A stretch of 46,569 bases of DNA from Candidatus Daviesbacteria bacterium (GTDB lineage: Bacteria; Patescibacteriota; Microgenomatia; Daviesbacterales; UBA10151): assembly GCA_016198275.1 (NCBI GenBank), contig JACQIX010000025.1:1-46569 (forward strand), written 5' to 3'. Shown here piece by piece: positions 1-46,569 of the stretch. A program made the position numbers and the translations under genes. Position 1 is the first letter of the stretch. The number at the start of each line of letters is the position of its first letter. Under the pieces are notes generated by a model, which ran no database searches, was not told the origin of the DNA, and saw only the letters and a program-made list of their open reading frames with translations.

Positions 1-123
1 AGGTTAAAATCCTTAACCTTCATCTCCACCGGAAGTATTTTAAAGGCTCGCATATAGCAGCCATTATATGAACCTTTAATAGTTAGTTAAACCGTACTGG
101 ATCTATCGTGGCCTAGATAGTTT

Positions 124-759
124 TCAAAATCCCAGCAAATTACTGAATAATCTTACCAAAAAACCTAAAATAGCTTGTAATAGAGAGGATTGGCCAAAAG
201 GGATCATCATAAAAATTAACAGAATTAAAATGCCATACCTGTCAAGTTTTTGGTATTCCTTGGCCAAATTATAGGGTAGTTGAGACAGTAATACCTTTGA
301 CCCGTCCAAAGGCGGAATCGGAAACAGATTAAAAATCCCCAGTACCAGGTTGATCTTGACTGTAAATTGCAAGAGGCTCCCCAATAAAAAGGGGAAATTT
401 TGCGGCAGCGTATTTAAAATATGATAGATCAGGGCAGCTAAGGCAGCTAATCCGAAGTTGGCCAAAATGCCGGCTCCCGAAACAGCCAGCGCGCCCTTTT
501 TTAAATTGGAAAAATTCAAAGGATTAACCGGCACTGGTTTGGCCCAACCAAAAAGGATTGGGGAACCGGTGAAAATTAAAAGTGCCGGCAGAAGAATGGT
601 ACCGAATAAATCAATATGCGGGATAGGGTTTAAGGTTAACCTGCCCATTCTTTGGGCCGTTGTATCTCCAAATTTTAAGGCCACCAGTCCGTGCATGACC
701 TCATGTACTATGACTGAGAAAAGCAAAACTATGATTGATAAGGCAAAAAATTCAGGCAT
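124..759 (-). CDS. Site-2 protease family (M50) intramembrane zinc metalloprotease
   Basis: HEVMH (HExxH) in a TM helix, RLTLNPIPHID, FGWAKPVPVN and NLFPIPPLDG motifs. Confidence 0.92.
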   Translation of the reverse strand: MPEFFALSIIVLLFSVIVHEVMHGLVALKFGDTTAQRMGRLTLNPIPHIDLFGTILLPALLIFTGSPILFGWAKPVPVNPLNFSNLKKGALAVSGAGILANFGLAALAALIYHILNTLPQNFPFLLGSLLQFTVKINLVLGIFNLFPIPPLDGSKVLLSQLPYNLAKEYQKLDRYGILILLIFMMIPFGQSSLLQAILGFLVRLFSNLLGF

Positions 760-771
760 GATATCAGTTTA

Positions 772-780
772 TGTTATAAT
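772..780 (+). promoter_or_regulatory. Extended -10 promoter (TGnTATAAT) for rpmB, probably leaderless
   Basis: TGTTATAAT 7 nt upstream of ATG 788; no Shine-Dalgarno. Confidence 0.6.
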
Positions 781-787
781 ACCACAT

Positions 788-1039
788 ATGTTAGCGTGTG
801 TAAGGTGTGGAAAAAGCAGGAAAATTCAATCATACTCTCGCCATAAGAAAGGTTCATCCGGAGCAGGGGGGGTTTGGGCTCTTCGCGCCCCTATTCACAA
901 AAAGACACAAAGGCCAAATCTGCATCAATTTAGGGGCCAAAAATACTGCACCAAATGTTTGAGGATGGTTAAGCAACCCTTTCTTAGCCACGCGAAAACA
1001 AACCTTAAGGGAGGTACAGGCACTGCCCTTTCCATTTAA
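788..1039 (+). CDS. rpmB: 50S ribosomal protein bL28, zinc-binding type (true start 788 inside the 458..1039 ORF)
   Basis: 83 aa basic protein MLACVRCGK...KKTQRPNLH...YCTKCLR with two CxxC pairs and the PNL motif of L28; the part upstream of 788 is antisense to the M50 gene. Confidence 0.8.
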   Translation: MLACVRCGKSRKIQSYSRHKKGSSGAGGVWALRAPIHKKTQRPNLHQFRGQKYCTKCLRMVKQPFLSHAKTNLKGGTGTALSI

Positions 1040-1069
1040 AATAAATTCTTAATTTTTAGCAGCCTAATT

Positions 1070-1636
1070 ATGAGCAACCAATTTTTTGAACAAGAACCTT
1101 TACCAAATAACTTGATAAATTTTCCGCGTAAAACAATTGAGCCTGAATTGACGGTTAGAGCAGGTTCCGGCTCTTGGCAGCAGGAGATTGAAGGGTTGAT
1201 CAATCGTGCAATAAAAGAAAAAACTGTGAAGACCGGGCCTTTATGGATGTATTATGTAACCCTGGTGGCCCCGGGGGCAACTTTTGAAACTGGGTGGACG
1301 CAGATGGACCAGCTGGTTGATCCCAGACTAGGCAAAAGAAAAAGGTTTGGTGAAACTGATGCAGATAGGCTTACCAGGTTAAGCTCAGCCCAGGACAGGT
1401 TTTTGATACTTAGAGGGCTTGGTTTTGGAATGAATGAAGAGTTGATGGGTGTTGAAGGGGAATGGAAGAGGGAAGAAAGTAAGGATGGAAACAATATACA
1501 CTATTTTCTGCCCTCAGAAGGCAGGAGGGAAGTTTACTTGGTGAGGACTATGGTACCGCGTTTTATGTCTGAAAGGTTAATGTTTTGTCCTGACCAGACC
1601 TTTCTGGAGCAGTATTTAAGGATTGGTCTGTTATAA
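1070..1636 (+). CDS. Hypothetical protein
   Basis: 188 aa ORF filling the intergenic space; no recognisable motif. Confidence 0.6.
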   Translation: MSNQFFEQEPLPNNLINFPRKTIEPELTVRAGSGSWQQEIEGLINRAIKEKTVKTGPLWMYYVTLVAPGATFETGWTQMDQLVDPRLGKRKRFGETDADRLTRLSSAQDRFLILRGLGFGMNEELMGVEGEWKREESKDGNNIHYFLPSEGRREVYLVRTMVPRFMSERLMFCPDQTFLEQYLRIGLL

Positions 1637-1648
1637 TACCCACTTTTC

Positions 1649-3223
1649 TCAATAGGTGTTAGTAGGTGGTAAAAGAGGTACTTTCTCAGGATAAATCTTC
1701 ACTTCTGCAAAGTCTGCATTGTGGTTTACCTGTTCAATTACAATTTTACTGCCAAAAGGTTGGTGTTTGTCTTTATTACAGGCTAAATCTGCTCTTTTGT
1801 CGCATAAACTAATCGAATAAAAGTAGCTCCCTTTAGGGGATGGTAATGGTAAGGGAGGCTGTAAATTCCAAAGAGTTGTCATATGATACGGTATACCTGT
1901 CCAGGTATGAATACTAACACCGTTTGTAATCTCTGGTGGTAATTTTTGGTCAAATCCCACAGGTTTTCTGAAAGAAATGTAAATATATTCGGATTGTTTG
2001 GAAATATTGGGGATCAGTATATAAGGATACTCTTCATCAAACACCCTTCCCCAGGGAGGATTCTGAAACTTCTCTAAACGGATTTTTACTAGCTTCAATC
2101 GGTCACTATCAGGGTATTCCAGGGGAGCTATTCTATAAGTTTTTTCATTTACTATCTCATCCAGCTCAACTACCTCTTTTGAGTCGCCCGGAGACAACCA
2201 ACCAAGTGCTGATTTTTGTAAGGCATTGTAATGGATGGCCAGATCCTTATGCAAAGATAAAAATCCCATGGCGCTATATCTATCTCCTAATCCTTCAAAA
2301 ACGCAATTATCCCAGTCCCTGGGACCATTTAGCCTGCAAGATAACATACCTGAGTGGCCTAGCCCCAAGTTATGGCCCAGTTCATGGGCGTAAAGACTAA
2401 TATAATCAAAATCTGTAAGTATCCAGGTTCGGTGTTTACCATCCAAGTCAGCAAAGATACTCGCCATGCTAGCCGGGCAATAAACTATATTGGCAACTGG
2501 AATGATAAACATTAAGTGGGTAAACTGTAAGAGCTTGTTAGTATCAATCTTTCTTTCAATCTCGTCTGCTACACTCCGAAGTGGACAAAACTGCAAATCA
2601 TCTGGATTGTCAGCTGCTGGGGTATTGTCCAATTCATAATTTTCAATAATCTCAGCATTAAATTGCAGCTTGCCATAAGAATTTTCCTTAAAGTAGTCTT
2701 TGCTCAGTTTTCCTGACTCTCCCATTATCGAGTTTAAAATTTCATCCCCTGGCATCTTAGCAGGATCAGTTATTAACTCTCCTTTGTTAATATTTACTTT
2801 TATTATTCCCACCTTTATCTCTCCTGAAACTTCTTTTTGAAAAGTATCTTCTAAGATTTTGATAAAGTTTGAAGAATCTGCCTTTGCTGAAATCCTTCCA
2901 TTTTTTAAGATTCCGTTTATTCTGATCCTGCTTCCGCCAGCTATTGGGATCTTTTTATTGCCGCTATCAATAATTAAAGTTAAGCTAGGGTTATCATCAG
3001 GTCTAAAAAGATATAATTCATTACTTTTCTTTTTACTAAAAAAGTCTGAATGGATAGCTGTAAATTTTCCAGTTGCCTCGTATTCACTGCTTGAAAATAT
3101 ATTTGCTTTTGGCAAAAAATTTGTCCGGTTGTTTACTAAATAAACTCCAGCTGCAATTCCAACAAGAATTAATAAAAGCAAAAAAATATGAGCAAAACCA
3201 GCTTGGTTTAATTTGTCAGTCAC
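1649..3223 (-). CDS. Surface metzincin metalloprotease (M11/gametolysin-like) with a prepilin-like N-terminus
   Basis: HELGHNLGLGH zinc motif, downstream GDRYSAMG Met-turn, DYFKENSYGKL segment; N-terminus QAG|FAHIFLLLLILVGIAAGVYLV. Confidence 0.8.
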   Translation of the reverse strand: MTDKLNQAGFAHIFLLLLILVGIAAGVYLVNNRTNFLPKANIFSSSEYEATGKFTAIHSDFFSKKKSNELYLFRPDDNPSLTLIIDSGNKKIPIAGGSRIRINGILKNGRISAKADSSNFIKILEDTFQKEVSGEIKVGIIKVNINKGELITDPAKMPGDEILNSIMGESGKLSKDYFKENSYGKLQFNAEIIENYELDNTPAADNPDDLQFCPLRSVADEIERKIDTNKLLQFTHLMFIIPVANIVYCPASMASIFADLDGKHRTWILTDFDYISLYAHELGHNLGLGHSGMLSCRLNGPRDWDNCVFEGLGDRYSAMGFLSLHKDLAIHYNALQKSALGWLSPGDSKEVVELDEIVNEKTYRIAPLEYPDSDRLKLVKIRLEKFQNPPWGRVFDEEYPYILIPNISKQSEYIYISFRKPVGFDQKLPPEITNGVSIHTWTGIPYHMTTLWNLQPPLPLPSPKGSYFYSISLCDKRADLACNKDKHQPFGSKIVIEQVNHNADFAEVKIYPEKVPLLPPTNTY

Positions 3224-3325
3224 AAGTTAACACTACGATTAATTAACTGAATTTGTCAATTAATCCGGCAGGCACTTACAAAAAATTCGCATTTTCTTAT
3301 AGGTTATAGTAAACTACCGCTTTAT

Positions 3326-3853
3326 ATGGCAGTAGAATTATCGAGATTTCTCGACGAACAGCTTGATGAACTTCCTGAAGCTCATCCTGATAGAAAATTC
3401 CTGGAGGGTATTCGGAGTAAAACTCAAACCTATTTGAGCCATAGATACCCGACTCCCTATTCGAAAGGTGGGTTTCTAAGAGCTGGTTTGCACATCGCTG
3501 AATATTTTACTGCTGCAAGAGTAGGCTCACGGTTGGATCCTGACAGGATAGTAAGACTATTAAACAACCCTGTTCTTACAGAATCAACTATTGGATATGG
3601 AAATTGTTTACTAGAGGGTATCAGGCGGGAGGGCGATGACTCCACTGTTCATTTATGTCTCCCTAGAGGTGTACTTAATTCTCTTCAGAGAGGGGGTATA
3701 AATACAATTCCACAGCTTAGAGAAAAACTATCATCTGTTGGTGCAATATGTAGCATAGGCAGTTTTGGTCTTGCCACAATAATTAATTCCCTTGACACTT
3801 TTGATAAACTGAGGGTAGCAGAAGTTGAAGCTACCAACAGGCCAGTACTATAA
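3326..3853 (+). CDS. Hypothetical protein with C-terminal RNA polymerase alpha-CTD-like domain
   Basis: LCLPRGVLNSLQRGGINTIPQL...SIGSFGLATI resembles alpha-CTD LxLSxRxxNxLxxxGIxTxxxL...NxGxxSxxEI. Confidence 0.55.
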   Translation: MAVELSRFLDEQLDELPEAHPDRKFLEGIRSKTQTYLSHRYPTPYSKGGFLRAGLHIAEYFTAARVGSRLDPDRIVRLLNNPVLTESTIGYGNCLLEGIRREGDDSTVHLCLPRGVLNSLQRGGINTIPQLREKLSSVGAICSIGSFGLATIINSLDTFDKLRVAEVEATNRPVL

Positions 3854-3875
3854 AACTTTCTGAAGTACGAGTTTG

Positions 3876-4685
3876 TTAGGTCTTGATCGGAAATCCCGGG
3901 TAACCCCGTAAAAATACCTCAAATTTAACCGCCTTTTTTCCTTCCATTTGCATCATGCCCCCAGGCAAAAATTTCACAATTTTAGCTTGCCCGCTGGAGC
4001 CTTGGCGAAAGCGGGTCCAAACTCCAGGCCAAGGATAATAAGCCCTAATCATTCTGTCCAAAATTTCAGGAGCAGGAGGATTATTAATGTCAAAATATCC
4101 ATCCTCTTTAGTAAGCCTTTTAGTGAAAGTGACCCTGGATTCATCCTGGATGAGGGGTTTTACCAAACCATCAAGATATTGTTTGATCACTGAAATTACC
4201 AAAGCACCACCAAGCTCATTTAATTTAGTCAAAAGTGAATCAGTGGTTTGCTCTGGTGTCAGTTCATAATGCAGCTGTCCTAAGATAGGTCCAGCATCAA
4301 CTTGTTCGATTATTCTAATAATTGATACGCCGGAGTTTCTCTCTCCATTTAAAATAGCAGAAGGGGCAGGGGAAGGGCCTCTGTATTTAGGCAATAAAGA
4401 ATGGTGGATGTTTAGGGGGGCGATTTTAGGCAGATTTAATAATTCTTTTGGCAAGATTAAACCATAATCTTCTACAATAAAAAAATCAGTTTTTATACCT
4501 TTTATTTTTTGGATCACTTTTTGATCAAGGATTTTTGTTTTCAAAACATCAATATTTAATTGTTGGGCTAAAGTTTGGACTGGACTACCAGGAATCGTCA
4601 CAACTAACGATATAGGATAGGTTGCATTGACAATCTTTAAACCAATTATTGAGTATTTTGTGTTTCCAAAGAAAACTATTGTCAT
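3876..4685 (-). CDS. fmt: Methionyl-tRNA formyltransferase
   Basis: IVFFGN, YGLILP, NIHHSLLPKYRGPSP, DAGPI, RAYYPWPG; coupled to def. Confidence 0.93.
   Translation of the reverse strand: MTIVFFGNTKYSIIGLKIVNATYPISLVVTIPGSPVQTLAQQLNIDVLKTKILDQKVIQKIKGIKTDFFIVEDYGLILPKELLNLPKIAPLNIHHSLLPKYRGPSPAPSAILNGERNSGVSIIRIIEQVDAGPILGQLHYELTPEQTTDSLLTKLNELGGALVISVIKQYLDGLVKPLIQDESRVTFTKRLTKEDGYFDINNPPAPEILDRMIRAYYPWPGVWTRFRQGSSGQAKIVKFLPGGMMQMEGKKAVKFEVFLRGYPGFPIKT
3985..4015. repeat. REP-like palindrome read in frame within fmt
   Basis: CCCGCT-GGAGCCTTGGCGAA-AGCGGG; GC-rich patch in an AT-rich gene; translated as RFRQGSSGQA. Confidence 0.6.
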
Positions 4686-5203
4686 GGCAGGGTAATTTCT
4701 TCAAAAATATCTGTGCCTGTTTTATCTTTGCCGCTAAATTTATAGAACTTACCTTTTTGCTGCAGAACCCGATCCTGGAAAAGGACCCCATCCAAATGGT
4801 CAATTTCGTGCTGGAATATCCAGGCTAAAATGCCTGTTAAAGGAATTTTGATCAGTTTCCCCCTCTCATCAAGATAAGAAATCTTAATATTTTTGTACCT
4901 TTTAACCTCGCCCCAAATATTGGGAGTTGACAAACAACCTTCAAAATATTTTTTAACGCTTTTACCGGTGGAGAGGATTTTAGGGTTTATGACAGAGATA
5001 AATTTCTGTCTGTTTTTAGCCACAAAAAACCGCTCTTCCAAACCGACCTGGGTGGAAGCTAAACCTACGCCTTCAGGATCATTAAAAGTTTTGGTTAATT
5101 TAATCATCTCTTTTAAGGTCCTCAGCAACGCCTGGTTAATTTTTTTAACAGGTTTTGTTTTAACTCTTAAGCTTGGATTAGGCGCTTTAACAACTTGTAA
5201 CAT
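4682..5203 (-). CDS. def: Peptide deformylase
   Basis: GVGLASTQVG, EGCLS and QHEIDHLDG motifs. Confidence 0.97.
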   Translation of the reverse strand: MLQVVKAPNPSLRVKTKPVKKINQALLRTLKEMIKLTKTFNDPEGVGLASTQVGLEERFFVAKNRQKFISVINPKILSTGKSVKKYFEGCLSTPNIWGEVKRYKNIKISYLDERGKLIKIPLTGILAWIFQHEIDHLDGVLFQDRVLQQKGKFYKFSGKDKTGTDIFEEITLP

Positions 5204-5219
5204 GAGGGGATTGTAACAG

Positions 5220-5477
5220 TTATGTAGATTGTTTTAAACGCCACATAAATACTCTTGCCTTACTTTTAGCTCCGTAGTAGCCTTTGGTAAAATTTAAGGC
5301 TTCTTCTAAAATTTTGCGGTCAATTTCTTTGGCCAGTTTGATATATAAAGAATAATGCTTGGTGTCCCCTAAACTTTCCGCCAAAAATACTCCGTAAAAC
5401 TGGAATTCATGGGAGATATTCTTAGGCCTATTTTTAAATTTAGTTTCAGCTATAGCTTTTGCAATTGACTTCATCAT
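5220..5477 (-). CDS. Small basic hypothetical protein
   Basis: 85 aa, overlaps the stop of the upstream gene, same orientation as def-fmt. Confidence 0.7.
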   Translation of the reverse strand: MMKSIAKAIAETKFKNRPKNISHEFQFYGVFLAESLGDTKHYSLYIKLAKEIDRKILEEALNFTKGYYGAKSKARVFMWRLKQST

Positions 5478-7513
5478 GGTTTTGCCGAAGCAGTGGCATC
5501 TTTTAGTTGTTGTAGAGCTTCCGGATAATTGGGTTTTAACTGTAATGCTTTTTGTAAAACTTTTACTCCCGCTTCCTTTTTACCTTGAATATCCAGAACC
5601 AAAGCTTTGTTATAGTAAAGTTTTGGGTCAGTCGGAGCCAAAGAAATAGTTTTATCCAAAGCTTTTAAAGTGGTGTCAAGGTATTTATCATCTATGGCTG
5701 CAATTTCCGAATACGTTCTGACAGCAGTTCTCCAAAATGACACATTATTTGGGCTTTTTTTTAAAACCAGCTCCGTTTGATAAGTGGCCTCATCTTTTAA
5801 TATAGCAGAAAGGGTAGCATCTGTTTCTTTTAAAGCTGCCGCTGCTTGAGCTGCAGCAGCGGCCAGCTCTGAGCGGTAAAAGGGTTCAGATGGGTTCAAA
5901 TTTGAGCTTTCCGACAAATAATTATATGCCCTGCCAGCATTTCCCAAATCAGAAGCTTTCTGCCCCAGGGCAAAAAGCGTATCAGCATACCAGAGTTGGA
6001 AGATGGAATATAGAAGATAGAGAGTTGAAAATATCACCAAGCTTTTGGCAGCTTGGGTATAGAAAGGACGGCGGTAGATGAACTGGAATATGGAAGATAG
6101 AGAATGGAGGATGGAAGGAATTTTAAATGGTTTTGTGGATGCGGAGGTAACAAAAGCTAAAGCCGGGAAAAGGTAGAAAAAAATGGCAATGATCACTACC
6201 GAGAATAAAAAGAAATTGTAGATAAGATAGGAGATGTAGCTTGCAAGCAAGCTGGTAGCAAGTAGCAGGTAGTATGTATGATGCAATTTTTGCTTAATAC
6301 TTGATACATAATACTTAATATACCACCATATAAAAGTAAGAACGATCAGCATATATGTTCCAAATCCCACCAATCCTGTAGTTGCCAAGTAATTAAGGTA
6401 CTCATTGTGGGCTTTGTTATATAAAAAGTCCCACTCTGAAGTTAGATTATGTTCCTCAGGACGGTATTGGTAATAAGAATAAGCGAAAGTTTCCAGGCCT
6501 GAGCCAAAAATAGGGTAGTGCTTAAAAATATCCAAAGCCCCTTTCCAGACAATAAATCTGATTTGGCCTGATTCTGTGCCGCCGTTTTCCAACTGGGTTT
6601 GGGATTGGTTAGTAGGAAGTGAAATGGATGGTCTGGAAGGAGCAGCAAATTTAGAGATTAGTTTAAAGCTGGTTAGGGCTGAGCCAAAAAGCAGGTTAAT
6701 GCTAAGAAATACGCCTAATACTATAAGTATTGGTTTTAGTTTAGCTAAATTTATGGTTCCACCCTTGGGGTGGAAGTTCAAGAGTTGTAAACTTATAAAA
6801 GTTATAAATCCTCCTATAAGGCCTAATGTTGGTCCTCTGGAATAGGTGAAAGTGAAAGCCAGGTAAAGAGTAGTAAGTAGTAAGTAGTAAGTAGTAAGTA
6901 GTAAGCGGGAAGAGGCAGTCAGGAAAAAATAAAGGGCAGGAAATATTAACATTGCCAAATAGGCTGCCAGCCAATTAGGTTGGCCTAAGGTGGCAAAGAC
7001 CCTGGCTTGGACATCCTGCACCCAACAGGAAGCATTAAATTCTCCCCTTAAAATGACGCAGGAAGGAGAAATGCCAAAATGTTCCGTGATGGCCCAAAGT
7101 GAAATTAGAAAACCAGAAGCCAGAGCAAATTTTGTCAGTGTTTTAACCTGAGCAGGACCTATGTTTGAAACAAAAGCCCAGTAGAGTAATAAATAGGAAA
7201 TAAGAGATAATAATCCTCCATTTGATCTGGAATAATAACCCCAAATAGAGGTATGAAGGTCAATGGAGAAAATGGTGGACAATATGTTGGCTGCCAAAAA
7301 TAACAACAGCGGGATATCTAACGGAGTACGATTAAAGATTAATAATTTACGATTTATGATTTTGAGAATCCAGGCGCCCACAATAATGGCGGTTAAGTCA
7401 TAAGTCAGGATCATCTTGTTATATTCAAATAACTCATAATTTTTAGCTGACCAAAAAAGGGGGGTTAGGAAGAAAAGGAGATAGAATGAGTATGAGATAA
7501 TTTTGTCTAACAT
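5474..7513 (-). CDS. O-antigen ligase / O-oligosaccharyltransferase-like polytopic membrane protein with C-terminal TPRs
   Basis: About 12 TM segments; ATLGQPNWLA, TYSRG, RFIVW, PIFGSGLETF and AHNEYL (Wzy_C-type) motifs; TPR-like tail ending ALQLKPNY. Confidence 0.85.
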   Translation of the reverse strand: MLDKIISYSFYLLFFLTPLFWSAKNYELFEYNKMILTYDLTAIIVGAWILKIINRKLLIFNRTPLDIPLLLFLAANILSTIFSIDLHTSIWGYYSRSNGGLLSLISYLLLYWAFVSNIGPAQVKTLTKFALASGFLISLWAITEHFGISPSCVILRGEFNASCWVQDVQARVFATLGQPNWLAAYLAMLIFPALYFFLTASSRLLLTTYYLLLTTLYLAFTFTYSRGPTLGLIGGFITFISLQLLNFHPKGGTINLAKLKPILIVLGVFLSINLLFGSALTSFKLISKFAAPSRPSISLPTNQSQTQLENGGTESGQIRFIVWKGALDIFKHYPIFGSGLETFAYSYYQYRPEEHNLTSEWDFLYNKAHNEYLNYLATTGLVGFGTYMLIVLTFIWWYIKYYVSSIKQKLHHTYYLLLATSLLASYISYLIYNFFLFSVVIIAIFFYLFPALAFVTSASTKPFKIPSILHSLSSIFQFIYRRPFYTQAAKSLVIFSTLYLLYSIFQLWYADTLFALGQKASDLGNAGRAYNYLSESSNLNPSEPFYRSELAAAAAQAAAALKETDATLSAILKDEATYQTELVLKKSPNNVSFWRTAVRTYSEIAAIDDKYLDTTLKALDKTISLAPTDPKLYYNKALVLDIQGKKEAGVKVLQKALQLKPNYPEALQQLKDATASAKP
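6004..6320. repeat. Several degenerate 7-bp tandem arrays inside the ligase gene
   Basis: 6004 TGGAATA TAGAAGA TAGAGAG; 6084 TGGAATA TGGAAGA TAGAGAA TGGAGGA TGGAAGG; 6255 GTAGCAA GTAGCAG GTAGTAT GTATGAT; 6293 CTTAATA CTTGATA CATAATA CTTAATA. Confidence 0.7.
6757..6775. repeat. Palindromic element TTCCACCC-TTG-GGGTGGAA in frame in the ligase gene
   Basis: 8-bp perfect stem; the core CACCCTTGGGGTGGA recurs exactly at 21592-21606. Confidence 0.7.
6871..6905. repeat. Perfect heptamer tandem repeat (TAGTAAG)x5
   Basis: Read directly; encodes LLLTTYYLLLTT on the minus strand. Confidence 0.9.
7327..7361. repeat. Degenerate heptamer array x5
   Basis: TACGATT AAAGATT AATAATT TACGATT TATGATT. Confidence 0.65.
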
Positions 7514-7521
7514 GGACTGCC

Positions 7522-7589
7522 TATAGCGTATAGCGTATAGTTTGAAAAATCAACCACACCCTAACCTCTAGACCCTAAACCCTACCCTA
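7522..7589. repeat. Intergenic pair of heptamer arrays between the divergent ligase and mreB genes
   Basis: TATAGCG TATAGCG TATAGTT ... CTAACCT CTAGACC CTAAACC CTACC. Confidence 0.7.
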
Positions 7590-7604
7590 TGTTAAACTCC
7601 CTTC

Positions 7605-8669
7605 ATGTTTGGAAAAATTTGGTCATACCTTTCCTATGATATTGGCATTGATTTGGGTACAGTAAATACTCTGGTTTTAGTTAAAGGAAAAGGGATATTA
7701 ATTAGGGAACCGACTGTGGTGGCCCTTCATAAAAAAAGCCGTCAAATATTAGCTATAGGCACAGAAGCCAAAAGAATGTTAGGTAGGACTCCGGCTGCTA
7801 TTGAGGCTGTCAGGCCTTTGCGGGACGGAGTAATTTCTGATTTTGATACTACCGAGGCGATGCTCCGCTACTTTATCCATAAAGTGCATCAAAATCCGGG
7901 AAAAAGCAAATGGTCCCTGCCTAAGATCCCCAAACCCAGAATTGTAGTTGGTATTCCTTCAGGGGTGACTGAAGTAGAAAGAAGAGCAGTTCAGGATGCT
8001 TGTTTAATGGCCGGAGCAAGAGAAGCATATTTAATTGAGGAGCCAATGGCAGCAGCAATTGGAGCCAAACTGTCAGTTGAGGATCCGGAAGGAGTGATGA
8101 TTGTGGATATCGGCGGGGGGACTACCGAAATTGCCGTTATCTCTTTGGGCGGAATGGTCATTAACAGGTCACTGCGAGTGGCCGGGGATGAGCTGGATGA
8201 AGATATTGTCAATTACATGAGAACCCGCTATGGCATGCTGATTGGGGAAAGGTCTGCAGAGGAAGTCAAGATTGAGATTGGTTCGGCTTATCCTTTAAAC
8301 GACAAAGACGATATGGTCACTGTAGTCAGGGGCAGAGATTTATCTACCGGCTTGCCAAAATCTTTAAAACTAACTGCCTCCGAGATTAGGGAAGCATTAA
8401 CTCCCACCCTGTCTCAAATAGTTGGGGTTATACAGGAAGTTTTAGAAGAAACTCCGCCGGAACTTTTAACAGATATAGTGGAAACAGGCGTATTTTTGGC
8501 AGGCGGTGGAGCGTTGCTTAGAGGTTTAGATAAAAAAATTGCCGAAGAAACCAAGCTACCTGTTTATATAGCAGATGATCCGTTGACTACTGTAGTTAGA
8601 GGTTGTGGGGAAGTATTAAATAATTTGGATTTGCTGTCCAAGGTTAAAGTGACAGGAGGCCTTCGTTGA
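7605..8669 (+). CDS. mreB: Rod shape-determining actin-like ATPase MreB
   Basis: IGIDLGT, RPLRDGVISDF, EEPMAAAIGA, VDIGGGTTE, LAGGGALL. Confidence 0.98.
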   Translation: MFGKIWSYLSYDIGIDLGTVNTLVLVKGKGILIREPTVVALHKKSRQILAIGTEAKRMLGRTPAAIEAVRPLRDGVISDFDTTEAMLRYFIHKVHQNPGKSKWSLPKIPKPRIVVGIPSGVTEVERRAVQDACLMAGAREAYLIEEPMAAAIGAKLSVEDPEGVMIVDIGGGTTEIAVISLGGMVINRSLRVAGDELDEDIVNYMRTRYGMLIGERSAEEVKIEIGSAYPLNDKDDMVTVVRGRDLSTGLPKSLKLTASEIREALTPTLSQIVGVIQEVLEETPPELLTDIVETGVFLAGGGALLRGLDKKIAEETKLPVYIADDPLTTVVRGCGEVLNNLDLLSKVKVTGGLR

Positions 8670-9298
8670 GAAAAGCAGTTCTTTTTGATATTGACGGGAC
8701 ATTAATTGATACCTGGGATTTTGTGATGGGGGCTTTTAAATACGCTTTAAATTATCACGGCCACCCAATACCTTCTGATAAAGTAATTAAATCAATTACG
8801 GGAAAACCTTTGCTTGATTTTTACAAAGCTGCTTTTCCTAATATTGAGGATGTGTCTCATCTTGCTAAAACTCATCACGACTTTCAAAGCGATAAATTTG
8901 ACTTAGGGAAACTTTTTCCCAAGGCAAAATACGTACTTAAAAAATTAAAAAAAAGAAGGTTTCTTTTGGCTGCTGTCAGTAACAGAACTAAAGTTAGCCT
9001 GCATACCTCTTTAAAAATGGTTGAGATTGATCATTATTTTGATTTGATCCTGTCCGCTGAAGATGTAAAAAACCCTAAACCCCATAAAGAGCATTTAATA
9101 GTAGCTTTAAAACATTTTAAAGTCAGTTACAATAATGCTTTTATGGTAGGTGATACTGACCATGATATTATGGCTGGTAAAAATGCCGGGATTAAAACCG
9201 TGGGGGTAACTTACGGTTTTTCAGGCAAAGACATCAAAGAGGTAAATCCTGATTTTTTAGTTGATAATCTGGAAGAACTGCTACCAATTCTCCATTAA
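8666..9298 (+). CDS. HAD-superfamily phosphatase (PpaX/Gph-like)
   Basis: FDIDGTL motif I, VSN motif II, KPH and MVGDTDHD motifs III/IV. Confidence 0.9.
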   Translation: MRKAVLFDIDGTLIDTWDFVMGAFKYALNYHGHPIPSDKVIKSITGKPLLDFYKAAFPNIEDVSHLAKTHHDFQSDKFDLGKLFPKAKYVLKKLKKRRFLLAAVSNRTKVSLHTSLKMVEIDHYFDLILSAEDVKNPKPHKEHLIVALKHFKVSYNNAFMVGDTDHDIMAGKNAGIKTVGVTYGFSGKDIKEVNPDFLVDNLEELLPILH

Positions 9299-9302
9299 TA
9301 TG

Positions 9303-9360
9303 TGTTATAATCTTGTTATAACAAGATTACTCAGCGTAGCGCTAATCTTGTTATAACAAG
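9303..9360 (+). promoter_or_regulatory. Toxin-antitoxin promoter with two palindromic operators
   Basis: TGTTATAAT (9303-9311) overlaps the perfect 22-bp palindrome TAATCTTGTTATAACAAGATTA (9308-9329); an 18-bp copy lies at 9343-9360. Confidence 0.75.
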
Positions 9361-9371
9361 GGGGTGAAAAA

Positions 9372-9617
9372 ATGTTACAAAAAATTATTCAGGTAGGTAA
9401 TTCATTAGCTGTGACAATACCGAAATCTTTTGCTGTAAGCTTAGGGTGGAAAGCAGGTGAAAAAGTATTGGTAACAGAAGAAGTAGATTTGGAAACAATA
9501 AAAATTCAACAACCTAAGATTTTGGTAAAGAATGGTATCACACCGGAATTTTATAATTGGTTGAAAAAATTTAATATTGAATATAAATCCGTACTTGAGG
9601 AGTTGTCCAAAAAATGA
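9372..9617 (+). CDS. AbrB/MazE-family antitoxin
   Basis: QKIIQVGNSLAVTIPK swapped-hairpin motif; ATGA overlap with the Doc gene; GGGGGTG RBS. Confidence 0.88.
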   Translation: MLQKIIQVGNSLAVTIPKSFAVSLGWKAGEKVLVTEEVDLETIKIQQPKILVKNGITPEFYNWLKKFNIEYKSVLEELSKK

Positions 9618-10015
9618 CAGGTATAGTTTATATTACTTTAGATGAGGTGTTAGCAATTCATGATGACATGGTGGAGAGATATGGAGGCAGTTTTGGAATC
9701 AGAGACTTAGGATTGATTCAATCAGCAATAGCCAGACCTCAGGCTACTTTTGCAAGAGAAGATCTATATCCTACACTTATTGATAAAGCCGCGGCTTTAT
9801 TTCATTCTCTGATTTTTAACCATGCATTCACTGATGGTAATAAAAGGACATCTCTTACCTCAACTGCCAGATTTCTATATCTTAATGGATATGAACTAAA
9901 AGCAGATAAAAAAAAGTTAATTAATTTTCCTTTAAGAGTCAAGAATAAACATTTAGATATTGAAGAAATTGCTGGGTGGTTAAAAGAGCATACCAGAAAA
10001 ATCACAAAAACCTAA
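9614..10015 (+). CDS. Fic/Doc family (death-on-curing) toxin
   Basis: GIRDLGLIQSAIARP, KAAALFHSL and HAFTDGNKRT Doc motif. Confidence 0.93.
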   Translation: MTGIVYITLDEVLAIHDDMVERYGGSFGIRDLGLIQSAIARPQATFAREDLYPTLIDKAAALFHSLIFNHAFTDGNKRTSLTSTARFLYLNGYELKADKKKLINFPLRVKNKHLDIEEIAGWLKEHTRKITKT

Positions 10016-10155
10016 AAAGAGTTAATTCTTTTTTAATTAATTGGTTAATCAAGACGGGGAGAATCCAAAACCAGATATGAGCCATTATTTGCCGGATCTA
10101 CTTTTACTTTCCGGTCAGATACATTATATCCATATCAAAAAGAGAAAAATCAGGT

Positions 10156-12738
10156 TTAGAGAATTACAGCTCCAATTTCTACTACTGTAAATCCGCTTCT
10201 TTTTAATGGTATTAGATTAGGTCTTTTTATGCTTGGGTCTGGATATAATGCAGGCGCGACCAGAATATGAATTCTATAAAAATTATCAGGGGCAGGGGTA
10301 ATGTTTAAGGGCAGATTTTTATTTATTTCATCTTTTTTAAGCAAAGATAATTTTAAATAAGGTGATGGGGGTAGGTCCAGCAAGCTATTTTTTATTTCAT
10401 TGATGAATTGAGCGGTTTCTGTTGAATTAAGCTCCAATTGCCGGGCAATACTTTTAGCCGTACTTTCCCAATTTTCCCTTTGGGTCATAAAGCTTTCTTC
10501 AGGTTGGGTAAAAGTAGTTAATGTTTTGTCATACTCATAATATAGATAATTTATTGGTGCTGGTAGATTGCTGAGAGTAATTTTCCCGTCTGGTGAAGCT
10601 AAAACTTTCCAGGTATTATTTGTGGGTGGGAATGTATAAGTCAATGGTGAAAGCAATGAGACTCCAATATTAGAGGGAATTTCCGGATACAAAAATAATG
10701 AAGGAGAAAGACCGCTAATGTAACAGTCGGTGTCTATTCCGACGGATTGAAAATAATCGGAGGAGTTATAAAACGTCCAATCAAATTTTTCATTATTTAT
10801 ATCTGCCGGGAATAAGTCAGGTTTGCTTGCCCACTGGGATATTTTATTATCCCTGATAATTTCCAAAGTTCTGGCTGCTACATTTTCCACCACTACTTTC
10901 ATGTTGGCAATATCAAATGGTACCGAGGCACCGGTTAAAGAGGTTTCTGAAAATCCGCCCGATGTCCGCCAGCCAGGAAGTGGTGGCCGGCGGGATCCCG
11001 CAAAGACTGAAGTTTGTAAACTTGTAAGACTATCTGATCTTTGGTTTGCTGAAAGCAAAATTCGGGTAAAGATATCATAGACATCATTTACTGTAGTGGG
11101 AGTGGGAGAGAGAAAATTGGGAGTAGTTGACAGAATTTTGGCTACATTAATAACGTACTGCTCTTCTACCGCATCAAAGAAAAAGCCTCTGACAGTTTCA
11201 ATATCTTTGATTGGCAGAGAAGAAGATTTTAAAAAGAGGGTATAAAACCAAGATGATGGTAGCCCGGAGTGGCCCTGGATAACTTCCAGGTTACCGGTGC
11301 CGGGTATTTGGATAGTGGTTGTAGATGTAGAATCACCGTCGGAAGAGACTCCGGTGCACCTGGTTGAGGTAGTAGGAGTAGGTCTGCCGGGAGGAGGTGT
11401 AGGAATGACTGTTGTTGGGGTTGGAGTGGGAGTCGGAGAAGTGGTGGAGGGAAGTCTAGGAGTGGGGGTTGGAGTTGGATAGGTAGCAGGCCTTGGGGTT
11501 TCAGGAGGAATAAGTTGTTTGAGATTGATCACCGGGTCTTCTGAATTTTGAGCCAGTTTTGAAACTCCGGCAACAGCTTTTTGATCAGAGTAGGATAGAA
11601 AAGAAAGGCCGTTTTTTAAAGCAGGCACTGTTTCTACAAAAGAGACTGTATAGCCGCTGTTTAGTTGTGCTTGGCCACGGATTAAATACATTGGTACCAG
11701 GTGGCCTCCAACTGTCTCTCCTCCTTTTTCCAAATAAGCCAGAATATAGTCAGTGATAACAGCTTGTTTGGCCTCTGCAAGGTTGTTTTGATAAACCTTG
11801 TCCCAATCAACTGTGCCGCTGCCGGCGGGCAGGGTGAGAGAAAGTATGGAGAGATGTGAATAAAACTTTTGCAAAGCTTCAGTAGGAGTTGCTAAGTTTT
11901 CCCGGGTAACTTGCCCGGATTTATCTATCCACTTAAGTGATGATTCAACAGAGAAAATTCTGCCGCCATCAGTTACTGCTACTGTTATGGTATTAAAATC
12001 AGTTGGGCGGGATTTGTATGGTTTTGGCAAGTTGCTTGATATGCCATTTTGGACAAATGTCAGGCTGGATATAGTTGGGTCTTCAGGGGCCAAAGGTTCA
12101 ACAGTGCTTAAATTTACTTCTGTTAGTTTGATTGAGGCAGGTAGATTAAGAAGGCCTGCTAAGTTCAAAATTGGCAAACCGATTTTATTCCAGTCCCGGT
12201 GGCATTCCACAAAAGTTACTCCTTCCATCCGATTTCTTTGATATGTGATCGGGCAGGAAAGGGTGGGGTCTGAGATTCCAAGTGATTGGAGGAAATTTAG
12301 AGCGGTATTTCTGGGATTCTGATTACCGGAGGCTTTTACTACCCCAAATGAGCGGAATGAAAAGGAGCCGGTATTTTTATTGAACAGCAGATAGCCTTTT
12401 TTTTGTGGATCATCAATATTGTAGACAATGTCGTATACTGTTGAAGTAGAATACTGTTTGTTTAAACCTAGTTTTTGGGCAAATTGTAGGACTTCAGTTG
12501 AAGAAAAAGCTGTTTTTAGCTGATAGGTAGATAAATTTGGTGGAATTGAAGGCAGCGATGTTTTATTCAGATATGTATCAAAGTATACTTTGGGAGCGTT
12601 TCTGACAGTTTGGTTTTTAGAATTTGTTTGGGATTGGGAAGTGGTAGGAGGCCGGAAAAATGAATAGAAGGTGACTGATAAGTATAGGAGAATTAAGATA
12701 ATAGCCAAAACTGCGGCAATAAAAAGTTTTCCTCGCAT
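10156..12738 (-). CDS. Large membrane-anchored surface protein with Pro/Thr stalk and a conserved C-terminal domain of unknown function
   Basis: N-terminal TM; PTPTPTP linker; C-terminal PSLFLYP...WKVLASPDG...YLYYE...ITPAPD...GFTVVEIG pattern. Confidence 0.75.
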   Translation of the reverse strand: MRGKLFIAAVLAIILILLYLSVTFYSFFRPPTTSQSQTNSKNQTVRNAPKVYFDTYLNKTSLPSIPPNLSTYQLKTAFSSTEVLQFAQKLGLNKQYSTSTVYDIVYNIDDPQKKGYLLFNKNTGSFSFRSFGVVKASGNQNPRNTALNFLQSLGISDPTLSCPITYQRNRMEGVTFVECHRDWNKIGLPILNLAGLLNLPASIKLTEVNLSTVEPLAPEDPTISSLTFVQNGISSNLPKPYKSRPTDFNTITVAVTDGGRIFSVESSLKWIDKSGQVTRENLATPTEALQKFYSHLSILSLTLPAGSGTVDWDKVYQNNLAEAKQAVITDYILAYLEKGGETVGGHLVPMYLIRGQAQLNSGYTVSFVETVPALKNGLSFLSYSDQKAVAGVSKLAQNSEDPVINLKQLIPPETPRPATYPTPTPTPRLPSTTSPTPTPTPTTVIPTPPPGRPTPTTSTRCTGVSSDGDSTSTTTIQIPGTGNLEVIQGHSGLPSSWFYTLFLKSSSLPIKDIETVRGFFFDAVEEQYVINVAKILSTTPNFLSPTPTTVNDVYDIFTRILLSANQRSDSLTSLQTSVFAGSRRPPLPGWRTSGGFSETSLTGASVPFDIANMKVVVENVAARTLEIIRDNKISQWASKPDLFPADINNEKFDWTFYNSSDYFQSVGIDTDCYISGLSPSLFLYPEIPSNIGVSLLSPLTYTFPPTNNTWKVLASPDGKITLSNLPAPINYLYYEYDKTLTTFTQPEESFMTQRENWESTAKSIARQLELNSTETAQFINEIKNSLLDLPPSPYLKLSLLKKDEINKNLPLNITPAPDNFYRIHILVAPALYPDPSIKRPNLIPLKRSGFTVVEIGAVIL

Positions 12739-12768
12739 TTCTTTTTAGTATAAACAAATGTTAAAATA

Positions 12769-13848
12769 ATGGCAATGCTGCAAACATTATTCTATGATCC
12801 TGAGTTAAGTTATGAAGAAAATTATGAGAAAGGGCCTTTTGGCTCTTTTATAGATGGTAAGATGTTTGAACAAAAAGGTGAGCCTCAATATAACTTTTTA
12901 GGTCAAAAAGTAAACCTTCCTTTTGGTATTCCCGCAGGTCCTTTAATAAATGCCGCCTTTTGTAAGGGAGCATTTGACAAAAGTTTTGATATTTGCGTTT
13001 ATAAAACTGTCAGGTCTTCTTTTTTTCCCTGTCACCCTTTTCCGAATATTTTGGCTGTAAAAGTCGAAGGTGATTTAACTTTAGAGAAAGCCCAAAATGC
13101 TCAAATCGCAGACAATAATTACTCACCTCCTTTATCCATTACTAACTCTTTCGGGGTGCCTTCCAAGCAGGTGGAGGTTTGGCAGGAGGATGTTAAAAAG
13201 GCCATCTTTTATGCTCATAAAGGTCAAGTCTTGGTTTTATCCTTTATGGGTACTGCTCAAGAAAATCAGACCCTTGGGCAGTTTATAGCAGATTGGGCTT
13301 TGGCAGCGAGACTATCTATGCAAACAGGAGCTAAAATTTTGGAAGCTAATTTATCCTGTCCAAATATCGGCAACGAAGGTTTGGTTTGTTACAACTTGGA
13401 TACCACCAAAAAAGTTTGTCAGGCCATAAGATCGGAAATTGGGAATATACCTTTAATATTAAAAGTAGGCTATTACCTTAAAGATGATGATATTAAAAAA
13501 ATGGTAGAAATTGCCTCCAAATATGCCCAAGCCATATCTTCGATTAACACTATCCAGGCAGAGATTGTGGACAAAGAGGGTAAACAAGCTTTACCCGGGA
13601 AAATGAGAGAGAGATCCGGGATTTGCGGAGCATCAATTAAATGGGCAGGGTTGGATATGGTTAAAAGGTTAAAAAAGTTTACAGGTGACAGTGGACAGGA
13701 AACAGTTAAAATCATAGGGGTGGGAGGGGTGATGGAAACTCAAGACTATTTTGAATATATGGCTGCCGGGGCAGATGCGGTGATGAGCGCCACAGGAGCT
13801 ATGTGGAATCCCTATTTAGCAGCGGAAATTAAACAAAAAGTTATTTAA
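12769..13848 (+). CDS. pyrD: Dihydroorotate dehydrogenase family FMN enzyme (class 1-like); start may be the second ATG at 12775
   Basis: EANLSCPN (catalytic Cys), LILK, SINT, SGICG, IIGVGGV; next to pyrC/E/F. Confidence 0.75.
   Translation: MAMLQTLFYDPELSYEENYEKGPFGSFIDGKMFEQKGEPQYNFLGQKVNLPFGIPAGPLINAAFCKGAFDKSFDICVYKTVRSSFFPCHPFPNILAVKVEGDLTLEKAQNAQIADNNYSPPLSITNSFGVPSKQVEVWQEDVKKAIFYAHKGQVLVLSFMGTAQENQTLGQFIADWALAARLSMQTGAKILEANLSCPNIGNEGLVCYNLDTTKKVCQAIRSEIGNIPLILKVGYYLKDDDIKKMVEIASKYAQAISSINTIQAEIVDKEGKQALPGKMRERSGICGASIKWAGLDMVKRLKKFTGDSGQETVKIIGVGGVMETQDYFEYMAAGADAVMSATGAMWNPYLAAEIKQKVI
13678..13705 (+). repeat. Degenerate heptamer array x4 in pyrD
   Basis: TTTACAG GTGACAG TGGACAG GAAACAG, encoding FTGDSGQET. 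Confidence 0.6.
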
Positions 13849-14001
13849 TCACTTTCTGATTTTATAATCAATACTTCTTTTGGAAGTTTTTCCTCTCTCA
13901 GGTAAAAAATAGGTATAAACTAAGATCGAGATAATAACAGTTAGGAACACAAATACTGGGTAAAGAACAAAGGAAATTTCTCTAAAAGTCTTATCGTCCA
14001 T
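13849..14001 (-). CDS. Small single-TM protein of 50 aa, absent from the ORF track
   Basis: Hand translation MDDKTFREISFVLYPVFVFLTVIISILVYTYFLPERGKTSKRSIDYKIRK; start overlaps the upstream gene end by 11 nt; fills the gap to pyrD. Confidence 0.55.
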   Translation of the reverse strand: MDDKTFREISFVLYPVFVFLTVIISILVYTYFLPERGKTSKRSIDYKIRK

Positions 14002-14227
14002 TTTGTCTCCTTTTTGCTACTCTACCTAATTTAAAAGCCAATATTACACAAGTTGTAACTATGACTAAGTCTAACATAAATCCTAATAATAAAGCAATTT
14101 GAGAAATCCCGCTGATAAAATATGCAATAATTGGTACGCCTAAGACGCCTTTAGCAACATCAATAAAAAATTGAGATAGAATCTTGAGTTCCTCGGTAGT
14201 AAGTTTTGTTAATAATTTGTTAACCAT
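13991..14227 (-). CDS. Small two-TM membrane protein
   Basis: 78 aa, two hydrophobic segments, basic C-terminal tail; overlaps the pyrC stop. Confidence 0.65.
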   Translation of the reverse strand: MVNKLLTKLTTEELKILSQFFIDVAKGVLGVPIIAYFISGISQIALLLGFMLDLVIVTTCVILAFKLGRVAKRRQNGR

Positions 14228-15293
14228 TTGGAACTAAGATTTTGCCAGATCCTTTTTCTGCTAAGATTTGGCCCTGATCGAAAACTTTTTGTCCATGAAG
14301 GTAAACTGAATTTATTTTTCCCCTTACTTTTTTTCCTGCAAAAGGAGACCAGCCGCATTTGGTATATAAGAGTTTATTGTTTATCGTATATTGTTCATTG
14401 GGATCCACTTCAACTTTGGTGTTTGGATCAGTAGGAATATTAAAAATTTTTACAGGATTGGTAGACATCAGCCTGATAATATCATCTAGGGTCAGTTTTC
14501 CATCATGGACTGCTGTTAAAAGCAGCGGCAAGGTAGTTTCCAAGCCCGGCACTCCAAAAGGCGGATGATCAGATTTTTTTTCCGTTTTAGTATGAGGTGC
14601 ATGGTCAGATTCAATTAAGTCTATAAATTGCAAATTCTGCCATAAAAAATCAACATCCTTTTGCGGTTTTAAGTATGGTTTCATCAAGCCATATGGACCT
14701 AATTTTTTACTATCCTCTTCTGTTAAGAATAAGTGGTGGGGGGTAACACCACAAGTAATAAGTAGTCCTGCTTGCTTTGCTTTAATAATTTGAGATAGCT
14801 CCATTTGAGAAGACACGTGACAAATATGGGTTCTTTTTCCACTGGATTTAATAACTTTTAAAGCCAAAGGTAGCGTTTCCCCCTCACAATGTAAAAGAAT
14901 TGGCTGTCCCGCACCATCCGGTGCAGGATTAGGCCAACTCTGATAAATCCTGATTAACTTTTCTTCGTCTATTAAAAAATTGCCAGTAGTAGGGTTAAGA
15001 AATAACTTAAGTCCAAAAACTTCTTTCTCAATTTGGGGAAACTGTGCAAAATTATCCCCTAAAGACCCAAAGTAAAAACCTACATCGCAAACTATATTTT
15101 GTTTGGCAATGTCAATTTTCTCTTCAAGCAATTCTTTAGTAGTGATAGGGTTTTCATTATTGGGCATATCCAAAATAGTGGTAAATCCGCCGGCTATGGC
15201 AGCTTGAGTGCCGGAATAAAAATCCTCTTTTTCCTCCTGTCCGGGAGTTCTTAAATGAACATGGATATCAATCAAACCTGGTAAAGTTATCAT
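14220..15293 (-). CDS. pyrC: Dihydroorotase
   Basis: PGLIDIHVHLR, AGGFTTILDMPN, HICHVS, TPHHL, SDHAPH, PGLET, KCGWSPF. Confidence 0.93.
   Translation of the reverse strand: MITLPGLIDIHVHLRTPGQEEKEDFYSGTQAAIAGGFTTILDMPNNENPITTKELLEEKIDIAKQNIVCDVGFYFGSLGDNFAQFPQIEKEVFGLKLFLNPTTGNFLIDEEKLIRIYQSWPNPAPDGAGQPILLHCEGETLPLALKVIKSSGKRTHICHVSSQMELSQIIKAKQAGLLITCGVTPHHLFLTEEDSKKLGPYGLMKPYLKPQKDVDFLWQNLQFIDLIESDHAPHTKTEKKSDHPPFGVPGLETTLPLLLTAVHDGKLTLDDIIRLMSTNPVKIFNIPTDPNTKVEVDPNEQYTINNKLLYTKCGWSPFAGKKVRGKINSVYLHGQKVFDQGQILAEKGSGKILVPNG
14372..14399. repeat. Degenerate heptamer array x4 in pyrC
   Basis: GTTTATT GTTTATC GTATATT GTTCATT. Confidence 0.55.
14907..14928. repeat. REP-like palindrome read in frame within pyrC
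   Basis: TCCCGCACC-ATCC-GGTGCAGGA with one mismatch (G-U on the mRNA); encodes NPAPDGAG. Confidence 0.6.
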
Positions 15294-16021
15294 TTAAAAT
15301 GTTGCGAAAGCTTAATATAACCAATGACTTCATCGTATTTTTCCTGAGTTATAACTCCTTTTGCCAAGTAATATTCTAAAAGTTTAGACAATTCAAAAGG
15401 AGCATAGAATTGATAACCGCTTTTTTCTATGATTTCTTTCCCGCCTTCGTTTCTATCAACTAAAACAATTAAACCCAAGACTTTAAACTTAAGTTGCTCG
15501 GCAACTTTAAAAGCCCTGAATTTGGATTCACCTTTGGTAATAACATCATCTACGATCAGCACAGTTTTTCCATCTCCTCCGGGTGCGTTTTTGGCAGGTT
15601 TGATCCGGGGGCTGGCAGGATTATCGTCTTTTTCAAAAATTTCTATATAAGGAATCTTAGAGATTTTGGAAAATTCTTTGGCAAAAGGAATGGCAGCATT
15701 GGGAATGCCGGTTGCAAAATCCGGCCTTTGTTTTAACTTAACTTCAGTTAGACATTGGGCGATTTTGGCAACTAAATTGGATGGTAAATTTCTTAAGTTA
15801 ATAATAATCGGTGAAAGGGGGGCAGTGGGATTTTTTTCATGATGCACAAAGGCAAACTCTGAAGCGTCTTTTCTAAAATCAATTGGAGCAGTATCCCTGA
15901 CAATGTAATAAAATTCAAAACTTCCGTCTGCATTTTGCTTTCTCCTTCTAACTTTAGCCTTAGTTTTCGTACTAAATAACCAGTCAGCTAGATCTTGCTG
16001 AGATTTGGTGAAATTAGACAC
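15290..16021 (-). CDS. pyrE: Orotate phosphoribosyltransferase with N-terminal extension
   Basis: VLIVDDVITKGESK PRPP-binding loop, VLVDR, SPxxINLR; lies between pyrF and pyrC. Confidence 0.8.
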   Translation of the reverse strand: MSNFTKSQQDLADWLFSTKTKAKVRRRKQNADGSFEFYYIVRDTAPIDFRKDASEFAFVHHEKNPTAPLSPIIINLRNLPSNLVAKIAQCLTEVKLKQRPDFATGIPNAAIPFAKEFSKISKIPYIEIFEKDDNPASPRIKPAKNAPGGDGKTVLIVDDVITKGESKFRAFKVAEQLKFKVLGLIVLVDRNEGGKEIIEKSGYQFYAPFELSKLLEYYLAKGVITQEKYDEVIGYIKLSQHFK

Positions 16022-16778
16022 TCTTTAAAAGCTCCTTAATTTGCTGGTCTAACTTAACTGTTGCTTCCCCGGGCCCGGCAGCAAAAATTATTTCCCGGGA
16101 AGAGCTAATGATTATTCCCTCTCCTTTGCTGTCTAAACCGGCTTTAAGTATGGCAGCTAAATTTCCCCCCTGGGCTCCAATGCCGGGAATCAGTATTGGT
16201 AAATCACCCACAGCCTCCCGGACTTTCTTTAGCTCTTGGGGATATGTTGCCCCTACCACTACACCCAAGTTGCCATTCTCATTCCAATCAACTACATGCT
16301 CTGCTACTATTTGGTAAAGCGGTTTTTGGGACGAGGCAACAAGCAGGTCTTGGAATTCATCTGCTCCTTTATTTGAAGTTTTGACTAAAACAAAAATTCC
16401 CTTGTCCGTTCTTTCTAAAAACGGCTGCAAGGACTCTTTACCTAAGTATGGGAAAACAGTAACTGCATCTGCTTTAAGCTCATCGAAAGCAGCTTTTACA
16501 TAAGACATATTGGTATTTTCGACATCACCTCTTTTGGCATCTAAAATCACCGGCATTTGGGGATCAAGGTTTCGGATATAGCTGATGGTATTTTTCAAAG
16601 ACTGCAAACCTTCAATACCTCGAGCCTCATAAAAAGCACTATTTGGTTTATAAGCGCAGACTATTTTTGCTGTTTTGTTAATAATTGATTTATTAATTTC
16701 AAAATTTGCCTGGTCCAAACCAACGCAAACAAATTTTCGTTTCTTCCATTTGCTTTTTAATTTATCCAAAAAGTTCAT
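16014..16778 (-). CDS. pyrF: Orotidine-5'-phosphate decarboxylase (probable start 16778)
   Basis: CVGLD, YKPNSAFYE, ILDAKRGDV, VVGATYP, LIPGIGAQGG, SSSR. Confidence 0.95.
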   Translation of the reverse strand: MNFLDKLKSKWKKRKFVCVGLDQANFEINKSIINKTAKIVCAYKPNSAFYEARGIEGLQSLKNTISYIRNLDPQMPVILDAKRGDVENTNMSYVKAAFDELKADAVTVFPYLGKESLQPFLERTDKGIFVLVKTSNKGADEFQDLLVASSQKPLYQIVAEHVVDWNENGNLGVVVGATYPQELKKVREAVGDLPILIPGIGAQGGNLAAILKAGLDSKGEGIIISSSREIIFAAGPGEATVKLDQQIKELLKSV

Positions 16779-16833
16779 GAGTTGATTGTAAAACTTTGAA
16801 AACTTTCTGTCCACCTGTTATATTTGAAAACTG

Positions 16834-17622
16834 ATGGATAGGATAATCCCCGATTTTAAACTTTTTCTGATACTGGTATTTTTCTTGGCAATAATTTTTA
16901 TGCTGGATAGATTTAATTTTTTAGGATTACCTAAAAAGGTGGCATTTTTTATTACTAACCCTATTTCTTTTGGCATCTATGATTTTCAAAGAGTGGTTAG
17001 CAGGCAGTTCTATTTTATTTTTGCTGCCCGCTATGCTGCCCAGGAGAATAAAGCTTTAAAAGAACAAATCGGCAAGCTATTGTCTGAGAATGCTACCATA
17101 AGGAAAAAATTGGCAGAAGAAGAAGCTGGAAACCTGCAAGAGAAACACTTGGATGCTCAAACTTACAATTTACTCTCAGCCAGACCGATTGGACTGGGCC
17201 GGTATTTAAAAATTGATCAGGGTTCAGATGCCGGTATCAAATTAGGTTGGCCGGTGGTTTCCAGTGACAATCTGGTAGGGAAGATTGTTAGCGTATCTGA
17301 AAAATCATCCAAGATCCAACTACTTTCAGACCCGGATTCAAAACTTGCAGCTTTTTCACAAAATTTGGAAGGCAAAGCAAAAGGAATTTTAATAGGCCAT
17401 TTTGGTAATGAGGTAGTCTTAGATAAAATCCTGCATGAGGAAAAAATTGGCGTAGGAGATTTAGTTTATACGGAAGGTTTGGAGGATTTTTTGCCAAGAG
17501 GACTAATTTTGGGTAGAGTGGAGCAAGTATTAACCAGGGAAAATGAGATATTTAAGCAAGCCAAAATTTCTCCCAATTTTGATATCAGGGATTTGGAGTT
17601 GGTGTTCGTAATAAAGGAATGA
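16834..17622 (+). CDS. mreC: Rod shape-determining protein MreC
   Basis: TM, coiled coil (ENKALK), IDQGSDAGI, LVGKI, PRGLILGRV. Confidence 0.9.
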   Translation: MDRIIPDFKLFLILVFFLAIIFMLDRFNFLGLPKKVAFFITNPISFGIYDFQRVVSRQFYFIFAARYAAQENKALKEQIGKLLSENATIRKKLAEEEAGNLQEKHLDAQTYNLLSARPIGLGRYLKIDQGSDAGIKLGWPVVSSDNLVGKIVSVSEKSSKIQLLSDPDSKLAAFSQNLEGKAKGILIGHFGNEVVLDKILHEEKIGVGDLVYTEGLEDFLPRGLILGRVEQVLTRENEIFKQAKISPNFDIRDLELVFVIKE

Positions 17623-18074
17623 AAACTTTAATTGCAATTTTAATTATCGTCGCCTTCTTACAAACTACTATTTTGCCAATTGATCTGGTTTTAATAATTT
17701 TAATTTGCAGAAGCTATATTAAAGTTGGCAAACTCAATTTAATTTTAGGGTTTTGGTTGGGGTTGCTAGTATCTTTTTTAGATTTGACTCCTTTAGGAGT
17801 GCAAGCTGTTATTTATTTGTTTATTATCCAATTAGTCCAAGTGTTATCCAAATTTCCCTTGGCAGGTAATTCACTATTAATTGTTCCTATCAGCCTAATC
17901 CTTTTATCATTAAATCACTTCTTTATTTCATTGGCAGCTCAGACAACCACACAACTTTTTCCCAAAGTAATTGTAGAAAGCTTGCTGTCTTTGCCTGTTT
18001 TATACCTGCTTAGACTTTGGGAGGACCGTTTTTTTGTGCGGAAAGAGATCAGATTAAAAATAGCTAAACATTAA
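17619..18074 (+). CDS. mreD: Rod shape-determining protein MreD (divergent)
   Basis: About 5 TM, GLLVSFLD...LG pattern; sits between mreC and mrdA. Confidence 0.7.
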   Translation: MKTLIAILIIVAFLQTTILPIDLVLIILICRSYIKVGKLNLILGFWLGLLVSFLDLTPLGVQAVIYLFIIQLVQVLSKFPLAGNSLLIVPISLILLSLNHFFISLAAQTTTQLFPKVIVESLLSLPVLYLLRLWEDRFFVRKEIRLKIAKH

Positions 18075-18077
18075 TTT

Positions 18078-19919
18078 ATGGTTAAAAAGAAAAAAAATTT
18101 AGGGTATGCTTTTGGGGAGGAACTTTCTAAAGTCAAGGATAAAATTAAGCATATTAAAAAAGAGCAAGCTTTAGAGTGGACAGATATATTACTGCCTAAT
18201 TTCCATCCCGGCAGCAGTCATTCAATACAACACAGTAGTTGGGTAGTTGCCTTTTTTGCCGTTTCCACTCTGGTATTATTTTTTGTTCTTTTTTTACGGC
18301 TTTTTCATCTGCAAATAGTTACTGGCAAGCAAAACAGGGAACTGGCTGATGGTAATCGTATTCAGATAAAGATTATCCATGCGCCCCGCGGGGTTATCTT
18401 TGATAGAAACGGCAAAGTACTGGCAGCTAATTCTCCGGCTTTTAGGTTGGTTGATAGGGAGGCCAAAACCAGGTTAATAACTAGAGAGGAGGCATTGGAG
18501 TTAGAGGTGAAAAATGACCAAAGAGTGGCTGATTTGGAAGTTGATAATCTCAGAAATTATCCAAAGGGGCAGGAATTTGCTCATATTTTAGGATATGTAG
18601 GACAGATTTCCCAAGCCCAGCTAAACTTAACTGAATTTAATAATTATAAACCGGCAGACCAGGTTGGCAAAATGGGAGTGGAAGCTCAGTATGAGAGTTT
18701 ACTCAGAGGAATTGACGGAGGGGAGATTATCGAGGTAGATTCAAAGGGTAATAAACTGCGGACTTTGCGACGCAACCCTCCTATTGCCGGACAAAATATT
18801 TATCTGACAATTGATGCGGATTTGCAAACTAGGATTTATCAGCTGATGCAGGAAACTTTAAAGCAGGCGATAGGTAGCTGTTGCGGCGCTGCCATTGCCA
18901 TGGATCCTACAAACGGCCAGGTTTTAGCCCTTGTTTCACTACCCTCATTTGACCCGAATATTTTTACCCAAAATATTGATGAAGGGGCAATTTCGGATAT
19001 TCTTACCCGCTCCGATTCACCAATACTAAACCGGGTTATAGCCGGCACTTACCCGCCGGGTTCTACTTTTAAAATTATCTCATCACTGGCAGCACTTTCT
19101 TCCGGTAAGATCAGCCCTGAGACAACTTTTGTAGATAATGGTTTTATCTATTTGGGGACATTCAAATTTAGCAACTGGTATTTTAATCAATACGGTAAGG
19201 TGGAAGGATCGGTCAATCTAACAAAAGCAATTCAGCGGTCTAATGATACTTATTTTTATGAAGTTGCTAGAATTATAGGTGAAAAATTACTGGGCAGTTG
19301 GGCAAAAAAGGTGAAAATGGGTGGAAAACTTAACATAGATTTACCTGGGGAAGCAGGAGGAATAATTCCTGATGGCGGGTGGAAGAAAAAAAATCTGGGA
19401 GAATATTGGTACCCCGGCGATACCTTGCACATGGTTATAGGCCAGGGGTTTGTGACTGCTACTCCTTTGCAGATTTTGGGGATTACTTCCTTTATTGCCG
19501 CAGATGGCAATTTATATCAGCCGCAAATTCTTTTAAACTCTAAACCTAAGATATTAATTTCCAATTTGCTGACTCAGGATAAAATTAAAGTTATTAAAGA
19601 GGGGTTGAAACTGGTTCCGAAAACAGGAGGGACAGCCTGGCCTTTTTTTACCTTCCCCATCATTACAGCCGGAAAAACCGGCACTGCGGAATATGGTGAT
19701 GTTAAAAACAGGACTCATGCTTGGTATACCTCTTTTGCTCCTGCCGATGATCCTAAAATTGCCATGACTGTTTTAATAGAAGGAGGAGGAGAGGGATCAT
19801 CCGTAGCAGCCCCGGTTGTCAAGGAAACTTATCGTTGGTATTTTTCAACAGATAAAAATAAATTAATAGAGGATATCTATACTCCAGCAACAGATTCTGG
19901 TAAAACTTTAGGAGAATAG
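18078..19919 (+). CDS. mrdA: Penicillin-binding protein 2 (class B transpeptidase)
   Basis: APRGVIFDRNG, STFK (SxxK), SND (SxN variant), KTGTAE; follows mreCD. Confidence 0.93.
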   Translation: MVKKKKNLGYAFGEELSKVKDKIKHIKKEQALEWTDILLPNFHPGSSHSIQHSSWVVAFFAVSTLVLFFVLFLRLFHLQIVTGKQNRELADGNRIQIKIIHAPRGVIFDRNGKVLAANSPAFRLVDREAKTRLITREEALELEVKNDQRVADLEVDNLRNYPKGQEFAHILGYVGQISQAQLNLTEFNNYKPADQVGKMGVEAQYESLLRGIDGGEIIEVDSKGNKLRTLRRNPPIAGQNIYLTIDADLQTRIYQLMQETLKQAIGSCCGAAIAMDPTNGQVLALVSLPSFDPNIFTQNIDEGAISDILTRSDSPILNRVIAGTYPPGSTFKIISSLAALSSGKISPETTFVDNGFIYLGTFKFSNWYFNQYGKVEGSVNLTKAIQRSNDTYFYEVARIIGEKLLGSWAKKVKMGGKLNIDLPGEAGGIIPDGGWKKKNLGEYWYPGDTLHMVIGQGFVTATPLQILGITSFIAADGNLYQPQILLNSKPKILISNLLTQDKIKVIKEGLKLVPKTGGTAWPFFTFPIITAGKTGTAEYGDVKNRTHAWYTSFAPADDPKIAMTVLIEGGGEGSSVAAPVVKETYRWYFSTDKNKLIEDIYTPATDSGKTLGE

Positions 19920-19933
19920 GGATTTAATCGATT

Positions 19934-20266
19934 ATGCCAACTACGCCAGAAAGTCCGCGGTTTCAATAGTCAGGGATAGACGTGGCTGATGTACCAGCAG
20001 AAGATACTGCCGAAGAAGCAATAATCAGAAGATTGGATATTTTTAATGCGTTAGATTGTTTAACCCCTTGGCAAAAAAGAGTAATAGTTTTAAAATTTGG
20101 ATTGGAGGATGGTATACAAAGGACTTTAGGTGAGGTAGCGAAAGAATGTGGATGGAAAACAAGCTAAACTGCTAGAAGAGTAGAATTAAAAGTATTAAGA
20201 CGCTTAAGACGTCCACCCATATCAAACAAACTTAAAGGATATCACGAGTTTCGCACATTGGTGTGA
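19934..20266 (+). pseudogene. Stand-alone sigma-70 region 4 protein interrupted by two in-frame stops
   Basis: One frame from ATG 19934 to TGA 20264: MPTTPESPRFQ*SGIDVAD...LTPWQKRVIVLKFGLEDGIQRTLGEVAKECGWKTS*TARRVELKVLRRLRRP...; stops TAG 19967 and TAA 20165; matches RpoD region 4. Confidence 0.8.
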
Positions 20267-20340
20267 TTTAAGCTACGCTTAAAGTGTGAGTAAATCACTC
20301 TTGTTAATCGCTACTTTTTCTACTTAGCAAGCGTATTATT

Positions 20341-21072
20341 ATGGAAAACACCTTTCAAGCTCCTACACAACCCAATACATCAAACATATCAGAAACAACC
20401 TCTTCTTCCCAACCATCTTTAGAGAGAAAACGCAATTGGAAAAAATGGATATTGATAACCGTAGTTTTTCTTGCACTTTTCGCAAGTCTTCTCTATTTCT
20501 ATGCCTTAAAACTTTCAAGCTCAAAACCCATCGCCCACGCCCCTAACCCAACCGTTACCCAGATCATACCTCAAGATGCAACGGAAAATTGGAAGACGTA
20601 TACAAATTCAGAGAATATGTTTACTATACAATATCCACCTAATCTTTATGTAAAAGGAGGTGGCCAACAAATCTTTTTAGCCAAACAAGACGCAACTGAT
20701 GCTGAGAAAATTGATTATTCAGATGAATTGGTTGAAATACGCATTGATACTTTCATCAATAGATTTGAGAGTTATTATACTACTCCAGATAACACTCAAG
20801 TTAAAAATTATGGTGATACCAAACTAAAAAGCTATTCAATTGATGGATATAAAGCTGTTTTATATGGATACGGTGAAAAAGACAAAGAAAAGGAAATTAA
20901 GTCAAATGAAGAAGCAGTGAAATCAGGCGCAAGTGTTGGAATGATCTATTTCAAGAGAGGTTTAATGGTTAATAAAAATGGTGTAAAAATAGAAATTTCA
21001 ACAAATTCCTACACTGGCGAATTTAAAAATACTTTTGATCAAATCCTCTCCACTTTTAAATTCACTCAATAA
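20341..21072 (+). CDS. Single-TM surface protein, PsbP-like CPR family (paralogue A)
   Basis: TM, P/T linker, NWKTYTN..FTIQYP, C-terminal TFDQILSTFKF. Confidence 0.8.
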   Translation: MENTFQAPTQPNTSNISETTSSSQPSLERKRNWKKWILITVVFLALFASLLYFYALKLSSSKPIAHAPNPTVTQIIPQDATENWKTYTNSENMFTIQYPPNLYVKGGGQQIFLAKQDATDAEKIDYSDELVEIRIDTFINRFESYYTTPDNTQVKNYGDTKLKSYSIDGYKAVLYGYGEKDKEKEIKSNEEAVKSGASVGMIYFKRGLMVNKNGVKIEISTNSYTGEFKNTFDQILSTFKFTQ

Positions 21073-21097
21073 TAAGATTAACTTCTAGCTCGTCACA

Positions 21098-21129
21098 GAT
21101 CCTGGACGCGCTACGCTTGCCAGGATGAC
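21098..21129. repeat. Hairpin repeat, copy 1 (GATCCTGG...CCAGGATGAC)
   Basis: Stem ATCCTGG/CCAGGAT around ACGCGCTACGCTTG. Confidence 0.85.
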
Positions 21130-21144
21130 GCCCTGTTTTTTTAC

Positions 21145-21182
21145 GTCATTCTGGTAACGAACGTAGTGAGGAATCCAGAATC
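21145..21182. repeat. Hairpin repeat, copy 2 (GTCATTCTGG...CCAGAATC)
   Basis: Opposite orientation to copy 1; contains the TGA that closes the restored GIY-YIG frame. Confidence 0.85.
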
Positions 21183-21459
21183 TGATTGTAAAGGTCTTTA
21201 AAGTTCGGATTAAATTTAGTAATCATTTCCAATTTATCCTTTCTATTCATATCTTTAATTTGTTTTTCCTGATGATCGCTTGTTCTATAGTATTAAGTAA
21301 TTCGTAGAAAACAAGTTTATGAAGATTATATTTTGAAGTAAAACCTTTAACAAGATTATTTTTATGCTGATACACTCTTTTTACTAAATTATTAGTTACA
21401 CCCGTATATAAGGTTGGCCTATCGTTAGCCATAATGTAAACACATCCACCTTTGTTCAT
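21146..21459 (-). pseudogene. Stand-alone GIY-YIG endonuclease with a 1-nt frameshift near 21268
   Basis: [48 protein letters not shown]; the shifted frame continues [30 protein letters not shown], the canonical family C-terminus. Confidence 0.85.
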
Positions 21460-21461
21460 AA

Positions 21462-21504
21462 GATTCTGGATGTGTCCGGTGTTCACCGGACTTACCAGAA
21501 TGAC
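21462..21504. repeat. Hairpin repeat, copy 3 (GATTCTGG...CCAGAATGAC)
   Basis: Inner stem GTCCGGTG/CACCGGAC; ends 2 nt upstream of the GIY-YIG ATG; inverted relative to copy 2. Confidence 0.85.
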
Positions 21505-21591
21505 GGAGTGCGTATAACTAACTAGTTGCTCTTCCCCGCTCCTTTTTTGAAAAATCGTCTCTTTTTTCCTAACTATGGATCAGTAGTGTTA

Positions 21592-21606
21592 CACCCTTGG
21601 GGTGGA
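21592..21606. repeat. Intergenic copy of the CACCCTTGGGGTGGA palindrome
   Basis: Exact 15-bp match to 6760-6774. Confidence 0.65.
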
Positions 21607-21634
21607 CTAGGTTGACACCTACGGAAAATCATGT

Positions 21635-21955
21635 CTAAGCGAATTTTGCCCGGTGCTGTAAAATATTTGCCCATGTCAAGGCCTTCTCAGCCCAATCATT
21701 TTTATTAGTTTCATTTTTCTCATCTAAAAGCTGTTGAAATTCTTTCTGAAAATGACGAAGTGTTGGTTGAAAACGACTCGGGACTGTTCTTGTAGAGAGA
21801 TTCAAAAGAAAACCCTCAGTTTCTTTTAAAAACTGATCCATACGCTGTTGCTTGTGTTGACTCTTAGAAAGAACCCAATCACTGACTCTTGCGAGATTAA
21901 CAGAAATATCAAGCACTAAATCTATATTCTTTATCATATTCTCAATCTCTACCAC
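21635..21955 (-). CDS. Hypothetical helical protein (start may be ATG 21937)
   Basis: 106 aa ORF directly downstream of the DUF5674-like gene. Confidence 0.65.
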   Translation of the reverse strand: MVEIENMIKNIDLVLDISVNLARVSDWVLSKSQHKQQRMDQFLKETEGFLLNLSTRTVPSRFQPTLRHFQKEFQQLLDEKNETNKNDWAEKALTWANILQHRAKFA

Positions 21956-21978
21956 TAATATACTAGTATATTAGTGGT
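21951..21978. promoter_or_regulatory. Perfect 28-bp palindrome (operator or hairpin candidate)
   Basis: ACCACTAATATACT|AGTATATTAGTGGT; carries TATACT on both strands. Confidence 0.6.
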
Positions 21979-21994
21979 TATACATTTTTGTATA

Positions 21995-22324
21995 CTACAT
22001 TAGGAATTTCTTTATATTTTTATCAAATTTCTCTCGAATTTCTTGCGACATAATATCACGGCTCATGTTTCCGAGTATTGGTCGAATATTTATCATTGAA
22101 TTATAATCAACCTCTTTCGTTTCTAAATCAAGACCTCCACCCCACAAATTATCTTGTTTGGAACCTTCTTTTAGTAATAATTGCTCTGCGTCAACATGCC
22201 GCTTTCCACCACCTGCCAAAATTCCTCTTTCAATATCTACCACAACCTTTATGTAACCGCTAAAATCCTCTGCCATTTTTTGTAATTCTTCTTCAGTTGC
22301 TTTTTTGCGAATAATTAAAATCAC
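21995..22324 (-). CDS. DUF5674-like protein (probable GTG start 22324)
   Basis: IKVVVDIERGILAGGG.RHVDAEQLLL..GS.Q.NLWGG...SMINIRP; TGTTACAAT 6 nt upstream of the GTG. Confidence 0.7.
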   Translation of the reverse strand: MILIIRKKATEEELQKMAEDFSGYIKVVVDIERGILAGGGKRHVDAEQLLLKEGSKQDNLWGGGLDLETKEVDYNSMINIRPILGNMSRDIMSQEIREKFDKNIKKFLM

Positions 22325-22450
22325 GCATTTATTGTAACACAATACATCTACTCATTCTGTATCTAAATCTGAACTTTCTTAAATCTTTTGAAACATTGAC
22401 ATAAATTCATTTTCATTGACAATCAACATCTCTCATGCAACACTTGAGCT

Positions 22451-23119
22451 ATGGAAAACACTAACCAACCACCAATAGCCACGCCACCTCCCCCACAAGA
22501 AATTCCAGTGAATAAACCAACTCGATGGAAAATGTGGTTACTTATCGCAAGCGTTGTGGTCGCTTCCATTGCAAGCGTATTGTATTTCTCTGTCTTAAAA
22601 CTCCCCCTCTCCAAACCCATCACCCACGCCCCTGCACCAACGTCAACGCCAGTTGAACAAACCGACCCAACAGCAGATTGGAAAACGTATACGAATGCCT
22701 CCTTTAATTTCACGCTCCAATATCCACCTGAATTAAGTATGCAAAAAAACGCTTCTGATAATCTGACTGAATTTGTTACATCTGATTATGCTATAGATAC
22801 AAAATCTGGGCCAAATGCAGGAGCAATGATTAAAGGAAGTAAGATAACAATTAGTGTTTGGCCTCCCACTGATGAAGGATTTCTTGAAAGATATTGTAAT
22901 TCAAAAAACGCATCAGAAACAATGTGTAAAGTAACTTCAATTAAAGGGTATAAAGCAGCAGAGATCGTTCAAAACAAGAAACAACGAAAAGAAGTGGCTA
23001 TACAACTGAGCAAAAGTGAGACTGTTAGCATTTCTGCCGAAATATCAGATGTATCGAATCAATTATTTTTTATGACCTTCGACCAAATCCTCTCAACTTT
23101 TAAATTCATCCAGCAGTAA
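22451..23119 (+). CDS. Single-TM surface protein, PsbP-like CPR family (paralogue B)
   Basis: TM, SKPITHAP linker, DWKTYTN..FTLQYP, C-terminal TFDQILSTFKF. Confidence 0.8.
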   Translation: MENTNQPPIATPPPPQEIPVNKPTRWKMWLLIASVVVASIASVLYFSVLKLPLSKPITHAPAPTSTPVEQTDPTADWKTYTNASFNFTLQYPPELSMQKNASDNLTEFVTSDYAIDTKSGPNAGAMIKGSKITISVWPPTDEGFLERYCNSKNASETMCKVTSIKGYKAAEIVQNKKQRKEVAIQLSKSETVSISAEISDVSNQLFFMTFDQILSTFKFIQQ

Positions 23120-23123
23120 TGTC

Positions 23124-23172
23124 GTCATTCTGGCTTGACGGGTTACCTCTGGTACCCGTCTGGTCCAGAATC
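23124..23172. repeat. Hairpin repeat, copy 4 (GTCATTCTGG...CCAGAATC)
   Basis: Inner stem GACGGGT/ACCCGTC; begins 4 nt after the stop of paralogue B. Confidence 0.85.
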
Positions 23173-23232
23173 TGTTTGTTTTTCCCTGATGATCCCTTGC
23201 TCTGTTTCAGATAAGCGATTAAAGTAAATAAT

Positions 23233-24312
23233 ATGATTAATAATATTCCATTTCTGCTGGCGTTGCACTCGGTTGATGGGTTGGGGCCGATTAGGCTCAA
23301 GGCGATTTTAGATTATTTTAAAGATCCTAAACTGGCTTGGGAGGCAAATAGAAATCAGCTGCAAGAAATTGGTATTCCTGCAAGCGCAGTTAATCTGTTG
23401 GTGGAAATACGCAGGAAATTGGATCCTTTTGGCTATGCTCAGTCAATTGCAGATTCGGGTATAAAGTGGATGAGTGTATTTGATCAAAATTACCCAAAAC
23501 TGCTGGCTCAGATTTATGCTCCGCCGGTAATTTTGTATTATCAGGGAGAAATTCAGCCCGAAGATAAAAAAGCCATTGCCATTGTCGGCACCAGAAAAAT
23601 GACAGGGTACGGCAAGGTTGTTGCACAAAACTTCACTAAAGAGTTGAGTTTGGCTGGACTAACCATTGTTTCAGGGTTAGCCCGGGGGATAGACAGCCAA
23701 GCGCATTTAACTGCCATAGAAAATTCAGGCAGGACCATTGCTGTCTTAGGCGGCGGGTTAAATAATCTTTTCCCGCCGGAAAATAGGGGTTTGGCGGCAA
23801 AAATTGCCTTAGGCTTTGGGGCAGTTATTTCTGAGTTCCCGCCGGATTGCCCTTCACTCCCCGGTAACTTTCCTGCCAGAAACAGAATTATCTCCGGTTT
23901 ATCGTTAGGGGTTTGTGTCGTGGAGGCAGCAGAAGATAGCGGTTCGTTGATTACTGCCAGGCATGCTTTGGAGCAGGGCCGGGAAGTATTTGCTGTACCC
24001 GGACCAATCACCTCTGCTCTTTCAAAAGGCCCGATTACTTTAATTCAAGAGGGAGCAAGGATAGTATACTCTCCGGAGGATATTTTAGAAGAGCTAAGAA
24101 TTGACCGCTCTGGTCGGATTGATAAGATTAGTCAAGATCTTTCAGATGAGGAGAAGAAAGTTTTGGCATCTTTGGAAAATGAAAATATGCACATAGATGA
24201 TCTGGGACGAAAACTAGTTTTTCCTGCTGCCAAGATTTCCGCCTTGCTTTTAAAGATGGAAATTTCGGGACTTGTTCAAAGCTTGGGCAGTGGGATATAC
24301 TGCAGGAGATGA
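23233..24312 (+). CDS. dprA: DNA processing protein DprA
   Basis: AIVGTR, IVSGLARGID, FPARNRIISGLS, SGSLITA, GREVFAVPG. Confidence 0.97.
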   Translation: MINNIPFLLALHSVDGLGPIRLKAILDYFKDPKLAWEANRNQLQEIGIPASAVNLLVEIRRKLDPFGYAQSIADSGIKWMSVFDQNYPKLLAQIYAPPVILYYQGEIQPEDKKAIAIVGTRKMTGYGKVVAQNFTKELSLAGLTIVSGLARGIDSQAHLTAIENSGRTIAVLGGGLNNLFPPENRGLAAKIALGFGAVISEFPPDCPSLPGNFPARNRIISGLSLGVCVVEAAEDSGSLITARHALEQGREVFAVPGPITSALSKGPITLIQEGARIVYSPEDILEELRIDRSGRIDKISQDLSDEEKKVLASLENENMHIDDLGRKLVFPAAKISALLLKMEISGLVQSLGSGIYCRR

Positions 24313-24315
24313 GCT

Positions 24316-24666
24316 ATGCCTAAATTATACCTGCTCCTAATTTGCCTTTCTGTTGTAGTAGTTACGGCTGTTCTGACGATAATATTTAACTTCACTTTTA
24401 ACAAATCAACCTCAAAATCAGAAATTGAGACAGCCATCAACCAAGCCAAGTTTTTATACCGCCAGAAAAAGCAGCAGGGTGAGGATTTTTCCAACGGTCC
24501 CTGCCTTTCCAATGCCATACTGCCAAACTGGGTGGCAGATATAGCTCACAGCCCCCGCCAAAGCACCGATGATTTAACTCAAAATCAATGCCCCTCTTTT
24601 TTGGAAGGCAGTGCACAGCATTTTGTGGAACTTGATTTAGAGGGGAATTTGATAAGGGCTAAATAA
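24316..24666 (+). CDS. Small membrane-anchored exported protein with two cysteines
   Basis: N-terminal TM; GPCLSN...WVADIAHSPR...NQCPSF...HFVELD. Confidence 0.7.
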   Translation: MPKLYLLLICLSVVVVTAVLTIIFNFTFNKSTSKSEIETAINQAKFLYRQKKQQGEDFSNGPCLSNAILPNWVADIAHSPRQSTDDLTQNQCPSFLEGSAQHFVELDLEGNLIRAK

Positions 24667-24670
24667 AAAC

Positions 24671-27178
24671 GTGAAATACCTATCATTGCCTATAAAATTA
24701 ATAGAATTTTGGTATCCGGAAGGTTTAAGTTTCTTTGCCCGGACCTGGAAAAATTTAATGCTTTTTTTGGAAGAGGATTTGGCAGTAATGCTGATGTGGA
24801 GGCTACTTTTTACCCCTTTATTTCATGATGTCACCATAGTGGGTAGGATTTTAAGTTTTTTATTCCGGCTGATTAGGATTGTGATCGGACTGTTTGCTTT
24901 TTTGATTTTTACCATACTGCTTATTTTATTGGCAGGTTATTTTTTGAGTTTGCCTGTTTTGGCTGTTTTTGACAAACCTGGACTGGTAAGCAGGATTTTA
25001 TTTTTATTGGCGGTGGGGTTATTTCTGATGCATACCTTAACCCATCCGCGCAAAAAAGTTTGGCAGGTAAGCAAAGAGGATTTTTGGCTTTCATCAAAAA
25101 TACAAAAAATGGACCTTACCTTCAAAAAACTTTTGGAAAGCCCGGAAGTGATAGACCTTTTGTCTTATTTGGAAATTCAATTGAATGGTTTTCCAGGCTA
25201 TGAAATCAGTGATAAACAAAAAGCAGGTGAGGTAGCTTTTGAATTGGCCAAGAAAAGCGGTAGTCAATACATAGGGCCAAGGCATTTTTTTGTGGCAGTT
25301 TTAGCGGATATTCCCGGGATAGATAGCTTTCTGATTAGGATGGAATTGACCCCCCTGGATTTCGAGAAAGCGCTTAATTTTTTGGAGAAGAAAAATCAGA
25401 CCTGGAAAAGAGTTTGGATTTGGGATGATGATTTTACAGTCCGTCATCTAAAAGGAGTCAACAGAGGTTGGCTTGGCGTGCCAACTCCTGTTTTGGACCT
25501 GGTGGGATTTGATTTAACCAAAGAAGCTGCTACCAACAATTTTTTGGGATTGGTTAGGGAAAACCAGCAGGTAATCTCGGAAGTAGTTAATATTTTATCG
25601 CAAACAAGCGGCAGAAACGTGATTTTAGTGGGAGCTTCGGGATCTGGTAAAACTGCTTTGATCAAACATCTGGCAAAACAGATAGTTTTAGGTGATGCTC
25701 CGCAGGCTTTAGCCATCAAAAGATTAGTGCTTTTGGATTTAAGCAAACTTTTATCGGGGATACAAAATCAGGGTGATTTGGCTAATCGGGTAAAAACAAT
25801 TTTTGAAGAGGTTGAGTTTGCCCAAAATGTCATTTTGGTGATAGAAGAGATCCAGGATTTAGGATTGGGGGAAGTTGGAGCCAGCATGAATCTTTATTCT
25901 TTAATGCAGCCATACCTGGAGTCTGACACCTTTCAATTTATCGGCACAACTGAGCCGGAAAATTATAGTCATGTTTTAGAAAAAAATAAGGCTTTTGTGA
26001 GGATTTTTCGCAAAATAGAGTTTCCTCCGGCAACTGGTGATGATACTTTAAAAATTTTAGAGGACCGGGCAATAGAGGCGGAAAGAAAAAGCAAAGTTAA
26101 AGTAACTTTTGTGGCCATCAAGACTACGGTTGATTTGTCGCAAAAACTAGTCAGAGACAGGGTATTGCCGGACAGCGCTGTCAATATTTTTAATGAAGCC
26201 TTAACTCAACCAATTAACAAATGGGTCACTAAAGGATTAATCAGGAAAATTGTTTCTTCAAGAGTGAAAATTCCTTTGATGGAAGTTGGCACAGCAGACA
26301 AAATTAGGCTTTTAAATTTGGAATCGGAAATACACTCCAGATTTGTCAGCCAGGAGCAGGCTACTAAAGCCATTGCCAATACCCTAAGAAGATCAGCCAC
26401 TGATTTGCGTGAGGAAGACAGGCCAATTGGCTCGTTTTTATTTGTCGGTCCAACAGGTGTTGGTAAAACTGAGTTGGCTAAAGTTTTAGCAGAGGTTTAT
26501 TTTAAAAGTTTGGGGGCTTTTGTCCGTTTTGATATGTCCGAGTATCAAAACCAGGAGTCGGTGATTAGATTGATTGGAGGGGAGGGAATTGAAGGGGAAT
26601 TGACAGAAAGTATCAGGAACCGTCCTTATGCTCTGTTGCTTTTGGATGAATTTGAAAAAGCTAATCCTAAGATTCTGACATTATTTTTGCAGGTTTTAGA
26701 AGATGGCAGATTAACAGATTTTGAGGGCAAGTTGATTGATTTTACCCACACCATTATTATCGCCACCTCTAATGCCGGCTCTTTAAACATTGTTAAGAGT
26801 TTGGAACAGAGTAAAAGCTGGGAAAGCATTGATCGGGAGGTAAGTGAAGAGCTGCTGAAAACTTTTCGGCCTGAGCTGGTCAACAGATTTGATGATATAG
26901 TCATATTTAAACCTTTATCTTACCAGGATTTGACCAGGATTGTTAATTTAAAAATAACTGCCTTACAAAAACAATTAAAGATGAAAGGTTATTTGGTGGA
27001 ATTTACACCGGAGCTTCTGACTGTGCTTGCAAAAAGAGGTTACGACCCAATCTTGGGGGCAAGACCGCTTAGAAGATTACTGCAAGATACCTTGGAGGCT
27101 CAATTTTCCAAGCTAATTTTGGAAGAAAAATTGGTCAAAGGTTCCCCATTTAAAGCAGGGGTTGAACTTTTAGGGTAA
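24671..27178 (+). CDS. Membrane-anchored ClpA/ClpB-family double AAA+ ATPase (divergent)
   Basis: N-terminal hydrophobic helices; Walker A GASGSGKT and GPTGVGKT; DMSEY, LLLDEFEKA, DGRLTD, FRPELVNRFD, GARPLRR. Confidence 0.88.
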   Translation: MKYLSLPIKLIEFWYPEGLSFFARTWKNLMLFLEEDLAVMLMWRLLFTPLFHDVTIVGRILSFLFRLIRIVIGLFAFLIFTILLILLAGYFLSLPVLAVFDKPGLVSRILFLLAVGLFLMHTLTHPRKKVWQVSKEDFWLSSKIQKMDLTFKKLLESPEVIDLLSYLEIQLNGFPGYEISDKQKAGEVAFELAKKSGSQYIGPRHFFVAVLADIPGIDSFLIRMELTPLDFEKALNFLEKKNQTWKRVWIWDDDFTVRHLKGVNRGWLGVPTPVLDLVGFDLTKEAATNNFLGLVRENQQVISEVVNILSQTSGRNVILVGASGSGKTALIKHLAKQIVLGDAPQALAIKRLVLLDLSKLLSGIQNQGDLANRVKTIFEEVEFAQNVILVIEEIQDLGLGEVGASMNLYSLMQPYLESDTFQFIGTTEPENYSHVLEKNKAFVRIFRKIEFPPATGDDTLKILEDRAIEAERKSKVKVTFVAIKTTVDLSQKLVRDRVLPDSAVNIFNEALTQPINKWVTKGLIRKIVSSRVKIPLMEVGTADKIRLLNLESEIHSRFVSQEQATKAIANTLRRSATDLREEDRPIGSFLFVGPTGVGKTELAKVLAEVYFKSLGAFVRFDMSEYQNQESVIRLIGGEGIEGELTESIRNRPYALLLLDEFEKANPKILTLFLQVLEDGRLTDFEGKLIDFTHTIIIATSNAGSLNIVKSLEQSKSWESIDREVSEELLKTFRPELVNRFDDIVIFKPLSYQDLTRIVNLKITALQKQLKMKGYLVEFTPELLTVLAKRGYDPILGARPLRRLLQDTLEAQFSKLILEEKLVKGSPFKAGVELLG

Positions 27179-27187
27179 TGGGTATTT

Positions 27188-27550
27188 ATGAAGAAATGGA
27201 TTCTATTTTTTATCCTGGTTATACTGTTTCCTCCTTTAGTTTATGCATCGAATAATTTAGATGATGTAAACCAGAAAATTTGCGCTAGATTTGAAAGCGA
27301 TGTTTTAAGACTGGCTGCAATTGCAGATGAGGTTAGGGACAGAAAAGGAATTGTGGAAACCAGGGTGGCTTTTGGCGGAATTGATGATCAGATAAAATCA
27401 GCGGATTATTGGATAACATATACTGCTGAGGCAATAGCTTTTCAGAAAGCTCAAAAATTTTCTTCTAAACTTAAACTGCGGAATAGTCTGGAAACTTTAA
27501 AAGTAAAAATCCTAAAAGCAAAAATTGAAGTAGGAAAAGCAGTGGAATGA
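27188..27550 (+). CDS. Secreted helical hypothetical protein
   Basis: Signal peptide MKKWILFFILVILFPPLVYA. Confidence 0.65.
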   Translation: MKKWILFFILVILFPPLVYASNNLDDVNQKICARFESDVLRLAAIADEVRDRKGIVETRVAFGGIDDQIKSADYWITYTAEAIAFQKAQKFSSKLKLRNSLETLKVKILKAKIEVGKAVE

Positions 27551-27810
27551 AAAAGATAGTTTTGCTGACAGCAGTTATTTCTATAAGTCTCATTGTATTA
27601 ACAATATTTCTGATGATACCCTTGGAGTGGAAAGCTAATCTAATCAGTCCTATGAGTCAGAAAACGAGTCAAAAAACTGGAGTTGATATAATCTCTACAC
27701 CTGCTCCTACCTCAAATACTGCGCAAACAATTAAATTTGATAAATCTACAAATTTGAAAGAAGAGCTGGAAAAAATTAATCCTCAAGTACTGGATTCTGA
27801 TTTTGAGTAA
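27547..27810 (+). CDS. Small membrane-anchored hypothetical protein
   Basis: N-terminal TM, LISP, P/T linker; ATGA overlap with the upstream gene. Confidence 0.65.
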   Translation: MKKIVLLTAVISISLIVLTIFLMIPLEWKANLISPMSQKTSQKTGVDIISTPAPTSNTAQTIKFDKSTNLKEELEKINPQVLDSDFE

Positions 27811-27853
27811 TTGACAGGACATGTAAAATTGTTCCATTGTAACAATAGTAACA

Positions 27854-29878
27854 ATGAATAATCTTGTCATAGTGGAAAGCCCCACCAAGGCCAGGACTTT
27901 ACAAAAATATTTAGGTAGTAATTATCAAATAGAGGCCTCCATGGGTCATGTTAGAGATTTGCCAAAGTCTGAATTGGGGATAGATTTAGAACATAATTTT
28001 GAGCCAAAGTATATTATCCCAAAAGATAAGAAAAAAAGAGTTAATGAGTTAAAAAAAGAAGCTGAAAAGGCCCAAATTTTATATCTGGCTACCGATCCTG
28101 ATAGAGAAGGGGAAGCCATTGCCTGGCACATAAAAGAGTTATTAGTGGGTAGTTCAGATACTAACTTAACACTCATTAAAAGGGTAGTATTTCATGAGAT
28201 TACAGAAGATGCTCTCAAAGAGGCTTTTGAGCGCCCCCGGGAGATAAACCTTCAACTCGTTGATGCCCAGCAAGCCAGAAGGGTTTTAGACAGGCTGGTA
28301 GGGTATAAATTATCTCCTTTGCTTTGGGTTAAAGTCAAAAGAGGGTCTTCTGCAGGTAGAGTCCAATCTGTGGCTTTAAGACTGATTGTAGAAAGAGAAA
28401 GGGAAGTTAAAGCCTTTAAAGCAGAAGAGTATTGGGTAATAGAAGCAGAGTTATCCGCCGCGGGTTCTGTCCGCTCGCTGCCACCCGCGGATACCTTTAT
28501 TACTACGCTAATAGAGCAAAATGGCAAAAAATTGGAAATCAAAAACAAACAGGAAGCTGATGGGCATGTTAAAAATTTGCAAAAAGCAAATTATGTTATT
28601 TCCAAAATTACCCAAAAAAAAGTTCACCGTTTCCCTTACCCGCCTTTTACTACTTCCACCCTGCAACAAATCTCTGTTAATAAACTGGGCATGTCAGCTA
28701 AAAAAACCATGATGACAGCTCAGGCTTTGTATGAACAAGGTTTGATTACTTACATGAGAACAGATTCTGTCAATTTGTCTGCTGAGGCAATACAAGCTGT
28801 TAGGTCATACATCGAAAATTCGATAGGCAAATCTTATCTGCCTATCAAGGGGAGAGTCTTTAAATCCAAATCTAAAAATATCCAGGAAGCTCATGAAGCC
28901 ATCCGCCCCACAAATATACAAACGCAAGCTCAAGTTCTTCGGGATAAAGGAGGTTTCAACAGGGATCATCTTAGGCTGTATGAGCTAATTTGGAAAAGGT
29001 TTGTATCATGCCAGATGAGCGAGGCAATTTTGGATCAGACAACTGTTGACGTAGCGGCATCCACCCCCGGGATGGCAGGGTATTTGCTTAGGGCAACCGG
29101 GTCGGTAATTCGGTTTGAAGGATGGCTTAAGCTTTATGAGAAAGAAGCGGAAAACGATGATATGGAGAAAAAACAAATGTTGCCTTCGCTCAAAGAAAAT
29201 CAAATCCTTGATTTAATCCAACTTCTTCCTTCGCAGCACTTTACCCAGCCTCCTCCCAGGTATAATGAAGCTTCTTTAATTAAAAAATTGGAAGAGTTGG
29301 GGATTGGTAGGCCCTCAACCTATGCTCCCATATTATCAACCATAATGGAAAGATTTTATGTGGAGAGGATGGAGCAAAAATTTATTCCCACCAGTTTAGG
29401 TTTTGCGGTGAATGATTTTTTGGTTAAATATTTTCCGGATATTATTGATTACACTTTTACAGCTCAAATGGAAGATAACCTGGATGAAATTGCCAGAGGA
29501 GAAAGGCAGTGGAAACCAACGATCCAAGCTTTTTATCAGCCTTTTGAAGAAAAATTGGAAGAGACTACCAAAGTGGCTGAAAAAGTGAAAATGGAAGTGG
29601 AACTGGCCGGGAAAAAGTGTCCTGAATGCGGTAAAGATTTAATTGTCAGAATTGGCAAGTTTGGAAAATTTTTGGCCTGTTCAGGTTTTCCGGATTGTAA
29701 ACATACGGAAAGCCTCGAGGAAAAAGTCAATGCTAAATGTCCTTTGGACTCCGGGGAAGTGGTAATGAGAAAAACCAGGAAAGGAAAAACCTTTTACGGT
29801 TGTAAAAATTGGCCGGTTTGTAAATTTGCTTCCTGGACAAAGCCAAAAAATAATCTTGGGGTTAAAACCCCACATTAA
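27854..29878 (+). CDS. topA: DNA topoisomerase I with C-terminal zinc ribbons
   Basis: LVIVESPTKA, ATDPDREGEAI, SAGRVQS, ITYMRTDS, QEAHEAIRP, GIGRPSTY, two C4 ribbons. Confidence 0.98.
   Translation: MNNLVIVESPTKARTLQKYLGSNYQIEASMGHVRDLPKSELGIDLEHNFEPKYIIPKDKKKRVNELKKEAEKAQILYLATDPDREGEAIAWHIKELLVGSSDTNLTLIKRVVFHEITEDALKEAFERPREINLQLVDAQQARRVLDRLVGYKLSPLLWVKVKRGSSAGRVQSVALRLIVEREREVKAFKAEEYWVIEAELSAAGSVRSLPPADTFITTLIEQNGKKLEIKNKQEADGHVKNLQKANYVISKITQKKVHRFPYPPFTTSTLQQISVNKLGMSAKKTMMTAQALYEQGLITYMRTDSVNLSAEAIQAVRSYIENSIGKSYLPIKGRVFKSKSKNIQEAHEAIRPTNIQTQAQVLRDKGGFNRDHLRLYELIWKRFVSCQMSEAILDQTTVDVAASTPGMAGYLLRATGSVIRFEGWLKLYEKEAENDDMEKKQMLPSLKENQILDLIQLLPSQHFTQPPPRYNEASLIKKLEELGIGRPSTYAPILSTIMERFYVERMEQKFIPTSLGFAVNDFLVKYFPDIIDYTFTAQMEDNLDEIARGERQWKPTIQAFYQPFEEKLEETTKVAEKVKMEVELAGKKCPECGKDLIVRIGKFGKFLACSGFPDCKHTESLEEKVNAKCPLDSGEVVMRKTRKGKTFYGCKNWPVCKFASWTKPKNNLGVKTPH
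28458..28490. repeat. REP-like palindrome read in frame within topA
   Basis: CCGCGGGT...CGCTCGC...ACCCGCGG; encodes AAGSVRSLPPA. Confidence 0.65.
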
Positions 29879-29938
29879 TATTATACCACATTTAAAAAAA
29901 GACTTGTATTTTTTTGTACTCACATTCATAATGACTGC

Positions 29939-31588
29939 ATGAAATACATATTCGTTTCCGGTGGTGTAATTTCGGGAATTGGCAAAGGCACCACAGCTGC
30001 CTCAATTGCATTCCTACTAAAATCCGCAGGTTACAAAATTGCTCCAATTAAATTTGAAAATTATCTAAATTTAGATGCCGGCACCATCAACCCGATTGAA
30101 CATGGTGACCCGTTTCTTTGTGAAGATGGGACAGAGGCTGACATGGATATTGGCACTTATGAAAAGTTTTTGAATGAGGATATGGGTAAAGATAACTTTG
30201 TCACCATGGGTAGTATTTACCAGGCAGTGATTGACCGTGAGAGAAGATTTGAATATCACGGTGAAGATGTAGAAGCTATACCGCATATCACTAATGAAAT
30301 AACTGACAGGATTAATCATGTAGGTAGAGCTAAAAAAGCTGACATAGTGATTGTGGAACTTGGCGGAACAGCCGGCGAGTATCAGAATGTTTTTTATTAT
30401 GAAGCTTCCCGTATTATGACTTTAAAAAATCCCGGGGATGTTTTGCATATTCATGTATCGTATGTGCCAACCCCTGCACATCTGGGTGAACCAAAAACCA
30501 AACCCACCCAGCTGTCTGTCCGGACCTTAAATTCCTTGGGGATTCAACCGGATTTTGTGATTACCAGATCAGAAAAATATTTAGACCAAAGGAGAAGGGA
30601 AAGGTTTGCCCTTTTTTGCAACATGAAATCAGAGGATATTATCTCTAATCCTGATTTGGAATCTGTTTATGAAATCCCCATGGTTTTACACAAACAAGGT
30701 TTGGAGGAAAAAATATTACAAAAGTTGGGACTAAGCATCAGAAAACCAAATCTAAAAGCCTGGGAAAATCTAATAGAAAAAATTAAGAGCAAAAAAGATC
30801 ATTGGGTGGAGATTGCCATTATTGGTAAATATTTCGGCACAGGAGATTACCAATTAAAGGATTCATATGCAGCTTTGCTTGATGCTATAGATCATGCTTG
30901 CTATCAAATCGAGATTGGGGTAAAAACCAGATGGATAGATGCGGAAAAGGTAGAAAAAGAAGGGGTAGAAATTATTGGTAACCCGGATGGGTTGATTGTG
31001 CCGATAGGCTGGGGCGAGCGGGGAGCAGAAGGGATGGTTGCAGCTGCCTCATATGCTAGGGTGAATAAAATTCCTTATTTAGGTTTGTGTTATGGAATGC
31101 AACTTGGAGTGGTAGCTTTTGCCCGGGATATCTTGGGGTGGAAAGATGCTCATACCACTGAGGATAACCCTAAGACTACTCACCCTGTTATTCATTTGAT
31201 GCCCAAACAAGAAGAGTTTATGAAAAAAAGAGCTTATGGTGGAACCATGAGGTTAGGGTCTTGGGAGGCCATGGTTAAAAAAGGCACTAGGGCTTATGAA
31301 ATTTACCAAAAATACGGTGGGTTGAAAAATGAGACTGGCTTAACTGCCGAAAGGCACAGGCACAGGTATGAGTTTAATAATGAATATTTGAAAGATTTTG
31401 AAAAGGCAGGGTTGATAATTTCTGCCAAATCCATGGAGGAGGATTTGGTGGAAATAGTAGAATTACCAAAAAAAACACACCCATTTTACCTGGGCACCCA
31501 GGGCCACCCGGAATATAAATCAAGACCTCTGTCTCCGCATCCGATTTTCTTAGCATTTATAGAATCGGTATCTAATTCCAGACAATGA
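29939..31588 (+). CDS. pyrG: CTP synthase
   Basis: YIFVSGGVISGIGKG, KTKPTQ, GLCYGMQ, ERHRHRYE, HPEY. Confidence 0.98.
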   Translation: MKYIFVSGGVISGIGKGTTAASIAFLLKSAGYKIAPIKFENYLNLDAGTINPIEHGDPFLCEDGTEADMDIGTYEKFLNEDMGKDNFVTMGSIYQAVIDRERRFEYHGEDVEAIPHITNEITDRINHVGRAKKADIVIVELGGTAGEYQNVFYYEASRIMTLKNPGDVLHIHVSYVPTPAHLGEPKTKPTQLSVRTLNSLGIQPDFVITRSEKYLDQRRRERFALFCNMKSEDIISNPDLESVYEIPMVLHKQGLEEKILQKLGLSIRKPNLKAWENLIEKIKSKKDHWVEIAIIGKYFGTGDYQLKDSYAALLDAIDHACYQIEIGVKTRWIDAEKVEKEGVEIIGNPDGLIVPIGWGERGAEGMVAAASYARVNKIPYLGLCYGMQLGVVAFARDILGWKDAHTTEDNPKTTHPVIHLMPKQEEFMKKRAYGGTMRLGSWEAMVKKGTRAYEIYQKYGGLKNETGLTAERHRHRYEFNNEYLKDFEKAGLIISAKSMEEDLVEIVELPKKTHPFYLGTQGHPEYKSRPLSPHPIFLAFIESVSNSRQ

Positions 31589-32220
31589 AAGCTTCATTAA
31601 TTGCTATTGAGGGGATTGACGGGTCCGGGAAAACTACTCAAGTTAATCTAGTTGCTCAATATCTGACAAGGCAAAATATTCCCCATCAGGTTATAAATTT
31701 TCCCAGGTATGGCGAAAATATTTATGCCGGGTTAATAACCAGGTATTTGGCAGGAAAGTTTGGATCAAATGTTAATCCATATTTAATAGCTTTGGCTTAT
31801 GCAGGTGACAGATTTTTAGCAAAACCTTTGATTGAAAGCTGGTTGCAAGAGGGGAAAGTGGTTCTGGCCAACAGATATGTCTCATCCAGTAAAGCCCATC
31901 TGGGAGCGAATTTGCCTGAGGATAAAAAAGAAGAATTTTTAAGCTGGCTGGAAAAGTTAGAATATCAAACCAACCAGATGCCTAAACCTGGTTTAACCAT
32001 CCTTTTAAAAGTTGATCCGGCAGTTGGACAAAGTAATGTTTTAAAAGATCATCCGGTTGATATTCATGAAAAAAATGAAGAACACGGGCAAATCTCTGCC
32101 CAAATTTATGATGAGCTGGCTCAGTTGGAAGGCTGGAAAGTTGTAGATTGTATGGAAAATGGCAAAATGAGGAAACAAGAGGAGATCAGTAAAATGGTTA
32201 TTGAAATATTTAGAATATGA
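31585..32220 (+). CDS. tmk: Thymidylate kinase
   Basis: IEGIDGSGKTTQ P-loop, FP, AGDR, NRYVSS (variant of DRY). Confidence 0.9.
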   Translation: MKASLIAIEGIDGSGKTTQVNLVAQYLTRQNIPHQVINFPRYGENIYAGLITRYLAGKFGSNVNPYLIALAYAGDRFLAKPLIESWLQEGKVVLANRYVSSSKAHLGANLPEDKKEEFLSWLEKLEYQTNQMPKPGLTILLKVDPAVGQSNVLKDHPVDIHEKNEEHGQISAQIYDELAQLEGWKVVDCMENGKMRKQEEISKMVIEIFRI

Positions 32221-33527
32221 TTGTGGCAAAATTTGGCGGCACATCCGTTAGCAGCAAAAGAAGTATCTTTGCCATCTGCCAAATTATCAAGAGCATACAA
32301 GATAAGGAACCTATTGTGGTGGTTTCTGCTTTAAGTGGGGTGACAGATTTGCTTTTAAATTTACCAACTTTGTCTGAGACTGGAGCAGTTAAACAATTAG
32401 AAATCTTGGGAAAAATACATCATGATTTAATAGATGATGTTTTTGCTATGGGTAAAGATATCAAACATTTTATCAATCAGCAATGTAAGGAAATTGCCAA
32501 GTTCAAATTCAGCCCTGATAAAAAAAATTTGGATAAACTTGCCTCTTTTGGTGAGACAATGTCTGCTTATATTGTTACCAAAGCCTTGGAGCAAAAAGGC
32601 ATTCCGGCAGTCTCAGTTCTGGCAACAGAGTTAATTGTTACAAATGATAATTTTGGCAGTGCTGATTTTATTTTAGGACCAACCCAAAGAAGAGTTAATA
32701 AAGCATTAAGTCCATTAATCAACAATGGAACTACGCCTGTTGTCACAGGTTTTATAGGGGCAACCAGTAAAAATCAAGTTACTACTTTGGGCAGGGGCGG
32801 ATCTGATTATACTGCCTCCATTATTGGTTTTTGTTTAAAAGCGCAAGAAATTCAAATTTGGACAGATGTGGACGGAATTTTTTCAGCTGACCCCAGGCTG
32901 GTAAAATCAGCCCGTCCTTTAGAGGAAGTTTCATTTAGAGAAGCTGCAGAGTTAGCCACTTTTGGGGCCAAAGTTTTACACCCCAGAACAATTCACCCAG
33001 CTATCAAGATGGGGATTCCTGTCAGGGTTTTAAATACTTTTAACCCCAGCGGTCAAGGCACCAAAATTTCCAAAAATAATACTGGAAGTAAAAAAATTAA
33101 AGCCATATCTTTTAAGAAAAAAATCACCTTGGTTAATATTTATTCAACTGAGATGTTTTTACAGAAAGGTTTTTTGGCAAAGATTTTTAATATTTTTGCC
33201 AAAAATAATATTTCAGTTGATTTAGTCTCTGTTTCAGAAGTATCTGTGTCTGTAACTTTAGATAATACAGAAAACTTAACGAAGGCTCTAGCTGAGCTTT
33301 CTCAATTTACAAATGTTACGGTATCTGCTGAAGGCATGGTTTCCTTAATTGGCGAAGGGATAACAGACTCTACCAGTAATATAAAAAATATTTTTTATTG
33401 TCTGGATAAAGCAAAAATTTTGGCTAAAATGGTGTCTTTGGGAGCAACCAATATTAATATCAGTATTGTTTTAAAATCAGACCAGGTTGAGAAAGCAGTT
33501 AAGGTTTTACATAAAATGATACAATAG
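32217..33527 (+). CDS. lysC: Aspartate kinase
   Basis: KFGGTSV, VVSALSGVTD, TTLGRGGSDYTA, WTDVDG, GAKVLHP, two ACT domains. Confidence 0.95.
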   Translation: MIVAKFGGTSVSSKRSIFAICQIIKSIQDKEPIVVVSALSGVTDLLLNLPTLSETGAVKQLEILGKIHHDLIDDVFAMGKDIKHFINQQCKEIAKFKFSPDKKNLDKLASFGETMSAYIVTKALEQKGIPAVSVLATELIVTNDNFGSADFILGPTQRRVNKALSPLINNGTTPVVTGFIGATSKNQVTTLGRGGSDYTASIIGFCLKAQEIQIWTDVDGIFSADPRLVKSARPLEEVSFREAAELATFGAKVLHPRTIHPAIKMGIPVRVLNTFNPSGQGTKISKNNTGSKKIKAISFKKKITLVNIYSTEMFLQKGFLAKIFNIFAKNNISVDLVSVSEVSVSVTLDNTENLTKALAELSQFTNVTVSAEGMVSLIGEGITDSTSNIKNIFYCLDKAKILAKMVSLGATNINISIVLKSDQVEKAVKVLHKMIQ

Positions 33528-33531
33528 CACC

Positions 33532-34254
33532 ATGAAAATTGCTCTGGTTGGTTTTGGCAATATGGGGCAAGAAATCGAAAAACTGATCAATGAGTCAGGC
33601 GAACATCAGATTGTTTCAAAAAGTCTGACAGGAATTGACCGGCAATGGGATCTGGAAGGTATCAAAAAAGCTGATGTAGTAATAGACTTTACCCATCCTA
33701 GTGTAATTTTGGAAAATATAAAAAAAGTGGCAGGAATAGGAAAAAATATGGTAGTAGGTACAACTGGCTGGTATGACAGGCTTGATGAGGTTAAGCAAAT
33801 TGTTAAAAAAAATAGAATAGGTTTAATTTATGCCCATAATTTTTCAGTAGGTGCTAATATTTTCTTTAAGATAGTGGAAAATGCCTCTGGGTTATTTGCT
33901 AAATTCGGTAAATATGATGTTTATGGTTTGGAAGTTCATCATAGCGGCAAAAAAGATAGTCCTTCTGGCACTGCCATAAAAATTGCCCAACAGATTTTGC
34001 AAAACTTCCCTGCCAAAAGCAAAATCCAGCCTGAAAAATTGGATAGACAAATTAAAACTAATGAATTACACTTTGCTTCAGTTAGAGGAGGTAGGAATCC
34101 AGGGTTTCATCAGGTGGTTTTTGATAGCATAGCTGACTCTGTGACTTTAACTCATCAAGCTCATAACAGGTCTGGTTTTGCCCAAGGAGCTATCTTGGCA
34201 GCTGAGTTTATTAAAAAAAAGAAAGGTTTTTATAATTTTGATCAAGTTTTCTAA
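33532..34254 (+). CDS. dapB: 4-hydroxy-tetrahydrodipicolinate reductase
   Basis: GFGNMG, IDFT, GTTG, NFSVG, EVHHSGKKDSPSGTA, FAQGA. Confidence 0.95.
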   Translation: MKIALVGFGNMGQEIEKLINESGEHQIVSKSLTGIDRQWDLEGIKKADVVIDFTHPSVILENIKKVAGIGKNMVVGTTGWYDRLDEVKQIVKKNRIGLIYAHNFSVGANIFFKIVENASGLFAKFGKYDVYGLEVHHSGKKDSPSGTAIKIAQQILQNFPAKSKIQPEKLDRQIKTNELHFASVRGGRNPGFHQVVFDSIADSVTLTHQAHNRSGFAQGAILAAEFIKKKKGFYNFDQVF

Positions 34255-34262
34255 GGAGCAAA

Positions 34263-35144
34263 ATGAGATTTAAAGGAGCCATAACTGCCTTAGTCACACC
34301 ATTTAAAGAGGATGGAAGTTTGGATATTGAGGTTTTAAAGCAGTTAGTTAGGTTTCAACTCAAAGGCTCCATAGACGGAATTGTGCCTTGCGGCACCACT
34401 GGTGAGGCTGTTACCTTAAATGAGGAAGAATATAGGTTGGTGGTGGAAACAGTAGTGCAGGAGATTAGGGGAAAAGTGCCTGTTATTGCCGGAGCAGGTA
34501 GCAATGATACCCAAAAAGCTATCCATTGCTCCAAAATTGCCAAAGAATCTGGGGCAGATGCTTTGCTTCATGTCACCCCTTATTACAATAAACCCACTCC
34601 TTTAGGTTTGTTAGCCCATTTTAAAGCTATAGCAAAGGTAGTTAATTTGCCCATTATTTTATATAATGTACCAGGCAGAACAGGTTCTAATGTCTCTGCT
34701 GCCACCACCATTAAAATTGCTAAAGAAGTACCCCAAGTAGTTGGGGTAAAAGAAGCTTCAGGCAATGTTCCCCAAATGATGGAAATTATTAAGGGAGTAT
34801 CTCCTTCCTTTTCAGTATTGTCGGGGGATGATGCTTTTACCCTGCCCTTGATGGCAGCAGGAGGGGTGGGAATCATTAGTGTAGCTTCTAACCAAATACC
34901 CAAAGCTATGCATGATCTAACCCAAGCTGCCTTGGAGGGGGATTTTGAAAGGGCCAGAAAAATACACTATCAATGGTTGGATTTAATGAACATTAATTTT
35001 ATTGAGTCAAACCCAATCCCAGTTAAGACAGCTCTTTCTATGATGGGTAAAATCAAGGAAATTTTTAGACTGCCTTTGGTAGCGATGGAAGATAAAAACA
35101 GGGAAGCCCTCAAAGCCGTCCTAAAATCGCATAAACTCATATGA
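34263..35144 (+). CDS. dapA: 4-hydroxy-tetrahydrodipicolinate synthase
   Basis: GTTGE, PYYNKP, YNVPGRT, GVKEAS, SGDD, NPIPVK. Confidence 0.97.
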   Translation: MRFKGAITALVTPFKEDGSLDIEVLKQLVRFQLKGSIDGIVPCGTTGEAVTLNEEEYRLVVETVVQEIRGKVPVIAGAGSNDTQKAIHCSKIAKESGADALLHVTPYYNKPTPLGLLAHFKAIAKVVNLPIILYNVPGRTGSNVSAATTIKIAKEVPQVVGVKEASGNVPQMMEIIKGVSPSFSVLSGDDAFTLPLMAAGGVGIISVASNQIPKAMHDLTQAALEGDFERARKIHYQWLDLMNINFIESNPIPVKTALSMMGKIKEIFRLPLVAMEDKNREALKAVLKSHKLI

Positions 35145-36214
35145 AAAAAATCCCGGTAGGGATAATAGGCGCTACCGGCATGGTTGGTCAGCGTTTTGTT
35201 ACCCTTTTAAAAAATCATCCCTTTTTTGATATAGTTGCTTTGGCAGCTTCTCCCCGTTCTGTCAATCAAAAATACCAGCAAGCAGTTAAAGGCAGATGGG
35301 TTATGTCTGAACCAATCCCTAAGTCCATTAAAAATATCAGGGTAATGGGAGTGGAAAAAGATTTAGAAGAAATTGCCAAAAGGGTGGAGCTGGTATTTTC
35401 AGCTCTTGATATGGAGAAAGAAAAAATTCGATCCGTTGAGGATGGATTTGCCAATTTGGGGGTGGTGGTTGTTTCCAATAATTCAGCCCATAGATGGACT
35501 AAAGATGTTCCGATGATTATGCCGGAGATAAATCCACAGCATCTCAAGTTGATTAAACACCAACAAGAAAACCACGGCTGGAAAAGAGGATTTGTAGTAG
35601 TCAAACCTAATTGTTCTATCCAATCATATGTGCCAATGCTGACTCCACTACTAAAGTATGGTATCAAAAAAGTAGTGGTCACAACTTTGCAGGCGGTATC
35701 AGGGGCAGGTAAAATTCTAAAAGATTGGCCCCAGATGCAGGAAAATCTGATTCCTAATATTCCCGGTGAAGAAGAAAAGTCTGAGATAGAGCCTTCAAAA
35801 ATTTGGGGTAAATTAATTGATGGTCAGATTAAACTGACTGGCCCAGCTATAAGTGCAACTTGTATCAGGGTGCCTTTGGAGGATGGGCACATGGCTGCTG
35901 TGGCTGTGTCTTTTAAGAAAAAAGTCAGCAAAAAACAAATTATTAATGAGTGGAAAAAGTTTAACCCATTAAAGTTTTTAAAATTACCGTCTGCCCCGAA
36001 TCCTTTTATAACTTATTTTGAGGAGGATGATAGACCTCAGACTAAGCTGGATCGGAATTTGGAAGATGGAATGGGTATAGCAGCAGGTAGGTTAAGGGAA
36101 GATGGGGAAGGGTTCAAATTTATCGGGCTTTCCCATAATACTATCCGGGGAGCTGCAGGAGGGGCGATTTTAACTGCAGAATTGTTGATGAAGAAAGGAT
36201 ATATTGATGGCTAA
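35141..36214 (+). CDS. asd: Aspartate-semialdehyde dehydrogenase
   Basis: GATGMVGQRF, PNCS, QAVSGAG, RVP..GH, HNTIRGAAG. Confidence 0.95.
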   Translation: MKKIPVGIIGATGMVGQRFVTLLKNHPFFDIVALAASPRSVNQKYQQAVKGRWVMSEPIPKSIKNIRVMGVEKDLEEIAKRVELVFSALDMEKEKIRSVEDGFANLGVVVVSNNSAHRWTKDVPMIMPEINPQHLKLIKHQQENHGWKRGFVVVKPNCSIQSYVPMLTPLLKYGIKKVVVTTLQAVSGAGKILKDWPQMQENLIPNIPGEEEKSEIEPSKIWGKLIDGQIKLTGPAISATCIRVPLEDGHMAAVAVSFKKKVSKKQIINEWKKFNPLKFLKLPSAPNPFITYFEEDDRPQTKLDRNLEDGMGIAAGRLREDGEGFKFIGLSHNTIRGAAGGAILTAELLMKKGYIDG

Positions 36215-37394
36215 AATCAACCCTAATTACAAAAAGTTACCTCAAACTTATTTGTTTTCCGAAATTGCCCGTAAAACTAAAGCTTTTTCTGAGGCTAATT
36301 CAGGAGTGGAAATTTTAAGATTGGGGATAGGTAATACTACTTTAGAGTTGGTACCGGAAGTAATTAAAGGATTAAAGAGGGCAGTTGAAAAGTTAGCAAA
36401 TGTTCGAACTTACAGCGGATATGGAGATGAACAGGGAGATATTAGGCTAAGAAGCGAATTGGTTAACTGGTATAAAAAAAGCGGAGTAGCCTTAAATGAG
36501 CAGGAAATTTTTATTTCTGATGGGGCAAAGCCTGATGCAGCCAATATTTCTTCTATCTTTGACCAAAAAAGCATAGTAGCTATTGCTGATCCGGTTTATC
36601 CTGTTTATCTTGATGCAAATATTATAGGAGGCAAAAAAATTATTTTTTTGGAAGCTGATGAGAAAAATAATTTTATCCCCAAACCTCCAAAACAAAAAGT
36701 GGATTTAATCTTTTTATGCAGTCCCAATAACCCCACAGGAGCTGTGGCAAATAAAAAAGATCTTTTGCAGTTTGTAAATTATGCCATCAAACAAAAGTCT
36801 GTAATTATTTTTGATGCAGCTTACTCAGAGTATATTACAGATAATAGTTTGCCAAAAAGTATTTATCAAATACCTGGGGCCAAAAAATGTGCCGTAGAGC
36901 TGCAAAGTTTTTCCAAGTCAGCAGGGTTTACCGGAGTTAGGCTTGGCTGGACAGTAGTACCTAAGCAGTTAGTAGTTGAAGGTAAAGGAGATGTTAATAG
37001 AACCTGGAATAGAAGACAAACTACAATGTTTAATGGAGCTTCCAATATTGCCCAAGAAGGAGGTTTTGCTATTTTATCTTCCAAAGGTCGAAAACAAACC
37101 TTAAAACAAGTCAGATACTATATGGAAAATGCAAAACTGATTAAAAAGGGCTTGGAAAGTATTGGCTTAAAAGTAACGGGAGGGGAAAATGCCCCATATC
37201 TTTGGGTTAAATGTCCAAAAGGGTTAACTTCCTGGCAGTTTTTTGATAAATTACTTACCCAGGCTCATGTGGTTTCCACTCCAGGGGTTGGATTTGGAAA
37301 AATGGGAGAAGGGTATTTGAGGTTTTCTTCTTTTGGGCATAGGGAGAATGTGATGAAGGCTGTGGAAAGCATAAAGAAGTATTTAAAATTATGA
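36207..37394 (+). CDS. dapL: LL-diaminopimelate aminotransferase
   Basis: INPNY..L...YLF.EI, LGIG, GYGDEQG, SDGAK, SFSKSAGFTGVRLG, NAPYLW, TPGVGFG. Confidence 0.92.
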   Translation: MAKINPNYKKLPQTYLFSEIARKTKAFSEANSGVEILRLGIGNTTLELVPEVIKGLKRAVEKLANVRTYSGYGDEQGDIRLRSELVNWYKKSGVALNEQEIFISDGAKPDAANISSIFDQKSIVAIADPVYPVYLDANIIGGKKIIFLEADEKNNFIPKPPKQKVDLIFLCSPNNPTGAVANKKDLLQFVNYAIKQKSVIIFDAAYSEYITDNSLPKSIYQIPGAKKCAVELQSFSKSAGFTGVRLGWTVVPKQLVVEGKGDVNRTWNRRQTTMFNGASNIAQEGGFAILSSKGRKQTLKQVRYYMENAKLIKKGLESIGLKVTGGENAPYLWVKCPKGLTSWQFFDKLLTQAHVVSTPGVGFGKMGEGYLRFSSFGHRENVMKAVESIKKYLKL

Positions 37395-38644
37395 GAAAGA
37401 CCTTGACTTTTACCAAACAGCAAATAGAAGAGATTATCAAATCCTATCCTACCCCTTTTTATATTTATGATGAAAAAAGGATCAGGGAAAATGCCGGAAG
37501 GTTTTATAAAGCTTTTGACTGGGTAGCTGATTTTAAAAATTATTTTGCTGTTAAGGCTTGTCCTAACCCGCATATCTTAAAAATCTTAAAAGAAGAAGGA
37601 ATGGGAACAGATTGCTCTTCTTTGCCGGAATTGGTCATGGCAGAAAAGGTGGGGATTTTAGGAGAAAATATTATGTTTTCCTCAAATAACACCCCGGCAA
37701 AGGAGTTTAAAAAAGCCAAAAAAATAGGAGCAATTATAAACTTGGATGATATTACCCACATTAATTTCTTAGACCAAACAGCTGGTTTGCCTCAGATTAT
37801 TTGTTTTAGGTATAACCCCGGGCCTTTGAGGAAAAGTGGAGTAAATACAATCATTGGTAAACCGGAAGAAGCAAAATATGGTCTAACCAAAGAGCAACTT
37901 TTTGAAAGCTACAAATTAGTCAAGCAAAGGGGAGTAAAAAGGTTCGGTTTGCATACCATGGTTGTTTCCAATGAGCTGGGGATTTCTGCTTTGGCCCAAA
38001 CTGCCAAGATGCTTTTTGAGCTGGCCGTAGGGATTTATAAAGAACTGGATATAAAATTGGAGTTTATTAATTTAGGGGGAGGGATAGGTATCCCTTATAA
38101 ATTAAACCAAAGAGAGGTTGATTTGAATAAACTTTCTCAAAAGATAAAAAGATATTATCAAGATATTATTGTTAAAAACGGACTTGACCCAATTAGGGTA
38201 GTATTTGAGTGTGGCAGAATGATAACAGGGCCTTTTGGATATTTAGTCACCACTGTTATTCACAAGAAACATACCTATAAAGAATATATTGGGGTTGATG
38301 CTTGTATGGCCAATTTGATGAGGCCTGGGATGTATGGAGCTTACCATCATGAAACTGTTTTGGGCAAAGAAAACAAGTCGCTAATGCAAACTTATGATGT
38401 GGTGGGTTCTTTGTGTGAAAACAATGACAAGTTTGCCATAGACAGAAAACTGCCCACAGTGGAGACAGGAGATATTATAGTAATCCATGATACTGGCGCT
38501 CATGGCTTCGCCATGGGGTTTCAATACAATGGGAAGTTAAGATCAGCAGAGCTTTTGTTAAAACCAGATGGAAGGGTAAAGCAAATTAGAAGGGCGGAGA
38601 CAGTGGAGGATTATTTTTCCACTTTAGACTTTTCAAGTATTTGA
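37391..38644 (+). CDS. lysA: Diaminopimelate decarboxylase
   Basis: TPFYIYDE, FAVKA (PLP lysine), KYG, NLGGG, ECGR, GSLCENND, MGFQYN. Confidence 0.93.
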   Translation: MRKTLTFTKQQIEEIIKSYPTPFYIYDEKRIRENAGRFYKAFDWVADFKNYFAVKACPNPHILKILKEEGMGTDCSSLPELVMAEKVGILGENIMFSSNNTPAKEFKKAKKIGAIINLDDITHINFLDQTAGLPQIICFRYNPGPLRKSGVNTIIGKPEEAKYGLTKEQLFESYKLVKQRGVKRFGLHTMVVSNELGISALAQTAKMLFELAVGIYKELDIKLEFINLGGGIGIPYKLNQREVDLNKLSQKIKRYYQDIIVKNGLDPIRVVFECGRMITGPFGYLVTTVIHKKHTYKEYIGVDACMANLMRPGMYGAYHHETVLGKENKSLMQTYDVVGSLCENNDKFAIDRKLPTVETGDIIVIHDTGAHGFAMGFQYNGKLRSAELLLKPDGRVKQIRRAETVEDYFSTLDFSSI

Positions 38645-38664
38645 AAATGTAATTAAAATTACGT

Positions 38665-39726
38665 ATGCAAGTTAGAAAAACTAAAATTATTTGTACTATT
38701 GGTCCTGCGTCTTGGGATATTGAGGTGATAGGTCAATTAATTAAAGCAGGAATGGATCTGGCCAGATTAAACTTTTCCCACGGTACTTATCAGGAAAAAG
38801 CAGAGCAGATTAAAAATATTAGAGCTGCCAGCAAGAAACTAAATAAACCAATAGGAATTATTGCTGATCTGGCTGGGCTAAAACTAAGACTTGGTACTTT
38901 TGCCGGACAAGCAAACGGCAAAGATATACCTGTAGTTTTAAATACAGGAGAAATCATTCAGTTGGCAAAAAATCCAGTAGGAAATGAGATTCCCATCCAA
39001 TTTGATCTAAGCCCATACCTAAAAACAGGACAAAAAGTTTTATTGAATGATGGATTGGTAGAAACTGAGGTTTTGCAGATTAAAGGGAGGGTCATTTTTG
39101 CCAGGGTATCCAACAAAGGATTTATCTCATCAAACAAGGGAATTAATGTGCCAGATTTAAACTTAAAAAGGGCTTTTTTAACTGAGAAAGATGTGGGAGA
39201 TGCTAAGTTTGCTTTGAAAGAAGGGGTAGACTTTTTAGCCTTATCATTTGTGCAATCTGCCAAAGACCTGGGAGTTGTCAGAGCTTTAATTAAAAAAAAC
39301 AAATCTGAAACTAAAATTATTGCTAAATTAGAAAAACCCAAAGCTATAGAAAAATTGGAAGAAATTATTAAAGCAGCTGATGCCGTTATGATAGCCAGAG
39401 GCGATTTAGGTATTGAAACAGAAGCTGCAAGAGTGCCTTTATTGCAGAAAAAGATTATCCGTCTATCACGGCAGCATTTTAAAATGGTGATTGTAGCCAG
39501 CCAAATGCTGGAATCCATGACAGAAAACCCAAGGCCAACTAGAGCTGAAGTATCTGATGTGGCTAATGCTGTTTTTGATCAGGCTGATGCTGTGATGTTA
39601 TCTGCAGAAACAGCTAACGGGAAATATCCTGTTGAGTCAGTTAAGATGATGGCATCAATTATCCAATCAGTTGAATCTGATGAAGAATATAATTTCCTAC
39701 TTGAAAAAAATATTCTTAATGTTTAA
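38665..39726 (+). CDS. pyk: Pyruvate kinase lacking the C-terminal domain
   Basis: TKIICTIGPAS, RLNFSHG, IAKLE, MIARGDLG, PTRAEVSDVANA, MLSAETA; only 353 aa. Confidence 0.92.
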   Translation: MQVRKTKIICTIGPASWDIEVIGQLIKAGMDLARLNFSHGTYQEKAEQIKNIRAASKKLNKPIGIIADLAGLKLRLGTFAGQANGKDIPVVLNTGEIIQLAKNPVGNEIPIQFDLSPYLKTGQKVLLNDGLVETEVLQIKGRVIFARVSNKGFISSNKGINVPDLNLKRAFLTEKDVGDAKFALKEGVDFLALSFVQSAKDLGVVRALIKKNKSETKIIAKLEKPKAIEKLEEIIKAADAVMIARGDLGIETEAARVPLLQKKIIRLSRQHFKMVIVASQMLESMTENPRPTRAEVSDVANAVFDQADAVMLSAETANGKYPVESVKMMASIIQSVESDEEYNFLLEKNILNV

Positions 39727-39744
39727 GCTTTGTGAATAGAAATT

Positions 39745-40365
39745 ATGGCAAAGAAAATTGCTGCTGATATTTTAGGAACCTTGCCTGATTGGGTTTTAAA
39801 GGAACATATTAAAAAAGGGATTATTAAGATAGATCCTCTGCCCGGGGACTGGGAAAATTCGGTAGATGAGGTGACGCTTGATTTTCATTTAGGCAACAAA
39901 CTGCGGGTTTTCAGCGGGGATGGCTGGGATATTATAGATACCAAACATACTGCCAAGGAAGATTTGGAAAAAATGATGAAACTGGTGGAATTAAAAAAGG
40001 GTCAACCTTTTATTCTAACTGACCATGACTTTGTCATAGCCACCACCAAAGAAAGGTTAACTTTGCCTGATAATATTGTTGGGCATTTGCATGGTAAATC
40101 CTCTTTAGCAAGATTGGGGGTGGTGGTCCATTCCACGGCAGCCAGGTTTGATCCTGGTTGGGACGGCCATCCGGTTTTGGAATTTGGCACCTTTTTAAAA
40201 GGCAAAAAAATAGTTATATACGAAGGTAGTCCAATTTGTGCTTTTTCATTTGAAAAATTGACAGCCTCAGTGCAAAGATCATATAAAAGTTCTCCTAATA
40301 ATAGGTATGGTGGATCTGATTTGCCTGAAGTTTCTAATATTACTGGCAAAAAAATTAAAATTTAA
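39745..40365 (+). CDS. dcd: dCTP deaminase
   Basis: GKSSLARLG, DPGWDG and LE (catalytic Glu). Confidence 0.85.
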   Translation: MAKKIAADILGTLPDWVLKEHIKKGIIKIDPLPGDWENSVDEVTLDFHLGNKLRVFSGDGWDIIDTKHTAKEDLEKMMKLVELKKGQPFILTDHDFVIATTKERLTLPDNIVGHLHGKSSLARLGVVVHSTAARFDPGWDGHPVLEFGTFLKGKKIVIYEGSPICAFSFEKLTASVQRSYKSSPNNRYGGSDLPEVSNITGKKIKI

Positions 40366-40467
40366 ATATCAAACATCAAAATGCAAAATGACATACTAAG
40401 ATTTAAAATGTTTTAAAATTTTAAACTTTGCATTGTCACTTTGATTATTACAATTTAATCTTTACAT
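40350..40467. repeat. Intergenic inverted pair of heptamer arrays
   Basis: AAAATTT AAATATC AAACATC AAAATGC AAAATGAC ... TTTAAAC TTTGCAT TGTCACT TTGATTA TTACAAT TTAATCT TTACATT. Confidence 0.7.
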
Positions 40468-40468
40468 T

Positions 40469-41029
40469 ATGTCTGTACTTGGTATTAATGAAATTCGCAA
40501 AAGAATTAAAAAGTATGGCTTGATTAAGGATTTAGCAGAGAGGGAGCTGAAAAATCCGGAAGGGGTGGGATTGGACTTGAGGTTAGGTTCTGTCCATAAA
40601 ATTGTCAAAGGAGGAGCTTTTATTGAAGTTGACGGGCAAAAGTTAGGAAAAAGAAAAGGAGTGGAAACAAAGCCAGTAGTTCAGTTTGCGGAAGGAAAAG
40701 TACAGGAAATTACCATTAAACCTGGGGAATATTTTCTAATTCAGACTGTGGAAGAAATTAACGCACCTTTTGATTTAATGCCACAAGTGCATATGAGAAC
40801 CTCACTTTTTAGGGCGGGGCTTTTGCTCTTAAATTCCAAAACAGACCCAGGTTACTCAGGGGTTTTGACCATGGGACTGACCAATTTATCCCCTTTTCCG
40901 GTTAAATTACAACTGGGAGCCAGAATTTGTAATATAATCTTTCATAAGATTGTGGGGAAAACCACTAAATATAGGGGTCAGCATCAAGGAGGCAGGGTTT
41001 CACCCAAAATTGCGGAAAGACAGGTATGA
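40469..41029 (+). CDS. Dcd-like trimeric dUTPase (archaeal-type) candidate
   Basis: [26 protein letters not shown]; lacks the deaminase Glu. Confidence 0.7.
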
Positions 41030-42030
41030 AAAAAAATCAGGAGTATCAGTATTTGAATTTGTTAAAAGATATTTTTAAAAATGGTGTTGATAAACCTGTG
41101 TTTAATAATCCTGGTGTTTATATCAGATCAGTTTTTGGTAGACAATTAAGATTTGATTTATCCTCTTTTCCTCTTTTAACAACAAAAAAGGTCTTTTTAA
41201 GAGGTATTATTCACGAGCTTCTTTGGTTTTTGAAAGGTGATTCCAATATTAAATACCTTATTGATGCTAATGTGCATATTTGGGATGAATGGGCATATAA
41301 GAACCTGCTTCGCTCGCGCTCTAAAGATATTGTAGCGCTCGCTCGCAGAACCTTGTCCAATTCTTCCGAAAAAAGTAAAAATTCTTCCGATACTATAAGT
41401 CAAGATGAATTCATTACACTTTTAAAGGCTCTACCAATAGGCCATCCTTTTGTTAAAAAATATGGAGATTTGGGGAATGTTTATGGGGTGCAATGGAGAA
41501 GATGGAAAACTTCAGATGGTAGAGCTATAGATCAGTTAGCATGGGCGATTAACGAACTAAAAACCACACCGTACCGAAAATCAATTGTAGTTTCAGCCTG
41601 GAATCCCGAGTTTATTTACGAGATGGCCTCGCCTGGCAAATCTATGGCCTTACCTCCCTGTCATACCCTTTTCCAATTTAATGTCAACAATGGTAGGTTA
41701 TCATTACAGCTTTACCAAAGGTCAGCAGATTCTTTTTTAGGGGTGCCTTTTAATATTGCTTCATATGCACTTTTTACTATGATGGTTGCTCAGGTGGCAG
41801 GGTTTAAACCTGGAGAATTTGTGCATACTTTCGGGGATGTGCATATTTATAGTAATCATTTTGCTGCTGCTAAAGAGCAGTTAAAAAGAAAACCAAGAAA
41901 ATTTCCCACTATGAAAATAAATCCCGCAGTAAAAAAGATTGATGATTTTCAGCTGGAAGATTTTAAACTGGAAGGATATGACCCGTACCCTTCCATAAAA
42001 GGGGAAGTAACAGTAGTAGGGGGGTTCTAA
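41026..42030 (+). CDS. thyA: Thymidylate synthase
   Basis: FPLLTTK, ELLWFL, IWDEW, YGVQWR, LPPCH, YQRSAD, PFNIASY. Confidence 0.97.
41305..41348. repeat. REP-like bulged palindrome read in frame within thyA
   Basis: CTGC-TTCGCTC-GCGCT...AGCGC-TCGCTC-GCAG; encodes [15 protein letters not shown]. Confidence 0.65.
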
Positions 42031-42038
42031 ATGAAACT

Positions 42039-42581
42039 ATGAATAAACCTAAAATATCTATCATAGTTGCTATGGCCGGCAAAAAAAGAGTTATAGGTAA
42101 AAAAGGAACTCTTCCTTGGTACATACCTGAGGAGCTAAAAAGATTTAAAAGTATCACCATGGGATATCCAATCATCATGGGCAGAAAGACCCATGAATCT
42201 ATTGGCAAACCTTTGCCCGGGAGGACTAATGTTATTGTGACCCATGAACCAAATTATCAAGCACAAGGTTGTATAGTAGTACATAATTTGGAGGAAGCCC
42301 TTCGACTCGCTGCGCTCGCTCAGGGTAAACCCTTCGACTATGCTGCGGATGTTTTGGGCAATGACGAAATATTCGTCATTGGAGGGGGACAAATCTATCA
42401 GCAAGCTTTAAAATTTGCAGATAAATTATATTTAACTTATATAGATAAAGAGATAAAAGGTGATGTATTTTTCCCGGATTATTCGGAATTTAAAAAAGTG
42501 ATTTGGGAATCAGATTGGCAAGAACATCAAGGGAAAAGATATAAATTTTTTGAGCTGGAAAGAACTGATATAAATCATTGA
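42039..42581 (+). CDS. folA: Dihydrofolate reductase
   Basis: VIG..LPW, IIMGRKTHESI, PLPGRTN, IGGGQIY, GDVFFP. Confidence 0.96.
   Translation: MNKPKISIIVAMAGKKRVIGKKGTLPWYIPEELKRFKSITMGYPIIMGRKTHESIGKPLPGRTNVIVTHEPNYQAQGCIVVHNLEEALRLAALAQGKPFDYAADVLGNDEIFVIGGGQIYQQALKFADKLYLTYIDKEIKGDVFFPDYSEFKKVIWESDWQEHQGKRYKFFELERTDINH
42298..42339. repeat. REP-like element plus a partial tandem copy, in frame within folA
   Basis: CCCTTCGACTCGCTGCGCTCGCTCAGGG-TAAA-CCCTTCGACT; encodes LRLAALAQGKPFD. Confidence 0.7.
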
Positions 42582-42604
42582 GGATTGAATTATAATCAGC
42601 ATCT

Positions 42605-42678
42605 TGTTAAAATACACACATTACGCACTCATGGTATAAGTCTCTGATACTACTAACCATGGGGAGGGAAAAGAGACT
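42605..42678 (+). promoter_or_regulatory. rpsB promoter and structured 5' leader candidate
   Basis: TGTTAAAAT, then ACACAC; stem CTCATGGT/ACCATGGG; loop AGTCTCT complementary to AGAGACT just before the ATG. Confidence 0.5.
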
Positions 42679-43530
42679 ATGTATAAACTACCAAGCTTAG
42701 AAGAGTTATTAGAAGCTGGTGTTCATTTTGGACACCAAGTCAGGCGTGGTCATCCCAGGATGAAACCATATATTTTTGGTGCCAGGGATGGAGTGCATAT
42801 TATTGATTTAACCCAGTCCCACAAATATCTTAAAGAAGCTTCCGAGTTTGTTTATGAGTTGGGAAAGACAGGAAAAGTATTACTGTTTGTTGGAACTAAA
42901 AAACAAGCCAGGCCGATTGTGGAAAGTTTAGCAAAAAAACTAAATGCTTCGTATATGACGGAAAGATGGATGGGAGGATTTTTAACCAACTTTGAAGAGA
43001 TTAAAAAAAATATTAAACTGCTAAAAGAATTTAGACAGCAGAAAGAAAAAGGCGAGTTGGCAAAATATACCAAAAAAGAACTGTTGCTGCTGGATAGAAA
43101 AATGGCCAAACTGGAAAAAGACTTTGCCGGTGTGATGGATTTGGAAAGATTGCCGGATGCCATCTTTGTGACAGATGCTGTTTCAGAAAATATTGCTGTC
43201 AGGGAGGCAAACAGATTAAAGATAAAGGTGGTGGCAATTGCAGATTCAAATTGCAACGTATCGGAAATAGATTATCCTATTCCTGGCAACGATGATGCCA
43301 TCAAGTCAATTAAGATTTTGGTTGAGGCAATTGCTGCGGCTTTAGAAGAAGGTAAAAAAGAGGGAGGAAAACAAGCTGCTAAAATTGCTAAAAAGGAGGA
43401 GAAAGAAGCTGCCAAAAAAGCAGCAGAAGAAGAGGGGGCAATAGATGAGCAATTAATAGTGGAAGTGGTAGCAGCTGAGGAACAGGTAGAAAAAGCAACA
43501 GTTAAAGAAGCAGAAAGGGTAGTGGAGTAA
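42679..43530 (+). CDS. rpsB: 30S ribosomal protein uS2
   Basis: LLEAGVHFGH, FVGTKKQA, RWMGGFLTN, IPGNDDAIKSI. Confidence 0.98.
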   Translation: MYKLPSLEELLEAGVHFGHQVRRGHPRMKPYIFGARDGVHIIDLTQSHKYLKEASEFVYELGKTGKVLLFVGTKKQARPIVESLAKKLNASYMTERWMGGFLTNFEEIKKNIKLLKEFRQQKEKGELAKYTKKELLLLDRKMAKLEKDFAGVMDLERLPDAIFVTDAVSENIAVREANRLKIKVVAIADSNCNVSEIDYPIPGNDDAIKSIKILVEAIAAALEEGKKEGGKQAAKIAKKEEKEAAKKAAEEEGAIDEQLIVEVVAAEEQVEKATVKEAERVVE

Positions 43531-43549
43531 GCGGCAAAAACGTAAGATT

Positions 43550-43999
43550 ATGAATATCGAAGATATAAAAAAATTGAGAGAACAGACAGGGGCTGGGATT
43601 GCCGACTGTAAGGAAGCCTTGAGTTTATCGAAGGGTGACACGGAAAAGGCCAAAGAGTGGTTAAAAAAGATTGGTTTTGAAAGAGGAGCTTCACAAGCTG
43701 AAAGAGAAGTTAAGGCTGGGTTGATTGATGTATATTCTCATGGAGGAAAAGTGGGGGTGATAGTTGAACTTTTATGTGAGACAGATTTTGTAGGGAGAAC
43801 CGAAGATTTTAAAAATTTAGCTCATGAGATTTCTTTGCAGATTGCCTCTATGAATCCTTTCTCAATAGATGAATTGTTAAAGCAAGAATATATTAGGGAT
43901 AACAGCCAGACTGTGGATCAGTTAATAATGTCTGTTTCTTCCAAACTGGGGGAAAATATTCAGGTAGGCAGATTTGAAAGAGTGGCTTTGGGAGAGTAA
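43550..43999 (+). CDS. tsf: Elongation factor Ts (short form)
   Basis: IKKLREQTGAGIADCKEAL, ELLCETDFV, KLGENI..RF.R. Confidence 0.95.
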   Translation: MNIEDIKKLREQTGAGIADCKEALSLSKGDTEKAKEWLKKIGFERGASQAEREVKAGLIDVYSHGGKVGVIVELLCETDFVGRTEDFKNLAHEISLQIASMNPFSIDELLKQEYIRDNSQTVDQLIMSVSSKLGENIQVGRFERVALGE

Positions 44000-44006
44000 A
44001 ACGATA

Positions 44007-44561
44007 ATGGATCCAGTATTGACTCAACCAAGTGAAAAGATAGAACAAGCCCTGCATCATTTTAAAGTGGAAATTGCCGGTATTAGAGCAGGCAGAGCAA
44101 ATCCTGCTTTAATAGAAAATATTATGGTTTTGGCATATGGAGGCAAAATGAAACTGATTGAATTGGGAAACATCTCAGTTCCTCAGCCTACTCTTTTAAC
44201 AATTCAAGTTTGGGACAGCCAAATTTTGCAAAATGTCATCAAGGGCATATATGACGCAAATTTAGGCTTAAATCCTTCCAATGAGGGAAATTTGATCAGA
44301 TTACCTATTCCCCCTCTGACTGCAGAAAGAAGAGAGGAATTTATTAAAATCCTGCATCAAAAAATGGAAGAGGTTAGAGTTGCTATCAGGCAAATAAGGC
44401 AGGATTTTAGGCAAGATTGGAAAAAAGCCTCAGATGGAGGAGAATTTGGAGAGGATGAGTTTTTCAGAAGAGAGAAGTTATTACAAGAATTGGTGGATAA
44501 AAATATGACGGAGATTGAAAGTTTAGGAAGGGTAAAGGAGGAAGAGTTAAAAGAGATTTAA
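44007..44561 (+). CDS. frr: Ribosome recycling factor (probable start 44007)
   Basis: IRAGRANP, LGLNP, IPPLTAERR, AIRQIR. Confidence 0.95.
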   Translation: MDPVLTQPSEKIEQALHHFKVEIAGIRAGRANPALIENIMVLAYGGKMKLIELGNISVPQPTLLTIQVWDSQILQNVIKGIYDANLGLNPSNEGNLIRLPIPPLTAERREEFIKILHQKMEEVRVAIRQIRQDFRQDWKKASDGGEFGEDEFFRREKLLQELVDKNMTEIESLGRVKEEELKEI

Positions 44562-44562
44562 G

Positions 44563-45645
44563 ATGTTCATAAGTATTTTAATCTTCATTTTTACTTTATT
44601 AGTTTTAGTTTTAATTCATGAACTGGGTCATTTTTTAATGGCCAAAAGATTTGGTATTAAGGTGGAAGAATTCGGATTCGGTATCCCCCCTAAGGTTTTT
44701 GGTAAAAAAATTGGCGAGACAATTTATTCAATCAATGCCCTCCCCTTGGGTGGATTTGTCAGGCTTTTGGGGGAGGACGAAGTTGGTAGTTCGAAAAGCA
44801 GCCGTGATTTTAGGGCCAAAAGTGTGTATCAGAGAATAATGGTAGTTGTGGCCGGGGTAGTTATGAATCTTTTTTTGGCATGGGTTATTTTTTATTCAGT
44901 TTTAATTTACCAGGACTTTAAAATTGTTTATCCGACTTTGGAACCGGCTGTTTTTATCGGATATTTGGAAAAAGATTTCCCGGCTGCAAAGGCGGGTATA
45001 AAAGTGGGAGACAGAATATTAAAAGTAGACAATAAAAGTATTAAAAATTTTGAGGATGCCAGAAATTTTATAAAAGAAAAAAAAGGAGAACATGTTGCAT
45101 TGGAAGTTTCGGATATAGATGGCAGAAACATAAGAATTTTGTCGGTTACTCCAAAAAAAGTTGAAGAAGATGACTTTTTAATTGGAGTAGGATTTAGTCC
45201 TCTGGCAATTAAGCAGTATGAGACTTTCCCTCAAAAAATATTCTCCGGCGTTACTTATTCTTTTGATCTGACTAAAGTTACTTTCCTGGGATTTAATAAG
45301 CTTATCAAAGACTTGACTGGTGGTGATTTCAAAACAGCTTCCCAATCTGTCAGCGGGCCTGTGGGACTGGCCAGCGTCAGCAATGATATTTTAAGTGGCG
45401 GAAAACAAGTTTTGCCCTTTTATTTTTGGTTCATCGGAGTTATTTCACTGACATTATCTATTTTTAATGTCTTGCCTATTCCTGCTTTGGATGGGGGGAG
45501 ATTATTATTTTTAATCATAGAAGCAGTCAGCCGTAAAAAGATCAGAGAAGATATTGAAAGAAAAGTTCATCAAATCGGCTTTGCCCTGCTACTATTTTTA
45601 GCGCTACTTATTACTTATTCCGATATCAGCAAATTAATTCGCTAA
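44563..45645 (+). CDS. rseP: RIP metalloprotease RseP with PDZ domain
   Basis: HELGH, PLGGFV, AGVVMN, PAAKAGIKVGDRI PDZ, NVLPIPALDGG. Confidence 0.93.
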   Translation: MFISILIFIFTLLVLVLIHELGHFLMAKRFGIKVEEFGFGIPPKVFGKKIGETIYSINALPLGGFVRLLGEDEVGSSKSSRDFRAKSVYQRIMVVVAGVVMNLFLAWVIFYSVLIYQDFKIVYPTLEPAVFIGYLEKDFPAAKAGIKVGDRILKVDNKSIKNFEDARNFIKEKKGEHVALEVSDIDGRNIRILSVTPKKVEEDDFLIGVGFSPLAIKQYETFPQKIFSGVTYSFDLTKVTFLGFNKLIKDLTGGDFKTASQSVSGPVGLASVSNDILSGGKQVLPFYFWFIGVISLTLSIFNVLPIPALDGGRLLFLIIEAVSRKKIREDIERKVHQIGFALLLFLALLITYSDISKLIR

Positions 45646-45679
45646 TTTTTCCTTCTGTAGTATATACTAAATACATACT

Positions 45680-46564
45680 ATGGTTAGAATTTTTAGCATA
45701 ATTATTTTAAGTTTGTCTATCCTGCTTTTTCCTCCAGCCACCCTGGCAGTAATTTCCAATAATAGTGTTCCAGGTGATGCTACCTACCCTCTTAAAAGAG
45801 GATTAGAAGATATGATATTTGCTGTAGCTTCCATAAATCCTACCACCAAAGCTTGGTTTGCTGCAGCCAGATCTGACAGAAGATTTAAGGAATTGGGTGT
45901 TTTGATAACACGGGGTAAAAAAGTGGGAGAGACTTTAAATGAGTTAGTTGAACAAACTCAAATAGCTGCTGACCAGATCAGCCAAGTTGATGATCAGTCT
46001 CAAAAAGAAAAGTTAGTTCAACAACTTTCCCAATCAATCCAAAAGTATGATCAGGCTTTACAACGGTTTTCCCCAACCACATCCAGCCAACCCCCTGCTT
46101 CTCAGCCAACAATCACAGTTACTCCTTTACCTCAAAGTCAAAATCCGCCTAAATTAACTAAACCTTCTTCTACTGCAGCTCCTATCCCTAGACCAAGTCT
46201 AAGACCAATCTCCACTCCTACTCCCGCTCCGCCGGAGCTGGTTACTCAGCCTCCACAGCCAACTGTAACACCAGCTCCAAGTCAGACTGTAATTCCTTCA
46301 ATCCGGCCTAATACCATTCCCGTTCCTCATAGAGACGAAGAGGATTATAGGAAAAAAGAGAAAGAAATAGAAGAAGCCAGGAAGAGACTTGAAGAAATAA
46401 AAAACCGCTTGGAGGAAAAACAAAGAAAGCAAGAAGAAGACCATCGAGATAAACAGGAGAATCAGCCTAAATTTCAAGAATACAAGAAACAGCCAAAACC
46501 TGAAAAAAGAGAAGATAGTGAAGAAGTAGAGGTTAAAAAAGGTAACAGACGGAGTAAAGATTAA
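45680..46564 (+). CDS. Exported DUF5667-like protein with Pro/Thr stalk and charged tail
   Basis: Signal/TM, SVPGDATYPLKRGLE...RRFKE motif, P/T-rich linker, E/K-rich coil. Confidence 0.7.
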   Translation: MVRIFSIIILSLSILLFPPATLAVISNNSVPGDATYPLKRGLEDMIFAVASINPTTKAWFAAARSDRRFKELGVLITRGKKVGETLNELVEQTQIAADQISQVDDQSQKEKLVQQLSQSIQKYDQALQRFSPTTSSQPPASQPTITVTPLPQSQNPPKLTKPSSTAAPIPRPSLRPISTPTPAPPELVTQPPQPTVTPAPSQTVIPSIRPNTIPVPHRDEEDYRKKEKEIEEARKRLEEIKNRLEEKQRKQEEDHRDKQENQPKFQEYKKQPKPEKREDSEEVEVKKGNRRSKD

Positions 46565-46569
46565 AACCT

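Follow-up and report, generated by a model that had tools for sequence, protein, structure and literature searches.

With a probability of roughly 85%, the locus described here comprises two decayed copies of the known Ssn/SRM cassette, in which the gene for Ssn, a GIY-YIG nuclease roughly 100 amino acids long with a single domain, is flanked by cognate SRM hairpins whose 5' CGTCAT tag is unpaired. Ssn single-strand DNA nucleases and their NTS/SRM hairpin repeats were reported by Chenal et al. (Nat Commun 2025, PMC11893778), and the locus itself would be an ordinary, decayed example of that system, published in 2025. The window analyzed, that is, the whole stretch of 46,569 nucleotides from a Candidatus Daviesbacteria contig, contains the following features:

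20341..21072, plus strand: host gene A, whose product is predicted to be membrane-anchored and matches no Pfam family
21098..21130, minus strand: hairpin copy 1 (pattern match 21098-21129), a solo SRM
21144..21505, minus strand: cassette 1, a complete 362-bp Ssn/SRM cassette (hairpin, ssn pseudogene, hairpin)
21144..21182, plus strand: hairpin copy 2 (pattern match 21145-21182), downstream of the ssn gene
21146..21459, minus strand: ssn pseudogene, a small GIY-YIG nuclease (Pfam PF01541, E = 3.6e-10)
21462..21505, minus strand: hairpin copy 3 (pattern match 21462-21504), upstream of the ssn gene, with a 7-bp outer and a 7-bp inner stem
22451..23119, plus strand: host gene B, a paralogue of gene A (36% protein identity)
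23123..23172, plus strand: hairpin copy 4 (pattern match 23124-23172), the downstream-side end of cassette 2
23173..~23215, minus strand: remnant of a second ssn gene directly after copy 4, coding for about ...SETEQGIIREKQ
23233..24312, plus strand: dprA (Pfam DNA_processg_A, E = 1.5e-75)

The pattern GTCATYCTGG-N(8-38)-CCAGRATC has exactly four matches in the window and none in 100 dinucleotide-preserving shuffles, confirming the four hairpins with common ends listed in a preliminary description of this DNA, and a further C precedes all four matches, extending the tag to CGTCAT. Folding energies were computed for single-stranded DNA, with 200 shuffles for each hairpin. The new inner stems that had been ascribed to two hairpins are present in copy 3 (-12.1 kcal/mol, z = -4.2) and copy 4 (-14.2 kcal/mol, z = -6.4), in each case with 0 of 200 shuffles folding as well, whereas the inner stem of copy 1 is merely 3 bp long (-7.5 kcal/mol, z = -2.3, 6/200 shuffles as good) and copy 2 (-3.4 kcal/mol, z = -0.1, 91/200) is unremarkable by energy alone because only its outer 7-bp stem forms. 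Copies 1 and 2 are separated by 13 nt and are thus a close doublet, as had been described, but their tags point inward, face-to-face, opposite to the arrangement of the common gene-less doublets considered below. The loop of copy 1, CAAGCGTAGCGCGT, resembles that of the downstream hairpin of a cassette on another contig (C18), which carries an intact Ssn paralogue of different specificity and hairpins of the form GTCATCCCGA, and the loop of copy 2 is almost identical to that of the upstream hairpin of relative L058. Copy 3 shares its design (TAAG, inner stem, RCAT) with the closest relative, L055, the inner stem being different but compensating, and copy 4 equals the minimal hairpin GTCATTCTGG-CTTGT-CCAGAATC, which occurs in L054, L057 and L058, plus 26 self-pairing nt inserted into its loop. 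An Rfam scan of positions 19500-24500 at E <= 1 returned no matches, so that no intron or known RNA accounts for the hairpins.

Cassette 1 is bounded by copies 2 and 3 in inverted orientation, with 14 perfectly complementary nucleotides, CGTCATTCTGGTAA, at its ends (21144-21157 and 21492-21505). Copy 3 ends 2 nt ahead of the ATG of the ssn pseudogene (21459-21457), in agreement with the earlier observation that the two inverted hairpins abut the nuclease gene. The N-terminal frame extends from 21459 to 21250 and stops at TGA 21249-21247, and the C-terminal frame runs on to TGA 21148-21146, inside the GTCAT tag of copy 2; the hairpin thus does supply the stop codon of the restored frame, as had been noted. 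Both parts are colinear in alignment with intact homologues of 98-99 aa, and the Pfam GIY-YIG domain is the sole domain of the protein. Metagenome contigs that share part of cassette 1 have matches that cover 21243-21507 only or begin at 21145.

Copy 4 had been taken for a solitary copy, which proved wrong, since the remnant of a second GIY-YIG gene joins it directly at 23173. The cassette to which they belonged begins 3 nt past the stop codon of gene B, and the 113-nt spacer ahead of dprA consists mostly of cassette-derived DNA. A deletion of roughly 75 nt lies between TTGT repeats, and neither the gene's 5' half nor the other hairpin survives. An extension of the remnant past 23232 into the first dprA codons was considered and rejected, the antisense likeness being too weak and the likeness to the dprA genes of relatives beginning at the dprA ATG. 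Cassette 1, with solo hairpin 1, likewise lies just downstream of a host gene, gene A, and the two cassettes are oriented alike, each directly following one of the paralogous genes, which are spaced by about 2.05 kb. It is conceivable, although on balance unlikely, that copy 4 and the gene remnant arrived with gene B when gene A and its cassette were duplicated in tandem long ago, rather than by a separate insertion: the two host proteins share just 36% identity, yet the non-coding cassette pieces are 88-100% alike (10 + 8 identical hairpin end bases; repeat D7, 21263-21286 versus 23180-23203, 88%; repeat D13, 94%). This suggests a later copy or gene conversion. The tandem duplication concerns the history of cassette 2 alone and is compatible with the Ssn/SRM explanation. 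The 3' end shared by genes A and B is more than 90% conserved in other genera as well and could therefore be a preferred target. The dprA loci of 11 relatives, which belong to different genera and have dprA genes of about 66-70% DNA identity, were scanned for tagged hairpins; no filled/empty pair was found among them, and one convincing hairpin pair was present, that of L014, which lies some 400 nt downstream of its dprA gene.

The two reading frames of the ssn pseudogene in cassette 1 are separated by the absence of one G from a G run at about 21268-21269, where the window reads AGGAAAAAC and both the cassette 2 remnant and relative L056 read AGGGAAAAAC. As far as can be judged from the sequence, the simpler reading is that the gene is broken by the loss of one base. 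We consider it very unlikely that the frameshift is instead programmed, with a -1 ribosomal slip on G-AAA-AAC producing an active nuclease of full length. Only one residue would change if a -1 slip at AGG AAA AAC returned translation to the conserved C-terminal frame, metagenome contigs (as opposed to reads) from two studies show no difference from the window at this site, and for a second, diverged contig over the site no length difference is listed, although such absence is no proof. However, the heptamer is imperfect, with G for A at the first position, and the stretch is read without a frameshift by the remnant copy and by all nine relatives checked, including the Neisseria-genus protein introduced below, five of them as R-GAA-AAA and the other four with synonymous codons. 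Moreover, other ssn copies in the class also carry stops, and a one-base loss in a GGG run is simpler than a programmed slip.

Evidence on the nature of the hairpins also comes from the genes homologous to the window ssn. A tagged hairpin is found upstream in 45, downstream in 43 and on both sides in 40 of 49 homologous loci, compared with 29/904 and 29/450 control windows (3-6%), which bears out the earlier proposal that the nuclease gene is bracketed by its own cognate inverted hairpins in a manner analogous to REP/RAYT. A stricter, fold-based count gave 39/49 upstream, 31/49 downstream and 28/49 on both sides, with 40/990 in controls. An initial detector that required perfect stems (12, 11 and 8 of 30) was discarded, as it missed hairpins visible by eye, including those of C18. 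Among the five closest relatives (62-71% identity), the GTCATTCTGG hairpin is present upstream in all five and in its exact form downstream in four; the downstream hairpin of L055 has its tag mutated to AATAAC. The nearest relatives are placed in other families within the class. The type of stem tracks the protein tree, with 19 changes of stem class as opposed to at least 28 in 500 label shuffles; the earlier description had suggested checking whether repeat and protein phylogenies co-vary. In one genome, two cassette copies agree at about 95%, as read by eye from the alignment, from the upstream tagged GTCAT hairpin to the downstream GGAATGACG tag, and the flanks beyond are unrelated. Against this background, there is very little to recommend the view that the hairpins are ordinary terminators or mRNA-stabilizing stem-loops of neighboring genes, next to which the nuclease gene lies by coincidence. 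Genes A and B do have copies 1, 2 and 4 close behind them, and a run of seven T follows 6 nt after copy 1, but copy 3 is located upstream of a gene, a simple terminator scan flags none of the four hairpins, the unpaired tag and its orientation are conserved, and most homologous nuclease genes have tagged hairpins on both sides.

A link to the Ssn family, which PMC11893778 defines by CDD family cd10448, also comes from similarity of the protein to a Neisseria one. When 61 Neisseria genomes were searched with a profile, they yielded a 94-aa protein to which the N-terminal part of the window Ssn is 57% identical (E = 2e-26); an exact NTS lies 4 nt past the stop codon of its gene, and there are 15 exact NTS in 3.3 kb. 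SsnA of N. meningitidis is 94 aa long, and homology to it was accepted at E < 1e-10 (PMC11893778); the E value of the window protein lies well within this range if, as length, genus and NTS flanks suggest, the comparator is SsnA. In the same comparison, the closest intact relative reaches 54% identity (E = 4e-33). The hairpin ends, CGTCATTC...GAATCTG, match both ends of the published NTS consensus, CGTCATTCCCGCGMAVGCGGGAATCYRG. The representative genomes of Neisseria lactamica and N. mucosa contain no match to the window protein, and their only small GIY-YIG gene is of the YhbQ type, without NTS flanks. The UPF0213/YhbQ proteins resemble the window Ssn in being stand-alone GIY-YIG domains of about 100 aa but form a different subfamily. 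When solved structures were searched by sequence with the intact C18 paralogue as the query, UPF0213 was the only related group (PDB 1ZG2, E = 3e-8; 1YWL, E = 3e-5); WD40 structures also listed for the paralogue were dismissed as spurious repeat matches. Neither NCBIfam nor PHROGs gave a family for the window protein. For the C18 paralogue, the PHROGs search gave a weak match to a homing-endonuclease family (E = 3.9e-8); a GIY-YIG homing endonuclease was rejected for the window gene, given that there is no extra DNA-binding domain, no intron RNA family and no match of the window protein to the homing-endonuclease type TIGR01453, for which the C18 paralogue scores 21.9 bits, the cut-off being 56.

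In common with the SsnA/SRM system, the locus combines a single-domain GIY-YIG protein of about 95-100 aa (the window gene itself being frameshifted), a gene placed between inverted hairpins (5' CGTCAT tag, unpaired; 3' ATCYR), a separate hairpin sequence for each enzyme clade, and, in some genomes, dozens of copies or more. The differences lie in the stem (TCCCGCG in SsnA/SRM, TCTGG/CCAGA here), in the loops (3-4 nt versus 14-31 nt with nested inner hairpins), and in the context, the host here being a tiny groundwater bacterium in which the gene is a pseudogene and the repeat is undispersed. The longer loops and less G+C-rich stems explain why the published SRM search motif, HGTCWYN(0-2)YYVSBRHN(0-5)WNVSBRGN(0-2)RNCYNB, which serves in PMC11893778 as a search tool rather than as a family definition, matches none of the four hairpins and has one match genome-wide, versus 1.35 in shuffles; at the loci of relatives it catches 5 of 49. 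The REP/RAYT and REPIN systems similarly feature a single gene between inverted tagged hairpins and multicopy gene-less doublets, which here occur in other genomes of the class, but RAYT is an HUH/Y1 tyrosine transposase whereas the window protein is GIY-YIG, the REP tag is GTAG and the present one CGTC(AT), and transposition by Ssn is a hypothesis only. Also related are the CGTC-tagged REPs (Di Nocera et al., BMC Genomics 2013, PMC3733652), short palindromes that bear an unpaired CGTC on one of their ends and frequently occur as oppositely oriented pairs, which were reported in that account without a dedicated transposase or a named associated protein; here and in PMC11893778, the associated gene is ssn.

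The preliminary description put forward a candidate REP/RAYT-like system with a non-HUH nuclease. We give next to no credence to its being new, a GIY-YIG nuclease standing in for the HUH transposase in a manner without precedent: the architecture fits, in that inverted tagged hairpins enclose the gene and doublets occur in other genomes of the class, and the published motif fails to detect these hairpins, but the same protein family, CGTCAT tag and architecture had already been published in 2025 as Ssn with NTS/SRM (PMC11893778), where the comparison with IS200/IS605 and REP/RAYT is also made in the Discussion, CGTC-tagged REPs have been described as a class since 2013 (PMC3733652), and the window protein is 57% identical to the NTS-flanked Neisseria-genus protein.

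For the Ssn enzymes of Neisseria and Wolbachia, binding to the folded hairpin on single-stranded DNA only, and on one strand only, has been reported, with the cut a few bases upstream of the tag (PMC11893778); cleavage that is strand-specific and spares double-stranded DNA and RNA is a mark of the family. By analogy, enzymes of the window-protein clade would recognize the GTCATTCTGG...CCAGAATC hairpins, and the outward tags at both cassette ends would place one cut per strand immediately beyond the cassette. Together, the cassette with its gene and the derivatives that consist of two hairpins without it may represent a selfish, copy-prone unit, its mobility being suggested by distribution. Under the Ssn/SRM reading, cassette 1 would be complete but for one base of its gene, cassette 2 would be represented by one hairpin and a gene fragment, and hairpin 1 would be a solo relic. 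Because the gene of cassette 1 is broken and cassette 2 is reduced to a hairpin and a fragment, the hairpins are most likely orphaned here, unless the intact, differently specific paralogue or an unassembled copy acts on them.

The preliminary description had named confinement of the repeat to this locus as a result that would count against its proposal; in this genome (assembly 84% complete), the repeat does occur at this locus only, in four copies. In the class survey, the hairpin was detected in 52 of 301 genomes, in up to 85 copies, the maximum being in a 0.8-Mb genome, and a reversed-pattern control gave one match overall. Most of these hairpins form gene-less doublets with outward tags, many of them 1-18 nt apart. 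Hairpin and Ssn-like gene co-occur in 32 genomes, 20 have the hairpin only, 43 the gene only and 206 neither, for an odds ratio of 7.7, which overstates the association because related genomes are not independent. The 20 of the 52 hairpin-bearing genomes without the gene have no Ssn-like match at E <= 1e-12, and the same holds for two (G158 and G280) of the 12 genomes with at least 10 hairpin copies.

Tentatively, and with slightly less than even confidence, we propose that the Ssn cassette and the outward-tagged gene-less doublets (up to 85 copies) constitute a true pair of autonomous and non-autonomous mobile elements, the GIY-YIG counterpart of RAYT/REPIN, whose loops would take up nested insertions and whose diversity would be mostly invisible to the SRM motif, such that the spread of Ssn would be underestimated; the present locus would then capture the end of a life cycle, from insertion behind paralogous genes through frameshift and internal deletion to a solo hairpin. 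Ssn-driven mobility appears merely as a hypothesis in the Discussion of PMC11893778, and our literature search found no paper showing it; the gene-less doublets offer suitable material on whether Ssn moves its own hairpins. As the SRM motif misses the hairpin type of this locus and the majority of those elsewhere in the class, any tally made with it is an underestimate. The main text of PMC11893778 makes no mention of Patescibacteria, CPR or candidate phyla, and the present results extend Ssn/SRM pairs to this lineage of very small groundwater genomes. Cognate enzyme/hairpin pairs in the class include the stem varieties TCTGG, CCCGA, TGCGA, CCTGA and CYCGCG as well as long-loop variants, and such pairs, with their different stems and long loops, could widen the range of specificities for the single-strand DNA tools proposed in PMC11893778.

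The pattern GTCATYCTGG-N(8-38)-CCAGRATC has four exact matches in the window, compared with none in 100 dinucleotide-preserving shuffles, bearing out the four hairpins of the preliminary description. Allowing one mismatch at most, the 10-mer by itself occurs at 10 sites (3.4 expected); the four exact ones are those of the hairpins. Each copy is preceded by an additional C, yielding a CGTCAT tag, and followed by ATCT(G/T). The mutually inverted copies 2 and 3 adjoin a minus-strand GIY-YIG nuclease gene as described: the ATG lies 2 nt from copy 3, and the stop codon of the C-terminal frame is the TCA within the GTCAT tag of copy 2. Tags included, the two copies form 14-nt perfect terminal inverted repeats (21144-21157 and 21492-21505).

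Features of the hairpin locus (hairpin copies match GTCATYCTGG-N(8-38)-CCAGRATC)
20341-21072, host gene A; cassette 1 lies just after it, in the same orientation as cassette 2
21144-21505, minus strand, cassette 1 (hairpin 3, nuclease pseudogene, hairpin 2)
21098-21129, minus strand, hairpin copy 1
21145-21182, plus strand, hairpin copy 2
21462-21504, minus strand, hairpin copy 3
22451-23119, host gene B, paralogue of gene A; cassette 2 lies just after it
23124-23172, plus strand, hairpin copy 4

The Pfam GIY-YIG domain matches the first 70 codons of the window gene (E = 3.6e-10), after which the frame breaks. Both parts align end to end with intact relatives of 98-99 aa, with the junction at ...AIIR / EKQIKDMNR.... 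At this site the window has ATCATCAGGAAAAAC where both the remnant copy (23180-23203) and the relative L056 have AGGGAAAAAC, and all nine relatives checked are in frame; therefore, one G was lost. Contigs from metagenome runs of two studies (X1 and X3, possibly the source sample, and X5 and X6, from another study) cover positions 21190-22076 with zero differences or gaps, at the contig level, where minor variants may exist, so the frameshift is not a one-off assembly error. A -1 slip could bypass the break, which we consider unlikely. In the relatives L054 and L055, the ORF also continues into the hairpin, ending ...GQILDKPE at the stop codon of the tag.

The locus is a decayed member of the Ssn family of single-strand DNA nucleases with cognate hairpin repeats (SRMs, denoted NTS in Neisseria), consisting of a cassette with a frameshift, a remnant, and a solo hairpin. 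In the published account (PMC11893778), SsnA is described as a 94-aa single-domain GIY-YIG protein, and the NTS hairpin, defined as CGTCATTCCCGCGMAVGCGGGAATCYRG, is bound only in single-stranded form and only on one strand, with SsnA cutting upstream of it. The same account reports that homologues of three other species act likewise on their own repeats, and that SRMs occur near 71% of Ssn homologues, on both sides in 42%. Both ends of the NTS are also found in the window hairpins (CGTCATTC...GAATCTG). A profile built from 20 intact relatives and searched against 61 Neisseria-genus genomes produced matches in 22 of these, including 24 matches in 19 genomes at E values of 1e-35 to 1e-42. In the best match, a 94-aa gene, 4 nt separate the stop from an exact NTS, and 15 exact NTS fall within 3.3 kb; we infer that the product of this gene is the SsnA orthologue. 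This protein is 57% identical to the N-terminal part of the window protein (E = 2e-26), 54% to the closest intact relative (E = 4e-33), and 43% to an intact paralogue encoded on another contig, C18, of the same genome (E = 1e-28). The earlier proposal of a REP/RAYT-like system thus rested on a real, correctly described architecture and on an apt analogy, yet both the system and the comparison were already published: NTS-ssnA-NTS has been likened to an insertion sequence and compared with IS200/IS605 and REP/RAYT (PMC11893778, Chenal et al. 2025).

Among relatives, we compiled 49 distinct loci outside this genome, namely, the 29 best matches of the C18 paralogue and 20 of the 29 best matches of the window N-terminal part (nonduplicate genes). 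The respective searches had matches in 256 of the 301 Microgenomatia genomes at E ≤ 1e-5 (weak ones include other GIY-YIG types) and in 75 of 301 at E ≤ 1e-12; all 301-genome tallies take in one unpublished genome (G091), from which no locus was used. A GTC[AG][TC] tag pointing away from the gene, followed by a hairpin with five perfect closing pairs, was detected upstream at 45 of the 49 loci, downstream at 43, and, as predicted for cognate inverted flanks, on both sides at 40, compared with 29 of 904 control windows of 156 nt and 29 of 450 of 260 nt. A stricter, fold-based detector yielded 39, 31, and 28 of 49, respectively, vs. 40 of 990 controls, and 11 and 12 of 49 in the wrong orientation. 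GTCATTCTGG...CCAGAATC lies upstream in each of the five relatives nearest to the window protein (62-71% identity; all from other families of the class), and in its exact form also downstream in four of them; in the downstream hairpin of L055, the tag is mutated to AATAAC. More distant relatives have other stems. On a tree of 51 N-terminal parts, stem class changes 19 times, compared with 28-38 times in 500 label shuffles, which shows that stem class and protein tree agree; given the few columns and weak support of the tree, and because related rows share labels anyway, the anticipated covariation amounts to agreement rather than evidence of co-evolution. One exception is L033, with a TCTGG stem within another clade. 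Separately, Ssn homologues from the alphaproteobacterium Sphingopyxis witflariensis and from one genome of this class (G029) have the same tail, DAETSSA, encoded by one same downstream hairpin, GATGCTGAAACAAGTTCAGCATGAC; thus, near-identical hairpins are shared across phyla.

The published degenerate SRM motif matched none of the four window hairpins, had one site genome-wide (1.35 in 20 shuffles), and caught only 5 of the 49 relatives' loci; the exact NTS consensus was found in many phyla (at least 129 stretches). The search described in PMC11893778 would class this genome as one whose Ssn homologue lacks SRMs.

As folded single-stranded DNA, copies 3 (-12.1 kcal/mol, z = -4.2) and 4 (-14.2 kcal/mol, z = -6.4) are strong, each with an inner stem. 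The fold of copy 1 is of moderate strength (-7.5 kcal/mol; 6 of 200 shuffles equally good), and copy 2 has only the outer 7-bp stem and an unremarkable energy (91 of 200 shuffles equally good). Copy 4 corresponds to the minimal downstream hairpin among relatives, GTCATTCTGG-CTTGT-CCAGAATC, with 26 self-pairing bases in the loop, at the position where the L056 hairpin carries a 51-nt insertion. TAAG, an inner stem, and RCAT are common to copy 3 and the L055 upstream hairpin, the inner stems differing but compensating, and the copy 2 loop is nearly equal to that of the L058 upstream hairpin. Because hairpin designs are shared while loops differ and inner stems compensate, the claim of a conserved structure with varying sequence is a fair one, from few examples. 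In contigs of X3 and X5 with hairpin-4-like sequence, one G is inserted after 23147, in the copy 4 inner stem; these contigs are short and their contexts differ, so the community also contains related hairpin copies at other places.

The hairpin family is dispersed, as had been suggested, in the class but not in this genome. GTCATYCTGG-N(3-33)-CCAGRATC is present in 52 of 301 class genomes (one match over all genomes for the reversed-pattern control), with the highest counts, 85 (G084), 54 (G158), 49 (G170), and 41 (G106), in genomes of 0.5-1.2 Mb; here, all four exact matches in 788 kb (84% complete) fall at this locus, and the reversed control has none. Hairpins and Ssn-like genes (E ≤ 1e-12) co-occur in 32 genomes, with hairpins only in 20, the gene only in 43, and neither in 206, an association in the expected direction (odds ratio 7.7, with related genomes not independent and the gene set spanning all clades); 10 of the 12 genomes with at least 10 hairpin copies have the gene. 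Six stretches of this genome match Pfam GIY-YIG. The C18 paralogue (97 aa, about 47% identical to the window protein) has the cassette layout of the window but different hairpins (GTCATCCCGA... on both sides), and contig C31 has one lone GTCATTGCGA hairpin. A further two small GIY-YIG genes, belonging to a different subtype (C18:57300-58000 and C32:1600-2238), directly adjoin tRNA genes; at the former, a repeat of the initial ~17 tRNA bases lies upstream of the nuclease gene.

Several observations provide evidence, at the sequence level, for the cassette as a discrete, copy-prone unit. Two cassette copies in G092, about 95% alike as read from the alignment, are similar from the upstream tagged GTCAT hairpin to the downstream GGAATGACG tag, with unrelated flanks beyond. 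Each of the four metagenome runs has a contig whose match is limited to 21243-21507 and stops at the cassette end; there are also contigs whose match begins at 21145, the opposite end. Many copies in the class form close (+,-) pairs with outward tags and a spacing of 1-18 nt, equivalent to two cassette ends without the gene (about 41 among the matches listed, by hand count; eight examples read); copies 1 and 2, a close pair with tags inward, are the reverse. The nearest relatives of the window protein are from other families, and several cassette gene copies of the class contain stop codons. No filled/empty site pair was found among the available relatives, because all are of different genera. 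In one of these (L014, G019:C4, 2980-3046), a pair of short hairpins, separated by 20 nt and with outward-facing tags, is located ~400 nt downstream of dprA; the pair resembles a doublet lacking the gene, close to the same host gene.

Copy 4, previously considered solitary, directly adjoins a repeat of the nuclease-gene 3' part: CCAGAATCTGtTTGT-TTTTCCCTGATGATCCCTTGCTCT duplicates the stretch where hairpin 2 meets that part (94% and 88% identity), with ~75 nt between two TTGT words missing relative to cassette 1. Its minus strand encodes ...SETEQGIIREKQ, which aligns with family residues ~55-68. Judged from these alignments, hairpin 4 with its remnant is a second, heavily deleted cassette, and cassette-derived DNA fills most of the 113-nt gap between gene B and dprA (23233). 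Genes A and B share only 36% protein identity; because the cassette pieces are far more alike, a later copy or gene conversion appears favoured over a single old duplication. In genomes of other genera, the final ~40 nt of the two genes (21034-21073 and 23075-23119), encoding FDQILSTFKF, have 84-96% nucleotide identity and occur several times in clusters (e.g., G035:C3 and G036:C9), with the remaining A and B protein only 36% identical; a conserved C-terminal signal is one possible role of this stretch, and recombination or targeting another.

Two further motifs lie nearby. At 21589-21625, an 8-bp inverted repeat, TTCCACCC-TTG-GGGTGGAA, is followed directly by TTGACA; this 37-nt motif recurs at C2:34147-34183 and C33:6568-6604 (both minus strand), with 86-97% identity here and in many other-genus genomes. 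The C33 copy has TATGCT 17 nt on and an ATG shortly after, and the motif looks like a conserved operator-plus-promoter. The window copy has no obvious gene ahead and is also marked as repeated by metagenome depth and loose ends. Between a 106-aa ORF of unknown type and a DUF5674 gene, positions 21951-21978 form a perfect 28-nt palindrome, ACCACTAATATACTAGTATATTAGTGGT, which scored terminator-like on the plus strand.
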